Origin: Candidatus Staskawiczbacteria bacterium
Lineage (GTDB): Bacteria > Patescibacteriota > Minisyncoccia > Minisyncoccales > Staskawiczbacteraceae
Reading direction: 5' to 3'
DNA length: 40,512 nucleotides
Assembly: GCA_903928565.1 (NCBI GenBank)
Contig: CAIYRH010000013.1
Span: forward strand, 1 to 40,512
Shown here: piece by piece, positions 1 through 40,512 of the stretch
How positions within the stretch are numbered: position 1 is the stretch's first letter
Layout: every line of letters begins with the position of its first letter
Notes under the pieces: model-generated
Told to the model about the DNA's origin: nothing
Database searches by the model: none
What the model saw: only the letters and a program-made list of their open reading frames with translations
Translations under genes and position numbers: made by a program

Positions 1-1
1 A

Positions 2-745
2 ATTTTCATTTATTTGTTCTGCAATCTGATAAAAATTATTATCGTATTCTGGCTCCCTCCCTTCAAGCTGACAGATTTTTGAATAAACAACACGAGTTAT
101 TAAATAGTATATACTTGATATATTTTCTCTTTGTTTTAGAACAAATCGCTTCAAAATTTCATTTTTTAAAAAATTTTCGTCAAAAAATAGATTATGCCAC
201 CTAACTGAAATTTCTTTTATTTTCAACTTTTTTCTTAATTCATTCATTTTATTATGTCCTTCAATAAAATTCTCTATCATTATATAATAACCGCCAGTTT
301 TGAGATATCTATAAATTTCCAATACGGCTTTTTTTTGCAATTCTCTATTTGGCAAGTTGATTAAACAGCGATCAGAGATTATAACATCAAATTTTCTATT
401 CAAACTTATATTTGTAACGTCAACAACTTGAAAATCGATTCTTTTAGTCGATAAATGCATTTTTTTAGATAAACGTTTAGCATTTTCAATCATTTGGATA
501 GAATAATCTCCACCCATAAAATAAGAATTTGAGAATGCTTTTGCAATACCCAAAGTGCTGAAACCATCGCCACAACCGATATCTAATATATTCTTCTTTT
601 TTGTAATAATTTTTAGAAATTTTATAATTGATTTAATTTCTATTTTTCTTAACCAAAGATCATCCGTTGTTGCCTTCGGATTAACCTTATATTTGTTGGC
701 TCTTTCTTCCCAATAATTTTTAATGATTTTTATATTTTTTTTCAT
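2..745 (-). CDS. Class I SAM-dependent methyltransferase (3' end runs off the window)
   Basis: Manual translation from ATG at 745, which overlaps the TGA of the upstream gene (ATGA): MKKNIKIIKNYWEERA...ILDIGCGDGFST...GGDYSIQMIENA...FDVIISDRCLINL...LKTGG. SAM motif I is present and the frame is open to the edge. Confidence 0.85.
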   Translation of the reverse strand, partial: MKKNIKIIKNYWEERANKYKVNPKATTDDLWLRKIEIKSIIKFLKIITKKKNILDIGCGDGFSTLGIAKAFSNSYFMGGDYSIQMIENAKRLSKKMHLSTKRIDFQVVDVTNISLNRKFDVIISDRCLINLPNRELQKKAVLEIYRYLKTGGYYIMIENFIEGHNKMNELRKKLKIKEISVRWHNLFFDENFLKNEILKRFVLKQRENISSIYYLITRVVYSKICQLEGREPEYDNNFYQIAEQINEN

Positions 746-1848
746 ATTTTTAAAATTTTTAATAAACTTTTACAAACATAATCGACGTTTTCTTTTGTGA
801 TGTTAAAACCACATGGTAAATTTATTGCTCTTTCAGAAATATCAAAAGAAACTGGAGTATTGGCATTTTCATTTATAGCAGGTAAAGAGGAAAGCGGATA
901 AAAAAATGGCCTTGCCTGGATATTAAATTTTGCGAAAGCTTCAACTAATTCTTCTTTATTAACATTATATTTTTTATTAAATACAACCGTCACCATCCAA
1001 TAAGTATTTTTAGTATTTTTAGGTTCAACATTTAATTGTAATCCATTAATTTTAGAAAGCCCTTTTTTATACCAACCAAAAATTTGACGTTTTTTAGTAG
1101 TCAAGGTCTTTACCCTTTCGAGCTGAGCCAAGCCACAGGCAGCCTGCAAATTAGACATCTTATATTTATACCCAACTCCTAAATTCCAAAATATCTTTTT
1201 TGAGTCTTTGCAGTGGTCATAATAATATTTAGCTTTTTCAAAAATAGCAACATTGTCTGTCAAAAGCATTCCACCCTCACCGGTTGTGAGAGTTTTCGAA
1301 CCATGAAAACTAAAACAGGAAACGTCGCCAAAACTTCCAGCTTTTTTATTTTTGTATTCGCACCCAATAGCCTCTGCTGCATCCTCAATAATTTTCAAAT
1401 TATATTTTTTAGCAATCTCCAGTATCTTATCAATGTCTGGCATACTTCCATACAAATCAACGATCAATATAGCTTTTGTTTTTTTGGTTATTTTTCTTAC
1501 GATATCCTTTAGATTAATGCACCATGTTTTTTCATCTATGTCAGCAAAGACAGGCTTGACGCCCATCCAATACAAGGGCTCAACTGAGGCAATCCATGTT
1601 ATGTTTGGGACTATAACTTCGTCGCCTTTTTTCAGGTCTAAAGATAAAAATGCCAAATGCAAAGCAGCTGTGCAGGAAGAAGTTGCCAGAGCATATTTTC
1701 TTTGGACATATTTTGAAAATTTCTTTTCAAATAAATCAATATATTTTTTATAATTTTGATTCCATCCGTCTCTTGTGGCCATGGCAACGTATTCCACTTC
1801 TTTCTCTGTTATAGACGGACCGGTAACCGGTATGAATTTTTGTTTCAT
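742..1848 (-). CDS. DegT/DnrJ/EryC1/StrS PLP-dependent sugar aminotransferase (perosamine synthase-like)
   Basis: Motifs TSSCTAALHL, IIEDAAEAIG, SFHGSKTLTTGEGG (PLP lysine), GYKYKMSNLQAA. Confidence 0.95.
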   Translation of the reverse strand: MKQKFIPVTGPSITEKEVEYVAMATRDGWNQNYKKYIDLFEKKFSKYVQRKYALATSSCTAALHLAFLSLDLKKGDEVIVPNITWIASVEPLYWMGVKPVFADIDEKTWCINLKDIVRKITKKTKAILIVDLYGSMPDIDKILEIAKKYNLKIIEDAAEAIGCEYKNKKAGSFGDVSCFSFHGSKTLTTGEGGMLLTDNVAIFEKAKYYYDHCKDSKKIFWNLGVGYKYKMSNLQAACGLAQLERVKTLTTKKRQIFGWYKKGLSKINGLQLNVEPKNTKNTYWMVTVVFNKKYNVNKEELVEAFAKFNIQARPFFYPLSSLPAINENANTPVSFDISERAINLPCGFNITKENVDYVCKSLLKILKI

Positions 1849-1852
1849 AAAA

Positions 1853-2383
1853 TTATTTTTTAATCAACGGCCAATTTTTGTCTTTGTCAGAAATAACTGA
1901 TTTTTCTATAGGCCATTTTATATTTAAGAATGCGTCGTCCCAACGCACTCCACTAGCATTTTTTGGAGAATAAAATTCTGACATAAAATATTGCACTTTG
2001 CAATTATTGGTCAATGTCTGAAAACCATGCGCAAACCCCTTAGGTATAAAAAACATTTTTTCGTTGTCCTCGGATAATTCGCAACTAACCCATTGGCCAT
2101 ACGTCAAAGAGTCTTTTCTCAAATCAACTGCCACATCAAAAATTGAGCCATTCAAACATTGTATTATCTTATCCTCAGATTTCGGATCTGTTTGAAAATG
2201 CATCCCTCTAATTGTCCCCTTCTGTTTTGTAATTGACTGATTAGCTTGCACTATATCAAAAGACAGTCCAGTTTTTTCCAATTTATCTTTACAAAAAATC
2301 CTAACAAAATTTCCTCGTTCATCGATATTTGGCTCAGTCTCAATAACATATAAATCTTTAATCTTTGTTTCTTTAAATATCAT
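1853..2383 (-). CDS. rfbC: dTDP/CDP-4-dehydro-6-deoxyhexose 3,5-epimerase
   Basis: DERGNF, GTIRGMHFQ, FDVAVDLR, IPKGFAHGFQTL, WDD...IKWP...SDKD. Confidence 0.95.
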   Translation of the reverse strand: MIFKETKIKDLYVIETEPNIDERGNFVRIFCKDKLEKTGLSFDIVQANQSITKQKGTIRGMHFQTDPKSEDKIIQCLNGSIFDVAVDLRKDSLTYGQWVSCELSEDNEKMFFIPKGFAHGFQTLTNNCKVQYFMSEFYSPKNASGVRWDDAFLNIKWPIEKSVISDKDKNWPLIKK

Positions 2384-3597
2384 ATGATTTTAATTTCCGG
2401 TATTGGTATAATAAACTTTCCTCCATTATTTCTATATTGTTTTAATTCTTCCATATTTATAACTTCTTCAGATATATTCCAACACAAAATTAGAAGATAA
2501 TCTGGCTTTTCTTCATATATTTTTTCTAAAGGATTTACCAACATGTGAGTTCCGGGCGTATAAAGATTCTGCTTTGCTTTTGACTTATCTACGACAAAAT
2601 CCAAATAATTTTTATTTATCCCAAAATAATTTAATAGAATATTACCTTTTGCTGGAGCCGAGTAGGCGGCAATTTTTTTACCCTCGCTCTTAATTTTTTT
2701 CAAAATAGCTATCAGGTCGTTTTTTATTTTTAGAACACTCATTGTTATTTTTTGGTAGGTTTCTAATTTATCAAATCCATTTTCAAATTCCTCTGCTGAA
2801 AGTTTATTTACATTTTCTTTAATTTTGAAAACTCCAGGATTAGAAGCAAATATCATTAAAGATCCTCCTTGCATGGGGGTCAATTCAACATCATAAATTT
2901 CCAGCCCTGCATTTTTAAATAAGCCTATTAACGCAATAATGGAATAATAAAAAACATGCTCATGATAAATAATATCAAACTTATTTTCCATTAAGCCCTT
3001 AAGATATGGAAACTCAAATACTGCTGTGCCTTTCGGTTTTAAAGCCACTTTCACGCCTTTTACAAAATCTACAATTTCTGGCACATGCGCCAGAACATTA
3101 GCCCCGAAAATTAAGTCCGCCTGAATGTTTTGCTCTTCTTTAAGATTTTTTGCAAAATCTAAATTAAAAAATTCTGCGAGGGTTTTAATCCCTCTTTCGT
3201 TGGCAACCTTTGCAATATTCTCTGCAGGATCAACGCCTAGAGTTGGTATTTCTAATTCTTTAAAATATTGCAATTGAGCACCGTCATTACTGGCAATCTC
3301 TAAAACTAAACTATTTTTATTAAGATTCAGTTTTTTAGTTAAATTATTTGCGACTTCTTTGCAATGATCTAAAAAATATTTGGAGTTAGATGAAAAATAA
3401 ATGTAATCTCTAAAAAGGTCTTCAGGCGGTATGGTGTTTATAAGCTGAACCAAATAACATTTTGGACAGAATCCAACGCTTAAATTATATTTTTTTTCAC
3501 GAGCCATATCATCTTCTTTTAAAAAAGAATTAATGGGAGGCATTTGGCCTAATGAAAAAAATTCTTTTATTTCTGTACCACAATTTCTACAATTCAT
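2380..3597 (-). CDS. NDP-hexose C-methyltransferase (Zn-binding N-terminus, class I SAM)
   Basis: CRNCG...CPKCYLVQL, LEIASNDG, GVDPA, ANVLAHVP, IYHEHVFYYS, QGGSL, YSAPAKGN..LNY. Confidence 0.92.
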   Translation of the reverse strand: MNCRNCGTEIKEFFSLGQMPPINSFLKEDDMAREKKYNLSVGFCPKCYLVQLINTIPPEDLFRDYIYFSSNSKYFLDHCKEVANNLTKKLNLNKNSLVLEIASNDGAQLQYFKELEIPTLGVDPAENIAKVANERGIKTLAEFFNLDFAKNLKEEQNIQADLIFGANVLAHVPEIVDFVKGVKVALKPKGTAVFEFPYLKGLMENKFDIIYHEHVFYYSIIALIGLFKNAGLEIYDVELTPMQGGSLMIFASNPGVFKIKENVNKLSAEEFENGFDKLETYQKITMSVLKIKNDLIAILKKIKSEGKKIAAYSAPAKGNILLNYFGINKNYLDFVVDKSKAKQNLYTPGTHMLVNPLEKIYEEKPDYLLILCWNISEEVINMEELKQYRNNGGKFIIPIPEIKII

Positions 3598-3680
3598 ATT
3601 TTATTGAAATTATTATTAATTTATTGCTTCACGACCAACTTTTTGTTATTATATATTAACATATTTAACCATTTATTATC

Positions 3681-4217
3681 ATGTTTTTCACCCTCACATC
3701 ACAACAAAAGGATAAACCCATACAAGATTACAAAAAAGCCATTGAGGCATTAAAGGCTGTTGACCCTACTCAGCCTTATGACAATAAGTTTTTTAATGCG
3801 CTTGCTAGACTAACTGTAAGCGTCGCGATAGAAGCTGTCTGCCTTCGGCTTAATCGCTCTTCCGAAGCCCTTGAGGTCTTCATGACTCAACGTGGGCCGA
3901 ATGAAGCTTATGCTGGGCAATGGCATTGTCCCGGTTCAGTATTAAGGTCTGAAGAAGATATTGAAGATGTTTTTAAACGCCTAGAATCCAAAGAATTTGG
4001 TGCAACCATTCTTTCTCATAAATTTGTCGTCAATATAAATAATCCAAAAGAAGAAAGAGGACATTTCTTTTCCGTTGTTTACCTTTGCGATATCGAAGAT
4101 TCATCCCTTACGGGTGGGGAATGGTTTCCGGTCAATCAATTGCCAAAGAATACTGCATGGCATCATGCGCAAATAATGATACCTGCTGTGGCCAAAGAGT
4201 TTAGCTCTAAAGCATAA
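3681..4217 (+). CDS. Nudix hydrolase, GDP-mannose mannosyl hydrolase-like variant box
   Basis: GQWHCPGSVLRSEEDIEDVFKRLESKEFG: a Nudix box with RL in place of RE, as in Gmm-type enzymes. Confidence 0.75.
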   Translation: MFFTLTSQQKDKPIQDYKKAIEALKAVDPTQPYDNKFFNALARLTVSVAIEAVCLRLNRSSEALEVFMTQRGPNEAYAGQWHCPGSVLRSEEDIEDVFKRLESKEFGATILSHKFVVNINNPKEERGHFFSVVYLCDIEDSSLTGGEWFPVNQLPKNTAWHHAQIMIPAVAKEFSSKA

Positions 4218-5160
4218 ACTTACCATTAAACCAATTTGATGTTTCTGTTATTGCTTTTTCAAATGATGTTTTCGGACTCCAACCCAAAATTTCCTCGGCT
4301 TTCGACCAATCAAGATACTGTTTCTGTATCTCATTTTTCGCCATATTTAGCACTTTGTAATTAATTTTTTTTCCTAAAATTACTTCAATTTTTTTCACTA
4401 AATCTAATACGCTGAATATATTTTTACTTCCAAAATTAAACGCCTGCCCGATAACCTTTTGCTTATTTTCAAGCATTGTTATGCATCCATCTACGATATC
4501 TTTTACATAAGTGTATTCTCTTATCATCTTGCCATCGCTCCTTATTAAAAGCGGCTTATTTTTTGTTACAGATTCAAGAGCACTGGGAATTATTCTTGAA
4601 AGATTAAAATCGCCCGGTCCGAAAACATTGCTAAACCTTGTTATGGCCACGGGAAGGTTGTACGTGGAAAAATATGTTTGAGCTATAAGGTCAGCTGATG
4701 ACTTTGACGCATCGTACGGATGGTCTCCCTTTAAAGGATGCGTTTCTTTATATGGTAAATCTTTTGATTTGCCATATGCTTTATCAGAAGATACAACCAC
4801 AACTAATTCTATATTCTTATTATTTCTACAGACCTCTAAAATATTAACCGTGCCCATTACGTTTGTATCTATCGCAGAAAAGGGATTTTTATAAGCCTCG
4901 TCAACAATTGCCTGAGCAGCAAAATGGAAAATAATATTCGGTTTTTCTTTTCGAAAAATTTCTAATAATTTATTACTTCTTATATCAATTTTATAAAATT
5001 TCGCTTTGGGATTTACATTTTCTTTCTTACCAGAAGACAGGTTATCTATTACGATAACCTTATTCCCCAAGCACACTAATTCATTAACCAGGTTGCTTCC
5101 AATAAACCCAGCACCACCCGTAACTAAGATTTTCCTATTTTTTATTTCCATATTTTCCAT
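4207..5160 (-). CDS. NAD-dependent epimerase/dehydratase, probable CDP-glucose 4,6-dehydratase (RfbG-like)
   Basis: GGAGFIG, SSDKAYG, YDASK, NVFGPGD; directly downstream of the cytidylyltransferase. Confidence 0.88.
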   Translation of the reverse strand: MENMEIKNRKILVTGGAGFIGSNLVNELVCLGNKVIVIDNLSSGKKENVNPKAKFYKIDIRSNKLLEIFRKEKPNIIFHFAAQAIVDEAYKNPFSAIDTNVMGTVNILEVCRNNKNIELVVVVSSDKAYGKSKDLPYKETHPLKGDHPYDASKSSADLIAQTYFSTYNLPVAITRFSNVFGPGDFNLSRIIPSALESVTKNKPLLIRSDGKMIREYTYVKDIVDGCITMLENKQKVIGQAFNFGSKNIFSVLDLVKKIEVILGKKINYKVLNMAKNEIQKQYLDWSKAEEILGWSPKTSFEKAITETSNWFNGKFML

Positions 5161-5903
5161 TTCGGATCACCGTTCCACAATACATTTAATTCTTCCATTT
5201 CTCTGTAGGTGTCCATTGCCTTCCAAAATCCTTCGTGAGTGTAAATAGAAAGCTGTTTTTCCTTAGTAAGCTTTACCAATCCATCCTCCATGGGACCATT
5301 ATCAAAGTAATCAAAAGCTTTTTGATTAAAAATCATAAATCCCCCACTAGCATAATCATACATTTGAGGTTTCTGATCGAAACCTTTTACTAAATTATTT
5401 TTTTTATCAATTTCAACTAAACCATACTTAGATCGAGGATGCACGCCGGAAAGGGTGCCAATTGTCTTATGATTTTTATGAAAAGCAACTAATTCTTTTA
5501 TATTAATGTCGCTTACACCATCGGCATAAGTTACCATAAAATCTTCTTCGTTTATATACTTTTTAACTCTCAAAATCCTTTCCCCAGTATCGCTTTCCAA
5601 ACCAGTTTCTACAAAAGTTATTTTAAAATCGTCACAATTATTATTATAAAATTTTATTTGACCGTCGCGGGTATCAATTGTAAAATCGTTAACAAATGCA
5701 TTTTGATTTAAAAAATAATCCCGAATCATTTCTCCTTTATAACCTAAAGCCAGCACAAACTCATTATAGCCATAATAAGAATAAATCTTCATTATATGCC
5801 ACAATATAGGCTTTCCTCCAACTAAAACCATCGCCTTAGGCTTAAACTCCGTTTCCTCTTTCATGCGAGTGCCAAGCCCTCCACAAAGAATTATAGTTTT
5901 CAT
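5142..5903 (-). CDS. rfbF: Glucose-1-phosphate cytidylyltransferase
   Basis: ILCGGLGTRMKEETEFKPK, KPILWHIMKIY, LGYKGEMI, TGERI, HEGFWKAMDT. Confidence 0.92.
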   Translation of the reverse strand: MKTIILCGGLGTRMKEETEFKPKAMVLVGGKPILWHIMKIYSYYGYNEFVLALGYKGEMIRDYFLNQNAFVNDFTIDTRDGQIKFYNNNCDDFKITFVETGLESDTGERILRVKKYINEEDFMVTYADGVSDINIKELVAFHKNHKTIGTLSGVHPRSKYGLVEIDKKNNLVKGFDQKPQMYDYASGGFMIFNQKAFDYFDNGPMEDGLVKLTKEKQLSIYTHEGFWKAMDTYREMEELNVLWNGDPKWKIWK

Positions 5904-5907
5904 ATTT

Positions 5908-6648
5908 TTATGATTTTAATTTATATTTCAAAATTAAATCTATTGCCTCGCTTTTATAATATTTTTTAAGAATCTTAGCGTTTGGGACAACGCAATGTCC
6001 ACCAATTGGTTTATCGTCAACAGCCAAAACTGGCCTTACCACATTTTTTTTGCCGAGTTTTGGATATGCTTTGTTGTAGGTTTTGTTAAAATCAGTCACC
6101 GCTTCATCAAAATTTACCCCAAATTTATCACATATTTTTTTCATATCCTTATGCCAGGCAATGCAAACTCCATAATAAGTTGTGTCTAAAATTTTTCCCA
6201 ATTCCGTGGTTGTTGATGGAAAAAATAATTTTGTACTTATGCCTATGCTTTCTAAATGTTTTTTTGCCATTGTGCCCGCCTTCTTACTGTCTGCACCGAC
6301 GTACTTAACAAATAACTTTATACCTTTGTAAAGGTTTGGATGAGTACCCCTCATTGGACTATGGACAACCATTCCATTAAAAATATTCGCCAGCTTTTTA
6401 GTTGTACCAGGCGCAACTGTTGAATGGATAATTGTGAGCTTTGGCCCTATTTCTTTAATTTCTTTTTTTACAATTTCTATAAATTTATCATCATACGGGA
6501 TGCTAATGTGCAAAATATCTACGCCCTGTAAGCCATCGTCTCTCTTCAAATCTTTTATTTTTGGGTTTTTATAAAACCGCGCAAATGAACTGCCTATTTC
6601 GCCATTACCCAAAATACCTATTTTAATTTCTTTTTTATCCTTTTCCAT
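5908..6648 (-). CDS. Short UDP-glucose/GDP-mannose dehydrogenase-like protein (no C-terminal UDP-binding domain)
   Basis: GILGNGEIG Rossmann motif, IIHSTVAPGTT, HSPMRG, ELGK, GGHCV with the catalytic Cys; only 246 aa. Confidence 0.75.
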   Translation of the reverse strand: MEKDKKEIKIGILGNGEIGSSFARFYKNPKIKDLKRDDGLQGVDILHISIPYDDKFIEIVKKEIKEIGPKLTIIHSTVAPGTTKKLANIFNGMVVHSPMRGTHPNLYKGIKLFVKYVGADSKKAGTMAKKHLESIGISTKLFFPSTTTELGKILDTTYYGVCIAWHKDMKKICDKFGVNFDEAVTDFNKTYNKAYPKLGKKNVVRPVLAVDDKPIGGHCVVPNAKILKKYYKSEAIDLILKYKLKS

Positions 6649-6684
6649 TGATTTTTATGTTTTTTATTTATATCATAGAATCGT

Positions 6685-8928
6685 ATGGAAAACAATAAAT
6701 CTCAAAATAAATTTTACTGGGTATATTGGGTTGGGTTTTTCATTATACTGGCGTTGCCAATACTAAATGTTCCACCTTGGTTTACTCCACCAGCCTGGAC
6801 ACAGGCAATTTTATTCAGATCTATTTTAGCAATATTTCTTCTTAGTTTTTTATTAAAAGATTCGGCGGGTATTACAAAGATTAAGAGCGGACTTAACCCA
6901 AAATCACCACTTTTTGTGCCGTTGCTAGCATTAATTGGCTATTCTATAACTGTTTTTATTTCAACACTTTTTTCTGCTGATGTTTCATTTAGCTTCTGGG
7001 GCGATCCAAACAGGGGTGGAGGATTTATTAACTTTGCATTTTTTATAATTTTTTGCCTCTTTTTATTTACAATAATTAAGGATAAAGTTTGGAGAAAATT
7101 GCTTGATTTTTCTTTAATTATTGGGTTTTTGGTTGGTTTAATAGCCATCTTCCAGCGGTTTGGGATTTTGAGTAACATTTTTGTTAAAATGTCGGCAAGG
7201 CCAACCGCGACTCTGGGAAACCCCATAATTCTAGCCCTTTATCTTGTGCCATTAATATTTTTAGCATTATCTTTTTCTATTACAGAGAAGTTAAAGGCCA
7301 AAAAATATTTATATATATTTTTAACTTTGTTTTTCGGCGCCACTGTAATTCTTATGACTCAGACAAGAGCCTCCATACTAGCCATTTTTATTGGCGCGCT
7401 TTGGTTTTTATTAACCTATCCCTCACGCGCAGATAGACAGGGAAGAAGAATAAAGGGGCTTAAGGTTGGCGCCGTAGTTTTATCTTTAATAATTGTAATA
7501 TCATTTTTCTTTCTAAGTGTTAACCCGCAATTTTATAGCGGGCTGCCAAACATTTTGAAAAGTCCAATTTCTAGAATTGCAAGCATAACACAAGATTCCG
7601 AGTCTAGCTCGGCTAGAATATCTGTATGGGAAATATCCGTGCAAGCATTTAAAGAAAAACCATTCTTTGGTTATGGACCAGAGAATTTTTATGTTGCTTT
7701 TAACAAATATTACAACCCCAATTTGCCTGCCATGGAAATTGAGAAAAACTTTGATAGAGCACATAATTCATTAATTCAAATATTAATAGATTCTGGCATT
7801 TTTGCCCTAATTTTTTATCTTATTTTTTTCATTTCACTGCTATGGGGGCTTCAAAAAATTAAAAAGGAACAGCCAGTTGCGCATGGTTTACAGGCAGGGT
7901 TTATTGCCTATTTTGTGGCGTCTTTGGCGGGCATTGATGGATTTGCCAACGTGTTTATCTTTTTCCTATTATCGGCCCATTCTTTGCATTTAATTTATTC
8001 GGCCAATGCAAATAACCCTGACGTCATTACAAAAAGCGAAGCGACAAAGCAACCTAAATACGTTTTTTTAAAAAATGCCGCTTTGGCTTTTGCTTTTCTT
8101 GTTTTAATAATATTTCTCTGGCAATATAACTTTGTACCATTGCAGATGAATAAACAACTTAATGTTGCCCAAGAATTGGCAAGAGATGATTGGCAAACAG
8201 CTTCTAAAATTTTAGATGAACAATCTAAAATAAAAACTTTTTTTCTTCCCTATGTAAATTCAATTTATTTAAACTTATTGGTAAACAGAACAGCAACAAA
8301 CCCAGAAGAAGCAGCCACATTGTCTAAAAAAATTGTGCAAATTTCTGAAACAAACACCAAGCTACAACCATATAACCCACAAAACTGGCTACGCCTAGCA
8401 GAATCTCTTTCTGCAACAGGACAAACAATAAATTCTCAAAATGCGTATAAAAAAGCACTACAATTAAGCCCCAACAACACAATCTTCATATTGTCCTCTT
8501 TTCTAACCGACATTTCAAACAAAGATTTTACAAATGCAAAAGAAAAATCAGATTACTGTCTTAAAAATTTTCCTAAAAATAAAGAGTGCCTTTGGACTGC
8601 CGGATTAATTAATATTTATTTAAACAATATAGCAGTCGGCGAAGATTTTATTGGGCAGGCAAAAGTAAATGGCTATGCCACAGAAAATGAGAACTCTTTA
8701 AACCAATTAGCTGGTGCCTTCATAGAAGTTAAAAATTATCAAGAGTTAATGCCTATTTACCAAAATTTAATTGCACTAAACACATCTAATGTTCAATATA
8801 AAACTTCTTTAATGCTTGTTTATAAGCTTTTAGGGCAATATGACAAGGCAAGAGAGCTAGCCTTAAAGATTATGGAAACAAACCCAGAATTGAAACCCCA
8901 AATAGATAACTTCTTACAAGGGTTTTAA
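6685..8928 (+). CDS. O-antigen ligase / O-oligosaccharyltransferase family membrane protein with C-terminal TPRs
   Basis: Many TM helices; RPTATLGNP, TQTRAS, R..VWE, FFGYGPENF, RAHN; TPR-like C-terminus (AYKKALQLSPNN). Confidence 0.88.
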   Translation: MENNKSQNKFYWVYWVGFFIILALPILNVPPWFTPPAWTQAILFRSILAIFLLSFLLKDSAGITKIKSGLNPKSPLFVPLLALIGYSITVFISTLFSADVSFSFWGDPNRGGGFINFAFFIIFCLFLFTIIKDKVWRKLLDFSLIIGFLVGLIAIFQRFGILSNIFVKMSARPTATLGNPIILALYLVPLIFLALSFSITEKLKAKKYLYIFLTLFFGATVILMTQTRASILAIFIGALWFLLTYPSRADRQGRRIKGLKVGAVVLSLIIVISFFFLSVNPQFYSGLPNILKSPISRIASITQDSESSSARISVWEISVQAFKEKPFFGYGPENFYVAFNKYYNPNLPAMEIEKNFDRAHNSLIQILIDSGIFALIFYLIFFISLLWGLQKIKKEQPVAHGLQAGFIAYFVASLAGIDGFANVFIFFLLSAHSLHLIYSANANNPDVITKSEATKQPKYVFLKNAALAFAFLVLIIFLWQYNFVPLQMNKQLNVAQELARDDWQTASKILDEQSKIKTFFLPYVNSIYLNLLVNRTATNPEEAATLSKKIVQISETNTKLQPYNPQNWLRLAESLSATGQTINSQNAYKKALQLSPNNTIFILSSFLTDISNKDFTNAKEKSDYCLKNFPKNKECLWTAGLINIYLNNIAVGEDFIGQAKVNGYATENENSLNQLAGAFIEVKNYQELMPIYQNLIALNTSNVQYKTSLMLVYKLLGQYDKARELALKIMETNPELKPQIDNFLQGF

Positions 8929-8936
8929 AGAAACGC

Positions 8937-8970
8937 AACTAAAAACCACCCAAAAGGGTGGTTTTTAGTT
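8937..8970. terminator. Bidirectional intrinsic terminator
   Basis: AACTAAAAACCACCC-AAAA-GGGTGGTTTTTAGTT perfect hairpin between convergent genes. Confidence 0.9.
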
Positions 8971-9009
8971 TTCAGTTAGTTGAAGTAAAACTTCAACCGA
9001 CTAAATGGA

Positions 9010-10968
9010 TTAGTACATGTTTACAGAAGGTGTTCTGTAATCTGTTAATCCCCAGTCTTGGCTGGCTGTTACTCCTCCTACGCTCCAGTCAATTTCATAG
9101 ACTTCGAACCATACATATCCGCTGTTTGTGCCTCTTGAAATAGAAGCGTTAACAGTGACTGTTGCTGTTGTTCCGTCTGGTGAAGTGTCTGTATTAGGTG
9201 AAACTGTAACATCTTCTGCTATTGTTCCAAGAGTTGATCCTGAAGCATAACAAGCTGTGCTGTTACAAGCTTTAACTTTTACAGTTGCTGTTGCAAGTTT
9301 TGTCAAAGCGGCGCCATCTCCTTTAGCGTTAAAGGTGATTGTACCTGAGGCATTACTTGCTGTTGGAGTTGTAGCGTTGTAAGAATATGCAGATGTTAAT
9401 GGTGAAGCAAGTGTTAATACAGCTGCTTTACCGTTATACAAATACATTTCTTTTCCTGTGATTGCAGATCCTGTTGCTGCTGTTGATGTCAAATTTGGCT
9501 TATTGTATAAAATACCATAAGTTGCATCTGTTGGGTCAGCAATAGAGAAGATAACTCCTTTTCCATTGTCTGATGTTGCCAATACAGCAAGGTCAGCCTT
9601 TACTGTCAATGTCTTTGTAGCGTCTTGTGGGACATTGATTGTAAGGTTTGTGAAATGTGCCTTTGCGGCAGTTAATGACAATGAACCCAATAATGTGTTG
9701 CCATCATACAATTTTACAGCATTTACAGCTGCGATACCTGCTGCATCTCCTGTAGCTGTAACAGTTACATCAGTTATTACTGAAGCTCCTGTTGTTGACT
9801 TTGTATCAAAGACCAACATTGGAACGTCTGTTGTTCCGTTTGTTGAATCAATTTTTACTGAAGCTGCTACTGGTGTGCTTGTGTTTGCTGTAGCTGCTAA
9901 TGTTGAAGTGTTTACTGTTGCGTATGCTACAGTGTATTGTTTGTAGTTAGCTGTAGGAATTCCGGATGAAAGACTTGCGTCTAAACCAGCTGATCTGTTT
10001 ACTCCTGAACCATCTGTTGCACCAATAGCATCTGTAGTTCCATACAAGGCAACTTTTAATACTCTTGATGTTTCTAATGATGGAGCGAAATCAGCGTTGA
10101 TTGTCAACGTTCTTGTTGTGTTTCCAGGAACTCTAAAGCTGAATCCTGACAATATTACATAGTACGAGCTACCATCTTTGATAACTGTAGTTGTGTTTAC
10201 TGGGTATGTACCAATTTTTGTTGATCCATCGTAAACATAAAGTGCTTGTACTGTTGTTGCTGGGTGTTCAACAGCTGAGTTCTTTGTTGCTGCCAACTGA
10301 ACTTTTGCGCTGTTAACTACCATGTCAGAACCAATGGCTTTGACGTCTACTCCCAATACTGGGACGTTTGTTGTAGTTGTTACATTTGCATTTGATGCTG
10401 GTGTAGCAGCTAATTCAGGGATTGAAAGGAATCCGATTCCTCCAACTGGTGTATTATTTGCACCTGTTGTGCAGTTGCTGGCAAGTGTCATGCCATTTGG
10501 GCAAAGACCTGTTGATCCAGATCCTGATCCTGCTCCTGCGCCTGTTGATCCACCCATAGCCAATGTTAAAGCGGCTATTGTTCTTGGGCCAACACTACCT
10601 GTGGCTGTAATGCCATGTGCTGTTTGGAATGTTACAACATGGGCCTTTGTATTTGGACCATATGTTCCAACGACTGTGCTTCCAACTATTTGTTGTAAGC
10701 AGCTTACGTCTGAACCTGTGTTACCTACGTATAGGTTTCTTGTGAAAGTTACTCCTACGCATGCACCTGCTCCAGTTGTTCCGGAAGTGCCTTGTAAGCT
10801 TGTTAATTGACTTGTTAATCCGCTGATTAATGTTGTCAAATCTTGTAAGTTACAAGTTGCTGTATTTGTTAAGCTGCATCCGGCTGTTAAGGCCATAGCA
10901 GAAGGAGCAACTACTGCAACCATGGCCAAAGCCAATACGGTTGTTATAATTGTTTTTGAAATACTCAT
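9010..10968 (-). CDS. Secreted S-layer-like surface protein with peptidoglycan-binding-like domain
   Basis: Signal peptide; FTRNLYVGNTGSDVSCLQ...GTYGPNTKAHVVTFQ..HGI..TGSVGPRTIAAL (PG_binding_1-like); Thr/Ser/Ala-rich beta-sandwich body; strong A/T-ending codon bias. Confidence 0.75.
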   Translation of the reverse strand: MSISKTIITTVLALAMVAVVAPSAMALTAGCSLTNTATCNLQDLTTLISGLTSQLTSLQGTSGTTGAGACVGVTFTRNLYVGNTGSDVSCLQQIVGSTVVGTYGPNTKAHVVTFQTAHGITATGSVGPRTIAALTLAMGGSTGAGAGSGSGSTGLCPNGMTLASNCTTGANNTPVGGIGFLSIPELAATPASNANVTTTTNVPVLGVDVKAIGSDMVVNSAKVQLAATKNSAVEHPATTVQALYVYDGSTKIGTYPVNTTTVIKDGSSYYVILSGFSFRVPGNTTRTLTINADFAPSLETSRVLKVALYGTTDAIGATDGSGVNRSAGLDASLSSGIPTANYKQYTVAYATVNTSTLAATANTSTPVAASVKIDSTNGTTDVPMLVFDTKSTTGASVITDVTVTATGDAAGIAAVNAVKLYDGNTLLGSLSLTAAKAHFTNLTINVPQDATKTLTVKADLAVLATSDNGKGVIFSIADPTDATYGILYNKPNLTSTAATGSAITGKEMYLYNGKAAVLTLASPLTSAYSYNATTPTASNASGTITFNAKGDGAALTKLATATVKVKACNSTACYASGSTLGTIAEDVTVSPNTDTSPDGTTATVTVNASISRGTNSGYVWFEVYEIDWSVGGVTASQDWGLTDYRTPSVNMY

Positions 10969-11146
10969 TGTTTTTTAATTTTTGTTTATCCTCATCTAAT
11001 TGAATATAAATATTTAATTAGACAAGAACTTATTGTTATTTTTTTTACTTCTCGTCGGCCGACCATTTTTGTTCGCTTTTACTCGCGACTTTACGTACTA
11101 GTCACGAATTTTCACGAAACACGACTCGTCATTTGTGCAGATGAAT

Positions 11147-11204
11147 AATCACCTAGCACGTATTTATTTTCAATAAGTTTGAAAACAAATATGTGCCGGC
11201 GATT
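11147..11204 (-). other. Long stem-loop in the putative 5' leader of the surface-protein gene
   Basis: On the minus strand, AATCGCCGGCACATATTTGTTTTCAA pairs with TTGAAAATAAATACGTGCTAGGTGATT using three G-U pairs. Confidence 0.65.
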
Positions 11205-11218
11205 TTGTACGTTTCTGC

Positions 11219-11938
11219 CTACTTATTAATTAATAATATTTTTTCAAGGGCTTTTGAATAATCACCTTGTTTGTTTAAATCTTCAATTTCTGTTAAAATT
11301 TTCTTTTGATTGTCTGTTAAAGTTGCTTTTTGTAAATCGTCAATTTGGTTTTGAACTACTGTTTGGTATAAATCTTTAACATCGGCGGTGGCAGTTAAGT
11401 CTGTGCCAGGAACGTCTGCTAATGTTTTTAAACTGCTTGCTATATCTTTTATTGTTTGCGGATCTTGATTAGGATTATTTTTTAAGTTTTTTGCTAATTC
11501 CGATGCCTTTGCTTTAATTTCTGTAACCGCCGGTGAAATGCTTTCTGGTGCTTGTGTTTTAGATGCTGTGGCTAAATCGTTTATTTTGCTATGCAAGACT
11601 GCAACTTCTTGGCTTAAAACCATGGGCGAAGTTAACGAAGCTGTTTGTTTTGGAGCTTCTGTTGAAGGCAATAATTTTGTTATTCCAAATATTCCCACAA
11701 CCAACACCATAAACACCGACAAAGCATAGGCTAGCCTGCGAGAATTTGAAATTTGAAATTTGAAATTTGAAATAACGCTCGCAAAAGTAACAGGATTTGC
11801 TTGCCCTTCCGTAGCTTCAGCGAAGGAGGGTGTTTCTAAGATCTGGCTTTTAAGCAAAGAAGCCCATTCTTGTCTGGGTTTGATTTCTTTGAGCTGTCTC
11901 AAAGACTCAATAAGTTGTTTTTGTGTGATTTTTGTCAT
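11219..11938 (-). CDS. Single-pass membrane protein, candidate anti-sigma factor
   Basis: Short basic cytoplasmic N-terminus, one TM helix (LAYALSVFMVLVVGIFGI), helical exported part; immediately downstream of the ECF sigma gene. Confidence 0.55.
   Translation of the reverse strand: MTKITQKQLIESLRQLKEIKPRQEWASLLKSQILETPSFAEATEGQANPVTFASVISNFKFQISNSRRLAYALSVFMVLVVGIFGITKLLPSTEAPKQTASLTSPMVLSQEVAVLHSKINDLATASKTQAPESISPAVTEIKAKASELAKNLKNNPNQDPQTIKDIASSLKTLADVPGTDLTATADVKDLYQTVVQNQIDDLQKATLTDNQKKILTEIEDLNKQGDYSKALEKILLINK
11743..11773. repeat. Heptamer tandem repeat (AATTTGA)x4.4 inside a CDS
   Basis: aatttga aatttga aatttga aatttga aat; encodes ISNFKFQISNS on the minus strand. Confidence 0.9.
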
Positions 11939-11958
11939 ATGGTGCTGTGTATAGGTAT

Positions 11959-11985
11959 GACGCTCTAGCCTTATGATTTGTTACA
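11959..11985 (-). promoter_or_regulatory. ECF-type promoter
   Basis: TGTAAC-N17-CGTC, matching the SigX/SigW-class consensus, about 20 nt upstream of the ATG at 11938. Confidence 0.7.
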
Positions 11986-11988
11986 ATA

Positions 11989-12516
11989 TTATGATTCTTG
12001 CACTATGTCTTTTAAATCCTTTAGCCCCCTGTGCAACATTACCCTAATTGTACCTGCTGGCCTGCCTAGCAATTCGGCAATGTTCTCAATTGGCATGTCT
12101 TCTAAATAATGCAGAATAATTATGTCCTGGTGCTCTTTGCTAAGCTTCTTTATGGCGTTTTTAATAGTGCTAATGTCCGCACCCAGAATTGCCTTGTCCT
12201 GGGGGCTTGTCTTAGGGTCGGCAATGTCCGGGCTGGCATCAACTGAAACCACGTTTGCCCTACCCTTGCTTCTGTAGTGGTCTATAACAGCGTTTCTAGC
12301 TATTTGATATAAAAAGGCACCCATATTCTTAATTTCGAGTTTCGAATTTCGAGTTTCGAATTTCGCTTTGTAGGCTTCCCAGCCCTTAGTAAACACCTTA
12401 GACGTAACATCCTCGGCTGTTTCCTGGGAATCAACCTTTAGGTAAACAAACCTATATATTTTATCAATATATTGGTCGTAAATCTGACTAAATTGTTCGT
12501 TTAAGCTATCTGTCAT
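11989..12516 (-). CDS. ECF (sigma-70 group 4) RNA polymerase sigma factor
   Basis: Region 2: YIDKIYRFV...AEDVTSKVF...FLYQIARNAVIDHYR. Region 4: IENIAELLGRPAGTIRVMLHRG. Confidence 0.95.
   Translation of the reverse strand: MTDSLNEQFSQIYDQYIDKIYRFVYLKVDSQETAEDVTSKVFTKGWEAYKAKFETRNSKLEIKNMGAFLYQIARNAVIDHYRSKGRANVVSVDASPDIADPKTSPQDKAILGADISTIKNAIKKLSKEHQDIIILHYLEDMPIENIAELLGRPAGTIRVMLHRGLKDLKDIVQES
12331..12365. repeat. Heptamer tandem repeat (ARTTTCG)x5 inside the sigma factor gene
   Basis: aatttcg agtttcg aatttcg agtttcg aatttcg; encodes KFETRNSKLEI. Confidence 0.9.
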
Positions 12517-12526
12517 TTAAGGCTTA

Positions 12527-12555
12527 ATATTACAATAAAATTAATTAAAAGTCAA
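12527..12555 (-). promoter_or_regulatory. Sigma-70 promoter of the ECF sigma gene (near-leaderless)
   Basis: TTGACT-N17-TAATAT ending 10 nt before the ATG. Confidence 0.65.
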
Positions 12556-12617
12556 TACTTTTGACATAAATGTCCCAACCAACGTCATTATGTCCTAACT
12601 CCCCTATTTTTGTCCTA

Positions 12618-13244
12618 TTATGTCCCACCTTTAATTTTATAAACAACTTGGTTAAAGTCACCCTCTCTGACTATTCTGCCTGCCCCTAACAGCTCGTCTA
12701 AATCTCTTCTAATTGTTCTTTTGGTTACGCTGGGAAGAATTGTTTGCAAGTCCATAACCTGCGCTTTGGCATTTTTTTCTAAATATTCTATAATTTGCCT
12801 TTGCCTCGCCGTAAGTTTACCTGAAGGCGGGCCTTGCCTCGCCGTAAGTTTTTCTAACGGCCGGCTTTGGCTAGGTGCTTTTACTTCTTCTGGCTGTTCA
12901 ATAATAATGGGAGCATTCCGGTGCACCGGCATTACTAATTTAAACTCTGCTTTTAATTTATCGTATTCATTTGCAACAATTAAGTAATTAACGGCGTTTA
13001 ACCAACCTTGCGCTTTTCCAATCCATAAATAGCCCAAAAGAATGTCTATGTCCTCTAAAAGTTGCGCTTTGGTTTTTTCTTTTTGAAAAGACAGCCAGCC
13101 CGAAGTTTCGTGCATTAAAATTAAACTTTCTAAAATTGCCAGCGCTTTTTCTTTGGCGCGGTTTTTTAACGGGTCAACTTCTGGAAAAAATTCCAAAACT
13201 TTGTAAACGGTGTTTGTTAATTTTATAAATTCTTCTTTATTCAT
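12618..13244 (-). CDS. Helical-bundle N-terminal domain fused to a DeoR-type winged HTH
   Basis: C-terminal LTARQRQIIEYL...LPSVTKRTIRRDLDELL..G; the N-terminus resembles four-helix-bundle proteins (LTNTVYKVLEFFPE.DPL). Confidence 0.75.
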   Translation of the reverse strand: MNKEEFIKLTNTVYKVLEFFPEVDPLKNRAKEKALAILESLILMHETSGWLSFQKEKTKAQLLEDIDILLGYLWIGKAQGWLNAVNYLIVANEYDKLKAEFKLVMPVHRNAPIIIEQPEEVKAPSQSRPLEKLTARQGPPSGKLTARQRQIIEYLEKNAKAQVMDLQTILPSVTKRTIRRDLDELLGAGRIVREGDFNQVVYKIKGGT

Positions 13245-13380
13245 TAAATTAAATTATTCTTAAAACTAACAAAAAACTAACCAAAAGTCAAAGGGCTTCC
13301 TTTATAAAAACGTTTGTTAATTATTGCACACTTTTTTGCACAATTCAACAGTGAATAAATGATCAGCTTCGCCAAGCCCT

Positions 13381-13421
13381 GCTCTGCAAAAATTAGACGA
13401 TCGTCCAATTTTTGCAGAGCT
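13381..13421. repeat. 41-bp palindromic direct repeat, copy 1
   Basis: GCTCTGCAAAAATTAGACGATCGTCCAATTTTTGCAGAGCT: a 40-bp palindrome with one mismatched pair, identical to 13992-14032. Confidence 0.97.
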
Positions 13422-13440
13422 AATAATACAAGAGTATAAT
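13412..13440 (+). promoter_or_regulatory. Sigma-70 promoter whose -35 lies inside the palindrome
   Basis: TTGCAG-N17-TATAAT with the ATG 6 nt later (leaderless). Confidence 0.6.
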
Positions 13441-13446
13441 ATAATA

Positions 13447-13983
13447 ATGTCACCATTTAAACAAAAAATATTATTGTTGCTTTTAGGTGGTTTATCCTTT
13501 GGATGCTCCTATACTGCTCGAAATCAATGGAAGGTTATTAAAACCGTATCACGCGAATGGAAAAAAATTGACAAAAAAGAACTGCATAAAGAAATATCTA
13601 GCCTATATCACTCTAAATTAGTTAAAAAGACAGAAAATCAAGATGGCACATATACTTTTACGTTAACAGATAAGGGGCGGTTAAAGGCGTTAACATACAA
13701 TTTTGAAAAACTAACGATTAAACAGAAAGATTGGGACGGAAAGTGGAGGTTTATAATCTTTGATATCCCGGAGAAATTTAGAGTTGGCAGGAACGCTTTA
13801 CGCGAAAAGATTAAAAAATTAGGATTTTACGAGCTCCAAAAAAGCATCTTTATATTCCCCTACGAATGCTCCAATGAGACTGAATTTATTGTAGAATTTT
13901 TTGGAATAAACAAATATGTTCGCTATGGAACAATGGACTTCATAGATGACGATGTTTATTTAAAAAATCATTTTAAATTATAG
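13447..13983 (+). CDS. PaaX-like protein (winged HTH plus Cas2/VapD-like ferredoxin fold)
   Basis: LTDKG wing, then WDGKWRFIIFDIPEK...RNALREKIKKLGFYELQKSIFIFPY. Confidence 0.85.
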   Translation: MSPFKQKILLLLLGGLSFGCSYTARNQWKVIKTVSREWKKIDKKELHKEISSLYHSKLVKKTENQDGTYTFTLTDKGRLKALTYNFEKLTIKQKDWDGKWRFIIFDIPEKFRVGRNALREKIKKLGFYELQKSIFIFPYECSNETEFIVEFFGINKYVRYGTMDFIDDDVYLKNHFKL

Positions 13984-13991
13984 AAATATCA

Positions 13992-14032
13992 GCTCTGCAA
14001 AAATTAGACGATCGTCCAATTTTTGCAGAGCT
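13992..14032. repeat. 41-bp palindromic direct repeat, copy 2
   Basis: Identical to 13381-13421; starts 8 nt after the stop codon. Confidence 0.97.
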
Positions 14033-14036
14033 TAAG

Positions 14037-14045
14037 TTATCCACA
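14037..14045 (+). promoter_or_regulatory. DnaA-box match
   Basis: Perfect TTATCCACA, with an inverted partial partner CTGTGGAT at 14053-14060. Confidence 0.45.
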
Positions 14046-14126
14046 GGTGCTACTGTGGATTTTATGTTTAAGAAAATTGTAAAATAAAAGAATTTAAAAA
14101 AAATTTAAACTCCTGTAAAAAATATC

Positions 14127-14921
14127 ATGAACACATTTTTACAATCGGCAAATAAGTTGGGAAAGATTTTTATTATGTTTTTGCTGGCGTATCTTCTTAC
14201 AGGAATATTTTTTGCCCAAAACAAAGTCCAGTTAATAATTGGGCTTTTTGTTTTAATTTTTATTACCCTGCCCACTATTTATTTATTATATTTTAAGAAG
14301 AAATTCCCACAGCTTAACGGCGTTTGGAAAATTTACCGCATTTTCTACATAATTTTTATTGTTGCTTATGTTGCCTTTTATTTTGTTGGAGTTTGGCGCG
14401 CAGACCAGCAAAACAAAACCCAAGCAACAATTGATTTTATAAACAGCAAAAAAATTACAATGGATGATGTAATGGGCAAAAACTTGCCGCCACAGCCCAA
14501 CCAACAATTAAACGATTCAACAATTGCCGGCATTGATGCAAATAATAATTATATTAGAGATGATGTTGAATTAGCAATTTTTAAAGAATACCCCAATTCC
14601 GCCAAAATCCGCTCCGCCGAATTGCAATATGCTCAAGAAATTCAGATAAAACTGACGTCCGTTTACGATACCAATACATGGCTTGCCGCAATGAAAAAAA
14701 TAAATAACGGCATATCTTGTATGGTAGATTCTGCCTTTAACAAATTTGCAGATACAAACTCTCGAATCAAACAACCGCAAATATGGCAAGGAGGAATAGA
14801 TACTTCGCAATTCAATACTAGGTTGCGACAAGAAAAAATAAAAAAATTAGAAACATATAGCAGCGCATATGTGACAGGATCTGGAGTATGCGACATTCCT
14901 ATTAGTGAAATGAGCGATTAG
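14127..14921 (+). CDS. Membrane-anchored hypothetical protein with a Ca-binding-like DxNxNxxRDDVE motif
   Basis: Three N-terminal TM helices; LPPQPNQQLNDSTIAGIDANNNYIRDDVELAI; two Cys in the exported part. Confidence 0.75.
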   Translation: MNTFLQSANKLGKIFIMFLLAYLLTGIFFAQNKVQLIIGLFVLIFITLPTIYLLYFKKKFPQLNGVWKIYRIFYIIFIVAYVAFYFVGVWRADQQNKTQATIDFINSKKITMDDVMGKNLPPQPNQQLNDSTIAGIDANNNYIRDDVELAIFKEYPNSAKIRSAELQYAQEIQIKLTSVYDTNTWLAAMKKINNGISCMVDSAFNKFADTNSRIKQPQIWQGGIDTSQFNTRLRQEKIKKLETYSSAYVTGSGVCDIPISEMSD

Positions 14922-14934
14922 TTAAGAGGTAAAA

Positions 14935-17900
14935 ATGAAGAAAATACTACTATTAATATTTTTTTTATTACTCATCCCAAAAATAATTCGGGCCGATACC
15001 TGTAGCCCGAATAATTATACGGCCATATTTGTAAATGGAATATTTACCAGCCAACAGTCTTATGCCGATTTGGATAGAAAATTACTTTCCAATTTATACC
15101 AAGAACGCACAGGGAAAACGAACGTGACTTTCTTAACAGGGTTTAACCCATCGCATGGGAGCGGGGCAATTGATGTAATTGAATCGGCAACGCAAATGTA
15201 TGCTGGTGGTTATTTAGACCACGACTTAACTGATATTTTAAGGCAAATTCACGGCGACCTAAAAACTCAAAAAGTTATTTTAGTTGGGCATTCTCAAGGC
15301 ACTTTTTATACCAATGCAGCCTACGACTACTTGGTGGCTCATGGCGTAAATAAAAATTCTATTGCCGTGTATAATGTTGCAACTCCCGCAGACAGAGTTG
15401 CAGGCGACGGAAAATATTTAACTTCTAGCACAGACGAGGTTATAAATTCTATTGTTAGAAATTTGACAACAGCGGCAAGCGCCAAAAAACCATTACCCGC
15501 GAACATAAATATAAAAATCCCAAATGAAAAAGGCGTTGATTACGAAGGCGGCCATTCTTTTAGCCAAGTTTATTTGGGGCTGGCACCAGACAAAATAATT
15601 GGCGACATTGACGAAGCAATAAATGGGCTAACTGCAGGCGAAGATAAAGAAAATTGCTTTGTCCAACCGGAAATTGATGCACTTTACAGGGTTTTCGACG
15701 AAGGTTATTTGCTTGCCGACGATGTTGGAAAATACAGCAACTATGCCGCCACAATGCCTTATGGGCCCAACCAATTAATTAGCATATCTAACACGGTGTT
15801 TAAATATTTATATGATTTTGGAAAAGGAATTGTGTTTAATGTGTCGCAAGTCTTAGCGCAAGGTAAATTGTTAGGGGCTTCCCTGCTAATTCCAAATAAT
15901 CCACCAAGCGCGCCGAAAGCTGTTGTGTCTGAACCGCCGCCGCCAGTTGTGCCACCGGCTGAGCCTGCCAACAATGAAGTTGTTCCTCCACCAGAAAGCA
16001 GGCAAGACCAAATTGACGACATGCTCGATGAATTAGATTTGATAAACCAGCGATTGCAAGTTTTAATTGCTCAAGAAAACCAAGACAAAAAACCAGACGA
16101 TGCCAACAAAAAAGACGATACCAACAAAAATAAAAAACCACCTCAAACTCAAAATACTTATACAAATTATCCTAAAATTTTAATTTCTGAAGTTCAGGTT
16201 GCGCCAGTTGCACAACGTTTTGTTGAATTATTTAACCCAAATGAAAGTGCCATTTCTTTGACTGGCTGGTATTTGCAAAGAAAAGACAGCAACGATACTG
16301 CATGGGGCTCACTCGTTTCTTCAACAAATTTTAGCGGGAAAATAATTCCTGCCAATGGTTATTTTTTAATTTCCCGAGAATTTGTTGGCTCTGACATTTT
16401 GTCTGGCATAACTTTAAGTAACAACAATGTTTTAGCCCTAAAAAATCCAAACGAAGAAATTTCTGACAAAGTTGGTTTTGGAAATGCAATTGAGTCAGAA
16501 ACAGCGCCAACGAGTAATCCAAATTTAGTGCAAAGCATTGGCCGAAAAGTTTTAACCGCGGGCACAGAACAAGATACAGATAATAATTTAGCAGATTTTG
16601 AGCTAGACACCCCAACTCCAAAAGCACAAAATGTAACCTATGTTGCTCCCCCACCAGAGCCACCAACAACGCCAACTGTTGCAAGCATTACAACTTACAA
16701 TGTGAGCAATTCAACTATTTCTCCAAATGGTGACCTTGTTGACGACACAACAAACATTGATTTAGCATTTTCGGAAGATGTAAAAGTTACTTTAGATATT
16801 GTTGATTCGGCCGGAGTATTAGTTAAAAACATTTACACCTCTGACAAAGTTAAAAATCCCGCTACAAAAATTTGGAATGGAAGAAATAATGCTGGCGATT
16901 TAGTTCCAAATGGCGTTTACACAATTAAAGTTGCATTTAATGCATTTGATGACACAACCGGCAACTTAATTACCGACACAACCCAAACAATTACCGTAAA
17001 TGTGCCGCCAGTAATTTTAAGCAACGATGCAAGCGTAACTTCTGCCGTTTATACAATTAGCCCGCTTGTAAATGGAGCTGGCACAATTAAAGGCGTGTCA
17101 TACATGACTTCTAAGACAAGCTTTCTGGCGAATTTAATTTATGCAACAGGGGCAAGCCTAGATAATTCTAGTAATTTTAGCAACCCAGTTTCAACTGGAA
17201 ATAAATTGGTTGTTGTAGCCCAAGATGGAACAACCAAAGCAACCTACACAATTACAGTAGACACTACAAATTGGGCGCAAGGCGTTGTAGACCATTTATC
17301 GGGCCCAAATTTTGTTTTTCACTTTAATGATTTTTTACCTAACCAGGGCGCTGCATGCAGGTTTAATTTGAAAATTTTCAGAGACGTTTACCCCGGCAAA
17401 AAAAATGAGCAAGGCGTTGGCTCTGGCGGGTGCTCGGGATATTACGCACCATATAATTTGAATATGTCTAATTCAACAGTCCCGGGTGAATATGTTTTTT
17501 ATGTGTCTTATTGTGGCGGGAATAGTTGCTCACTAAATAGCGACGACGACCCGGTTGGAGATTATTACAGATTGATATTTGACGGCACCAATTGGAATTC
17601 CGTTGCCGTTGACCCAACCAAAACCAGATTAAGCAACGACGTAGCGGTAACCGCTTCAAATACTTACATTATAAGCGAAATTACTTCTGCAACTTATGCT
17701 TCTGGCGTTTTTACCGGCGGCACTGCAACAATTAAAAATGTTAGAAGTGCAACGCCAAAAGCAACTTTTGTAACTGCTTTTACGCCGGTGCCAGGAGCAA
17801 CTATAGATTATTCAAATCTCAGCGATCCTGTAAAAGATGGAGATACTTTTACCGCCACCGCTGAAAATGGAATTGCTAAAGTAGTTTATAAAGTTATTGT

Positions 17901-18942
17901 TGACCCAATAACTTGGGTTCCAGGCGTTTTTGCAAGCTATACACCCGCTGGTAAATTTGCGCTGGACACTTCATTTTTTAGCAGTAACCCAGGGTTAGGT
18001 TGCAATATATTTTTATATAAATCTCTATACCCGTCTTGGTCGAATGCATTGGGCGTAATGGGGTTTCCTTGCAACGCCGTAGGTAGTACAACCCCTGTTT
18101 ACAATCTTGATATGACATATATTACTGCACCTGGAGATTACGCGTTTTGGGCAGCCGACTCTTCAATTAATTATGGGCATTATTATGAAGCGCATTTTGA
18201 TGGCGCAACCTGGACTGCAATTTCGGGAATGTATTTAAGTGCTGTTACAAACATAACATCTACAACTTATACAATAACTGGACCCACAGCGGGAATTGGC
18301 ACAATAACAAATGTTCCTGCCAACACATCAAAAGCAAACTTTGAAGCAGGTTTAACAAAAAGCGAATCGCATCAAAGCTGGAATGATTCTTCAATTTCAG
18401 ACCCGGTTGCAACTGGCGATAAATTAGTTGTTACCGCCCAAAATGGCACAACAATTGCAACTTATACAATTGCTGTAAATACTCCGCCAGACACAACGCC
18501 ACCAAGCATTATTTCTTATACTTTAAGCAATTCAACCATTTCACCAAATGGCGATGGCACGGCCGACACAACAAATATAGATTTAAAATTTTCAGAACAA
18601 GTAAAAGTTGACATAGATATTGTTGATGCAACTGGCACAAAAATTAAAGATTTGTATAATTCAAATGCAGTAACAAATCCGCAAACAAAGACTTGGGATG
18701 GTAAAAATAATGCGGGCGCGGTTGTGACAGACGGAATTTATACAATTAAAATTGTAATTACAGACCCAGCAGGAAACTCAATTACCGACACCAGCAAAAC
18801 AATTGCCGTTTGTATCCCAATAATTCTGCAAGAAATTATTGACACGCCACCAGTTCAAGACACCCCACCCGATGTCACACCGCCACCAGAAGACTCAACT
18901 CCGCCAGACGATGCATCGCCCGACGTTGTGGTTTCTAGTTGA
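14935..18942 (+). CDS. Large secreted multidomain protein: alpha/beta-hydrolase (GHSQG), Pro-rich linker and coiled coil, lamin-tail-like domain, two FlgD-like Ig domains, three beta-sandwich repeats
   Basis: Signal peptide; FVNGI, ILVGHSQG, GGHSF; ILISEV...FVELFNP...ISLTGW (LTD); ISPNGD...W(N/D)G(R/K)NNAG..V..G.YTIK twice; PV..G.K/T....A..G....Y...V three times. Confidence 0.8.
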   Translation: MKKILLLIFFLLLIPKIIRADTCSPNNYTAIFVNGIFTSQQSYADLDRKLLSNLYQERTGKTNVTFLTGFNPSHGSGAIDVIESATQMYAGGYLDHDLTDILRQIHGDLKTQKVILVGHSQGTFYTNAAYDYLVAHGVNKNSIAVYNVATPADRVAGDGKYLTSSTDEVINSIVRNLTTAASAKKPLPANINIKIPNEKGVDYEGGHSFSQVYLGLAPDKIIGDIDEAINGLTAGEDKENCFVQPEIDALYRVFDEGYLLADDVGKYSNYAATMPYGPNQLISISNTVFKYLYDFGKGIVFNVSQVLAQGKLLGASLLIPNNPPSAPKAVVSEPPPPVVPPAEPANNEVVPPPESRQDQIDDMLDELDLINQRLQVLIAQENQDKKPDDANKKDDTNKNKKPPQTQNTYTNYPKILISEVQVAPVAQRFVELFNPNESAISLTGWYLQRKDSNDTAWGSLVSSTNFSGKIIPANGYFLISREFVGSDILSGITLSNNNVLALKNPNEEISDKVGFGNAIESETAPTSNPNLVQSIGRKVLTAGTEQDTDNNLADFELDTPTPKAQNVTYVAPPPEPPTTPTVASITTYNVSNSTISPNGDLVDDTTNIDLAFSEDVKVTLDIVDSAGVLVKNIYTSDKVKNPATKIWNGRNNAGDLVPNGVYTIKVAFNAFDDTTGNLITDTTQTITVNVPPVILSNDASVTSAVYTISPLVNGAGTIKGVSYMTSKTSFLANLIYATGASLDNSSNFSNPVSTGNKLVVVAQDGTTKATYTITVDTTNWAQGVVDHLSGPNFVFHFNDFLPNQGAACRFNLKIFRDVYPGKKNEQGVGSGGCSGYYAPYNLNMSNSTVPGEYVFYVSYCGGNSCSLNSDDDPVGDYYRLIFDGTNWNSVAVDPTKTRLSNDVAVTASNTYIISEITSATYASGVFTGGTATIKNVRSATPKATFVTAFTPVPGATIDYSNLSDPVKDGDTFTATAENGIAKVVYKVIVDPITWVPGVFASYTPAGKFALDTSFFSSNPGLGCNIFLYKSLYPSWSNALGVMGFPCNAVGSTTPVYNLDMTYITAPGDYAFWAADSSINYGHYYEAHFDGATWTAISGMYLSAVTNITSTTYTITGPTAGIGTITNVPANTSKANFEAGLTKSESHQSWNDSSISDPVATGDKLVVTAQNGTTIATYTIAVNTPPDTTPPSIISYTLSNSTISPNGDGTADTTNIDLKFSEQVKVDIDIVDATGTKIKDLYNSNAVTNPQTKTWDGKNNAGAVVTDGIYTIKIVITDPAGNSITDTSKTIAVCIPIILQEIIDTPPVQDTPPDVTPPPEDSTPPDDASPDVVVSS

Positions 18943-18967
18943 CATAAATATTATTTCAGTATAAATT
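18939..18967 (+). promoter_or_regulatory. Sigma-70 promoter for the orphan gene at 19055
   Basis: TTGACA-N17-TAAATT overlapping the upstream stop codon. Confidence 0.55.
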
Positions 18968-19054
18968 AAGTGGTAGAACTTAATAGATGAATCTAATTTT
19001 GCGCAATTGCAAAAGAAAGAGGAATCAAACCAACGCAGAAACAAGGAGGTCAAA

Positions 19055-19852
19055 ATGCAAGCCAACACTCATCCTGGGCCACAACACGAAATGGCCAAGA
19101 CTGCAGTTCTTGTTCCAACCGTTATCAACTACGCGCTAGTCTCTGGAGAAAATAAGCTTCAGTCGGTATTTATTCAATGGTTTGGAGAAGCCGATAGCCC
19201 ATATATGCCAAAAGACGCGCAATTCTTTTTTGACACGGGGCATGACAAAGATGATCCTGTATGGCTGGGACACATAGACACCTTCAAGGTGGTTTTTATC
19301 GGCCAAATTCAGTATTGGCCGAATCCAGACGTCATTGGGAGTATGATGGAAATGACGGGTGGGACACCAACAACTAATATCGTATGGATGATGAGTCCAG
19401 TCAGCTTGGGAATTGGCAGACCTTCTTCGTCAATGATGCGCGTTATTGTTCTTGGCGACCCTGTCTGTGGCGTCATTGAGCCAAGACTATATGTCGATTT
19501 GACGGTAAGAGACAAAGTCATGGCGGAGCTTGAAGCTAACATGTCGTTGGCTGACAAGTTGCTTGCAAACCCAACGATGGAATTACCGGCTGAAGACGTG
19601 ACATGGGCCGATGAATGGCCAAGTTGTAACACTTGCGAACCTTTGGAACATAGCCACAGAAGCAAACCGGGAGTTCCTCCCGGTGGAAATCGCTATGATT
19701 TATCATATTTATGTCCTGTTTGTGGACGACGGTGGTGGCAGTATAACGACCATTTTCATCTCTGGAAACACGTGAAAAATCAGCACGAATGGGACTCTAT
19801 TCGGCGCACGCAAATTTACAAAGATGCTGGTCTCGAGCCTTTTGAAGATTAG
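19055..19852 (+). CDS. Hypothetical protein with a C-terminal putative Zn-binding region
   Basis: Start moved to the ATG after an AAGGAGG Shine-Dalgarno; CNTC..EHSH...CPVCG..WW...HFH.W.H. Confidence 0.7.
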   Translation: MQANTHPGPQHEMAKTAVLVPTVINYALVSGENKLQSVFIQWFGEADSPYMPKDAQFFFDTGHDKDDPVWLGHIDTFKVVFIGQIQYWPNPDVIGSMMEMTGGTPTTNIVWMMSPVSLGIGRPSSSMMRVIVLGDPVCGVIEPRLYVDLTVRDKVMAELEANMSLADKLLANPTMELPAEDVTWADEWPSCNTCEPLEHSHRSKPGVPPGGNRYDLSYLCPVCGRRWWQYNDHFHLWKHVKNQHEWDSIRRTQIYKDAGLEPFED

Positions 19853-20032
19853 GTAAACAGAAATTGTTTATCATGTCCCTGCATCAAACTTGCAAGAGTT
19901 TGGGGTGGGGCTTTTTATTTAAAAATAAATTTGGAACCTCAATAATTTTTGCAAAAAATTAAAATTCGTAGTAGGCTTGAAGCTAAGAGCAAGCGGTTTT
20001 GTTCTTTCACAACTTTACTTGGAGGAATTGCT

Positions 20033-20332
20033 ATGAGCGAACATAAAAAGAAAATAGACAAAGTTGAGTGCGCAAAGAAAAAAACTGGCGTGACATTCTC
20101 CTTCTTTGGGGGAGGACTACTCTTTGGATTTTTCGGTCTTATTATGATGTTTGGAGGAATGATGCAAGAAGTCACAGCCTCAACGTATCGTTCTATTTTC
20201 AAAAATGAGTGGTATATTGCTGGCGAAATAGCAGTTCCAATTGGCATTGCAGTGTCACTTATTGCTTTCTTTAAGCTTCGTCAGCCGACAACAAGAAGAA
20301 AACAGAAACCAGCCGGAAAGGAAATGCCATGA
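20033..20332 (+). CDS. Small two-TM hypothetical membrane protein
   Basis: GGAGG before the ATG at 20033; two hydrophobic segments; ATGA overlap with the next gene. Confidence 0.6.
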   Translation: MSEHKKKIDKVECAKKKTGVTFSFFGGGLLFGFFGLIMMFGGMMQEVTASTYRSIFKNEWYIAGEIAVPIGIAVSLIAFFKLRQPTTRRKQKPAGKEMP

Positions 20333-20796
20333 ACAAAATTATGGGACTCTCTATTACTCAATTGATGGAGCACCTGAAAAGTGGACTTGAAGTGACACAT
20401 TGCCAACACAAGTACGGCTATGTTTCTCTTATTGAGACAGATGGCAACGGAGCAGTTTTATTTAAATTGTATTGCGGGTGCGACATTCACCTTTGCGCGA
20501 AGCAAGAAGCAGACAGGCTTTGCCACCAATCTCGTGAGCGAGCTATTATGTTGCTCCGCGCAACAAATCAGGAAAGCGGTTCTGAAACTGATCAACCGGG
20601 CGCCATAAGAGCTGGCCTTATTATTGTTGCATTTGCAGGATCAGGATCAGACCGCAAAGACGAAGCGCTGACATTTTGGCTGGCCTACATGTTTGGCTGG
20701 CTTACTGGCAAAGAAGCGCGCAGGATTGCTCGAAAGGGTGGCAATGGCATGGCTTTGAATTATTTAACAGACAAAATTCTAAATCAAACCAGCTGA
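20329..20796 (+). CDS. Hypothetical protein (weak resemblance to the GlcG/HbpS heme-binding fold)
   Basis: Translationally coupled ORF; C-terminal PGAIRAGLIIVAFAGSGSDRKDEA. Confidence 0.55.
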   Translation: MNKIMGLSITQLMEHLKSGLEVTHCQHKYGYVSLIETDGNGAVLFKLYCGCDIHLCAKQEADRLCHQSRERAIMLLRATNQESGSETDQPGAIRAGLIIVAFAGSGSDRKDEALTFWLAYMFGWLTGKEARRIARKGGNGMALNYLTDKILNQTS

Positions 20797-20813
20797 AGAA
20801 AGGAATAACCAAA

Positions 20814-21071
20814 ATGAAACGTTCATGGGACGATCCAGATGTCTGGTGGGACGACGAAGAAAAATCAAACGACACAAATGAGCCCATGGCTGTAGAGTTT
20901 CACGACGATTACGCCGACCCAGAAATGCCAACATGGCTCGTGGTCTTATTAATAACAATTGCAATTCTTTGCTTGGCTGGCAGTATTGCCTTTTGTATTT
21001 TTTGTGAACCAAACCCCGCGGTGGAAACATTGTGGGTCTTTTTTTGCCCAATTTCCAAAAAAGTGTTATAA
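20814..21071 (+). CDS. Small acidic single-TM hypothetical protein
   Basis: AAGGA before the ATG at 20814; MKRSWDDPDVWWDDEEK acidic N-terminus, then one TM helix. Confidence 0.5.
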   Translation: MKRSWDDPDVWWDDEEKSNDTNEPMAVEFHDDYADPEMPTWLVVLLITIAILCLAGSIAFCIFCEPNPAVETLWVFFCPISKKVL

Positions 21072-21079
21072 AAAGAACT

Positions 21080-22096
21080 ATGAATATAGATAATTTGGAA
21101 AAAGTTTTGGCAACCGAACCAAAATACCGCCTAACGCAAGCAAAAGAGGCGGTTTTAAAAAACTTTATTTCCAATTGGGCAGAAGCTACTTTTTTTACAA
21201 AAGAATTACGCGATAAATTAAACAAAGAATGTCCACTTGAAATTAATTCGGACGTTTTAGTTTCTAAAAAAGAAGACAGCGTTAAGGCACGCATAACTTT
21301 GCACGACGGCCTGCAAACCGAAACAGTTTTAATGCGCCACGAAGACGGCCGAAATACTGTTTGCGTTTCTTCGCAAGTTGGCTGCCCGCTAGGCTGTTTA
21401 TTCTGCGCCACTGGCAAAATGGGGCTGAAAAGAAGTTTAACAACAAATGAAATTATAGAACAAGTGATATTTTTCAACAGGTACCTGAAAAAAATCATCC
21501 CGAGCGAAGTCGAGGGATTATTCCATGGTGTCACCAACGTCACATTCATGGGCATGGGCGAACCATTTCTAAATTACAACAATGTTTTAGACGCTGTAAG
21601 AATATTTAACGATTACAAATATTTTAACATTGGCGTGCGCTCAATTTCAATTTCAACAGCTGGAATTATTGAAGGCATAGAAAAATTAAGTAATGAAAAA
21701 TTACACGTAAATTTGGCAATTTCGCTTCATGCGCCCAATGACAAATTGCGAAGTGAATTAATGCCCATAGATAAAAAATACCCCTTGCCCAAAGTTTTAA
21801 AAGCAGTTGACGAATATATTAAAAAAACAAACAGGAAGGTTATGTTTGAATATGTCTTAATTAAAGATGTAAATGATTTGCCAGAGAATGCGCGCGAATT
21901 AGCTACAATAATGAATAAAAAATTATATTTTGTAAACTTAATTTTATACAACGATACTGGTATTTATGAGGCTTCAACAACACAACGCGTAAAAGAATTT
22001 AGAGACATTTTAGAAAAATTAAAAATACGCTACACTCAGCGTTACAGATTTGGCGACGACATTTCGGCTGCCTGCGGGCAATTCAAAACTACTTAG
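21080..22096 (+). CDS. rlmN: 23S rRNA (adenine2503-C2)-methyltransferase, radical SAM
   Basis: CVSSQVGCPLGCLFCATG, FMGMGEP, ISLHAP, FEYVLI..VND, DISAACGQ; start taken at MNIDNL. Confidence 0.96.
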   Translation: MNIDNLEKVLATEPKYRLTQAKEAVLKNFISNWAEATFFTKELRDKLNKECPLEINSDVLVSKKEDSVKARITLHDGLQTETVLMRHEDGRNTVCVSSQVGCPLGCLFCATGKMGLKRSLTTNEIIEQVIFFNRYLKKIIPSEVEGLFHGVTNVTFMGMGEPFLNYNNVLDAVRIFNDYKYFNIGVRSISISTAGIIEGIEKLSNEKLHVNLAISLHAPNDKLRSELMPIDKKYPLPKVLKAVDEYIKKTNRKVMFEYVLIKDVNDLPENARELATIMNKKLYFVNLILYNDTGIYEASTTQRVKEFRDILEKLKIRYTQRYRFGDDISAACGQFKTT

Positions 22097-22655
22097 AACT
22101 TGCCCACTTGCAACCAACCGCACCCGTTTGGGCCTGCTTTTCGGCTGAAGTTATTTCAGCTTTATATTTTAAATCGGGCGCATAAAAACGAGCAACCGCC
22201 AAACCCTCTTTTACTAATTGCACATCAATGTTTGCTGCGCCCAAAAAAATATAGCGCAAACACCTGCCGTATTGGTCAACGTCGGTTTTATCTTTTTCTA
22301 AAATAACCTGTTTGCCTAAAACTAAATTTTCTAAACGCGTTTTTGCCGGCTCATAACACGGGTAGCCTTTTTCATCTGCATCCATGCCCAAAAGTCGCAC
22401 ATGGTAACCACCCTCAACAACAACCGTGTCGCCGTCAATTACTTTTGTAACAATGGTATTATTGTCTGCGCCACACGAAGCAGAACTCTCTGACGTTGCT
22501 ATTCCAATGTTCTTGAGAACATGAGAATAGTCATTTGTAGATGGAATCACCTTTTCGGCTATTCCGTTATTCCGCGGAATATTGGAATAGTAATAAATAC
22601 CAATTATTATTGCCGCAATGATTATTGCAAAAAATATTCTTGTTTCTTTTAACAT
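22089..22655 (-). CDS. Membrane-anchored thermonuclease (SNase family)
   Basis: N-terminal TM; VIDGDT, VRLLGMDADE, DQYGRCLRY, LVKEGLA. Confidence 0.92.
   Translation of the reverse strand: MLKETRIFFAIIIAAIIIGIYYYSNIPRNNGIAEKVIPSTNDYSHVLKNIGIATSESSASCGADNNTIVTKVIDGDTVVVEGGYHVRLLGMDADEKGYPCYEPAKTRLENLVLGKQVILEKDKTDVDQYGRCLRYIFLGAANIDVQLVKEGLAVARFYAPDLKYKAEITSAEKQAQTGAVGCKWASSK
22499..22530. repeat. 32-bp palindromic element (CTATTC family), copy A
   Basis: CTATTCCAATGTTCTTGAGAACATGAGAATAG; 31/32 identical to 33259-33290. Confidence 0.9.
22559..22590. repeat. 32-bp palindromic element (CTATTC family), copy B
   Basis: CTATTCCGTTATTCCGCGGAATATTGGAATAG: same length, same termini, same inner TTC-N4-GAA. 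Confidence 0.8.
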
Positions 22656-22686
22656 TATTTTATTTTACCATAAAAATATTTTACAT

Positions 22687-22716
22687 AAAAAAAAGAGTCG
22701 AGAACTTGTCTCGACT
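22687..22716 (-). terminator. Intrinsic terminator
   Basis: AGTCGAGA-5-TCTCGACT hairpin followed by a U-tract on the minus strand. Confidence 0.75.
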
Positions 22717-22727
22717 TTAGGCGGTTG

Positions 22728-23387
22728 CTAAGCAACCATGTGATCTTCCAGTTGATCCTGCCAAACTGCGAAAAGTGCGGCTTGATGCTGTGCGGAAAGG
22801 TAAGGACCATTTTCATCAGCCGGGTTGGGGTGAAATGCCTTCGACTTTACGAGCTTTACAGCATGCGGTCTTTCTTGGCAAAATTCACCAAATAAACTGC
22901 GGAGACTTCTGATGTCCGGTAATTTAACATCTTTCCAAGTCACCATTAACTGGCCTGTCTCAATGATCTTCCTGGCGACCATTGGAAGTTCTTGGCCAAA
23001 CACTTCAAGTGCGGCCTTGAAAATCCACCAGTGGTGATCGCGATCTTCGACGCGGTAATCCGCGACATCTGGCTTAAACATTACCCCGTCTTCCGTTGGG
23101 GCAATCGAAGCCATAATGCCAAATTGCAAAACGACATTATCCGAGGCGTGGGGACCAAAGCGGATGCCCTTTTGAATGAGTGCATGCCGAAATGGCTCGT
23201 TTACAGGTAAATGCGCGACAGGTTTTGAGATCCAATACCCATCAACCTTGCGAGCAGGCACCATGCCATAAGCGTTATAAGCCAGATTCACCAAATCACG
23301 GTGAAGGTGTAGAACGCCATCGATTAACCGCCTTTGCGCTGCTAATTTTTCTCGGTTCATGGTTTTATCTCCGGTTAAAGATTTCAA
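22728..23387 (-). CDS. Hypothetical protein (start may be ATG 23360)
   Basis: Long, higher-GC ORF with a GGAG SD, its own promoter and its own terminator; no family recognised. Confidence 0.7.
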   Translation of the reverse strand: MKSLTGDKTMNREKLAAQRRLIDGVLHLHRDLVNLAYNAYGMVPARKVDGYWISKPVAHLPVNEPFRHALIQKGIRFGPHASDNVVLQFGIMASIAPTEDGVMFKPDVADYRVEDRDHHWWIFKAALEVFGQELPMVARKIIETGQLMVTWKDVKLPDIRSLRSLFGEFCQERPHAVKLVKSKAFHPNPADENGPYLSAQHQAALFAVWQDQLEDHMVA

Positions 23388-23451
23388 CGAGCAGTCAATT
23401 ATCGCTGGTCGTTAAATTCATACTAGCAATTCTAATTTAATTGTCAAATCT

Positions 23452-23488
23452 AAAAACCGCCCACAACATAAATTGGGGCGGTTTTTTT
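23452..23488. terminator. Intrinsic terminator downstream of clpB
   Basis: AAAAACCGCCC...GGGCGGTTTTT. Confidence 0.8.
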
Positions 23489-23500
23489 AAATTTAGTTTT

Positions 23501-26242
23501 TTACTTTTTTGTTTTTACCAATCTGCGAGTATTGTTCATTTTAGGCAAATATTTTGCCTCGCCCATAGGCTTACGGCCGAGGGGTAAATCAAAAACAATT
23601 TTGCCAGCTTTTTCATCAACCAAAATTCTGCTCCCTTCAGAAATTTCATTGGCAACAATTTTCACAGACAACGGATCTAAAATTAAACGCTGAATAACGC
23701 GCTTCATTGGCCTGGCACCCAAATTTGGGTCAAACCCTTCTTTCACCAAAAATTCTTTAGCTTTTTCAGAAATATCAATTTTTATTTCTTTAGTGGCCAA
23801 ACGCTTTTCAACTTTCAATAATTCCAAATTAACAATTGTTTTTATTTCTTCTTTCTTTAGATAATTGAAGATAACAATTTCGTCAATTCTATTTAAAAAT
23901 TCCGGTCTAAAAGAATCTCGCAGAGTATCAAATATTTTTTCCCTCATATTTTCTCTTTGAACCAATTCTTCTTTATTGCTAAACCCAAGTGAAGACATTT
24001 TATTAATGTAGTCACTACCCAAGTTAGAAGTCATTATAATTATTGTATTTTTAAATGACACCATTCTGCCCTTAGAGTCGGTGAGCCGGCCGTCTTCAAA
24101 AATTTGCAACAAAATGTTAAACACATCGGGGTGGGCTTTTTCAACTTCGTCGAGCAACAAAACCGAATATGGTCTTCTTCGAACTTTTTCGGTTAACTGG
24201 CCCGATTCTTCGTAACCAACATAACCTGGCGGACTTCCAATAATTTTTGAAACCGTGTGGCGTTCCATATATTCGGACATATCAAGACGAATCATTGCCT
24301 TTTCGTCATCGAATAAAAATTCTGCTAAAGCTCTGGCGGTTTCTGTTTTTCCAACTCCAGTTGGCCCCAAAAACAAGAACGAACCCAATGGTTTACTTTC
24401 TTCAGATATTCCCGCCCTGGCTCTGCGTATAGCCCGTGAAATGGCTGAAATTGCCTCGTGTTGGCCGATAACTCGTTTATTCAGAGTCTCTTCCATTGTT
24501 TCTAATTTTTTGGCTTCTTCGGTAATTAAACGCATTACCGGAATGCCGGTCCAGCGTGAAACAACACGCGCCACCTCTTCTTCTGTAACTTCTTCTTTTA
24601 AAAATCTGTGTTCTTTTTGAATTTTAATTAATTTTTGTTCGGTAGCAGCTAGCTCTTTTAATAATTCGGGAATTTTTCCATATTTTATTTCTGCAACTTT
24701 TTCTAAGTCGGCTTCGCGTTGAGCAATTTCGGTTTGATACGACAAATTATCAACTTTTTCTCTAATGTCTTTAATTTTGTTAATTAATTCTTTTTCAGCG
24801 CCCCATTTTAAACGCAATGCTTTAGTTTTTTCGTTTAAGTCGGCCAATTCTCTGGCAATAACTTTTAACCTGCGTTCGCTTCCCTTCTCTTTTTTTAAGG
24901 CCTGTTTTTCAATTTCAAGCTTCATAATGTCTTCATCAAATTTTTCTAACTCTTGCGGGTCGGACTCAATTTCCAATCTTAAAGCGCTAGCGGCTTCATC
25001 CATTAAGTCAACCGCTTTGTCTGGTAAAAACCTGTCGGCAATGTACCGGCTCGCCAAATCAACTGCGGCTTTAATGGCCGAGTCTTTTATTTTTACGCCA
25101 TGGTGAACTTCATATTTTTCTTTAATTCCCCGCAACATTGCAGTGGCATCTTCAATGCTTGGTTCTTGCACAAAAATTGGCTGAAACCTTCTTTCTAGTG
25201 CAGGATCTTTTTCAATGTATTTTTGGTACTCGCGCAAAGTTGTAGCTCCAATTGCCCTTAATTCGCCACGAGCCAAAGCTGGTTTTAGCAAATTTGAAGC
25301 ATCAATGGCGCCTTCGGCAGCCCCCGCTCCCACCAAAGTGTGAAGTTCGTCAATAAACAAAATATATTTACCAGCAGCTCTTGAAAGCTCTTTTAACAAG
25401 GCCTTAATTCTAGTTTCAAATTCTCCCCTGTATTTTGTGCCCGCAATTATAGAACCCAAATCTAAAGAAATAATTTCTTTATTTTTTAAAAAATCTGGCA
25501 CGCTTCCTCGAGCAATTCTTTGGGCAAAACCTTCAACAATGGCAGTTTTTCCAACACCCGCTTCGCCAATTAAAACTGGATTATTTTTTGTTCTGCGAGA
25601 AATTATTTGCATTAAGCGTCTAATTTCATTATCTCTACCAATTATTGGGTCAATTTTTCCGGCAGCCGCCAAATTAGTTAAGTTTCTAGTGTATTTTTCA
25701 ATTACTTGGTATTTTGATTCTGGGTCGGGGTCTGTAATTCTTTCTGACCCTCTAATTTGTGACAAAATTTTCATTACCGCTTCATAATCAAGTTTTGAAT
25801 TCTTCAAACCGGCTCCGTCTATTCCCGAAGGGCTCCCCGACAAAAAATTAATTTTTTCCAAAATATCTTTAGCTCCCGATTTTGTGTCTAACAATGCCAA
25901 AAACAAATGCTCAATAGAAATAAATTCATCATTCATTTTTACTGCTTCTTGGCGGGCTCTGTCTAAAACTTTTGCCATGTCCTGCGTTAAATAAAACTGG
26001 CCAAATGCCTGCGACACGGCAATAACCGGAATTTTTAAAATTTGCGCATCAACTTTTTTTATCAGCAAATCAGCATCAACTCCAAGTTTTTGCAAAATTG
26101 TAAGTACAATAGAACCTTCCTGTGTTAACAAAACAGATAATAAATGCAAAGCATCAATTTGTGATTGCCCCTTCTCTTGGGCCAACTGCTGTGCCTGCAT
26201 TAAAGCGTCTTGTGCTTTATTGGTAAAATTTGCTCCGTTCAT
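23501..26242 (-). CDS. clpB: ATP-dependent chaperone ClpB
   Basis: Clp-N domain, two AAA+ modules ([16 protein letters not shown]), and a long coiled-coil middle domain ([11 protein letters not shown]). Confidence 0.95.
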
Positions 26243-26321
26243 TTTTTATTTTTTTATTTATGTATTTATAATACTAATACGTTTAATAATATTATTTTAG
26301 TCTAAATATTATATTAAATCA

Positions 26322-26348
26322 ATAGCACTCTCAAGTCAAGAGTGATAA
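26322..26348. promoter_or_regulatory. CIRCE element (HrcA operator) upstream of clpB
   Basis: ATAGCACTC-N9-GAGTGATAA versus the consensus TTAGCACTC-N9-GAGTGCTAA; a minus-strand TTGACT -35 lies in the spacer. Confidence 0.9.
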
Positions 26349-26425
26349 CCTGTTAATAAAGTCACAAAAAAAATCCCCGCAAGCTTGATGGCCATTGGGG
26401 AAAAAATAGATTCGGCGAGCTTAGC

Positions 26426-26842
26426 TCACCCTTGCACGGTCGCTTCGACGAGGTTGTTTTTGGCTCTTGCGGCCTCTTCCTCTAATGCAGCTTTTGCTGC
26501 CATTTCTGCTTTTGCTTTTTCTTCTAAGGCGACGACCAGAAGCTTTCTGTCAGAGAAGTAGCGTGATCTGCCACTGTAAACTTCCGTACCATCGCGATAA
26601 ATGTGGAACCAACCCGATGGATCCTCTACCGCGGCAATTCCGTCATGAAAGTCGCCAGCAAACTTCAAATTACGCTGATAAACGCGATGATCTTGTTCGT
26701 CAACGTGATACCATTTGCGCTTACTAGGGTCGAGTCCGTCACAAACCACATAAAGTCCCTCGGAATGCCCGAGAACACGATTATGATTCAATTCCAACCA
26801 CTCTCTTATCGCTTGTATCCTTCTCATTTCTTGCATTATCAT
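26426..26842 (-). CDS. Small WG-repeat-like hypothetical protein
   Basis: AGDFHDGIAAVEDPSGWFHIYRDG and HSEGLYVV...WYHVD resemble WG/KWG repeats; AAGGA SD; helical tail. Confidence 0.65.
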   Translation of the reverse strand: MIMQEMRRIQAIREWLELNHNRVLGHSEGLYVVCDGLDPSKRKWYHVDEQDHRVYQRNLKFAGDFHDGIAAVEDPSGWFHIYRDGTEVYSGRSRYFSDRKLLVVALEEKAKAEMAAKAALEEEAARAKNNLVEATVQG

Positions 26843-26898
26843 AACGATCCTTTCATGGTGAATTGTTACAGATTGTGAATGTGCTGTATCGCACGTTT

Positions 26899-26925
26899 TA
26901 AAAAAGCTCCTCGTCGAGAGGAGCT
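26899..26925 (-). terminator. Intrinsic terminator / attenuator hairpin
   Basis: AGCTCCTC-TCGAC-GAGGAGCT followed by a U-run. Confidence 0.8.
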
Positions 26926-26953
26926 CATTTGAAGTTTTAATTTATTTTTGAAA

Positions 26954-27031
26954 TTAAACGCTCAAATCAACCTCTCTCTTAAAGAAGCTAAAGTAGAAAA
27001 ACCAGTTATTATTACGGTTGATATGATTCAT
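26954..27031 (-). CDS. Putative 25-aa leader peptide MNHINRNNNWFFYFSFFKREVDLSV
   Basis: ATG just after a sigma-70 promoter; 7 aromatic codons in 8 positions; its 3' end overlaps an antiterminator arm. Confidence 0.6.
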   Translation of the reverse strand: MNHINRNNNWFFYFSFFKREVDLSV

Positions 27032-27039
27032 ATGATTAT

Positions 27040-27068
27040 AATTTAGCAAATACAGTCCAAAGTGTCAA
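27040..27068 (-). promoter_or_regulatory. Sigma-70 promoter
   Basis: TTGACA-N17-TAAATT, preceded by TGC (extended -10). Confidence 0.7.
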
Positions 27069-27071
27069 TAC

Positions 27072-28220
27072 TTAAGTGGTTCTTTCAGACAAAGTTGCTG
27101 TAACGTCCATTTCTTTTCCATTGCGCAAAATATGCAACTTTACCGTGTCTCCAACATTATATTTTTGAATTATTTTTGCCATTGAGTTGTCAACCGTAAT
27201 TTTTTCCCCGTTAAGTGACAAGATAACATCCTTTTCTTTTATGCCCGCTTTGTCGGCTGGTGAACCCGCGGTTACCGCCGGTTCGCCGTTATTGCCCCTT
27301 AAAACCAATGCCCCACTATCTACAGACAACTTATATTGTTGTTTTATTTGGTCGTCAATTAAAAGGTATCTTACTCCTAAAAACGGGTAAACAATTTTAT
27401 TGGTTGCTACAACCTGTTGAATGTCTCTTTTTGCCATATTAATTGGAATGGCAAACCCAATGCTTTGAGCCCCTTGCGCCATGGCGGTATTAATTCCTAT
27501 AACTTCCCCTTTTAAATTTAACAACGGCCCGCCCGAATTTCCCGAATTAATTGCCGCGTCTGTTTGAATTATGCCCTCCAAAGTTTCTGAAAATGTGCCA
27601 ATTTGATCTGAAGCCGAAATTGTTCTTTGCAAACCTGAAACTACTCCCACAGAAACCGAATTAGAAAACTGTCCCAGTGAATTTCCAATGGCAATGGCAG
27701 TTTGGCCAATTTGTATGTCCGAAGAATCGCCAAGAGTTACCGGCTTAAATGCTCCCCCGTCATTCGACGGGGTCCCGCTGGGGCGGGAAATTTTTAATAC
27801 AGCTAAGTCTTGCACCGGGTCCAAAGCTAAAACTTTTGCTTTATATTTTTGGCCATCATTTGCTAAAACTGTGTAGTCTGCCTTATTGTCTGAAACAACG
27901 TGCTTATTTGTTAAAACCAAACCGTCGGCTGAAACAATAAATCCCGACCCCGCCCCAATTTCCTGATAAACTGGCAGACTGTTTGAGATAACAATGCTAA
28001 CTACAGAGGGCGAAACGTTTTTTGCAGCATCAATTATAGACTGTTCGTAAGAAACATTTGAAACATATTTATTTTGCGCAGGCGCATTTGCAACTTTAAG
28101 TGTTAGCGAGGGCAAATAATGCAAAACAGCCACGGCTGCTGAGCCAATAATTATTACAACTAATATTACAACCCAAAAACTTCTAGATTCTTTCAAATTA
28201 AATTTTGGTAAATTATACAT
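27072..28220 (-). CDS. htrA: HtrA/DegP-family serine protease with one PDZ domain
   Basis: TM anchor; GSGFIV, LTNKHVV, DLAVLKI, IQTDAAINSGNSGGPL; PDZ GSPADKAGIKEKDVI. Confidence 0.93.
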   Translation of the reverse strand: MYNLPKFNLKESRSFWVVILVVIIIGSAAVAVLHYLPSLTLKVANAPAQNKYVSNVSYEQSIIDAAKNVSPSVVSIVISNSLPVYQEIGAGSGFIVSADGLVLTNKHVVSDNKADYTVLANDGQKYKAKVLALDPVQDLAVLKISRPSGTPSNDGGAFKPVTLGDSSDIQIGQTAIAIGNSLGQFSNSVSVGVVSGLQRTISASDQIGTFSETLEGIIQTDAAINSGNSGGPLLNLKGEVIGINTAMAQGAQSIGFAIPINMAKRDIQQVVATNKIVYPFLGVRYLLIDDQIKQQYKLSVDSGALVLRGNNGEPAVTAGSPADKAGIKEKDVILSLNGEKITVDNSMAKIIQKYNVGDTVKLHILRNGKEMDVTATLSERTT

Positions 28221-28228
28221 ATTTATAT

Positions 28229-28945
28229 TTATTTATTTTTATCTTTATGGTGGTCAAATTTATATTTAAAAATATCGGTCTTAACCGGCCCCAAAAACAA
28301 CATGTGCAGTTCGCATAAAAAATATTTTGCACCAGTTGAAAGCCACCCGTCTGTTTTAAACCTTCTGTCTGAAACAAAAATTTCTGTTGTTTTTAAAATT
28401 CCAAATTTTGCTTTAAACACTCTGGTAGCTCTTCTAACCAAATAAACATCTTCAGCTAATTTTACGTCTTCATCAAAACCCCCAATTTTCTCAAACATAA
28501 CTTTCTTAATAAAAATTCCCATGGCTGCATGCGGCAAAGCGCTTTCCAACAAAACTACCGGCTGATTATAGAAAATATTTAATAAAAATGCAGACATTTT
28601 AGTATTTGGCAGAGGAACTAAACAAAGACCAGCCGCATCAAGATTTCTTTTTTCAATTTCCAATAAAGATTTTTCTAAAAAATGGTCTGGCAAAGCTTCG
28701 TCGGCGTCTACAAAGAATAACATTTCCCCCTTGGCAACTTTAGCGCCAAGGTTTCTTCCCCTGCCGGGCAACCCACCGGGAGTTATTATGCATCCGTATT
28801 GTTTAGCAATTTCAATTGTTTTGTCTTTTGAACCGGCGTCGGCAACAATTATTTCGTATTCACCAAAAGCCTGTCTTTTAATTGATTCTAAAAGCAACGG
28901 TAAATATTTTTCTTCATTTAAAGATGGAATAATTATACTTATCAT
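28229..28945 (-). CDS. Glycosyltransferase family 2
   Basis: ISIIIPSLNEE, IIVADAGSKD, RNLGA, FVDAD, GGFDE...ED. Confidence 0.93.
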   Translation of the reverse strand: MISIIIPSLNEEKYLPLLLESIKRQAFGEYEIIVADAGSKDKTIEIAKQYGCIITPGGLPGRGRNLGAKVAKGEMLFFVDADEALPDHFLEKSLLEIEKRNLDAAGLCLVPLPNTKMSAFLLNIFYNQPVVLLESALPHAAMGIFIKKVMFEKIGGFDEDVKLAEDVYLVRRATRVFKAKFGILKTTEIFVSDRRFKTDGWLSTGAKYFLCELHMLFLGPVKTDIFKYKFDHHKDKNK

Positions 28946-28948
28946 ATT

Positions 28949-29977
28949 TTAATTTAATTGAAATAGTTGTTTAGCCTCTTCCCAAATTGCCGGCTGGTTT
29001 TTCGTGGTTTTCATCCAATACCACCATTCTACACCCCAAAAATAGAATTTATTTAACCCCGAATCTTTTGCAAACTTCACATTTTCATTAAATATTTCCG
29101 GATTCATTGTTTTCAATTGGACATTTACCGGCGCTTTACTTAGAAACCCCGAAACCCACGGTTCTGCCTGCAATTCTATACAAATCACATCTTTACCAAA
29201 TATTCTATTAATTATTAAAGCTTTCCTTGAATAAAATACCGGCGAAAAAACAGAATGGAAATAGAAACCAAAACTTTCTGTTATACTGGTCCATGCTTCC
29301 CTGTACATTGTGGTGCCAACAATATCTCCAATTTTAGCAGCCCCAAACCAAGAAGAATACTCTCCAGTGTCTGAAACAATTATTTTTCTTGTGGGGTCTA
29401 ATGCTTTTACAGTTGCCACTTCTGTTTTTAAAAAGTCATCGTTTTTGTAATACCAATTGGGGCAATCACCAAAATTAAAAAATGGCTCATTTTCAACCTG
29501 CCAATAGGTTATGGCCTGATTATCTTTATATCTTAGCACAACGGCTTTAATATAGTCTAGAATGGCCGTTTTTTGAGCGTCTTCATCTAAATTACTGGCC
29601 CACTTTGGTATATGACATTCTGGCCATCTTCCACTTTTCATTCCAACAACATAAATAATTTTAACCCCCTTTTCATTAGCTTGTTCTAATTGCCAGTCTG
29701 TATCGTTAAAATAATAAGTGTCTTTTGAGCCCTCAAGCCAATCCCATTGTGTGTGAAGTTTAATATTTTTAACCCCCAAATCATTAATTATTGCTGAATA
29801 AGCGTCTTTCCAATTTAAACCCAATGTTTGTGCCTGCATTTGCGAAAAATCAACACCCCAAGTAATGTTTCTTTGCACCGGGGCTGCGCCCACAAAATAA
29901 TAACAAAAAATAATCGCCAAAATTATTATAATTATTGCTAAAAAAATTGCTAAAAATTTTATGGTTCTCTTAATCAT
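28949..29977 (-). CDS. Membrane-anchored clan GH-A glycoside hydrolase (GH5/GH42-like)
   Basis: TM anchor; WDWLE, RWPECHIP.W, WQVENEP (acid/base), IELQAEPW (nucleophile), FWGVEWW. Confidence 0.8.
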   Translation of the reverse strand: MIKRTIKFLAIFLAIIIIILAIIFCYYFVGAAPVQRNITWGVDFSQMQAQTLGLNWKDAYSAIINDLGVKNIKLHTQWDWLEGSKDTYYFNDTDWQLEQANEKGVKIIYVVGMKSGRWPECHIPKWASNLDEDAQKTAILDYIKAVVLRYKDNQAITYWQVENEPFFNFGDCPNWYYKNDDFLKTEVATVKALDPTRKIIVSDTGEYSSWFGAAKIGDIVGTTMYREAWTSITESFGFYFHSVFSPVFYSRKALIINRIFGKDVICIELQAEPWVSGFLSKAPVNVQLKTMNPEIFNENVKFAKDSGLNKFYFWGVEWWYWMKTTKNQPAIWEEAKQLFQLN

Positions 29978-31296
29978 TTTTGTTGTCCTACAACTAACTT
30001 TTCAATATTATAAGCACCCATTTTTTCTATTTCCACAAAACCCTGCATTGCAACTTCGGCTAAGTCTCCCGAATTTAATGAGTCATAAAACCATTCGTGA
30101 GCATATTTTGGGTTTTCCTGCGCCAAGCCCGCTCCCACATGCAATAACCACCGTTTATTAAAATCTTCTTGCGAACCAATTGGTGGTGCAATAATTATTG
30201 GAATACCCAAACCCGCATAAAATGAAAGCTCGGAAGGTTTTGTCCACAAAACATCTGTTTCTCTTAATGCTTCATTAAAAACTCTAAAATATTCGTCTGT
30301 TGTTATGGCAGATAATATGTGCACCCAGCCGTCTAATTTTAAATCTTTAATGTTTTCTGCGTAATATTTTCTTAGTTCCTCCCGCACTCCAATAGCAATA
30401 ATAAATCTTAATTTTCTGTTTATAATTTTTTCTTTTAAACTATTTATTATATCTAACGGAATTTCTTTTTGCGCTCCCGCGCCCCCAATTGAAAACATAA
30501 TTGTTAAGGGGTGGTTAGACTTTTCCGGTAATTTGCCCAACAAACTTTTAACCAACGGGCTATAAGTTGTTGTATATTTTTTTTGCGGGTCTAAATTTAT
30601 AAGACGGTTTTTCATATCTTCCTTTAAAATTTCCAAATCTTTCCCAACATTTTCTTTTGGCAATGGGTAACCGGTTAAAAAGATATTGCTTTCTTTTACG
30701 CCATAAAGTTTTAACCTGTCGCGCACCCAAGTGCAAGGCGCCAAATATTTTATTTTGCTTTTTTTAGGTTCTAAAGGAGCCCAAGAGCGGTTAATGTCTG
30801 CATCGCAAACTACGCAATAAATTGGTGAAGGGTATTTAAATTCTTCGGCCATAAAAGCTGGCGTAAAAAAAGTTGAAACCACCGGTAAAGGATTTTTCTT
30901 AAACCTTTCAATTAAATCTTTGCCCCAGCCTTTATCAATAAAACGAAAAATATTTTTTAGCACAAAATTTGGCTTAGATAAATCTTCTTCGGGGTAATAC
31001 TTCATTATTTTTTGAAAGCTGTCTAAAATAGAAAAGGTTATATTGCCCAAAACGGGAATATTTTTAAATCTTGAAACTAATTCATATAAAGTCCGCGTTT
31101 GTTGCCAAAACTTTTTATCTTTTTTGGGTATGCCGTGATAACTGTTAGCATTTATTACTCTACCAGAAAAAGCAATGTCTCTTAAGGGGTAGGCTGTTCG
31201 TTGGTGCCCATAACCCATGTCGGCTGCAACCACCCATGCCCTTCGACTTCGCTCAGGACCTTCGGCTTTTTTATTTTCGACGAAATTATTTTTCAT
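29974..31296 (-). CDS. GT-B fold glycosyltransferase-like protein (MGDG synthase/MurG-like)
   Basis: ADMGYGHQRTA, VVCDAD, TGYPLP, IGGAGAQ, DVLWTKPSEL, PIGSQE.FN. Confidence 0.7.
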   Translation of the reverse strand: MKNNFVENKKAEGPERSRRAWVVAADMGYGHQRTAYPLRDIAFSGRVINANSYHGIPKKDKKFWQQTRTLYELVSRFKNIPVLGNITFSILDSFQKIMKYYPEEDLSKPNFVLKNIFRFIDKGWGKDLIERFKKNPLPVVSTFFTPAFMAEEFKYPSPIYCVVCDADINRSWAPLEPKKSKIKYLAPCTWVRDRLKLYGVKESNIFLTGYPLPKENVGKDLEILKEDMKNRLINLDPQKKYTTTYSPLVKSLLGKLPEKSNHPLTIMFSIGGAGAQKEIPLDIINSLKEKIINRKLRFIIAIGVREELRKYYAENIKDLKLDGWVHILSAITTDEYFRVFNEALRETDVLWTKPSELSFYAGLGIPIIIAPPIGSQEDFNKRWLLHVGAGLAQENPKYAHEWFYDSLNSGDLAEVAMQGFVEIEKMGAYNIEKLVVGQQK

Positions 31297-31444
31297 GTTG
31301 GTTAATTATACTATATTTTTTACAAAAAAAAGAGTCGCTTAAACCATTGCTAATTGGAAAATTATGTGCTACTATATTATTTGAGTTTGCGTGCAATTGC
31401 GCACACTCAAAAAAACGCCTGGACCTTACCAACCCAATACACCC

Positions 31445-31855
31445 ATGAAAGAAATTCACGGCATCTGCATATATTGTGGAGACCCAAGGAAAGCGACTGC
31501 GAACCTTTGGAAATACATAAAAGCCGAACTAATCCCCGAAGCAGAAAGATATACTCCAATAGGACAACTCGGAGGCGCAATACCTTTGGCTCGCCCAGCA
31601 GATTTCCCCATAAAATTTGCCGCAATTATGGAGGACATTAAGTTCGCCCTTGAGGAGTTTGCCGAAAGCAAGTTCATCTTAGTCGGCCACGACTGTGGAA
31701 TCTACAAGCGCCTTGCCCCAAAGAATTTTACGCTTGAAGAAAAAAAGAGGGATATTGCCCTCGCCGCAGCCTTTCTGAGGGAGTACTATCCCAACGTACC
31801 CGTTTCAGCGTGGTTCAAAAATGTCGGCGTAGCGGAGTTCGAAAAAATCTCATAG
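31445..31855 (+). CDS. Small beta-carbonic-anhydrase-like protein
   Basis: CIYCGDPR (CxDxR), GG, LVGHDCG (HxC in place of HxxC); start uncertain. Confidence 0.5.
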   Translation: MKEIHGICIYCGDPRKATANLWKYIKAELIPEAERYTPIGQLGGAIPLARPADFPIKFAAIMEDIKFALEEFAESKFILVGHDCGIYKRLAPKNFTLEEKKRDIALAAAFLREYYPNVPVSAWFKNVGVAEFEKIS

Positions 31856-31931
31856 TTCATTCTATTTAGGGCTGAAAAGCCACATATCTCCTGACCCCCC
31901 ACAGGAGACTTTTTTTACCTACTGTCGTAAA

Positions 31932-33434
31932 TTATATAAATTTTTGAGAATATTTTTTGTGTAAAAATGACACAACAAAGCTAATTATTAAATAAGCCAC
32001 GAAAACCCAAACCCATGAAACGCTGGTAACGCTTCTTGCCATCCATGGTTGCGAAAAAATATCTATTATTTTCACAAAATAAGATAATAAAATCCAACAC
32101 GGTATGAATAAAATAAATCCTATAACATTTGAAAAAACTCCGCATATGGCCACTAAAAACCCAAAAACCATAAGCCAATAAACAATGGGAAGAACCAAAA
32201 AATTTGTTATGGGAGAGACAAAAGACACATTTCCAAAATTATAAACCATAACAGGCAAAGTAAAAATTTGAGCAGAAATAGTTGTAGAAATAATAGTCAC
32301 CAAATTAGGTGCTTTTTCTTTTGTAATTTTTTTTATCAATAATTTAATAAAAGGTTCTAAATAAATTAACCCTAAAACTGCCAAAAAGGAAAGCTGAAAC
32401 CCCACATCATAAAATAATAATAATGGGTTTATTATTAACATTACCGTACATGCAGTCACAATAATTCTGGATCCCGCACTTTGCCTTCCAATTTTCTGCG
32501 CCAATAGAAAAAGGCCACCCATAATTCCCGCCCTAACCCCAGATGGAGGCAAGCCCGTTAAAATAATATAAAAACATATAAAGAATATTGCAAAATAAAA
32601 AGCCTTGCCCCTACTAAACCCTACAGCTAATAAAAGGGACATAATTATTTCGCTTAAAATAACAACGTGAGTCCCCGAAACTGCAATAACATGACGAAGT
32701 CCTGTAATATTTAACTGCTTTTTTAAATCGTTAGACATTGCTCCATTATCTCCTAAAATAGTACCTTCTAAAATTGAACTTTGAGGAGGATAAAAATTAT
32801 ATCTAATGCTCTCCCTAATTTTCTGTTTAGAAAATAAAATTAAAGAATAGGTTCTTTGTAATAAGCTTGGCTTAATGCTTCCAATAACCTTAACATCTGG
32901 GAAATTCATTACAGAATAAATGCCGTCTTTCATTAGATAATTCCTATAAGACCCAGAAAATACTCCATCTTCAATTTCTCCTGGGGTTTCCAACTTACCA
33001 ATAATATTTACCTTGTCTAAATACTTATATTCCGGATATCTTTTTGTTGTTATTAAAACCGTGCTGTCTGCAACTCTTACTTTCAATTTTTGGTAAGTAT
33101 CTCTAAGATCGGGCTCACTTAAAATTACGCCCGTAAAAACTACCTTGCCTTTTCCGTTAAATTGGCTTAATTTATCATTAGCAATATTAAATTCTGTAAT
33201 TTGCACTCGCAAAATTCCTAGAGCAAGAGAAATTAGACAAAATCCAAAAACCAAAAGCCTATTCCAATGTTCTTGAGAACATAAGAATAGCCGAATAGTT
33301 GAAACAAAAATTATTAAAACGGTTACAACAAAAATCCCGCAAACAAAAATTTGCGGGATTTTTATAATTGATTCCAAAAATATTCCTGCTATAAACGATA
33401 AACAAAGAAAAAATAATATTTTTGAAGCGGACAT
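31932..33434 (-). CDS. comEC: ComEC/Rec2 competence channel (no C-terminal metallo-beta-lactamase domain)
   Basis: OB-like domain; TGLRHVIAVSGTHV, PSGVRAGIM, DVGFQLSFLA, AQIFTLP. Confidence 0.93.
   Translation of the reverse strand: MSASKILFFLCLSFIAGIFLESIIKIPQIFVCGIFVVTVLIIFVSTIRLFLCSQEHWNRLLVFGFCLISLALGILRVQITEFNIANDKLSQFNGKGKVVFTGVILSEPDLRDTYQKLKVRVADSTVLITTKRYPEYKYLDKVNIIGKLETPGEIEDGVFSGSYRNYLMKDGIYSVMNFPDVKVIGSIKPSLLQRTYSLILFSKQKIRESIRYNFYPPQSSILEGTILGDNGAMSNDLKKQLNITGLRHVIAVSGTHVVILSEIIMSLLLAVGFSRGKAFYFAIFFICFYIILTGLPPSGVRAGIMGGLFLLAQKIGRQSAGSRIIVTACTVMLIINPLLLFYDVGFQLSFLAVLGLIYLEPFIKLLIKKITKEKAPNLVTIISTTISAQIFTLPVMVYNFGNVSFVSPITNFLVLPIVYWLMVFGFLVAICGVFSNVIGFILFIPCWILLSYFVKIIDIFSQPWMARSVTSVSWVWVFVAYLIISFVVSFLHKKYSQKFI
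33259..33290. repeat. 32-bp palindromic element (CTATTC family), copy C, in comEC
   Basis: CTATTCCAATGTTCTTGAGAACATAAGAATAG; encodes LFLCSQEHWNR. Confidence 0.9.
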
Positions 33435-33441
33435 CTAAGTA

Positions 33442-33611
33442 GCGAGGCAATGAGTTTTCTAAGCGAAGGCAACAAACTTTTTGTAGACCCAGGTCCACTT
33501 GCCTGAAAAGGCAAAGGGGGTTACCTGCATCGGAAAAAAGTTTGTTGCCGAGTGCAAAACACTGCCGAGCGATAGAAAAAGGTTGTTGCCGAGCACAAAA
33601 CACTGCCGAGC
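33442..33611 (+). other. Structured intergenic element (nested inverted repeats plus a 41-bp-period duplication)
   Basis: GGCAACAAACTTTTT (33468-33482) / AAAAAGTTTGTTGCC (33535-33549) enclosing CAGGT..TTGCCT-GAAA-AGGCAA..ACCTG; direct repeats at 33542-33570 and 33583-33611. Confidence 0.7.
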
Positions 33612-33618
33612 AAAAAAA

Positions 33619-34323
33619 CTATCGAAGTTTACAGTCCTTAAAATATGGAGAAATTTCTTTTACAATATCTTCTAAAAATTCTTCTTTAAAAGGTTTTATT
33701 TTTTCAAATTCCGGATCAATTGTTTTTTCTGCTCTGAAATTCTGCAAATAATATTTAACATCTGGCCCACCTATCCACTTAGCAATTTTTAACAAATCTT
33801 GCTTATCGTGAATTGTATCTACAACCGTTGTTCTAAATTCCCAATCAAGTTTTCCTTGCTTTAGAAATTCTACGCTTTCTTCAATTTGAGCAAGGGTAAT
33901 GCCCTCTATCATTAAATTTTTGTAAGCCGGGTTATCTTGCGCGGTCTTTATATCCATTGCCACATAATCTACCAGTCGTGCCTGCACCAATTCTTTTAAC
34001 ATTTTTGGGTTAGAGCCATTGGTATCTAATTTAACAAAAAAACCCAAATGCTTCATTTTTTCTATAAATTTTGGCAAATCTTTATTTATTGTTGGCTCGC
34101 CCCCGCAAATTACCACGCCTTCCAACATTCCCTGACGGCTTTTTAAAAAATTAAAAAATTCTTCTTCGGCCATTCTTGGTTGTTTGGCAATTTTTAACGG
34201 CAAAACCAGCTCTGCCGAATAACACCACGGGCACCTAAAATTGCACCCAGCCAAAAAAACCACGCAGGCAATCTTGCCCGGGTAGTCAATTAAAGTTGTT
34301 TTTTGTAATCCAGCTATTATCAT
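33619..34323 (-). CDS. nrdG: Anaerobic ribonucleoside-triphosphate reductase activating protein
   Basis: LIDYPGKIACVVF.AGCNFRCPWC, ICGGEPT, KLDTNGS, DYVAMDIK, EFRTT; in the nrdD neighbourhood. Confidence 0.92.
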   Translation of the reverse strand: MIIAGLQKTTLIDYPGKIACVVFLAGCNFRCPWCYSAELVLPLKIAKQPRMAEEEFFNFLKSRQGMLEGVVICGGEPTINKDLPKFIEKMKHLGFFVKLDTNGSNPKMLKELVQARLVDYVAMDIKTAQDNPAYKNLMIEGITLAQIEESVEFLKQGKLDWEFRTTVVDTIHDKQDLLKIAKWIGGPDVKYYLQNFRAEKTIDPEFEKIKPFKEEFLEDIVKEISPYFKDCKLR

Positions 34324-34332
34324 ATATTTATT

Positions 34333-36042
34333 TTAAGCTACTTCACTATTGTAGCACGATTCGCAATAAACAATTTCTGGCCTGTCGGGCGCGTAACTAG
34401 TTTCAAATTCATTAGTACATCCTTCTTTCATGCATTGGCGGTGAAACAAGTGAAATTTGTTCCTTTGCAAAATTCTCTCTGCATAACGGCATTCAACACA
34501 TAACCTGGGCAAGGGCAATTCTTCTTTTCTTAAAAATTCTAATTCTGGTTTTATAATACGGTAAGCCTTTTTACATTTATCACATGCAATTAATTTTGAA
34601 ATAATAGTATCTTCAGCGTCTATAATTGAATTTGGTAAATCACTTGCATTTATATTCACTTCATATTCTGTTTTTTCTACGTTGTCCCAGCTAAATCCTT
34701 GCTCTGACGCTTGTTCTCGCGTTAAAGGAAAATATTCATTTACTACAGAAGTATTATATTCAAATGGAGAATGCTCTATTGGAAAAAATTCGCCATATTT
34801 GTATACTCTTCCCTTTTTATCAATATAGGGCAACATATTCATATGTTCAATAATTTTCTTTACCAGTTCGTAATAAACGGTTTCAGAATATTGTTTATTA
34901 AAAATACAATATTTTTTATTTATTAAACCAAAACAACCAAAACAGTCAGAACTATTTTTCATAAACATGCAATATGCTAAATTGCTATTCTCTGGCCAAC
35001 ATTCCACGCAAAACTTAGAATTAGACAATCCATAGCCACATGTCGTATTTTCGTAGCAAAGCTCATTAGGAGAGCCCCACACAGATATGTCCATAGAATC
35101 CTTTGACCCGGGGACTGTATGATTTTGGCAGTAACGAAGATTGTCGCCTTCATAAACAAGATATCCCATATAGATATTGCGTGAATGAGAAATATATTCT
35201 CCCAAGACGTTAGAGTTGTTAGTGCCCTGTATATATTTTACCGGCGCCTTAAGCCAAAACTCGTGAGATTTTTTCTTTACATCCTGGCACCCGCTCCACG
35301 TTTGTAATGAAAATAATTTAACTTTTTCCTCATATTCTTTTTTAGAATAAGGAACATTAAAAATGTGGTGCGATTTGTTTCGCAAATTAACGCATCCAAA
35401 ACAGTCTACGCATCCTTTACAATTTTTAGAAAATAAAACATTTGTGCAGTCATTACACTGAGTTGAAAAATGCGTTCGGTAACAATTCATTGACCAAAAT
35501 AATTCATATGACCGTTCGCACTCAGTTATGCTTGTGGAATCAAAACACTCCCTGCAATGAAAAGATGCGTTACAATAAGCACTATTTTCCATGTGACTTG
35601 TATTAAAAATTAGGTACGAATCTTTCGCATAGTCTGAATTTGCAATAAATTCCGATCTTAAATTACCAACGTCACCCGAAGTTCCCCAATGAGGCACAGT
35701 TAAAGAAAGCTCATGAAACTGCTCAAAAAATGGCTTTGAAAAGTTGTAATCAACTCCATATAGCATGGCATCCCAATCATCTTCACGCCATTCGTCGTCA
35801 CTATAAACAGGAATTTTAGATTGCTTAGAATATAATGAAAATATTTTCTTGCCCGTCTTTAAACTAATATTAAAAAATGCTTTGCGTTCGTTTCTGTAAG
35901 ACATTCTTCTTTGAAACCTACATTTCCAACAAAATGTTGGGGCGGGAACTTTCATTTTTTCGTAAAACGCAAAATCATCGGGCTCAATTACAAAGTCCTG
36001 TTTACAATTTTGGCAAACTTTTGTTTCACTTAAATGTTCCAT
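34333..36042 (-). CDS. Cys-rich Zn-ribbon / beta-solenoid-like protein, paralog 1
   Basis: CxxC pairs at both ends, Cys/Ser/Asn-rich short repeats, CFGCVNLRNK, YKYGEFFP, FETSYAPDRPEIVYCESCY. Confidence 0.85.
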   Translation of the reverse strand: MEHLSETKVCQNCKQDFVIEPDDFAFYEKMKVPAPTFCWKCRFQRRMSYRNERKAFFNISLKTGKKIFSLYSKQSKIPVYSDDEWREDDWDAMLYGVDYNFSKPFFEQFHELSLTVPHWGTSGDVGNLRSEFIANSDYAKDSYLIFNTSHMENSAYCNASFHCRECFDSTSITECERSYELFWSMNCYRTHFSTQCNDCTNVLFSKNCKGCVDCFGCVNLRNKSHHIFNVPYSKKEYEEKVKLFSLQTWSGCQDVKKKSHEFWLKAPVKYIQGTNNSNVLGEYISHSRNIYMGYLVYEGDNLRYCQNHTVPGSKDSMDISVWGSPNELCYENTTCGYGLSNSKFCVECWPENSNLAYCMFMKNSSDCFGCFGLINKKYCIFNKQYSETVYYELVKKIIEHMNMLPYIDKKGRVYKYGEFFPIEHSPFEYNTSVVNEYFPLTREQASEQGFSWDNVEKTEYEVNINASDLPNSIIDAEDTIISKLIACDKCKKAYRIIKPELEFLRKEELPLPRLCVECRYAERILQRNKFHLFHRQCMKEGCTNEFETSYAPDRPEIVYCESCYNSEVA

Positions 36043-36067
36043 GTTATTTGTACTGTCATGCGTACTG

Positions 36068-36092
36068 TCAGATTAACATTATGTTAACCTGG
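36068..36092. promoter_or_regulatory. Degenerate copy of the CAGGTTA/TAACCTG inverted-repeat site
   Basis: TCAGATTA-N9-TAACCTGG, 25 nt upstream of the paralog 1 ATG, the same spacing as for paralog 2. Confidence 0.7.
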
Positions 36093-36100
36093 ATAGGTTT

Positions 36101-37828
36101 TTATGCTACTTCACTATTGTAGCACGTTTCGCAATAAACAATTTCTGGCCTGTCGGGCGCGTAGCTAGTTTCAAATTCGTTCGTGCACCCTTCTTTCATG
36201 CATTTTCTATGCCAAAGTCTAATGGGATTACGCCAAGCAAATCTCGCATAATGCCTGCAATTTGGGCAGATTTTAGGCAACGGAATATTAAGTTTTTTAT
36301 AAAATTGCAGTTCCTGGCTAGTAATTTTAAACGCACCGGCGCATTCGTGGACGCATTCCTTATTATGGCGACAACTAATAACTTCTTTTATAATACCCTC
36401 AGCTACATATAAAATGCTGTCTGGGATATCTTTACTGTCAATCGTTGTGCTAAAATTTTTATCTTCAGGTTCTCTCCAAATAAGTCCCGTTTTTTCAACT
36501 TGTTCCCTTAAAAGAGGAAAATTTTCATATGCAAAAGATTCATTATAGGCTGTAGGGCTCATTTCGGCCGGAAAAAATTCTCCATATTTATATACTAGCC
36601 CATTTTTATCTGTATAAGGCATATCATTCATATGTTGAATGATTTTTGGCACCAATGCTTCGTATTCCTCTTTGGTGTATTGCTTATTAAAAATGCAATA
36701 TTGTTTATTCCTAAGGCTAATGCACCCAAATAAATTTGAAGAATTTTGTCCACAAAATAAACAGTACTTCAAATTTGAAACAGATGAATAACAAGACCAA
36801 CAAAAAGCAAGATTATAGGCCCCTTTTCCTACAACTAATGATTCGTAAATCAATTCGGCCGTGTCTCCGAAGTTGCTGTAATCGTAACAATCTTTTGACG
36901 GTATATTACTTAGACTTTGACAGTATTTTACATTTTCTGCTCCGCTAGCTCTCCAACAATTTATCGCATTTTTAGAATTGGAAATATAGTCCCCAGAAAC
37001 TTTTGTGTTATGTCGTCCATGAATAAATTTGTTTGGAAATTTTATCCAATGATTAATAACCTGCTCGCGAATATTATTTATACTTTGAGCCGAGTCTAAT
37101 CTAAGTTCTTTAATTTTCGTTGCATATTCTTCTTTTGAATATGGTTTATTAAAAATATAATAAGATTTATTTTTTAAATTAATACTGCCAAAACAATTAT
37201 TGCAACCAACACAATTTTTACAAAAAACTACAGCATTGCAACCTTCACAATCTATAGAATATAACGTTTTATAACACTTGGTAATGCTAACACAATCGTA
37301 GCAAAGCTCTGAATCAAAAAAGATATGGCAATCAAAAATGTCTTTAGAATTAACGCCAGAAATTGAATGGGCAGAATTTTCAACATATGATACAACATGA
37401 CTAAGATAACAATCTTTAGGTTCTGTGGCATTATTGCAAAAGTCACTTCGTATAGGACTAATAAGCGACCGAGACATTATTGGCACTTGATAAAATAACT
37501 CTCTAAATTGCTCAAAGAATGGGCGGGAAAAATCGTAATCTATACCATAGGCCATTGGATCCCACGAATCGGAGTACCATTCTGACGTTTCTAAAATTTT
37601 GGCCATAGAATCTTCATGAAAAGCGGAAAATATTTCTTTCCCATGTATGTCTTTTTTTCTAAAAAGTTTCCATTCATTTCTCCAAGACCAGCGCCTTTGC
37701 ATTCTGCAATTTGGGCAAAAAGTTGGTGCGGGCACCGTCATTTTTTTGTAAAACGCAAAATCATCGGGCTCAATTACGAAGTCCTGTTTACAATTTTGGC
37801 AAACTTTTGTTTCACTTAAATGTTCCAT
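36101..37828 (-). CDS. Cys-rich Zn-ribbon / beta-solenoid-like protein, paralog 2
   Basis: Same architecture as paralog 1; the first 27 aa are identical and the last ~33 aa nearly identical. Confidence 0.85.
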   Translation of the reverse strand: MEHLSETKVCQNCKQDFVIEPDDFAFYKKMTVPAPTFCPNCRMQRRWSWRNEWKLFRKKDIHGKEIFSAFHEDSMAKILETSEWYSDSWDPMAYGIDYDFSRPFFEQFRELFYQVPIMSRSLISPIRSDFCNNATEPKDCYLSHVVSYVENSAHSISGVNSKDIFDCHIFFDSELCYDCVSITKCYKTLYSIDCEGCNAVVFCKNCVGCNNCFGSINLKNKSYYIFNKPYSKEEYATKIKELRLDSAQSINNIREQVINHWIKFPNKFIHGRHNTKVSGDYISNSKNAINCWRASGAENVKYCQSLSNIPSKDCYDYSNFGDTAELIYESLVVGKGAYNLAFCWSCYSSVSNLKYCLFCGQNSSNLFGCISLRNKQYCIFNKQYTKEEYEALVPKIIQHMNDMPYTDKNGLVYKYGEFFPAEMSPTAYNESFAYENFPLLREQVEKTGLIWREPEDKNFSTTIDSKDIPDSILYVAEGIIKEVISCRHNKECVHECAGAFKITSQELQFYKKLNIPLPKICPNCRHYARFAWRNPIRLWHRKCMKEGCTNEFETSYAPDRPEIVYCETCYNSEVA

Positions 37829-37853
37829 GTTATTTGTACTGTCATGTGTACTG

Positions 37854-37878
37854 TCAGGTTACCCTACGATAACCTGAG
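37854..37878. repeat. 25-bp palindromic direct repeat, copy 1
   Basis: TCAGGTTA-CCCTACGA-TAACCTGA-G, identical to 38093-38117. Confidence 0.95.
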
Positions 37879-37894
37879 CTTTTTGATACCTTTT

Positions 37895-38086
37895 TTATTT
37901 TTGTAAATCGGCTATCAACAATTTTATGTCAACATCTTGTTTGAAAATAATATAATCTCGGCCCATTTTACGTGCCTTAATATTCCCCCGCCAAATTCTT
38001 TTAAGCACGGAGACCTTGCTTATTTCCAGAACTTCTGCCAACTCGGTTGTTGTATAAAAATCTTTTTCTGTTATTATTTTTGACAT
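37895..38086 (-). CDS. Excisionase/MerR-like HTH protein (HTH_17 type)
   Basis: FYTTTELAEVLEISKVSVLKRIWRGNIKARKMGRDYII. Confidence 0.88.
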   Translation of the reverse strand: MSKIITEKDFYTTTELAEVLEISKVSVLKRIWRGNIKARKMGRDYIIFKQDVDIKLLIADLQK

Positions 38087-38092
38087 TTCGTT

Positions 38093-38117
38093 TCAGGTTA
38101 CCCTACGATAACCTGAG
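38093..38117. repeat. 25-bp palindromic direct repeat, copy 2
   Basis: Identical to copy 1; 6 nt upstream of the HTH ATG and downstream of a TATAAT at 38137-38142 (minus). Confidence 0.95.
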
Positions 38118-38144
38118 AGATTTTATCTACGGTTTGATTATACT

Positions 38145-38175
38145 AAAAAACCACCCTGAATTAAAGGGCGGTTTT
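38145..38175 (-). terminator. Intrinsic terminator after nrdD
   Basis: AAAACCGCCCT-TTAATTC-AGGGTGGTTTTTT on the minus strand. Confidence 0.8.
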
Positions 38176-38181
38176 AAATTT

Positions 38182-40353
38182 TTATGCCGCTACTTTGTCC
38201 TCTATTTTTTCAATTGCTGCATTTACCTTCTCTTCTGGGAATGCAAACTCTTTTCGCTCTTCAAATTCTTGTTTTTTACCCTTGTGCCATTGCTGAACCG
38301 GGCGGATATAGCCCACCACCCTTGAATACACTTCACAGGGCTGTTTTATGGTGCACTGAGGGCATTCAAAGTGTTCGCCAGAGATATAACCGTGAGTTGG
38401 GCAAATTGAGAATGTTGGCGTTAAAGTAATATATGGCAAACTGTAATTTTCACAGATTTTTTTAACCAAGGCTTTTGCCATATTGGGGTCGGAAACTTTT
38501 TCTCCTAAAAATACGTGCAAAACTGTTCCTCCTGTATATTTTGTTTGTAACTCGTTTTGCAGTTCTAAAGCTTCAAAAATGTCATCTGTAAACCCAACTG
38601 GCAATTGGCTTGAATTAGTATAATAAGGAACTTCTTTTGTGCCCGAAGTAACAATTTCAGGGTATTTTTCTCTGTCAGCGCGTGCTTGCCTGTAACTTGT
38701 GCCTTCACCAGGAGTTGCTTCCAAATTGTATAAATTCCCGGTTTCTTCTTGGAATTGAACTATTTTATCACGCATGAAATCCAAAACTTCAAGTGCAAAT
38801 TTCTTTCCTTTGGGTGTAGTAATATCTTCTTCCAAAAAGTTTATTAAAGATTCGTTCATGCCCATAATTCCAATAGTTGAGAAATGATTTCCAAAATAAG
38901 TGTTTCTCATTTTTTTCATTTCTTCCAAATAATGCCTTGAATATGGGTAAAGCCCTTTTTCCATGTAGTTGTCCAAAGCTTTTCTTTTAATTTCCAAACT
39001 TTCTTTTGCCAATTCCATTAATTTTGTTAAACGTTCAAAATATTCTGTTTTTGTTTTTGAAGTGTATCCAATTCTTGGCAAATTTATAGTTACCACACCA
39101 ATTGACCCTGTTTTTGGAGAAGACCCAAACAATCCCCCACCTCTTTTATATAATTCTCTGTTGTCTAGTCTTAGTCTGCAACACATTGACCTGGCGTCGT
39201 CCGGACTCATATCTGACTGAATAAAATTTGAAAAATAATTAATTCCATACTTTGCCGTTGCTTCCCACATAGATAATAAATTTGGGTTGTCCCATTCAAA
39301 ATCTTTGGTTATTGAAACTGTTGGAATTGGAAAAGTAAACGGCCTGCCTGAAGCGTCTCCTTCCATTATGCCTTCGTAAAAAGCCCTAATAAACATATCC
39401 ATTTCAGGTTGAAAATCTCCGTAAGTTTCATTTTGAGGTTCGCCTCCAATAATGACCGGTTGTTTTGACAAAAATCCGGGAGCTTTAATGTCTAAAGAAA
39501 CATTCAAAAATGGAGTTTGGAAACCAACACGAGTTGGCACCATGCAATTATATAAAAATTCTTGCATAGCTTGTTTTACTTGCGAGTAATCTAACTTGTC
39601 ATATCTAATAAATGGCGCCAAAAGAGTGTCAAAATTTGAAACAGCATTTGCTCCGGCAGTTTCACCCTGCAAAGTAAACAAAACGTTTATTAATTGACCC
39701 AAAGCGGTTCTAAAGTGTTTTGGAGGCCTGCATTCTATTTTCCCAGAAACGCCACCAAATCCTTTTACTAAAAAGTCATACAAATCCCAACCAGCACAAT
39801 AAGGCGCCAATAATTCTAGGTTGTGAATGTGAAAATCTTCACTTAAAGCAGCGTCTCTAATTTCTTTTGGATAAATTTTATTTAACCAATACTTTTTTGA
39901 AATATATGAGCCTACATATTGGTTCAAACCTTGCAAAGAAAAAGTCATATTGGCATTTTCTTTTACCTGCCAATCTATTTCTTTTAAATAACTGTCCACT
40001 TTTTCTGAAGAGTCATCAACCGCTTTTGTTGCCTCACGAATTGCCCTGCGTTGCTCGCGGTACAAAACATAAGCTTTGGCAGTTTCTACTAAGCCCTCCA
40101 ACATTAGAGCTTCTTCAACAATATTTTGGATTTGTTCTATAGTTGGTATTTCGCCCTGTTTAAACCGTCGATTCATTAAAGCAACAACTTTGTCAGAGAC
40201 TCTCTTAGATTCTGGACCATTTCCTTGGTCGGTTGCAACAACGGCTTTATGAACAGCTTCGGCGATCTTTTCTTGTTCAAAATCAACGACTCTGCCGTCT
40301 CTTTTTCTAACTTTCTCAATATGATTTACTGTTTTTTTAATTTCTTCTGACAT
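38182..40353 (-). CDS. nrdD: Class III (anaerobic) ribonucleoside-triphosphate reductase with ATP cone
   Basis: VRKRDG ATP cone, FHIHNL, PYCAGW, RSMCCRL, LEATPGEG, ICPTHG...CPQC, YSRVVGYIRPV glycyl-radical motif. Confidence 0.96.
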   Translation of the reverse strand: MSEEIKKTVNHIEKVRKRDGRVVDFEQEKIAEAVHKAVVATDQGNGPESKRVSDKVVALMNRRFKQGEIPTIEQIQNIVEEALMLEGLVETAKAYVLYREQRRAIREATKAVDDSSEKVDSYLKEIDWQVKENANMTFSLQGLNQYVGSYISKKYWLNKIYPKEIRDAALSEDFHIHNLELLAPYCAGWDLYDFLVKGFGGVSGKIECRPPKHFRTALGQLINVLFTLQGETAGANAVSNFDTLLAPFIRYDKLDYSQVKQAMQEFLYNCMVPTRVGFQTPFLNVSLDIKAPGFLSKQPVIIGGEPQNETYGDFQPEMDMFIRAFYEGIMEGDASGRPFTFPIPTVSITKDFEWDNPNLLSMWEATAKYGINYFSNFIQSDMSPDDARSMCCRLRLDNRELYKRGGGLFGSSPKTGSIGVVTINLPRIGYTSKTKTEYFERLTKLMELAKESLEIKRKALDNYMEKGLYPYSRHYLEEMKKMRNTYFGNHFSTIGIMGMNESLINFLEEDITTPKGKKFALEVLDFMRDKIVQFQEETGNLYNLEATPGEGTSYRQARADREKYPEIVTSGTKEVPYYTNSSQLPVGFTDDIFEALELQNELQTKYTGGTVLHVFLGEKVSDPNMAKALVKKICENYSLPYITLTPTFSICPTHGYISGEHFECPQCTIKQPCEVYSRVVGYIRPVQQWHKGKKQEFEERKEFAFPEEKVNAAIEKIEDKVAA

Positions 40354-40512
40354 ATTTTTATGGTAGCCTATCTGCCAACGGGCAGGGACAAAAAAAAGAC
40401 ATTTGCTTTTAATTAGCTTATTGTTTAAAAATCATGACCCTCATTCCTAAACAATGAGTTTATTAAAATGCCTTTTTAAATTATTAATATTATTTTCCCG
40501 CCGCAGCGGGAT

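Follow-up and report, generated by a model that had tools for sequence, protein, structure and literature searches.

A truncated PaaX-family gene of a patescibacterium lies between two copies of a 41-bp palindrome that is most likely its own binding site

Lambda CI (OR/OL) and LacI (O1/O3) are looping autoregulators whose gene is enclosed by a pair of operators. Genes bracketed by palindromes of their own are also familiar from RAYTs, which are single-copy and largely vertically inherited, lie between their own REP/REPIN palindromes and can occur as several paralogs per genome, each with private repeats. The closest described system to the one reported here is PaaX, the repressor of phenylacetate catabolism in E. 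coli and Pseudomonas, in which an N-terminal winged helix is followed by the Cas2-like PaaX_M domain (PDB 8a39, 3l09). According to the review PMC9493321, the E. coli PaaX operator is TGATTC(N27)GAATCA, which spans 39 bp in a 6-N27-6 arrangement, and PaaX represses its own promoter Px through steric hindrance of RNA polymerase. How Patescibacteria (CPR) control their genes is little known, and the mini-PaaX family to which the present gene belongs is large. A search of the literature accessible to us returned no description of this family or of its flanking palindromes, and none that joins PaaX with Patescibacteria.

We analyzed a 40,512-nucleotide stretch from Candidatus Staskawiczbacteria bacterium (contig CAIYRH010000013.1), referred to as the window, in which one small gene and its flanks comprise the following features.

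13381–13421, no strand assigned: upstream operator candidate, a 41-nt near-perfect palindrome found as an exact repeat, with its dyad between 13400 and 13401 and the promoter −35 in its right arm
13411–13440, + strand: promoter-like element, with −35 TTTGCA at 13411–13416, an 18-nt spacer and −10 TATAAT at 13435–13440
13447–13983, + strand: gene for the 178-aa "mini-PaaX" (open reading frame; PF20803; AlphaFold2 model)
13992–14032, no strand assigned: downstream operator candidate, identical to the upstream copy, in the 3' untranslated region before the terminator
14039–14070, + strand: intrinsic-terminator-like hairpin with T-rich tail, separate from the palindrome (hairpin 14039–14060, 8 pairs, seen as the second hairpin of the RNA fold)

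A repeat search of the window shows that the two 41-nt near-palindromes are 100% identical and lie 611 nt apart. Each is a 20+20 palindrome without a loop whose arms are 95% complementary, and the 40-nt pattern had no chance match in 100 shuffles. Matching the palindrome to its reverse strand leaves two mismatches, equivalent to one A/C non-pair; as this same non-pair is found in both copies, they are direct repeats. The upstream copy is separated from the ATG by 25 nt (13422–13446) and the downstream copy from the stop codon by 8 nt (13984–13991). Each half-site consists of an inner core rich in G+C, then an A/T tract, then a specific 7-mer on the outside at positions 14–20 from the dyad, which is where the hexamers of PaaX lie in the operator as given in PMC9493321. 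The likeness to that operator, a dyad of ∼39–40 bp with distal half-sites, is one of geometry only, and here the −35 lies inside the site. The initial annotation of this DNA, made from its letters alone, had described the same spacing to start and stop codons and the same shared mismatch in direct orientation, and the coordinates bear it out. It also took the 41-bp length and the full identity to be more than an ordinary operator requires, an argument for mobility that does not stand: with the E. coli operator at 39 bp in that source, a 40-bp site is of normal length for the PaaX family.

The encoded protein matches PaaX_M (PF20803) with 72.9 bits against a cut-off of 24 (2.2e-20, residues 94–164). 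Its AlphaFold2 model (mean pLDDT 86.1) shows a winged helix-turn-helix at about residues 3–73, made of three helices and a beta-hairpin with pLDDT mostly above 85 from residue 40, then a linker helix at 75–87 and a Cas2-like beta-alpha-beta-beta-alpha-beta domain at about 100–175. The top fold match in the PDB is E. coli W PaaX 8a39 (E 6e-5, 188 alignment columns), followed by Rv0674 (3kfw) and Cas2 chains. The C-terminal helical effector-binding domain of PaaX, which binds phenylacetyl-CoA, is absent, as the protein stops at residue 178 directly past the Cas2-like domain, compared with 305 residues in the 8a39 chain. The model thus presents a truncated PaaX-family member, with winged helix and PaaX_M but minus the C-terminal effector domain, and the Pfam match, model and fold matches all agree with the initial annotation of a winged HTH joined to a Cas2/VapD-like fold.

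Searches by sequence gave fainter signals. A PDB profile search returned weak matches only (E ≥ 0.02), to wHTH proteins, Cas2, 3kfw and 8a39; a PDB search by sequence with the C-terminal half alone returned no match; and beyond PF20803 no Pfam family appeared at E up to 1 except a sub-threshold Imm59 match. Scores stay below the cut-offs of both the PaaX equivalog TIGR02277 (29.3 bits against 264.55) and the Cas2 family TIGR01573 (19.3 against 24.5). Cas2-type residues D106, R115, Q131 and S133 are invariant or kept in at least 90% of sequences, and the prediction of a homodimer scored 0.40 against a mark of 0.42. The C-terminal half shares the ferredoxin-like fold of Cas2, but unlike Cas2 it is fused to a winged helix, and no Cas1 (PF01867) was matched in the 95%-complete genome. 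A Pfam scan of the four nearest neighbor genes found an ECF-type sigma factor, a DeoR-like HTH protein and two proteins of 239 and 264 aa without a Pfam family above cut-off, but, in contrast to the PaaX setting, no paa gene. Mini-PaaX relatives are named "hypothetical", "PaaX" or "Cas2" in databases, and the records that name them Cas2 are probably misannotated.

The promoter-like element scores 10/12 and is the top match between 13100 and 14300, a consensus match only, in a scan that gave 7 promoter-like sites where 5.5 are expected. Because its TTTGCA starts at 13411, the −35 lies within the right arm of the upstream palindrome, as the initial annotation had noted. With only 6 nt between the end of the −10 and the ATG, we consider the transcript probably to be leaderless. 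A terminator scan found 4 candidates against 0.9 expected. The window's terminator stands between the downstream palindrome and the next gene, the ATG of which is 95 nt away.

The 41-bp palindromes are most likely the protein's own binding site. We favor an autorepressor that acts on a pair of cognate operators, probably by looping, with gene conversion as the likely cause of their identity and with a few further target sites, and we give this reading a probability of about 0.6. A dimer of the protein, with the Cas2-like domain as dimerization motif as in PaaX, would bind each palindrome. At the upstream site it would cover the −35 of its own leaderless promoter, occlude RNA polymerase and shut off its own synthesis, in the manner of PaaX at Px. 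The downstream site in the 3' UTR would most likely be an auxiliary operator, joined to the upstream site by a dimer of dimers and thereby closing the whole 0.6-kb gene into a repression loop comparable to those of lambda CI (OL/OR) and LacI (O1/O3). As in those systems, the gene of a putative repressor lies between two presumed cognate operators, one over the promoter and a distal one presumed cooperative. The protein family is a different one, however, the putative loop of ∼0.6 kb holds the regulator gene only, and an oligomer larger than a dimer is hypothetical. A second operator candidate right past the stop codon also sets the locus apart from that of PaaX.

We gathered 89 homolog loci, of which 86 from 23 genomes were testable (L070 and L095 lie at contig ends and the flank of L092 is too short). 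For each we scored the best ungapped match between the upstream and the downstream flank against 344 cross-locus controls. This test replaced a strict palindrome finder, which under-counted because many sites are imperfect palindromes. The flank match exceeded the 99th percentile of the controls in 72 of the 86 loci and the control maximum in 45, and 75 pass if either orientation is allowed; kinship inflates these and all other family counts. Scans with the single protein yielded 11 metagenome and 4 genome loci. Site distance follows protein distance (Spearman 0.32, Mantel p 0.001), but the 21 nt directly outside the site do not (0.03, p 0.25). For 53 of 70 loci (6 ties), the site nearest in sequence to the upstream copy is the downstream copy of the same locus. 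Sites differ between paralogs. At the level of sequence, bracketing by its own site is thus the rule for nearly every member of the mini-PaaX family. This is what the initial annotation had proposed looking for, namely homologs with their own palindrome pairs that co-vary with the protein, and the outcome fits both an operator and a mobile element.

Across 67 of the 72 loci, the two copies of a locus agree at 0.81 or above for positions 1–17 counted from the dyad and at 0.53–0.73 further out, and positions 6–11 are 80–99% A/T. A −10-like hexamer ends 3–12 nt before the chosen ATG in 35/86 loci, 19 of them at exactly 6 nt, compared with 15/86 in a control window, and a Shine-Dalgarno-like motif is found in only 1/86. 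The dyad of the downstream copy is usually 15–35 nt past the stop codon.

The bracket could be incidental, with the upstream copy autoregulating and the downstream copy serving as operator of the next gene in an ordinary small regulon. The downstream neighbor is indeed co-directional in 62 of 83 loci and its start sometimes follows the site by a few nucleotides (7 nt in L011), and solo cognate sites occur at promoters of other genes. There is also a parallel in the window itself, where a 63-aa HTH_17 regulator gene (37895–38086) lies between identical 25-mers. Its second site ends at 37878, 25 nt before a Zn-ribbon gene (ATG 37828, minus strand), and it is because this site precedes the next gene that the HTH_17 gene is bracketed. 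Yet 16 of 21 mini-PaaX loci with a convergent next gene have the downstream motif, as do 53 of 62 with a co-directional one. The motif keeps close to the regulator's stop codon and not to the neighbor's start, the gap to which from the motif end has a median of 95 nt and ranges from −13 to 552. Within 45 nt of the upstream motif there is a −10-like hexamer in 42 of the 47 loci that could be scored, compared with 28 of 70 for the downstream motif, and in the window the terminator intervenes before the next ATG. We regard control of the neighbor as quite improbable, and the presence of the motif at convergent neighbors indicates that the downstream copy belongs to the regulator gene.

A further reading is that the palindromes act mainly as RNA or single-strand hairpins, as 3'-UTR stabilizers or terminators for this gene and for the one upstream of it, and that the Cas2/VapD-like domain binds or cuts its own transcript. 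The downstream copy is within the transcript, and RNA 13975–14060, which holds it, folds at −36.8 kcal/mol (z −8.2), a very stable hairpin that also counts against the autorepressor. Among non-paired arm positions on the sense strand, G·T outnumbers A·C by 97 to 52 (47 vs 26 in upstream and 50 vs 26 in downstream copies). This roughly two-fold excess, likewise a point against the autorepressor, could stem from selection for a hairpin in the sense strand or from nothing more than a strand bias in mutation. In 61 of 84 loci the upstream neighbor has the same direction as the gene, so that the upstream copy might end that neighbor's transcript, and profile positions 102–135 align, weakly, with the N-terminal part of Cas2 chains (E 0.03). 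On the other hand, the upstream copy precedes the gene's own −10 and so is not in its own mRNA, no U-run follows the palindrome on the + strand, a separate canonical terminator exists, and the window's own non-pair is A·C on the sense strand. Rfam searches gave no family at threshold and, at E up to 1, only sub-threshold microRNA-like hairpin matches. A hairpin alone would leave the co-variation of the site with a winged-helix protein unexplained, and the geometry matches the double-stranded DNA operator known for the PaaX family from the part of PMC9493321 cited above. We therefore hold an RNA hairpin to be very unlikely as the main function.

The window's palindrome has three copies in its 718-kb genome (G000). 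The third, a perfect palindrome on contig C3 (G000:C3:247–286), corrects the two-copy finding of the initial annotation. The 20-nt arm, with up to 4 mismatches allowed, occurs in this genome only at the three palindromes, and a search of the 25 other genomes of the genus did not find the site. That the palindrome might be a genome-wide REP unrelated to the gene, an objection that the initial annotation had raised against its own proposal, fails because the site has only three copies.

The PF20803 domain is present in all three paralogs of the window's genome, and the three site types there have 3, 2 and 2 copies, so that for two of the three paralogs the flanking pair comprises the only copies of the cognate site. 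In a fully fetched relative (G014) each site type has 2–5 copies, and for each of five gene types there are one or two solo copies whose site is identical or closely related. Some of these are at promoters, including one (C15:7134) with a distance of 16 nt to the start codon of a Zn-ribbon gene downstream of it. The C3 copy would give the autorepressor one more target. A regulator acting on nothing but itself, as the site counts of two of the three paralogs imply, would be odd and counts against that reading, as does the lack of a recognizable effector domain.

The initial annotation had left two readings side by side, an autoregulatory operator pair and a hairpin-ended mobile element. The second can be stated as follows: site, gene and site form a self-contained recombining or mobile cassette whose wHTH/Cas2-like protein recognizes the palindromic ends, possibly as hairpins or cruciforms, and the gene can be acquired, lost or inverted, or can move from one cognate solo site to another, in the manner of RAYT/REPINs or of cassettes between recombination sites but with a non-HUH protein. 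We regard this as unlikely. Its appeal is that the palindromes mark the exact edges of the unit and that the copies are direct in 30 and inverted in 6 of the 36 orientable loci (score difference ≥6), a bias for which a symmetric dimer gives no ground and which counts against the autorepressor. Copies per genome range from 0 to 13, with the family present in 22 of 40 relatives. Solo sites are low in copy number, and one lies within an open reading frame (G000 C9:39374–39399). The cassette stands at an inversion junction in the window's genome and at another, neighboring position in a 70%-identical relative, and one syntenic slot that holds a PaaX-like cassette in another genome is taken in the window's genome by an HTH_17 regulator with its own palindromes. 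Retention of the Cas2-type residues listed above also suits it. Inversion by way of the palindromes was considered separately and rejected, as the other end (22089–22096) of the 13.4–22.1 kb inversion has no palindrome.

Against these points, near-identical copies of the kind left by insertion sequences or transposons were not seen: paralogs within the genome are 52% and 41% identical with different sites, and within the genus the closest relative, at 69% identity, again has a different site. Several paralog groups stay beside the same genes in different species: the RNase HII-like group (L008/L011/L013/L014/L016) keeps its neighbors across families, and rpoC-X-ftsK synteny is kept in 6 genomes. 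An empty site with a single palindrome, which the initial annotation had suggested seeking, was not found: among 21 syntenic gaps without the gene in G000 and G014, all 8 of ≤300 nt lack a cognate-like palindrome, and the longer ones hold unrelated genes and no PaaX-like remnant (hmmsearch E >0.5). Four lake-water runs of one study, with no RNA run listed among those that contain the stretch, have it as Logan contigs, one of which is the C3 copy, and they contain no junction contigs, at a depth of ∼4 that gives this comparison little power. The protein has no recombinase or transposase domain, and the genome has one tyrosine recombinase only and no match to the Y1 transposase (PF01797).

Features in common with RAYT/REPIN systems are a single-copy and mostly vertically inherited gene between two copies of its palindrome, paralogs with private repeats, and dispersed extra copies. 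The locus differs in that no HUH/Y1 transposase was found, in that a site family has 2–5 copies and not tens to hundreds, far below REPIN populations, and in that the upstream copy doubles as a promoter −35. It is improbable that the protein maintains, homogenizes and occasionally relocates or inverts its own gene between private palindromic sites, and just as doubtful that such a cassette is a symbiont of the REPIN/RAYT or integron type which needs neither an HUH transposase nor a dedicated recombinase. If true, this would account for the bias toward direct repeats, for solo sites, for copy numbers that vary from genome to genome, and for the swaps of regulator cassettes at fixed slots. Taken together, a mobile or recombining cassette is not supported, as we found nothing specific to mobility, and the operator pair is the better explanation of the two.

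We return to the autorepressor with regard to the identity of its two sites. Both flanking copies carry the A/C non-pair where the C3 copy is a perfect palindrome, and their full identity including this mismatch would be best explained by gene conversion or duplication between them. We suggest that gene conversion keeps the two copies identical. Some strongly asymmetric sites are kept between species (L014/L016, L005/L009/L038), and sites diverge fast even among syntenic orthologs. Both observations count against the autorepressor; such quick divergence is unusual for ordinary repressor-operator pairs.

Clustered at 50% identity, the family numbers 6795 clusters at an E limit of 0.001 and 1133 at a limit of 1e-30. 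In contrast to PaaX, up to 13 paralogs occur in one 0.8-Mb genome, each with a private site. As a probable binding site lies on both flanks of each gene, thousands of protein/operator pairs could be readable from sequence, a data set that would serve the winged-helix recognition code and the reconstruction of CPR regulons. One and the same palindrome stands at the start of two contigs of the window's genome, and Logan contigs break off within the window's copies. Palindromes of 35–45 bp may thus break assemblies, in which case copy numbers from MAGs are under-estimates. The twin-operator layout is common to at least two other small regulator families in these genomes and may be a general design rule of such streamlined genomes as these; besides the HTH_17 gene of the window, a 91-aa winged-helix gene in G014 is bracketed likewise.

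The 41-nt sequence GCTCTGCAAAAATTAGACGATCGTCCAATTTTTGCAGAGCT, detected by a repeat search, occurs twice in identical form in the window, at 13381-13421 and 13992-14032. Both copies are zero-loop palindromes with 20-nt arms and one non-pair each, and 100 shuffles yielded no chance match to the palindrome pattern. Because the reverse-strand match has the same two mismatches in each copy, the two are direct repeats, which confirms the initial annotation of a gene bracketed by two identical 41-nt direct-repeat palindromes. This gene starts 25 nt past copy 1 and stops 8 nt ahead of copy 2, and the unit comprises the following features:

13381-13421, upstream palindrome (identical repeat), right arm carrying the -35
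13411 (-35 TTTGCA) to 13440 (end of -10 TATAAT), promoter-like match, the best of the region
13447-13983, plus strand, mini-PaaX gene (ORF, 178 aa)
13992-14032, downstream palindrome (identical repeat), in the 3' UTR
14039-14060, separate terminator-like hairpin and T-run, 3' of copy 2

The proposal that the right arm of copy 1 supplies the -35 of a leaderless promoter likewise agrees with the consensus match at 13411, which lies inside that arm. The -10 ends 6 nt before the ATG, and a Shine-Dalgarno motif is absent ahead of the mini-PaaX gene. Together these positions define a unit of operator/promoter, leaderless gene, second palindrome in the 3' UTR and terminator.

The palindrome bracket is the rule of the mini-PaaX family. 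The window's genome encodes three paralogs, namely the window gene, C18:4538-5059 (52% identical) and C2:51837-52373 (41% identical), and of 40 relatives from the order 22 have the family, each genome giving between 0 and 13 matches. We gathered 89 loci, 86 of which were testable after dropping two genes cut by contig ends and one with too short a flank. Reading the flanks showed, for nearly all genes, a gene-specific quasi-palindrome of 34-44 bp both upstream and right after the stop, with sites that differ from paralog to paralog. We then compared the 220 nt ahead of the ATG with the region from -12 to +160 around the stop, scoring their best ungapped match against 344 cross-locus control pairs. 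In this test 45 of 86 loci scored above all controls and 72 of 86 above their 99th percentile; allowing inverted orientation gave 75 of 86. Upstream and downstream copies agree at ≥0.81 up to 17 bp away from the dyad and less well further out, positions 6-11 being 80-99% A/T and position 3 being 93% G/C.

The sites also co-vary with the protein, a check that the initial annotation had proposed. The more two proteins differ, the more their sites differ, mean site distance climbing from 0.30 to 0.60 across the range of protein distances (Spearman 0.32, Mantel p 0.001). Since kinship inflates such tests, the main safeguard is the flank control, where the 21 nt immediately beyond the site show no such trend (Spearman 0.03, p 0.25). 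The nearest site to an upstream copy proved to be the downstream copy of the same locus in 53 of 70 cases (6 ties).

Upstream copies are linked to promoters: of 47 scorable loci, 42 have a -10-like hexamer no more than 45 nt after the copy. In 35 of 86 loci such a hexamer ends 3-12 nt ahead of the ATG (at exactly 6 nt in 19), versus 15 of 86 for a control window, and Shine-Dalgarno-like motifs were seen at 1 of 86 loci. After the downstream copy, a -10-like hexamer follows in just 28 of 70 loci. Downstream copies are present in 53 of 62 cases with a co-directional next gene and 16 of 21 with a convergent one, and mostly start at the stop codon or a few nt from it. The scarcity of -10s, the indifference to neighbor orientation and the adjoining stop argue that the downstream copy is part of the regulator's unit and not of the neighbor's. 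Among non-pairs in the arms, read on the sense strand across 72 family loci, G.T outnumbers A.C by 47 to 26 upstream and 50 to 26 downstream (97 to 52 in total), an excess for which selection on a hairpin of the sense strand and strand-biased mutation are the two candidate causes.

The only Pfam family found in the protein is PaaX_M, which in PaaX forms the central, Cas2-like domain (72.9 bits, cut-off 24). Among NCBIfam equivalogs the PaaX score is far under its cut-off and the Cas2 score is also under cut-off. An AlphaFold2 model built from an alignment of 84 family members (mean pLDDT 86.1) has a winged helix at 3-73, a linker helix and a beta-alpha-beta-beta-alpha-beta domain at 100-175. 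In a PDB fold search the model matches E. coli W PaaX best (8a39, E 6e-5), followed by Rv0674 (3kfw) and then Cas2 chains. Unlike PaaX, mini-PaaX has no C-terminal effector domain. The window's genome has no Cas1. R115, Q131 and S133 are invariant in the family alignment, and D97, K99, W100, F105, D106, G126 and P138 are conserved at ≥90%. The literature library searched contains no paper joining PaaX with Patescibacteria.

The length of the site had been taken as exceeding what an operator needs. This argument fails for the PaaX family, because the E. coli PaaX site, as given in a review of the phenylacetate pathway (PMC9493321), is TGATTC(N27)GAATCA and thus already 39 bp long, its hexamers lying ~14-19 bp away from the dyad. 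The window site has its specific outer 7-mers at 14-20 from the dyad, with A/T tracts between them and a G+C-rich core. The same review states that PaaX shuts down its own promoter Px through steric hindrance of RNA polymerase.

On the simplest account, the window gene encodes a truncated PaaX-type autorepressor whose targets are a private pair of operators and a few additional sites. Judging from the sequence, the upstream operator would occlude the leaderless promoter of its own gene, while the downstream operator, inside the transcript ahead of the real terminator, most likely serves as a looping or auxiliary operator. Gene conversion probably keeps the two operators identical, as both flanking copies have an A/C non-pair that is absent from a third copy on contig C3. 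We infer binding, repression, looping and gene conversion alike. This autorepressor reading leaves unexplained the effector-less protein, the self-only sites, the direct-repeat bias and the G.T excess.

Copy numbers show that the palindrome is not a genome-wide repeat. The window's genome (718 kb, 18 contigs, 95% complete, 37% G+C) has three copies, the two in the window and a perfect palindrome at C3:247-286, with no further half-sites at ≤4 mismatches in 20 nt, and the site occurs in 0 of 25 other genomes of the genus (≤3 mismatches). C2-type and C18-type sites are limited in this genome to their two flanking copies each. In the relative G014 (836 kb, 13 family genes, 151 long palindromes in a census of the whole fetched genome), five gene types have 1-2 solo copies each of their own site or of one closely related to it. 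Some of these solo copies lie near promoters, with C15:7134 sitting 16 nt ahead of a Zn-ribbon gene ATG and C15:63430 sitting 47 nt ahead of a leaderless-looking gene; others are found where two genes converge. A further site type is present 4-5 times in G014 without a cognate gene.

Orphan sites of the same class in the window's genome number two on C18, one on C9 and two at the starts of C5 and C9. Those on C18 (66589-66625 and 68385-68421) are near-identical 37-nt palindromes, one base apart, around a 567-aa Zn-ribbon gene, each ~11 nt ahead of the ATG of a paralog. Their core also flanks PaaX-like genes in two relatives (L045, L054), with no cognate gene assembled in the window's genome. 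A 186-aa ORF contains, just after its N-terminal hydrophobic helix, a 26-nt palindrome (C9:39374-39399) belonging to the T6-GC core-A6 class, which would be translated within a protein if this ORF is real. An identical 36-nt perfect palindrome opens both C5 and C9 (positions 1-36). The assembly probably breaks here at a palindrome, the gap hiding a cassette or solo site, since homologs of the flanking genes flank a PaaX-like gene (L029) in G014; family copy numbers in MAGs may thus be underestimates.

Several points keep alive the alternative that the site-gene-site unit is a mobile cassette. Direct orientation prevails over inverted by 30 to 6 among orientable loci, some site asymmetries are kept between species, sites diverge fast among orthologs and copy number is patchy. 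Yet no near-identical copies of the cassette were found, and the window's genome has no Y1/HUH transposase and one tyrosine recombinase. Several paralog groups also keep both neighbors across species, and one across families of the order; the synteny-keeping groups are RNase HII-like (5 loci), rpoC-X-ftsK (6 loci), L005/L009/L038 and L031/L033/L034. Slots that are occupied by a cassette in a relative but empty in the window's genome or in G014 have their flanking genes adjacent across a short gap with no palindrome, a result that is weak either way as a relic would have decayed at such divergence. Examples are:

window's genome, C6:3861-3914
window's genome, C18:26166-26216
G014, C4:32114-32156

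The public runs gave low-depth contigs only, with no joints among them. In favor of movement, the window's cassette lies at one junction of the segment at positions 13.4-22.1 kb, which is inverted relative to the gene order in at least 10 relatives, and in a 70%-identical relative the cassette is one gene away. That order, on a single strand, is clpB, 188-aa, 264-aa, 1335-aa ... 354-aa, 208-aa, sigma and anti-sigma-position gene, and in the window 13381-22096 (PaaX-like gene to 354-aa gene) is inverted. No palindrome is present at the other junction (22089-22096). Separately, two ~99.4% identical metagenome contigs (L136, L137) differ at the upstream-site center, CCCGCTGCCGCGGG versus its reverse complement CCCGCGGCAGCGGG, and both strains have a perfect palindrome as their downstream site; ~340 nt just upstream of the cassette are unalignable between them. 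At C15:14768-15649 of the window's genome, an HTH_17 regulator and a 198-aa membrane-protein gene lie between two copies of another palindrome, in a slot syntenic with PaaX-like cassette L032 of the relative G010, and regulators of different families seem to have been swapped there.

Small regulators of other types are bracketed as well:

37895-38086, minus strand, HTH_17 gene (63 aa) between identical 25-nt palindromic repeats at 37854-37878 and 38093-38117

The 25-mer at 37854-37878 precedes a Zn-ribbon gene. In G014 a 91-aa winged-helix gene is bracketed by two identical palindromes spaced 300 nt apart, and a third copy of that palindrome is found elsewhere. The twin-site layout of small regulators is thus recurrent here and does not need a Cas2-like domain. 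A palindrome related to the HTH_17 25-mers also stands ahead of a second Zn-ribbon gene (about 36070-36095). The ~570-aa proteins with N-terminal CxxC Zn-ribbon motifs (window 34333-37828) are hugely expanded in the window's genome and in G014, with ~19 tblastn matches in the 718 kb of the former and ~10 in the latter, and their genes often form tandem arrays with palindromes ahead. Elsewhere in the window, a 33-nt tandem direct repeat (12801-12866, 82% identical) within the 208-aa DeoR-like HTH gene duplicates a short peptide.

Follow-up and report, generated by a model that had tools for sequence, protein, structure and literature searches.

The leader that precedes an orphan gene in the window analyzed here (40,512 nt, contig CAIYRH010000013.1 of a Candidatus Staskawiczbacteria genome) appears to be a ribosome-sensed, or leader-peptide, transcription attenuator, which reads the supply of phenylalanyl-tRNA and, to a lesser extent, that of Tyr and Trp. 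The device would be ancestral to the order and would now gate the orphan; we assign this reading a probability of roughly 0.78. It is founded on the anatomy of the sequence, its conservation and covariation, the coding constraint on its short upstream open reading frame (uORF), and the genes found behind the corresponding leaders of relatives, all of which were established directly from the data. The further step, that ribosome stalling regulates the orphan in this genome, is one that we infer. The original prediction for this site had invoked the logic of trpL/pheL attenuation, and this is supported by the conservation, the covariation, the whole-codon length variation, and the aromatic run described below.

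All leader coordinates refer to the minus strand. The stop codon of the upstream gene htrA (27074-27072, read from the sequence) is followed by the leader promoter (27040..27068), placed exactly as first proposed: the -35 element TTGACA (27068-27063) and a 17-nt spacer lead to the extended -10 element TGcTAAATT, with TG at 27048-27047 and TAAATT at 27045-27040, for a motif score of 10 of 12 plus the TG. The 25-codon aromatic-rich uORF that had been described just past the promoter, MNHINRNNNWFFYFSFFKREVDLSV, is likewise in place, occupying 26954..27031 together with its TAA and running from the ATG at 27031-27029 to the stop at 26956-26954 (the list of open reading frames gives this frame as 26954-27049, counted from an in-frame TTG). 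Since the ATG stands 8 nt past the -10 hexamer and a Shine-Dalgarno sequence is absent, a leaderless or almost leaderless transcript is predicted. The putative control codons, W10 F F Y F S F F17 (26981..27004), comprise five Phe, one Tyr, and one Trp; codons Ser15-Phe17 contain segment 1, AGCUUCUU (26982..26989). Between the last aromatic codon and the 5' arm of the antiterminator (segment 2, 26951..26978) lie 2 nt. This arm comprises codons 18-26, the last of them being the uORF stop, which falls 22 nt into it. The antiterminator 3' arm (segment 3, 26916..26943) contains in its lower part the 5' arm of the intrinsic terminator (26900..26925), which consists of AGCTCCTC (26925-26918), the loop TCGAC, GAGGAGCT (26912-26905), and TTTTT (26904-26900). 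Beyond it lies the 5' UTR of the orphan (26843..26899), with a small hairpin formed by GTGC (26894-26891) and GCAC (26884-26881) and the ribosome binding site AAAGGA (26853-26848). The organism is uncultivated, and among the sequencing runs listed the region 25800-28300 is present in four only, all of them DNA and from one lake-water study.

The leader folds with a minimum free energy (MFE) of -42.7 kcal/mol compared to a mean of -30.2 kcal/mol for shuffled sequences (z = -3.26), and only one shuffle in 200 is as stable. The predicted alternative structures show the pairings originally described, in which the 3' part of the uORF pairs downstream and thereby sequesters the 5' arm of the terminator, and add one helix, between segment 1 (26989-26982) and the 3' arm of the terminator. 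This helix, whose role is putative, closes a long nested hairpin beside the U-run in the MFE structure here and in 10 of 15 MFE folds; a separate pause hairpin of the trp type (1:2) was not seen in the leader. The terminator hairpin next to the U-run, which holds five to six U, is predicted at -11.6 to -14.8 kcal/mol, depending on the fold. A consensus terminator scan did not list it, the likely reason being that base pairing of the stem can continue into the T-run. In all 15 leaders an antiterminator, of -17.7 to -35.6 kcal/mol, is opposed to a terminator, of -4.6 to -19.8 kcal/mol, and the antiterminator of genome G005, with the insertion that it carries, reaches -48.2 kcal/mol.

Sequence features of this one window are suggestive only, and it is the comparative data that decide. 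Fifteen leaders, the present one among them, served to train a covariance model (R1), so that the score of 133 bits for this leader is not independent. Within the genus, R1 matches in 22 of 26 genomes (each best match ≤8e-10); among 150 further genomes of the order it matches in 27, and in a phylum sample of 150 genomes it matches in 3. The search for uORF/antiterminator/terminator leaders in related genomes that had been suggested for this site was thus positive within the genus and beyond. By BLAST, the intergenic leader DNA is 70-89% identical in 14 of 24 genus genomes, and the alignments end by query position 172, which is the terminator, except for that of G005, which reaches position 199. 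In an alignment of 33 leaders, 94.7% of 825 cells are paired and compensatory changes occur at 19 of 26 stem pairs (110 cells); none of 500 shuffles attains any of the pairing or covariation measures, and sliding the partners lowers the pairing to 36-64%. The 22-bp antiterminator helix is 96% paired over the 33 leaders, with changes on both sides at 17 of its 22 pairs, and the 4-bp consensus helix of segment 1 is 87.7% paired, with compensatory change at two of its four pairs. This alignment had been fitted to the structure of the model; in an independent MAFFT alignment of 15 leaders, RNAalifold gives compensatory changes at 10 of 26 pairs. For 32 of the 33 leaders a script located a hairpin that abuts the U-run, that of L033 lying just outside the model match, and the terminator 5' arm falls wholly within the columns of the antiterminator 3' arm in 32 of 33 as well. 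At the level of sequence comparison, these results confirm that the leader is a genuine, widely conserved element and not a product of chance.

The constraint extends to the coding frame. The uORF is kept in 32 of 33 leaders, and 31 of the 33 carry an aromatic run of at least four codons, mostly Phe. In most leaders the aromatic cluster ends 2 nt before the antiterminator arm, as it does here, and the uORF stop lies 19-37 nt into that arm in the other leaders, with one exception at 4 nt (L048). From the ATG to the stem there are 47 to 68 nt, in eight different lengths, and in 30 of 31 leaders this length leaves a remainder of 2 on division by three, so that it varies by whole codons; for the apical loop (7-30 nt), which is not translated, the three remainders are represented 13, 10, and 8 times. 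The insertion in the G005 uORF, of 23 codons, is in frame. The C-terminal residues of the peptide vary, from VDLSV to VGFGELKK, exactly where the stem covaries, and its N-terminal part varies in both length and sequence. The N-terminal residues M-N-Q-I-N/S are common to Phe leaders and to Ile-rich leaders of the same genus. Of the residues first put forward as sensed (Trp, Phe, Tyr, or Asn), Phe stands, with some Tyr and Trp; Asn was ruled out, since the Asn-rich stretch at the N-terminus is not conserved among the relatives. The promoter is conserved in turn: TTGAC is found at the same spacing in all 15 of the first loci, with the -35 element starting 36-42 nt and the -10 hexamer ending 6-13 nt before the ATG, and 13 of these 15 leaders have, as read by eye, no AGGA or GGAG upstream. 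Judged from this spacing, the leader transcript would start leaderless.

What lies behind the leaders points to their original use. The tabulation of downstream genes that had been proposed revealed, for the 22 leaders of the genus, a DAHP synthase with an FXD domain, which is a regulatory domain of that enzyme, in three cases (G003, G004, and G024), prephenate dehydratase (PDT) as the first gene in four, an unknown ORF followed by a PDT-containing frame in one, a free FXD-domain ORF in ten, the orphan in two (this genome and G005), and other unknown genes in two. DAHP synthase or PDT is thus found behind 8 of the 22. The ten free FXD ORFs were assigned by Pfam with E ≤ 1e-3 in four cases and with E of 0.004-0.013 in three, and by alignment or BLAST only in the remaining three; stand-alone FXD proteins, of the Phe/Tyr-binding type, occur in 10 genomes with a conserved C-terminal motif. 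Elsewhere in the order, DAHP synthase with FXD follows the leader at loci L044, L045, and L050, and PDT does so at L051. These cargoes argue for an ancestral Phe attenuator of aromatic biosynthesis. The pathway itself is being eroded: neither DAHP_synth_1 nor PDT is found over the cut-off in 13 of the 22 leader-bearing genus genomes, and chorismate synthase was found in none of five genomes tested, some of which keep DAHP synthase or prephenate dehydratase. In the present assembly, which is 95% complete, searches for DAHP_synth_1, PDT, chorismate synthase, FXD, DHQ synthase, and CM_2 found none of them. The cognate pathway is therefore absent from this genome, and with it the classical rationale for an attenuator; the downstream gene makes or charges the sensed amino acid in relatives, and here it is the orphan. 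The location of the attenuator before the orphan was correctly predicted, but the device did not arise for it.

The orphan gene (26426..26842, minus strand, ATG at 26842), which is the present cargo of the attenuator, encodes 138 residues with a WG-repeat-like core and an Ala/Glu-rich tail. The name "WG-repeat", under which it was first described, derives from feature and structure neighbours only: the nearest clusters in the ESM Atlas are WG_beta_rep (feature score 0.90, structural TM 0.57-0.62), and six structure rows meet the bar for that name, but a Pfam search gave no match even at E ≤ 1, including to PF14903 (WG_beta_rep). Its only clear homologue occupies the same slot in G005 (43% identity, 2.7e-16), and a protein search of genome contigs returned weak WG-like matches only, in Thermogemmatispora and a Lachnospiraceae MAG. 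The small 5'-UTR hairpin motif is also common to the two loci. By these sequence searches the orphan is a lineage-specific replacement cargo, seen only here and in G005. As for relics of an older cargo, tblastn of the relatives' DAHP synthase, PDT, and FXD proteins against 26200-27100 gave chance-level matches (E ≥ 0.27), and no match was found in the whole window at E ≤ 0.01. The possibility that the orphan has a promoter of its own had also been raised; inspection by eye of the 57 nt that separate the orphan ATG from the terminator showed none that is convincing, and the nearest listed promoter-like site has its -10 hexamer within the first codons of the orphan, so that neither this objection nor that of an unconserved uORF and pairing is borne out. 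A single origin of the orphan slot was considered and set aside: the HtrA tree pairs this genome (G000) with G003, which has DAHP synthase cargo (support 96/88), and not with G005. One gene is too little for a single acquisition to be claimed, and the tree gives no ground for placing the compensatory changes that distinguish the leaders of G000 and G005 after the cargo swap.

Other explanations were weighed against this reading. That the locus is an ordinary htrA terminator with a T-rich short ORF that arose by chance, and a promoter-like site, beside it would accord with the composition of this AT-rich genome, where 43 aromatic-rich windows (at least seven of eight codons) occur in the six frames of 718 kb, corresponding by simple arithmetic to a chance of ~5e-4 for any one given 25-codon frame, and where promoter-like sites are common and in this region barely enriched (25 found, 18.9 expected). 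Such a coincidence is contradicted by the conservation, the covariation, the whole-codon indels, and the biosynthetic cargo in relatives, and we consider its probability negligible. A less improbable, although still unlikely, alternative is that the ancestral Phe attenuator does no useful sensing here now and is kept as a relic with a structural job, serving as the terminator of htrA and the promoter of the downstream gene. The neighboring gene htrA (27072..28220, minus strand) encodes a trypsin-like protease with a PDZ domain (Pfam Trypsin_2 1e-33, PDZ_2 2.8e-13), and its stop is separated by 3 nt from the leader promoter, with no other terminator between, which makes the attenuator terminator the only one available to htrA transcripts; untranslated RNA folds to a long hairpin at the U-run and could terminate read-through from htrA. 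An HtrA-like gene adjoins the leader upstream in 17 of the 22 leader-bearing genus genomes, an eighteenth, G010, having a partial copy about 0.4 kb upstream of the leader, and in 5 of 11 order loci inspected. The absence of the aromatic pathway here, and of both marker enzymes from the 13 leader-bearing genomes noted above, also speaks for a relic. A plain terminator, however, needs no uORF, frame, Phe run, or promoter, and all of these are intact both here and in the genomes that lack the biosynthetic cargo, whereas the G010 leader, which has lost its 5' half and scores down to 70.9 bits with R1, shows what decay looks like.

It is also conceivable, but quite improbable, that the element is retained because its products are functional themselves, either the terminated RNA of ~130 nt or the hydrophobic 25-residue peptide; this would be compatible with a switch in cis. 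Precedent is provided by the trpL attenuator of Sinorhizobium meliloti, for which trans-acting rnTrpL and peTrpL with functions beyond cis control are reported (PMC7298713, PMC7968998). The retention of the leader in many genomes without the pathway, and the N-terminus shared with the Ile-rich leaders, would fit such a role, but the C-terminal half of the peptide changes freely where the stem covaries and its N-terminal part varies in length and sequence.

For the attenuator reading, which we favor, we propose the following mechanism. Transcription would start at or within about 2 nt of the uORF AUG, so that the leader peptide would be translated leaderlessly as the RNA emerges. When charged tRNA-Phe is ample, the ribosome would pass W10-F17 and reach the UAA, which lies in the upper part of the antiterminator 5' arm, so that a ribosome located there would keep the arm unwound; the freed 3' arm would then form the terminator with GAGGAGCU, and transcription would stop at the U-run after roughly 130 nt. 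When tRNA-Phe is scarce, the ribosome would stall at the start of the Phe run, before it reaches the 5' arm, the 28-nt arms would pair, the terminator 5' half would be sequestered, and RNA polymerase would continue into the downstream gene. The ancestral device, which we propose served the whole order of these small-genome bacteria, would have controlled DAHP synthase and prephenate dehydratase; in the present genome, where the biosynthetic genes are gone, the intact switch would gate the WG-repeat-like orphan, and its hairpin would also end htrA transcripts. The leaderless start, the stalling, the termination, and a switch that still operates here are steps that we infer.

Folds in which the footprint of the ribosome was masked agree with this scheme for the present leader: a ribosome placed on an early Phe codon leaves the antiterminator intact, and one placed on the stop codon lets the terminator form. 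For the latter position, the terminator is the MFE structure in 15 of 26 leaders, and in the other 11 the lower antiterminator re-forms behind the ribosome. With the ribosome on the last aromatic codon, the terminator forms in 22 of 26, which implies that only early stalls would antiterminate, and 19 of 26 ribosome-free folds give the long nested hairpin abutting the U-run. Equilibrium folding of this kind ignores kinetics and the bulk of the ribosome, and is informative for this leader and ambiguous across the family.

Leader-peptide attenuation is textbook regulation. T-box riboswitches also sense tRNA charging and switch a terminator, as is proposed here, but they do so by direct binding of the tRNA and without a leader peptide. 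A scan of the whole window in gathering mode gave no Rfam family at threshold, T-box included. In E-value mode, the best match is RF01859 (Phe_leader), aligned over its whole length (1-125) and scoring 27.2 bits (E 0.009-0.019; gathering threshold, 55) with many non-canonical pairs; this family, PyrR, AfaR, and the others all fell below threshold, and the element was filed under none. A close likeness is to the E. coli pheL-pheA and pheST leaders, which share the short ORF with a Phe run, the mutually exclusive antiterminator and terminator, and the intrinsic terminator before the gene, as well as, for pheA and relatives of this genome, the prephenate dehydratase cargo; regulation of pheA and pheST by Phe-tRNA is summarized in PMC11802643. 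The present leader differs from pheL in scoring below the Phe_leader threshold, in its predicted leaderless start in place of a Shine-Dalgarno sequence, in belonging to another phylum, and in its non-biosynthetic cargo here, and it has a segment 1 that can pair with segment 4 around the antiterminator in place of a separate 1:2 pause hairpin. In Corynebacterium glutamicum, as summarized in the same source, aroR-aroF has a Phe-Tyr-Phe leader peptide before a DAHP synthase operon, and stalling under Phe limitation raises its transcription (Neshat et al. 2014, via PMC11802643). By that description, the likeness lies in the aromatic leader and in the DAHP synthase cargo of G003, G004, G024, L044, L045, and L050; the run here is much longer than that described for aroR, the relatives' DAHP synthases bear FXD, and the cargo is lost in this genome. 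Mycobacterial leaderless poly-Cys short ORFs are reported to signal amino-acid supply via ribosome stalling at several loci (Canestrari et al., bioRxiv 10.1101/834739). They resemble the present family, which is predicted to be leaderless, in being leaderless sensory short ORFs for one amino acid with one design at several loci, but the leader here has an intrinsic terminator and is read as transcriptional. The S. meliloti trpL case illustrates one way in which an attenuator could outlive its operon. The leader is thus read as a leaderless attenuator of a known kind, like pheL and aroR, from a family that is itself absent from Rfam. Full-text literature searches found no published link of leader-peptide attenuation to the candidate phyla radiation, and for Patescibacteria none that looks related by title and opening of the abstract.

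The same chassis, predicted to be leaderless, appears with Ile-rich and Cys-rich peptides elsewhere in the phylum, where it precedes an isopropylmalate/citramalate-synthase-like gene and a PLP-dependent enzyme of the PALP family. The minimal genomes of this group may thus have a family of amino-acid sensors that work through the ribosome. In the present genome, among 12 short ORFs retrieved by a regular-expression search for a promoter with an ATG 5-10 nt after the -10 hexamer, only the Phe leader has an amino-acid run, and a search for the core motif of the Ile-type leader with up to three mismatches did not find it.

R1 provides a conserved, modelled RNA element with which to annotate an order of poorly understood genomes, and the leader is a marker for what remains of an aromatic pathway that these genomes are losing piece by piece. 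The switch has been kept intact more widely than the enzymes that it once served, and is a natural case in which to study whether a sensor may take on new cargo in an auxotroph. We suggest tentatively, and at somewhat less than even odds, that the attenuator is kept as a free-standing sensor of Phe supply in bacteria unable to make Phe, gating a non-enzymatic cargo. If so, a ribosome stalled for want of Phe-tRNA would signal that supply by the host or community is failing, and would turn on a non-biosynthetic response. If read-through into the orphan, or into the free FXD genes, proved to depend on Phe, this would point to the purpose of those genes.

On the minus strand, htrA (27072-28220; Trypsin_2 and PDZ domains) ends 3 nt before the TTGACA hexamer (27068-27063) of a promoter whose extended −10 element, TGcTAAATT (hexamer 27045-27040), lies 17 nt after TTGACA. 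The ATG of a short upstream open reading frame (uORF) is found at 27031, 8 nt past the −10 hexamer and with no Shine-Dalgarno sequence between the two; its start is predicted to be probably leaderless. The uORF reads MNHINRNNNWFFYFSFFKREVDLSV, and its TAA stop codon occupies 26956-26954. From codon 18 onwards it forms the 5' arm (26978-26951) of an antiterminator hairpin with 28 nt per arm, and the lower part of the 3' arm (26943-26916) is at the same time the 5' arm of a terminator, AGCTCCTC-TCGAC-GAGGAGCT-TTTTT (26925-26900). A 57-nt spacer, containing an AAAGGA ribosome-binding site and no convincing promoter, leads to the 138-aa WG-repeat-like orphan (26842-26426), with clpB beyond it (26242-23501). 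The original prediction had described promoter, uORF, antiterminator and terminator, and it was right in every detail. The computed fold of the 198-nt leader RNA (−42.7 kcal/mol, z = −3.26) agrees, and contains one further helix, in which AGCUUCUU (codons 15-17) pairs with the terminator 3' arm, so that the untranslated RNA would be a single long nested hairpin abutting the U-run. The case from the window alone is weakened by three observations: the leader's hairpin was missed by a consensus terminator scan, promoter-like sites are hardly enriched, and aromatic-rich windows of eight codons number 43 across all six frames of the genome (37% G+C).

The leader is widespread among relatives. The 229-nt spacer between htrA and the orphan aligns at 70-89% identity in 14 of 24 same-genus genomes, and in all but one (G005) the alignments stop by query position 172, the end of the terminator; htrA directly precedes the leader at 15/15 first loci. 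The search for similar uORF/antiterminator/terminator leaders that had been proposed gave a positive answer, as a covariance model built from 15 genus leaders, this one included, matched 22 of the 26 genomes of the genus, 27 of 150 others sampled from the order, and 3/150 in a phylum sample. All 11 order loci inspected have the uORF, and ten have the aromatic run.

The structure of the leader RNA is under selection. RNAalifold recovered the antiterminator from a MAFFT alignment, with both sides changed at 10 of 26 pairs. Of the 825 cells obtained by aligning 33 leaders to the model, 94.7% were paired, and 19 of 26 pairs showed compensatory change (110 cells), figures to be read with the caveat that the alignment had itself been fitted to the model's structure; none of 500 shuffles reached any of the measures, and sliding the partners by 1-3 columns lowered pairing to 36-64%. 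An alignment-free script found a hairpin abutting a U-run in 32/33 leaders, its 5' arm always within the antiterminator 3' arm; in the 33rd (L033), the terminator lies just past the end of the model match.

Judged by its evolutionary pattern, the short frame is translated. It is kept in 32 of the 33 leaders (the 5' half is lost in G010), and 31 have a cluster of at least four aromatic codons, mostly Phe. Eight different ATG-to-stem distances occur, ranging from 47 to 68 nt, and in 30/31 leaders the distance equals 2 modulo 3; the apical loop, which follows the uORF stop, shows no such preference over its range of 7-30 nt (13/10/8 over the three residues). An in-frame insertion of 23 codons is present in the leader peptide of G005 (L013 / L027), where the inserted RNA forms hairpins of its own. 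The peptide changes where the stem covaries (VDLSV to VGFGELKK), and the 3' part of the frame is therefore under constraint at the RNA level, the aromatic run at the codon level. Asn charging, offered originally as an alternative signal, is ruled out because the Asn-rich N-terminus is unconserved.

In most leaders, 2 nt separate the end of the last aromatic codon from the antiterminator arm, and the uORF stop lies 19-37 nt inside that arm, with a single exception at 4 nt (L048). If the ribosome footprint is taken to reach ~12 nt past the A site, a ribosome stalled at the first Phe codons would leave the antiterminator arm free, and one at the stop codon would cover it. Masked minimum free energy (MFE) folds of the window's leader agree with this geometry. 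Across 26 leaders, a ribosome at the stop gave the terminator as MFE structure in 15 cases and left the long hairpin in the other 11, and 22 folded into the terminator when the ribosome was placed on the final aromatic codon; these mixed results imply that only early stalls would antiterminate and that kinetics must matter.

Taken as predicted from sequence, the element is a ribosome-sensed transcription attenuator of the pheL/aroR type, ancestral to the order, which doubles as the predicted terminator of htrA. Its best Rfam match is Phe_leader, over the full length, at 27.2 bits versus a threshold of 55; membership was therefore rejected and the element is regarded as an analogue. Attenuators of this kind are treated for E. 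coli pheL/pheST and C. glutamicum aroR-aroF in PMC11802643, and mycobacterial leaderless poly-Cys sensory ORFs in 10.1101/834739; trpL products are reported to act in trans in PMC7298713 and PMC7968998. Our literature search found no paper linking leader peptides to these bacteria.

Other leaders share the chassis. In G011, G015, G001, G024 and G012 (L038-L042, oriented ~1501-1620), a TTGACA promoter, leaderless ATG, hairpin and terminator accompany Ile-rich peptides (MNQISRNIIINIIINLS, MNKIFRNIIIIKIINLS, MNRIKNIIIIRIINLS, MNYIISKSIISIIINLS, MNYTVSQNIIIINLS); downstream lies an HMGL-like/LeuA_dimer enzyme, citramalate/isopropylmalate-synthase-like, in G024 and small ORFs alone in others. The Ile-leader core motif was not found in the genome containing the window (G000). 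At locus L071 of a genome from the same phylum (G283, oriented 791-927), the leaderless uORF, MKYQISQKICCCACCEISSGKEAGLL, is rich in Cys, comes with a hairpin and a terminator, and lies ahead of a 323-aa PALP-family, cysteine-synthase-like gene; it is a candidate cysteine attenuator. Weak model matches with short His-containing uORFs, MLKRISHHHKSSSF and MQKLIKTISIHHINFFARRGWL, occur at L072 (G196, 1501-1637), between an upstream Trp_repressor-family and a downstream SLOG/LDcluster4 gene, and at L043 (G024:C4, 1501-1632), before a PRTase-like gene.

The genes behind the 22 genus leaders were tabulated, as had also been proposed; DAHP synthase (DAHPS), prephenate dehydratase (PDT) and the free ferredoxin-like regulatory domain of DAHPS (FXD) predominate. 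DAHPS with FXD follows in three genomes (G003, G004, G024), PDT as first gene in four (G002, G012, G041, G021), an unknown ORF and then a PDT-containing frame in G006, a free FXD ORF of 66-107 aa in ten (L004, L008, L010-L012, L015, L033, L035-L037), the orphan in G000 and G005, and other unknown ORFs in G018 and G020. Order cargo includes DAHPS with FXD (L044, L045, L050) and PDT (L051). Seven to eight of the ten free FXD ORFs share, by alignment, a C-terminal motif, N..F...H.DF.EAW.FF, that is missing from full-length DAHPS; the free ORFs resemble a conserved family of small proteins rather than random truncations. At L053 (G071, same order, oriented 1679-2464), a DeoC/LacD-family aldolase (2.5e-63) stands in place of DAHPS behind the aromatic leader and may be an aldolase-type alternative entry to the shikimate pathway.

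The orphan has no Pfam match at E ≤ 1; in the ESM Atlas it falls with WG_beta_rep clusters (0.90; TM 0.57-0.62). Its only clear homologue, 43% identical, is in G005 and occupies the same slot there, and the HtrA tree groups G000 with G003, apart from G005. Its 5' UTR carries a hairpin, GTGC-GATACA-GCAC (26881-26894, minus strand), with a homologous GTGC-AACAT-GCAC in G005. The stop codon of the orphan overlaps a terminator-like hairpin, GGTGAGCTAAGCTCGCC (26414-26430, minus strand), with a T-run behind it, so the attenuated transcript probably carries no gene other than the orphan. The TTGACT-N17-TAATAT promoter ahead of clpB is overlapped by an inverted repeat, TTATCACTC-N9-GAGTGCTAT (26322-26348, minus strand), which resembles the CIRCE heat-shock operator. 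CACTC-N9-GAGTG occurs once in the genome, at this repeat, and HrcA (PF01628) was not found in G000.

Searches of G000 (95% complete) and of G005 for DAHP_synth_1, PDT, chorismate synthase, FXD, DHQ synthase and CM_2 were all negative, chorismate synthase was found in none of five genomes tested, and no relic of former cargo adjoins the leader in G000. Neither DAHPS nor PDT exceeds the cut-off in 13 of the 22 leader-bearing genus genomes, and the leader is thus more widely kept than the pathway. Whole genomes of three relatives hold patchy remnants: among the families tested, G003 has DAHPS only, G012 has PDT, DHQ synthase and chorismate mutase without DAHPS, and G024 has DAHPS, a PDT/prephenate-dehydrogenase fusion and DHQ synthase. 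In G000, the predicted attenuator is intact and placed to gate the orphan, with a putative Phe response; a pathway lost around an intact switch is what sets this case apart.

Follow-up and report, generated by a model that had tools for sequence, protein, structure and literature searches.

The window (the whole stretch of DNA analysed, 40,512 nt) belongs to a Candidatus Staskawiczbacteria genome, here called G000, which is a metagenome bin of 18 contigs with 95% completeness. Two genes of a Cys-rich family, A and B, together with a small HTH_17 gene, are located between nrdD and nrdG, all on the minus strand. The features of this region, with positions counted from the first nucleotide of the window, are as follows:

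38182..40353, minus strand: nrdD, anaerobic ribonucleotide reductase (Pfam NRDD 634 bits, and ATP-cone), the upstream border of the accessory insert
38094..38115, no strand: palindrome 1, CAGGTTACCCTACGATAACCTG, 7 nt ahead of the HTH start codon
37895..38086, minus strand: HTH_17 gene, 63 aa, excisionase-family winged-helix (PF12728 and TIGR01764)
37855..37876, no strand: palindrome 2, identical in sequence to palindrome 1, 26 nt ahead of the gene B start
37748..37857, minus strand: B copy of the shared 5′ module, consisting of the 26-nt leader ACAGTACACATGACAGTACAAATAAC, the last 3 nt of the palindrome and codons 1–27
36101..37828, minus strand: gene B, 575 aa, zinc-ribbon-capped double beta-solenoid family member, resident at the locus, with orthologs at the same position in the related genomes G005 and G003
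36101..36204, minus strand: B copy of the shared 3′ block, the last 34 codons and the stop
36069..36091, no strand: palindrome 3, CAGATTAACATTATGTTAACCTG on the plus strand, AAC class, 26 nt ahead of the gene A start
35962..36071, minus strand: A copy of the shared 5′ module, matching 37748-37857
34333..36042, minus strand: gene A, 569 aa, family member relocated into the nrd locus, with orthologs in other arrays
34333..34436, minus strand: A copy of the shared 3′ block, matching 36101-36204
33619..34323, minus strand: nrdG, radical-SAM activase (Radical_SAM 71.7 bits), the downstream border

The family to which A and B belong is large and unstudied, and it is found here in a tiny candidate-phyla bacterium. 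Its 18 full-length copies make up 4.2% of the 718-kb genome; 17 of them are intact with start codons, one has an internal TAA, and there is also one 28-aa fragment. Among 26 congeners the copy number ranges from 0 to 22. The family members are predicted to be cytoplasmic and about 570 aa long, with two cysteine-lined beta-solenoids flanked on either side by a zinc ribbon; the structure model of the gene B product has a pLDDT of 86.5 and a pTM of 0.89, and no signal peptide was evident by eye. Of the "probable treble clef" zinc fingers, zf_Tbcl (PF13451) is approached by the N-terminal ribbon of B (CxxC..CxxC) and zf_Tbcl_2 (PF23477) by the C-terminal ribbons, but both proteins score below the curated cut-offs (PF13451, 23.2 bits for B and 17.7 for A against 24; PF23477, 11.3 and 13.5 bits against 27). 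PF23477 was matched at 42.9 bits by a VirD4-like ATPase encoded next to the family array on contig 10 (C10). No Pfam or NCBIfam model spans the 570-aa architecture, and no relative was found in the PDB by sequence or fold.

The initial annotation described A and B as tandem paralogs with nearly identical ends and strongly diverged interiors. The comparison of the two genes confirmed the shared ends: there are 2 mismatches over the 110 nt of the 5′ blocks, at positions 35992 and 36061, and 7 over the 104 nt of the 3′ blocks, and the longest exact run common to both genes is 68 nt. The silent sites between the two ends are saturated (pS 0.75–0.79, Nei–Gojobori), but the proteins are still 49% identical overall (282 of 577 aligned positions), so their interiors are diverged without being unrelated apart from the three motifs quoted in the annotation, all of which were found in the protein alignment. 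Because dS by the same method is low at the ends (0.083 in codons 1–27 and 0.50 in the last 35 codons) and saturated between them, it is not uniform along the genes. Where the residues of A and B are identical, the same codon is used at 26 of 27 positions within codons 1–30 and at 19 of 21 in the last window, with 170 of 273 overall. Among the 153 pairs formed by the 18 paralogs, A and B are the sole pair that reaches 0.85 identity over the last 35 codons (0.90, compared to a median of 0.64).

The orthologs of B, which are 70–71% identical to it, occupy the same nrd position in G005 and G003. The orthologs of A lie in other arrays (G005:C1:633665-635371, 83% identical; G003:C4:51464-53161, 78% identical), and none of the other paralogs in G000 is more than 50% identical to A. 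In the core tree, A grouped with its G005 and G003 orthologs, and B with the paralog C7:70222 and the two B orthologs, both with support of 100/100, and the AU test rejected an (A,B) clade (p = 7e-5). Genes A and B are old, non-sister members of a Patescibacteria-only family. In the tree of the 3′ block they are sisters (94/64). Topology tests, for which the groups were named after the trees had been inspected, rejected the orthologous groupings for the 3′ block (p = 0.031 and 0.0125) and were weak for the 81 columns of the 5′ block (p = 0.19 and 0.048). Over the last 105 nt A and B are 92% identical, compared to 79–81% between A and its own orthologs and 72–77% between B and its own orthologs, while in the preceding 105 nt the A–B identity is 47%. 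Between the A-type and B-type genes of G005 and G003, silent sites in the last 35 codons are saturated (pS 0.96). The shared tract is absent from the orthologs of both genes in these two genomes: those of B begin with MEQEVK(S/T)C behind a leader unrelated to that of B, and those of A begin with MEYKSENKNC and MQDKREIKNC, with other leaders. Because neither set of orthologs has the shared ends, both ends of A and B were homogenised in this lineage by gene conversion.

Similar ends could also result from strong purifying selection on the zinc-ribbon ends, from codon bias or from an RNA element, with no exchange of DNA. Across the 18 paralogs, conservation is indeed highest in the N-terminal ribbon and in the last 35 residues, with a mean share of the commonest residue of 0.74 and 0.71, compared to 0.42–0.59 elsewhere. 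However, in the last 35 codons the orthologs have nearly the same residues and still differ at silent sites (pS 0.68–0.95, compared to 0.365 between A and B), A and B bear no resemblance to their orthologs in the first nine residues or in the untranslated leader, and an Rfam search of the region gave no family matches, which makes selection acting by itself a highly improbable explanation. The view of the annotation that the ends are more alike than an old duplication or constraint on the protein would leave them was thus upheld by the nearest relatives.

It is equally improbable that an assembler of metagenomic reads joined or collapsed the paralogs over their conserved ends. Such an error would be conceivable in a metagenome bin of 18 contigs, and the public contigs of four sequencing runs break inside the repeated blocks, none of them spanning the whole 110-nt block. 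On the other hand, the shared blocks of the two genes are not identical (2 and 7 mismatches), and the 68-nt identical run is shorter than ordinary reads. Short public contigs with 0–1 differences, which may come from the same sample as the bin and so are not independent of it, bridge three junctions: 35965-36157 (3′ end of B, site and 5′ end of A), 33901-34389 (nrdG and 3′ end of A) and 37756-37949 (5′ end of B and HTH_17 gene).

The initial annotation proposed that the homogenised ends serve to swap, add or delete variable solenoid cores of a diversifying receptor or effector. Such a system would be comparable to Neisseria pilE/pilS, Borrelia vlsE and plasmid shufflons, which are cassette-based variation systems, and the family resembles them in being multi-copy, with conserved flanks around variable segments as recombination substrates. 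The homogenised ends, the copy number of 0 to 22 among the 26 congeners, and the presence of non-orthologous members in one slot of different genomes all agree with this proposal. However, the cores did not behave as shuffled segments. In every 40-codon sliding window between the shared ends, the sequence nearest to A was one of its own orthologs, and the nearest to B was a member of its own clade (the two orthologs or C7:70222) in 23 of 26 core windows and A in none, while the core dN/dS is about 0.07–0.09. The same two orthologous cores are present in relatives, and the cores of A and B are intact orthologs, stably inherited under purifying selection and never mosaic; for this reason programmed core shuffling is not supported. 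The genome also differs from the known systems in having no bank of silent partial cassettes and no dedicated recombinase: no invertase was found, serine recombinases number 0 in this 95% complete genome, the reverse transcriptase model PF00078, by which a diversity-generating retroelement was judged, has 0 matches in it, and its one tyrosine recombinase is Xer-like. In addition, the predicted zinc-ribbon ends and the lack of an evident signal peptide make a variable surface receptor unlikely. Programmed diversification is thus largely refuted by the orthologous, non-mosaic cores, and we regard it as very unlikely. What remains of the proposal is that the ends do recombine, by gene conversion, while the cores are inherited without being shuffled.

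The survey of the nrdD–nrdG interval suggested in the annotation showed that family members change loci between congeners. nrdD directly adjoins nrdG in 13 of 16 loci of relatives; two of the remaining three loci contain an HTH gene and one family gene, and the third an unrelated 2.1-kb insert. In the two nearest relatives, G005 and G003, the order is nrdD-HTH-B-nrdG, and A, which lies at the nrd locus in G000, is found in two different arrays. Gene B is the resident at the nrd locus and gene A is a newcomer. The C10 array of G000 is syntenic with the array of G003 in which the A ortholog lies, with flanking genes 74–93% identical; slots 1–2 of these arrays are 75–78% identical, and slots 3–4 are occupied by other members with 43–50% identity. 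Similar turnover is seen between murG and gltX, where G000, G005 and G006 each have a family gene, but those of G005 and G006 are not orthologs of the one in G000.

The 5′ module is also found beyond A and B, at the start of two further family genes of another locus, C10:33487 and C10:44261. Positions −34 to +85 of A, B, C10:33487 and C10:44261 are at least 83% identical in each 30-nt window, with one exception (B versus C10:33487 at +28, 77%), and the palindromes ahead of these four genes differ despite the common module. The leader module is shared at 0.80 or more in 12 of 153 paralog pairs, all within two module classes. There are 9 copies of the doubled 12-nt leader motif in this genome, and 2 of 25 congeners have a single copy each. 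The 5′ tract with its untranslated leader is present at other loci and also before a gene from outside the family.

Taken together, we consider it likely that the region is explained by ectopic gene conversion of both ends of A and B, by the relocation of A and by palindromes that are putative HTH_17 sites. In such a history, the HTH gene and B would have split the normally adjacent nrdD–nrdG pair in a small subclade, and A would later have moved in behind B from another array in the lineage of this genome. Its arrival was most likely by homologous recombination in the family-wide conserved 3′ zinc-ribbon block, a crossover route to which the similarity of the flanks and one informative codon point. 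Short tracts at both ends would then have been copied between A and B, probably the last 105 nt first (dS 0.5) and the leader with codons 1–27 very recently (dS 0.08). The conserved ends would thus be recombination substrates as a by-product of their homology. Ectopic gene conversion between bacterial paralogs is exemplified by the concerted evolution of tufA/tufB, which is similar to A and B in its short homogenised tracts with sharp borders and in a tract phylogeny that conflicts with the rest of the gene. The case described here differs in that homogenisation is limited to the two ends (about 110 and 105 nt) of copies with 49% identity, and in that the 5′ tract takes in an untranslated leader that has reached other loci and a non-family gene. 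The variation in copy number and position between relatives resembles that of tandem families evolving by birth and death.

The annotation also placed the same type of site exactly 25 nt ahead of each gene. A site does precede each gene, with a gap of 26 nt rather than 25 for A and B. The sites at 37855-37876 and 38094-38115 are exact copies of CAGGTTACCCTACGATAACCTG, compared to 0.01 copies expected by chance, but the site before A, CAGGTTAACATAATGTTAATCTG, belongs to the different AAC class and is imperfect by one position. The sites are near-perfect palindromes of 20–23 bp that read GTTAAC, GTTGCC, GTTGTC, GTTATC or GTTACC. The HTH protein, with the recognition helix SKVSVLKRIWRGN, exceeds the cut-offs of PF12728 (33.1 bits against 27) and TIGR01764 (31.7 against 28.8), and its model (pLDDT 79.5) gave BldC, RacA, HiNmlR, Pukovnik Xis and RdfS as the best Foldseek matches. 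Exactly four HTH paralogs are present in this genome, and directly upstream of each lies a palindrome class of its own; the site ahead of B is of the class that precedes the local HTH gene, and the site ahead of A is of the class that precedes the HTH gene C7:74611 on contig 7. Among 80 public HTH loci, 24 of 33 short forms and 13 of 30 mid-length forms have a site in the 150 nt upstream, compared to 0 of 13 fusion and 0 of 4 multi-domain forms. The half-site class and the recognition-helix motif correspond one-to-one (ACC 3/3, GCC 4/4, GTC 7/7, ATC 3/3, AAC/AAT 19), and both the site and its position before the HTH gene are kept across phyla.

The palindromes track the small HTH_17 genes and not the Cys-rich family. 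Sites and HTH genes occur together in 13 of 26 congeners and are both absent from 11, while one has a site only and one has weak HTH hits only (Fisher p = 2.7e-5, for genomes that are kin and not independent). Six congeners with 3–14 family copies have neither palindromes nor HTH genes, and another has seven palindromes and three HTH genes with no family gene. G005 contains 17 palindromes of four classes and only one HTH gene, and for 9 of these sites it has no HTH gene of the cognate class. Judged from sequence, the CAGGTTR..YAACCTG palindromes are most likely binding sites of small, paralogous Xis/BldC-like HTH_17 proteins rather than a shuffling signal, and these proteins are probably autoregulated repressors, which would bind the palindromes and repress both their own genes and the genes behind each site. 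BldC and RacA are small MerR-like winged-helix proteins without an effector domain. The HTH protein shares the fold of Streptomyces BldC (PDB 6AMA; E 0.029, TM 0.62/0.70, probability 1.0) and the size range (58–70 aa) of BldC, RacA (5I44), Pukovnik Xis (4J2N) and RdfS (8DGL), but its sequence identity to them is about 18–24%. BldC binds direct repeats head-to-tail. The sites described here are unlike those of BldC in being 20–23-bp palindromes, and since each has a class-specific half-site, binding by a symmetric dimer is implied.

Alternatively, the palindromes could be recombination sites of an integrase-poor, integron-like cassette system, in which family members, HTH genes and methyltransferase genes would be gained, lost or reordered at the sites with the help of Xis-like HTH proteins as accessory factors that bind there. 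Two indels are consistent with this view. A methyltransferase gene at the nrd locus of G005 is absent from G000 and has palindromes exactly at both borders, and the flanks of the single site in G000 match the outer flanks in G005. At murG|gltX, G006 has the order site-family gene-site-HTH-site and G005 family gene-site, the stop TAG overlapping the site in both, so that the HTH gene present in G006 is bounded exactly by palindromes; here the palindrome follows the family gene that was inserted, an unusual position for an operator of that gene. Many HTH genes are bracketed by a site on each side, and the fold also matches the true excisionases Pukovnik Xis and RdfS. With genes headed or tailed by an imperfect-to-perfect palindrome and two indels bordered by such sites, the loci resemble integron cassettes and attC sites, including integrase-less CALIN arrays. 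However, the sites covary with HTH genes and are missing from genomes in which large arrays persist, which means that arrays and their turnover do not need them, and sites also occur in the genome that has no family gene. Moreover, A has no site downstream, as nrdG starts 9 nt past its stop, and murG abuts gltX in 18 of 26 loci, where the empty slots have no palindrome. No integron integrase was found: the sole tyrosine recombinase lies on another contig, resembles Xer (222.7 bits with XerD) and scores 104.1 bits with the integron integrase model TIGR02249 against a cut-off of 265. The sites have neither the attC core GTTRRRY nor the asymmetry of extrahelical bases, and the constant position of the site before HTH genes across phyla is also at odds with a cassette system, which we consider unlikely in comparison to binding sites of the HTH_17 proteins.

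On the 3′ side of nrdD the sequence contains a terminator-like hairpin and a TATAAT. A consensus promoter scan gave 25 promoter-like sites, compared to 18.3 ± 4.5 expected.

The cysteine-rich paralogs A and B, which are 49% identical as proteins, are encoded between nrdD and nrdG in a region where all genes are on the minus strand, in the following order:

38182-40353, minus strand, nrdD, first in the gene order of the region
37895-38086, minus strand, HTH_17 (Xis/BldC-like) gene, 63 aa
36101-37828, minus strand, gene B, 575 aa
34333-36042, minus strand, gene A, 569 aa
33619-34323, minus strand, nrdG, last in order

Neither protein matched any Pfam or NCBIfam model above cut-off; their N-terminal ribbon was near zf_Tbcl (23.2 and 17.7 bits, cut-off 24), and the C-terminal ribbons showed only a faint likeness to zf_Tbcl_2. 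The AlphaFold model of B, built with 80 sequences (pLDDT 86.5, pTM 0.89), contained a zinc ribbon at each end and, between them, two strand-rich, cysteine-lined repeats of lower confidence. A Foldseek search of this model against the PDB gave nothing at E ≤ 0.001, the weak matches being to the left-handed beta-helix (E 0.09 or worse), and the best hit of a PDB profile search with B had an E value of 0.15. An Rfam search of 33500-38400 with E up to 1 gave zero matches. A promoter scan gave 25 promoter-like sites versus 18.3 ± 4.5 in shuffled sequences, an uninformative difference, and the terminator-like calls at the palindromes were on the antisense strand.

The window is contig 13 of the genome G000 (718 kb in 18 contigs, 95% complete), which contains 18 full-length copies of this family, one with an internal TAA, and one 28-aa fragment; these sum to 30,477 nt (4.2% of the genome). 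Contig 10 carries an array of eight copies and contig 18 one of four. At least 7,975 relatives were found in the protein database when the best 8,000 candidates were scored, and the named ones among those listed, from Staskawiczbacteria and other Patescibacteria, are all annotated as "hypothetical protein". The titles and abstract openings of the literature searched contained nothing on this family or on the HTH sites. Given its large share of a reduced genome and its thousands of hypothetical relatives, the biology of the family likely matters for the candidate-phyla bacteria. In the contig-10 array region (G000:C10:27900-46300), two TrwB/VirD4-like ATPase genes flank and split the array, the first of them with a zf_Tbcl_2 zinc finger over the cut-off (42.9 bits), and a CutA1 gene lies between.

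The 5′ blocks of A and B (35962-36071 versus 37748-37857), which comprise the leader and codons 1–27, differ at 2 of 110 bases, and the 3′ blocks (34333-34436 versus 36101-36204), made up of the last ~34-35 codons, have 7 mismatches in 104; identity in these blocks is unbroken for at most 68 nt. The dS values between A and B, calculated by the Nei-Gojobori method, were 0.083 in codons 1–27 and 0.50 in the last 35 codons, while the region between the ends was saturated throughout. Hence, the homogenised ends described in the initial annotation are real, and dS, whose uniformity along the genes had been set beforehand as the refuting outcome, is not uniform. The end similarity is partly explained by plain protein constraint, because conservation across the 18 paralogs is highest in the N-terminal ribbon and the last 35 residues. 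A search for sequencing runs gave four DNA runs from one study and no RNA run. The possibility of an assembly artefact was checked against public contigs of these four runs, which may be the bin's own source. Short contigs bridged, with 0-1 differences, the junction of nrdG with the 3′ end of A, the junction from the 3′ end of B through the site to the 5′ end of A, and the junction of the 5′ end of B with the HTH gene; none of the contigs covered a repeated block in full. As to sequences joining the end of one gene to the core of the other, these contigs gave only joints with 20-30-nt sides at 90% likeness, one of which skips from 34325 to 36195, and these were discounted, because joints of that kind usually come from paralogs or other organisms.

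The nrdG neighborhood was compared in 16 relatives. The nrdD and nrdG genes were adjacent in 13 of them, and one had an unrelated 2.1-kb insert at this position. In the two nearest relatives, G005 and G003, the order was nrdD, a methyltransferase gene, the HTH gene, one family gene and nrdG, and this family gene was the ortholog of B (70-71% identity). The ortholog of A was found in G005 in a three-gene array elsewhere (83% identity) and in G003 in slot 4 of a four-gene array (78%), and no other copy in G000 was more than 50% identical to A. The shared ends were absent from the orthologs of both genes in G005 and G003: the B orthologs start with MEQEVK(S/T)C and have a different leader, the A orthologs start with MEYKSENKNC or MQDKREIKNC, and the untranslated leader of A and B has no relation to the ortholog leaders. 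In the last 105 nt the identity was 92% between A and B, 79-81% between A and its orthologs, and 72-77% between B and its orthologs, while in the preceding 105 nt it was only 47% between A and B and the orthologs held at 76-82%. Between the A-type and B-type genes of G005 and G003, the silent sites of the last 35 codons were saturated (pS 0.96).

The trees, which exclude the untranslated leader, and the topology tests, for which the groups were named after the trees had been seen, gave a similar picture. On the core, A grouped with its own orthologs (100/100), B grouped with the copy at C7:70222 (on contig 7) and its own orthologs (100/100), and a forced clade of A and B was rejected (p 7e-5). 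The tree of the 3′ block joined A and B as sisters (94/64), and the orthologous groupings were rejected for this block (p 0.031 and 0.0125); the 5′ block, with 81 columns and little power, gave p 0.19 and 0.048. These data indicate that the similarity of the ends is the result of conversion and not of constraint alone. The lone copy at C7:70213-71904 was closest to B in the core tree (99/91), ahead of the positional orthologs of G005 and G003, and the two may be a lineage-specific duplicate pair.

The ends had been proposed to serve as handles for swapping variable cores, and this was not borne out by the nearest sequences in 40-codon sliding windows. The A core was nearest to one of its own orthologs in every window between the shared ends, with C10:30050 tying with the G003 ortholog in one of them (0.75). 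The B core was nearest to a member of its own clade in 23 of 26 windows; in two of the three exceptions the X gene of G005 was best, by 0.01 over a clade member, and in the third C10:35208 tied with C7:70222 at 0.60. Neither core was ever nearest to the other. The core dN/dS values versus G005 were 0.103/1.43 for A and 0.213/2.25 for B. The only tyrosine recombinase in G000 is Xer-like, and neither a serine recombinase nor a reverse transcriptase was found there. The overall reading of the initial annotation was thus half right, in that the ends are recombination substrates and the family moves, but there was no sign of programmed diversification. On present evidence, the conserved ends and the palindromes do not constitute a machinery for programmed diversification; ordinary mechanisms are at work on this family, which is unstudied and heavily expanded.

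The movement of family members was visible at several loci. The array on contig 10 shares synteny with the G003 array containing the A ortholog, the identity being 74-93% for the flanking genes, 78% for slot 1 and 75% for slot 2. In G000, slots 3 (43%) and 4 (50%) are occupied by other members, and the ortholog of the G000 slot-4 occupant sits in yet another array, in G005. The G005 locus with the A ortholog corresponds to a stretch of contig 8 in G000 between the orthologs of both flanking genes, which are about 1.45 kb apart there, and neither the G005 array genes nor the adjacent 543-aa gene had an ortholog-level match in this stretch. A second slot, murG/gltX, was compared in 26 congener loci: murG led straight into gltX in 18, a family gene was present between them in three (G000, G005 and G006), three had another context, and two were unreadable. 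The family genes at this slot in G005 and G006 had at most 46% identity to any G000 paralog, and the G000 slot gene (C15:57630) was outside their five best matches. The family copy number in the 26 congeners ranged from 0 to 22. As to the arrival of A, the 9 nt after its stop resemble the sequence following the B ortholog in G005, and the spacer between B and A, which includes the AAC-class palindrome, is similar to the one ahead of the A ortholog in G003. The observed arrangement would follow from one crossover within the conserved 3′ block, for example if a circle excised from an array integrated into the 3′ block of B; we infer this route from the flank resemblances, which are little data. 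The window offers a dated example both of gene conversion restricted to the ends and of gene relocation in this family.

The shared 5′ module is not confined to A and B. From -34 to +85, the genes A, B, C10:33487 and C10:44261 are at least 83% identical in all 30-nt windows but one (B versus C10:33487 at +28, 77%), and this likeness begins exactly at the palindrome edge, while the palindromes ahead differ. The leader and 8 codons were common at ≥0.80 to 12 of 153 paralog pairs, six of them among these four genes and six among the genes of the contig-18 array, with cores 46-54% identical. The 12-nt unit ACAGTACACGTG, which in A and B takes the form CA/GCATG and begins a short upstream ORF that is out of frame, is present in 2-3 repeats directly after the palindrome:

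37829-37854, repeats of the unit in the window
36043-36068, repeats of the unit in the window
C10:33458, C10:44232, C14:2694 and C18:64750-68440, repeats of the unit elsewhere in G000

The doubled motif ACAGTACACGTG-ACAGTA occurs nine times in G000, once before a dnaX-like gene, and once each in only two of 25 congeners. A search of four relatives for an ortholog of C10:33487 at E ≤ 1e-150 returned none, although such an empty answer proves nothing. The leader module is lineage-specific and has spread to 9 places in G000. All four genes of the contig-18 array (C18:63128-70226) have a second leader module, 94-100% identical, with an extra hairpin of 16-nt arms and a TATAAT ending 6 nt before the ATG, which could give leaderless transcripts.

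Using the strict pattern AGGTT-R-N-C-(4-5)-G-N-Y-AACCT, 20 sites were found in G000, with 3 further degenerate ones; by a crude ORF call all 23 are intergenic, barring overlaps with short or over-extended ORFs judged spurious. Six strict sites are ≤120 nt upstream of family genes, two are only downstream of one, and seven are elsewhere. HTH_17 paralogs number exactly four in the genome, and 8-33 nt upstream of each start there is a site of a class particular to that paralog. A site of the CAGGTTA/TAACCTG type had been reported exactly 25 nt before each gene. The exact palindrome does precede the HTH gene and B (two copies versus 0.01 expected), but the one before A belongs to another class and has one imperfect position, and the palindrome is separated from the ATG by 26 nt in A and in B and by 7 nt in the HTH gene. 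B is located behind the site of the local HTH gene, a hybrid of half ATC and half ACC, and A behind the class of the contig-7 HTH gene. Among 80 HTH loci from public genomes, 24 of the 33 short forms and 13 of the 30 mid-length ones had a site upstream, and the 13 fused (241 aa) and four multi-domain forms had none. The half-site class tracked the recognition helix in these loci.

Recognition helix of the HTH protein and half-site class
KVS..WRGN: ACC
KQS..GRGN: GCC
K/RQS..H/W: GTC
RVA..NRG: ATC
R(I/V)(S/A): AAC or AAT

In the fused forms, which have a total length of 238-243 aa, the HTH domain is joined to a conserved C-terminal part of ~180 aa; their loci are the following:

L051, L053, L056, L057, L060, L062, L063, L066-L070 and L073, fused HTH genes

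Both sites and HTH genes were present in 13 of the 26 congeners and neither in 11, one had a lone site, and one had weak HTH hits only. Six genomes have 3-14 family copies and zero sites, and one has 7 sites and 3 HTH genes but no family gene. The predicted HTH structure is similar to BldC, RacA, the DNA-binding domain of a MerR-type protein and two excisionases. As RNA, each palindrome folds into a 10-bp hairpin (z -2.2, -1.8 and -4.8), which is explained by the sequence being palindromic, and the count by eye of about 5 G-U versus 3-4 A-C on the sense strand of imperfect sites does not separate an RNA hairpin from a DNA site. The palindrome is best read as a predicted HTH binding site, and the simplest reading would be a family of small proteins that bind DNA and regulate their own genes, with their sites recruited before some genes of the cysteine-rich family. 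The half-site specificity of this small HTH family is readable from sequence in five classes, which makes the regulon of an uncultured lineage testable in vitro. What is new and testable here is this specificity code, together with the leader module that is spreading.

The main alternative, that the palindromes are recombination sites bounding cassettes with hairpins, appears unlikely. It would fit the methyltransferase gene of G005 that is missing in G000 exactly between two sites, the murG/gltX HTH gene of G006 that is missing in G005 in the same manner, the murG/gltX site placed after the family gene, and the 17 sites of four classes in G005 (98% complete), which has a single HTH_17 gene and for 9 of these sites no cognate HTH class. 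However, short identical palindromes are good substrates for accidental deletion, so the site-bounded indels need no dedicated machine. The family might also be envisaged as a repertoire of interchangeable client or effector genes that move among a small set of "expression slots", with integrase-free, regulator-coded exchange, which we consider quite improbable. At the head of each slot, a palindrome would be recognised by a different HTH paralog of the Xis-like type, and recombination at the zinc-ribbon ends and the palindromes would set which member follows which regulator. If true, this would mean cassette exchange and regulator-coded expression without an integrase in ultra-small symbiotic bacteria, with A and B as a recently rewired pair that has the same new leader and two operator classes.

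Several smaller features were observed at nrd loci. In locus L019 (G009:C24:29200-39500), the 2.1-kb insert between nrdG and nrdD matches neither the family nor the HTH gene, so this junction has received another kind of accessory DNA there. In locus L012 of G003 (reverse strand, ~9220-9290), a GC-rich stretch of ~50 nt comes directly after the B-ortholog stop, and after it the final codons of the family appear once more (..CYQQEVA, then stop), as if a small insertion had duplicated or displaced the 3′ tip of the gene. In locus L022 (G010:C10:9800-13173), nrdD is interrupted: the matches to residues 439-552 and 551-723 lie 1.6 kb from each other, pointing to an intron, an intein-type insert or a mobile insert. 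Just 3′ of nrdG in the window (33535-33616) there are two tandem 41-nt copies, 85% alike, whose first 18 nt, AAAAAGTTTGTTGCCGAG, recur on at least 6 other contigs and once inverted 50 nt away (33468-33482); this looks like another dispersed small repeat of G000.
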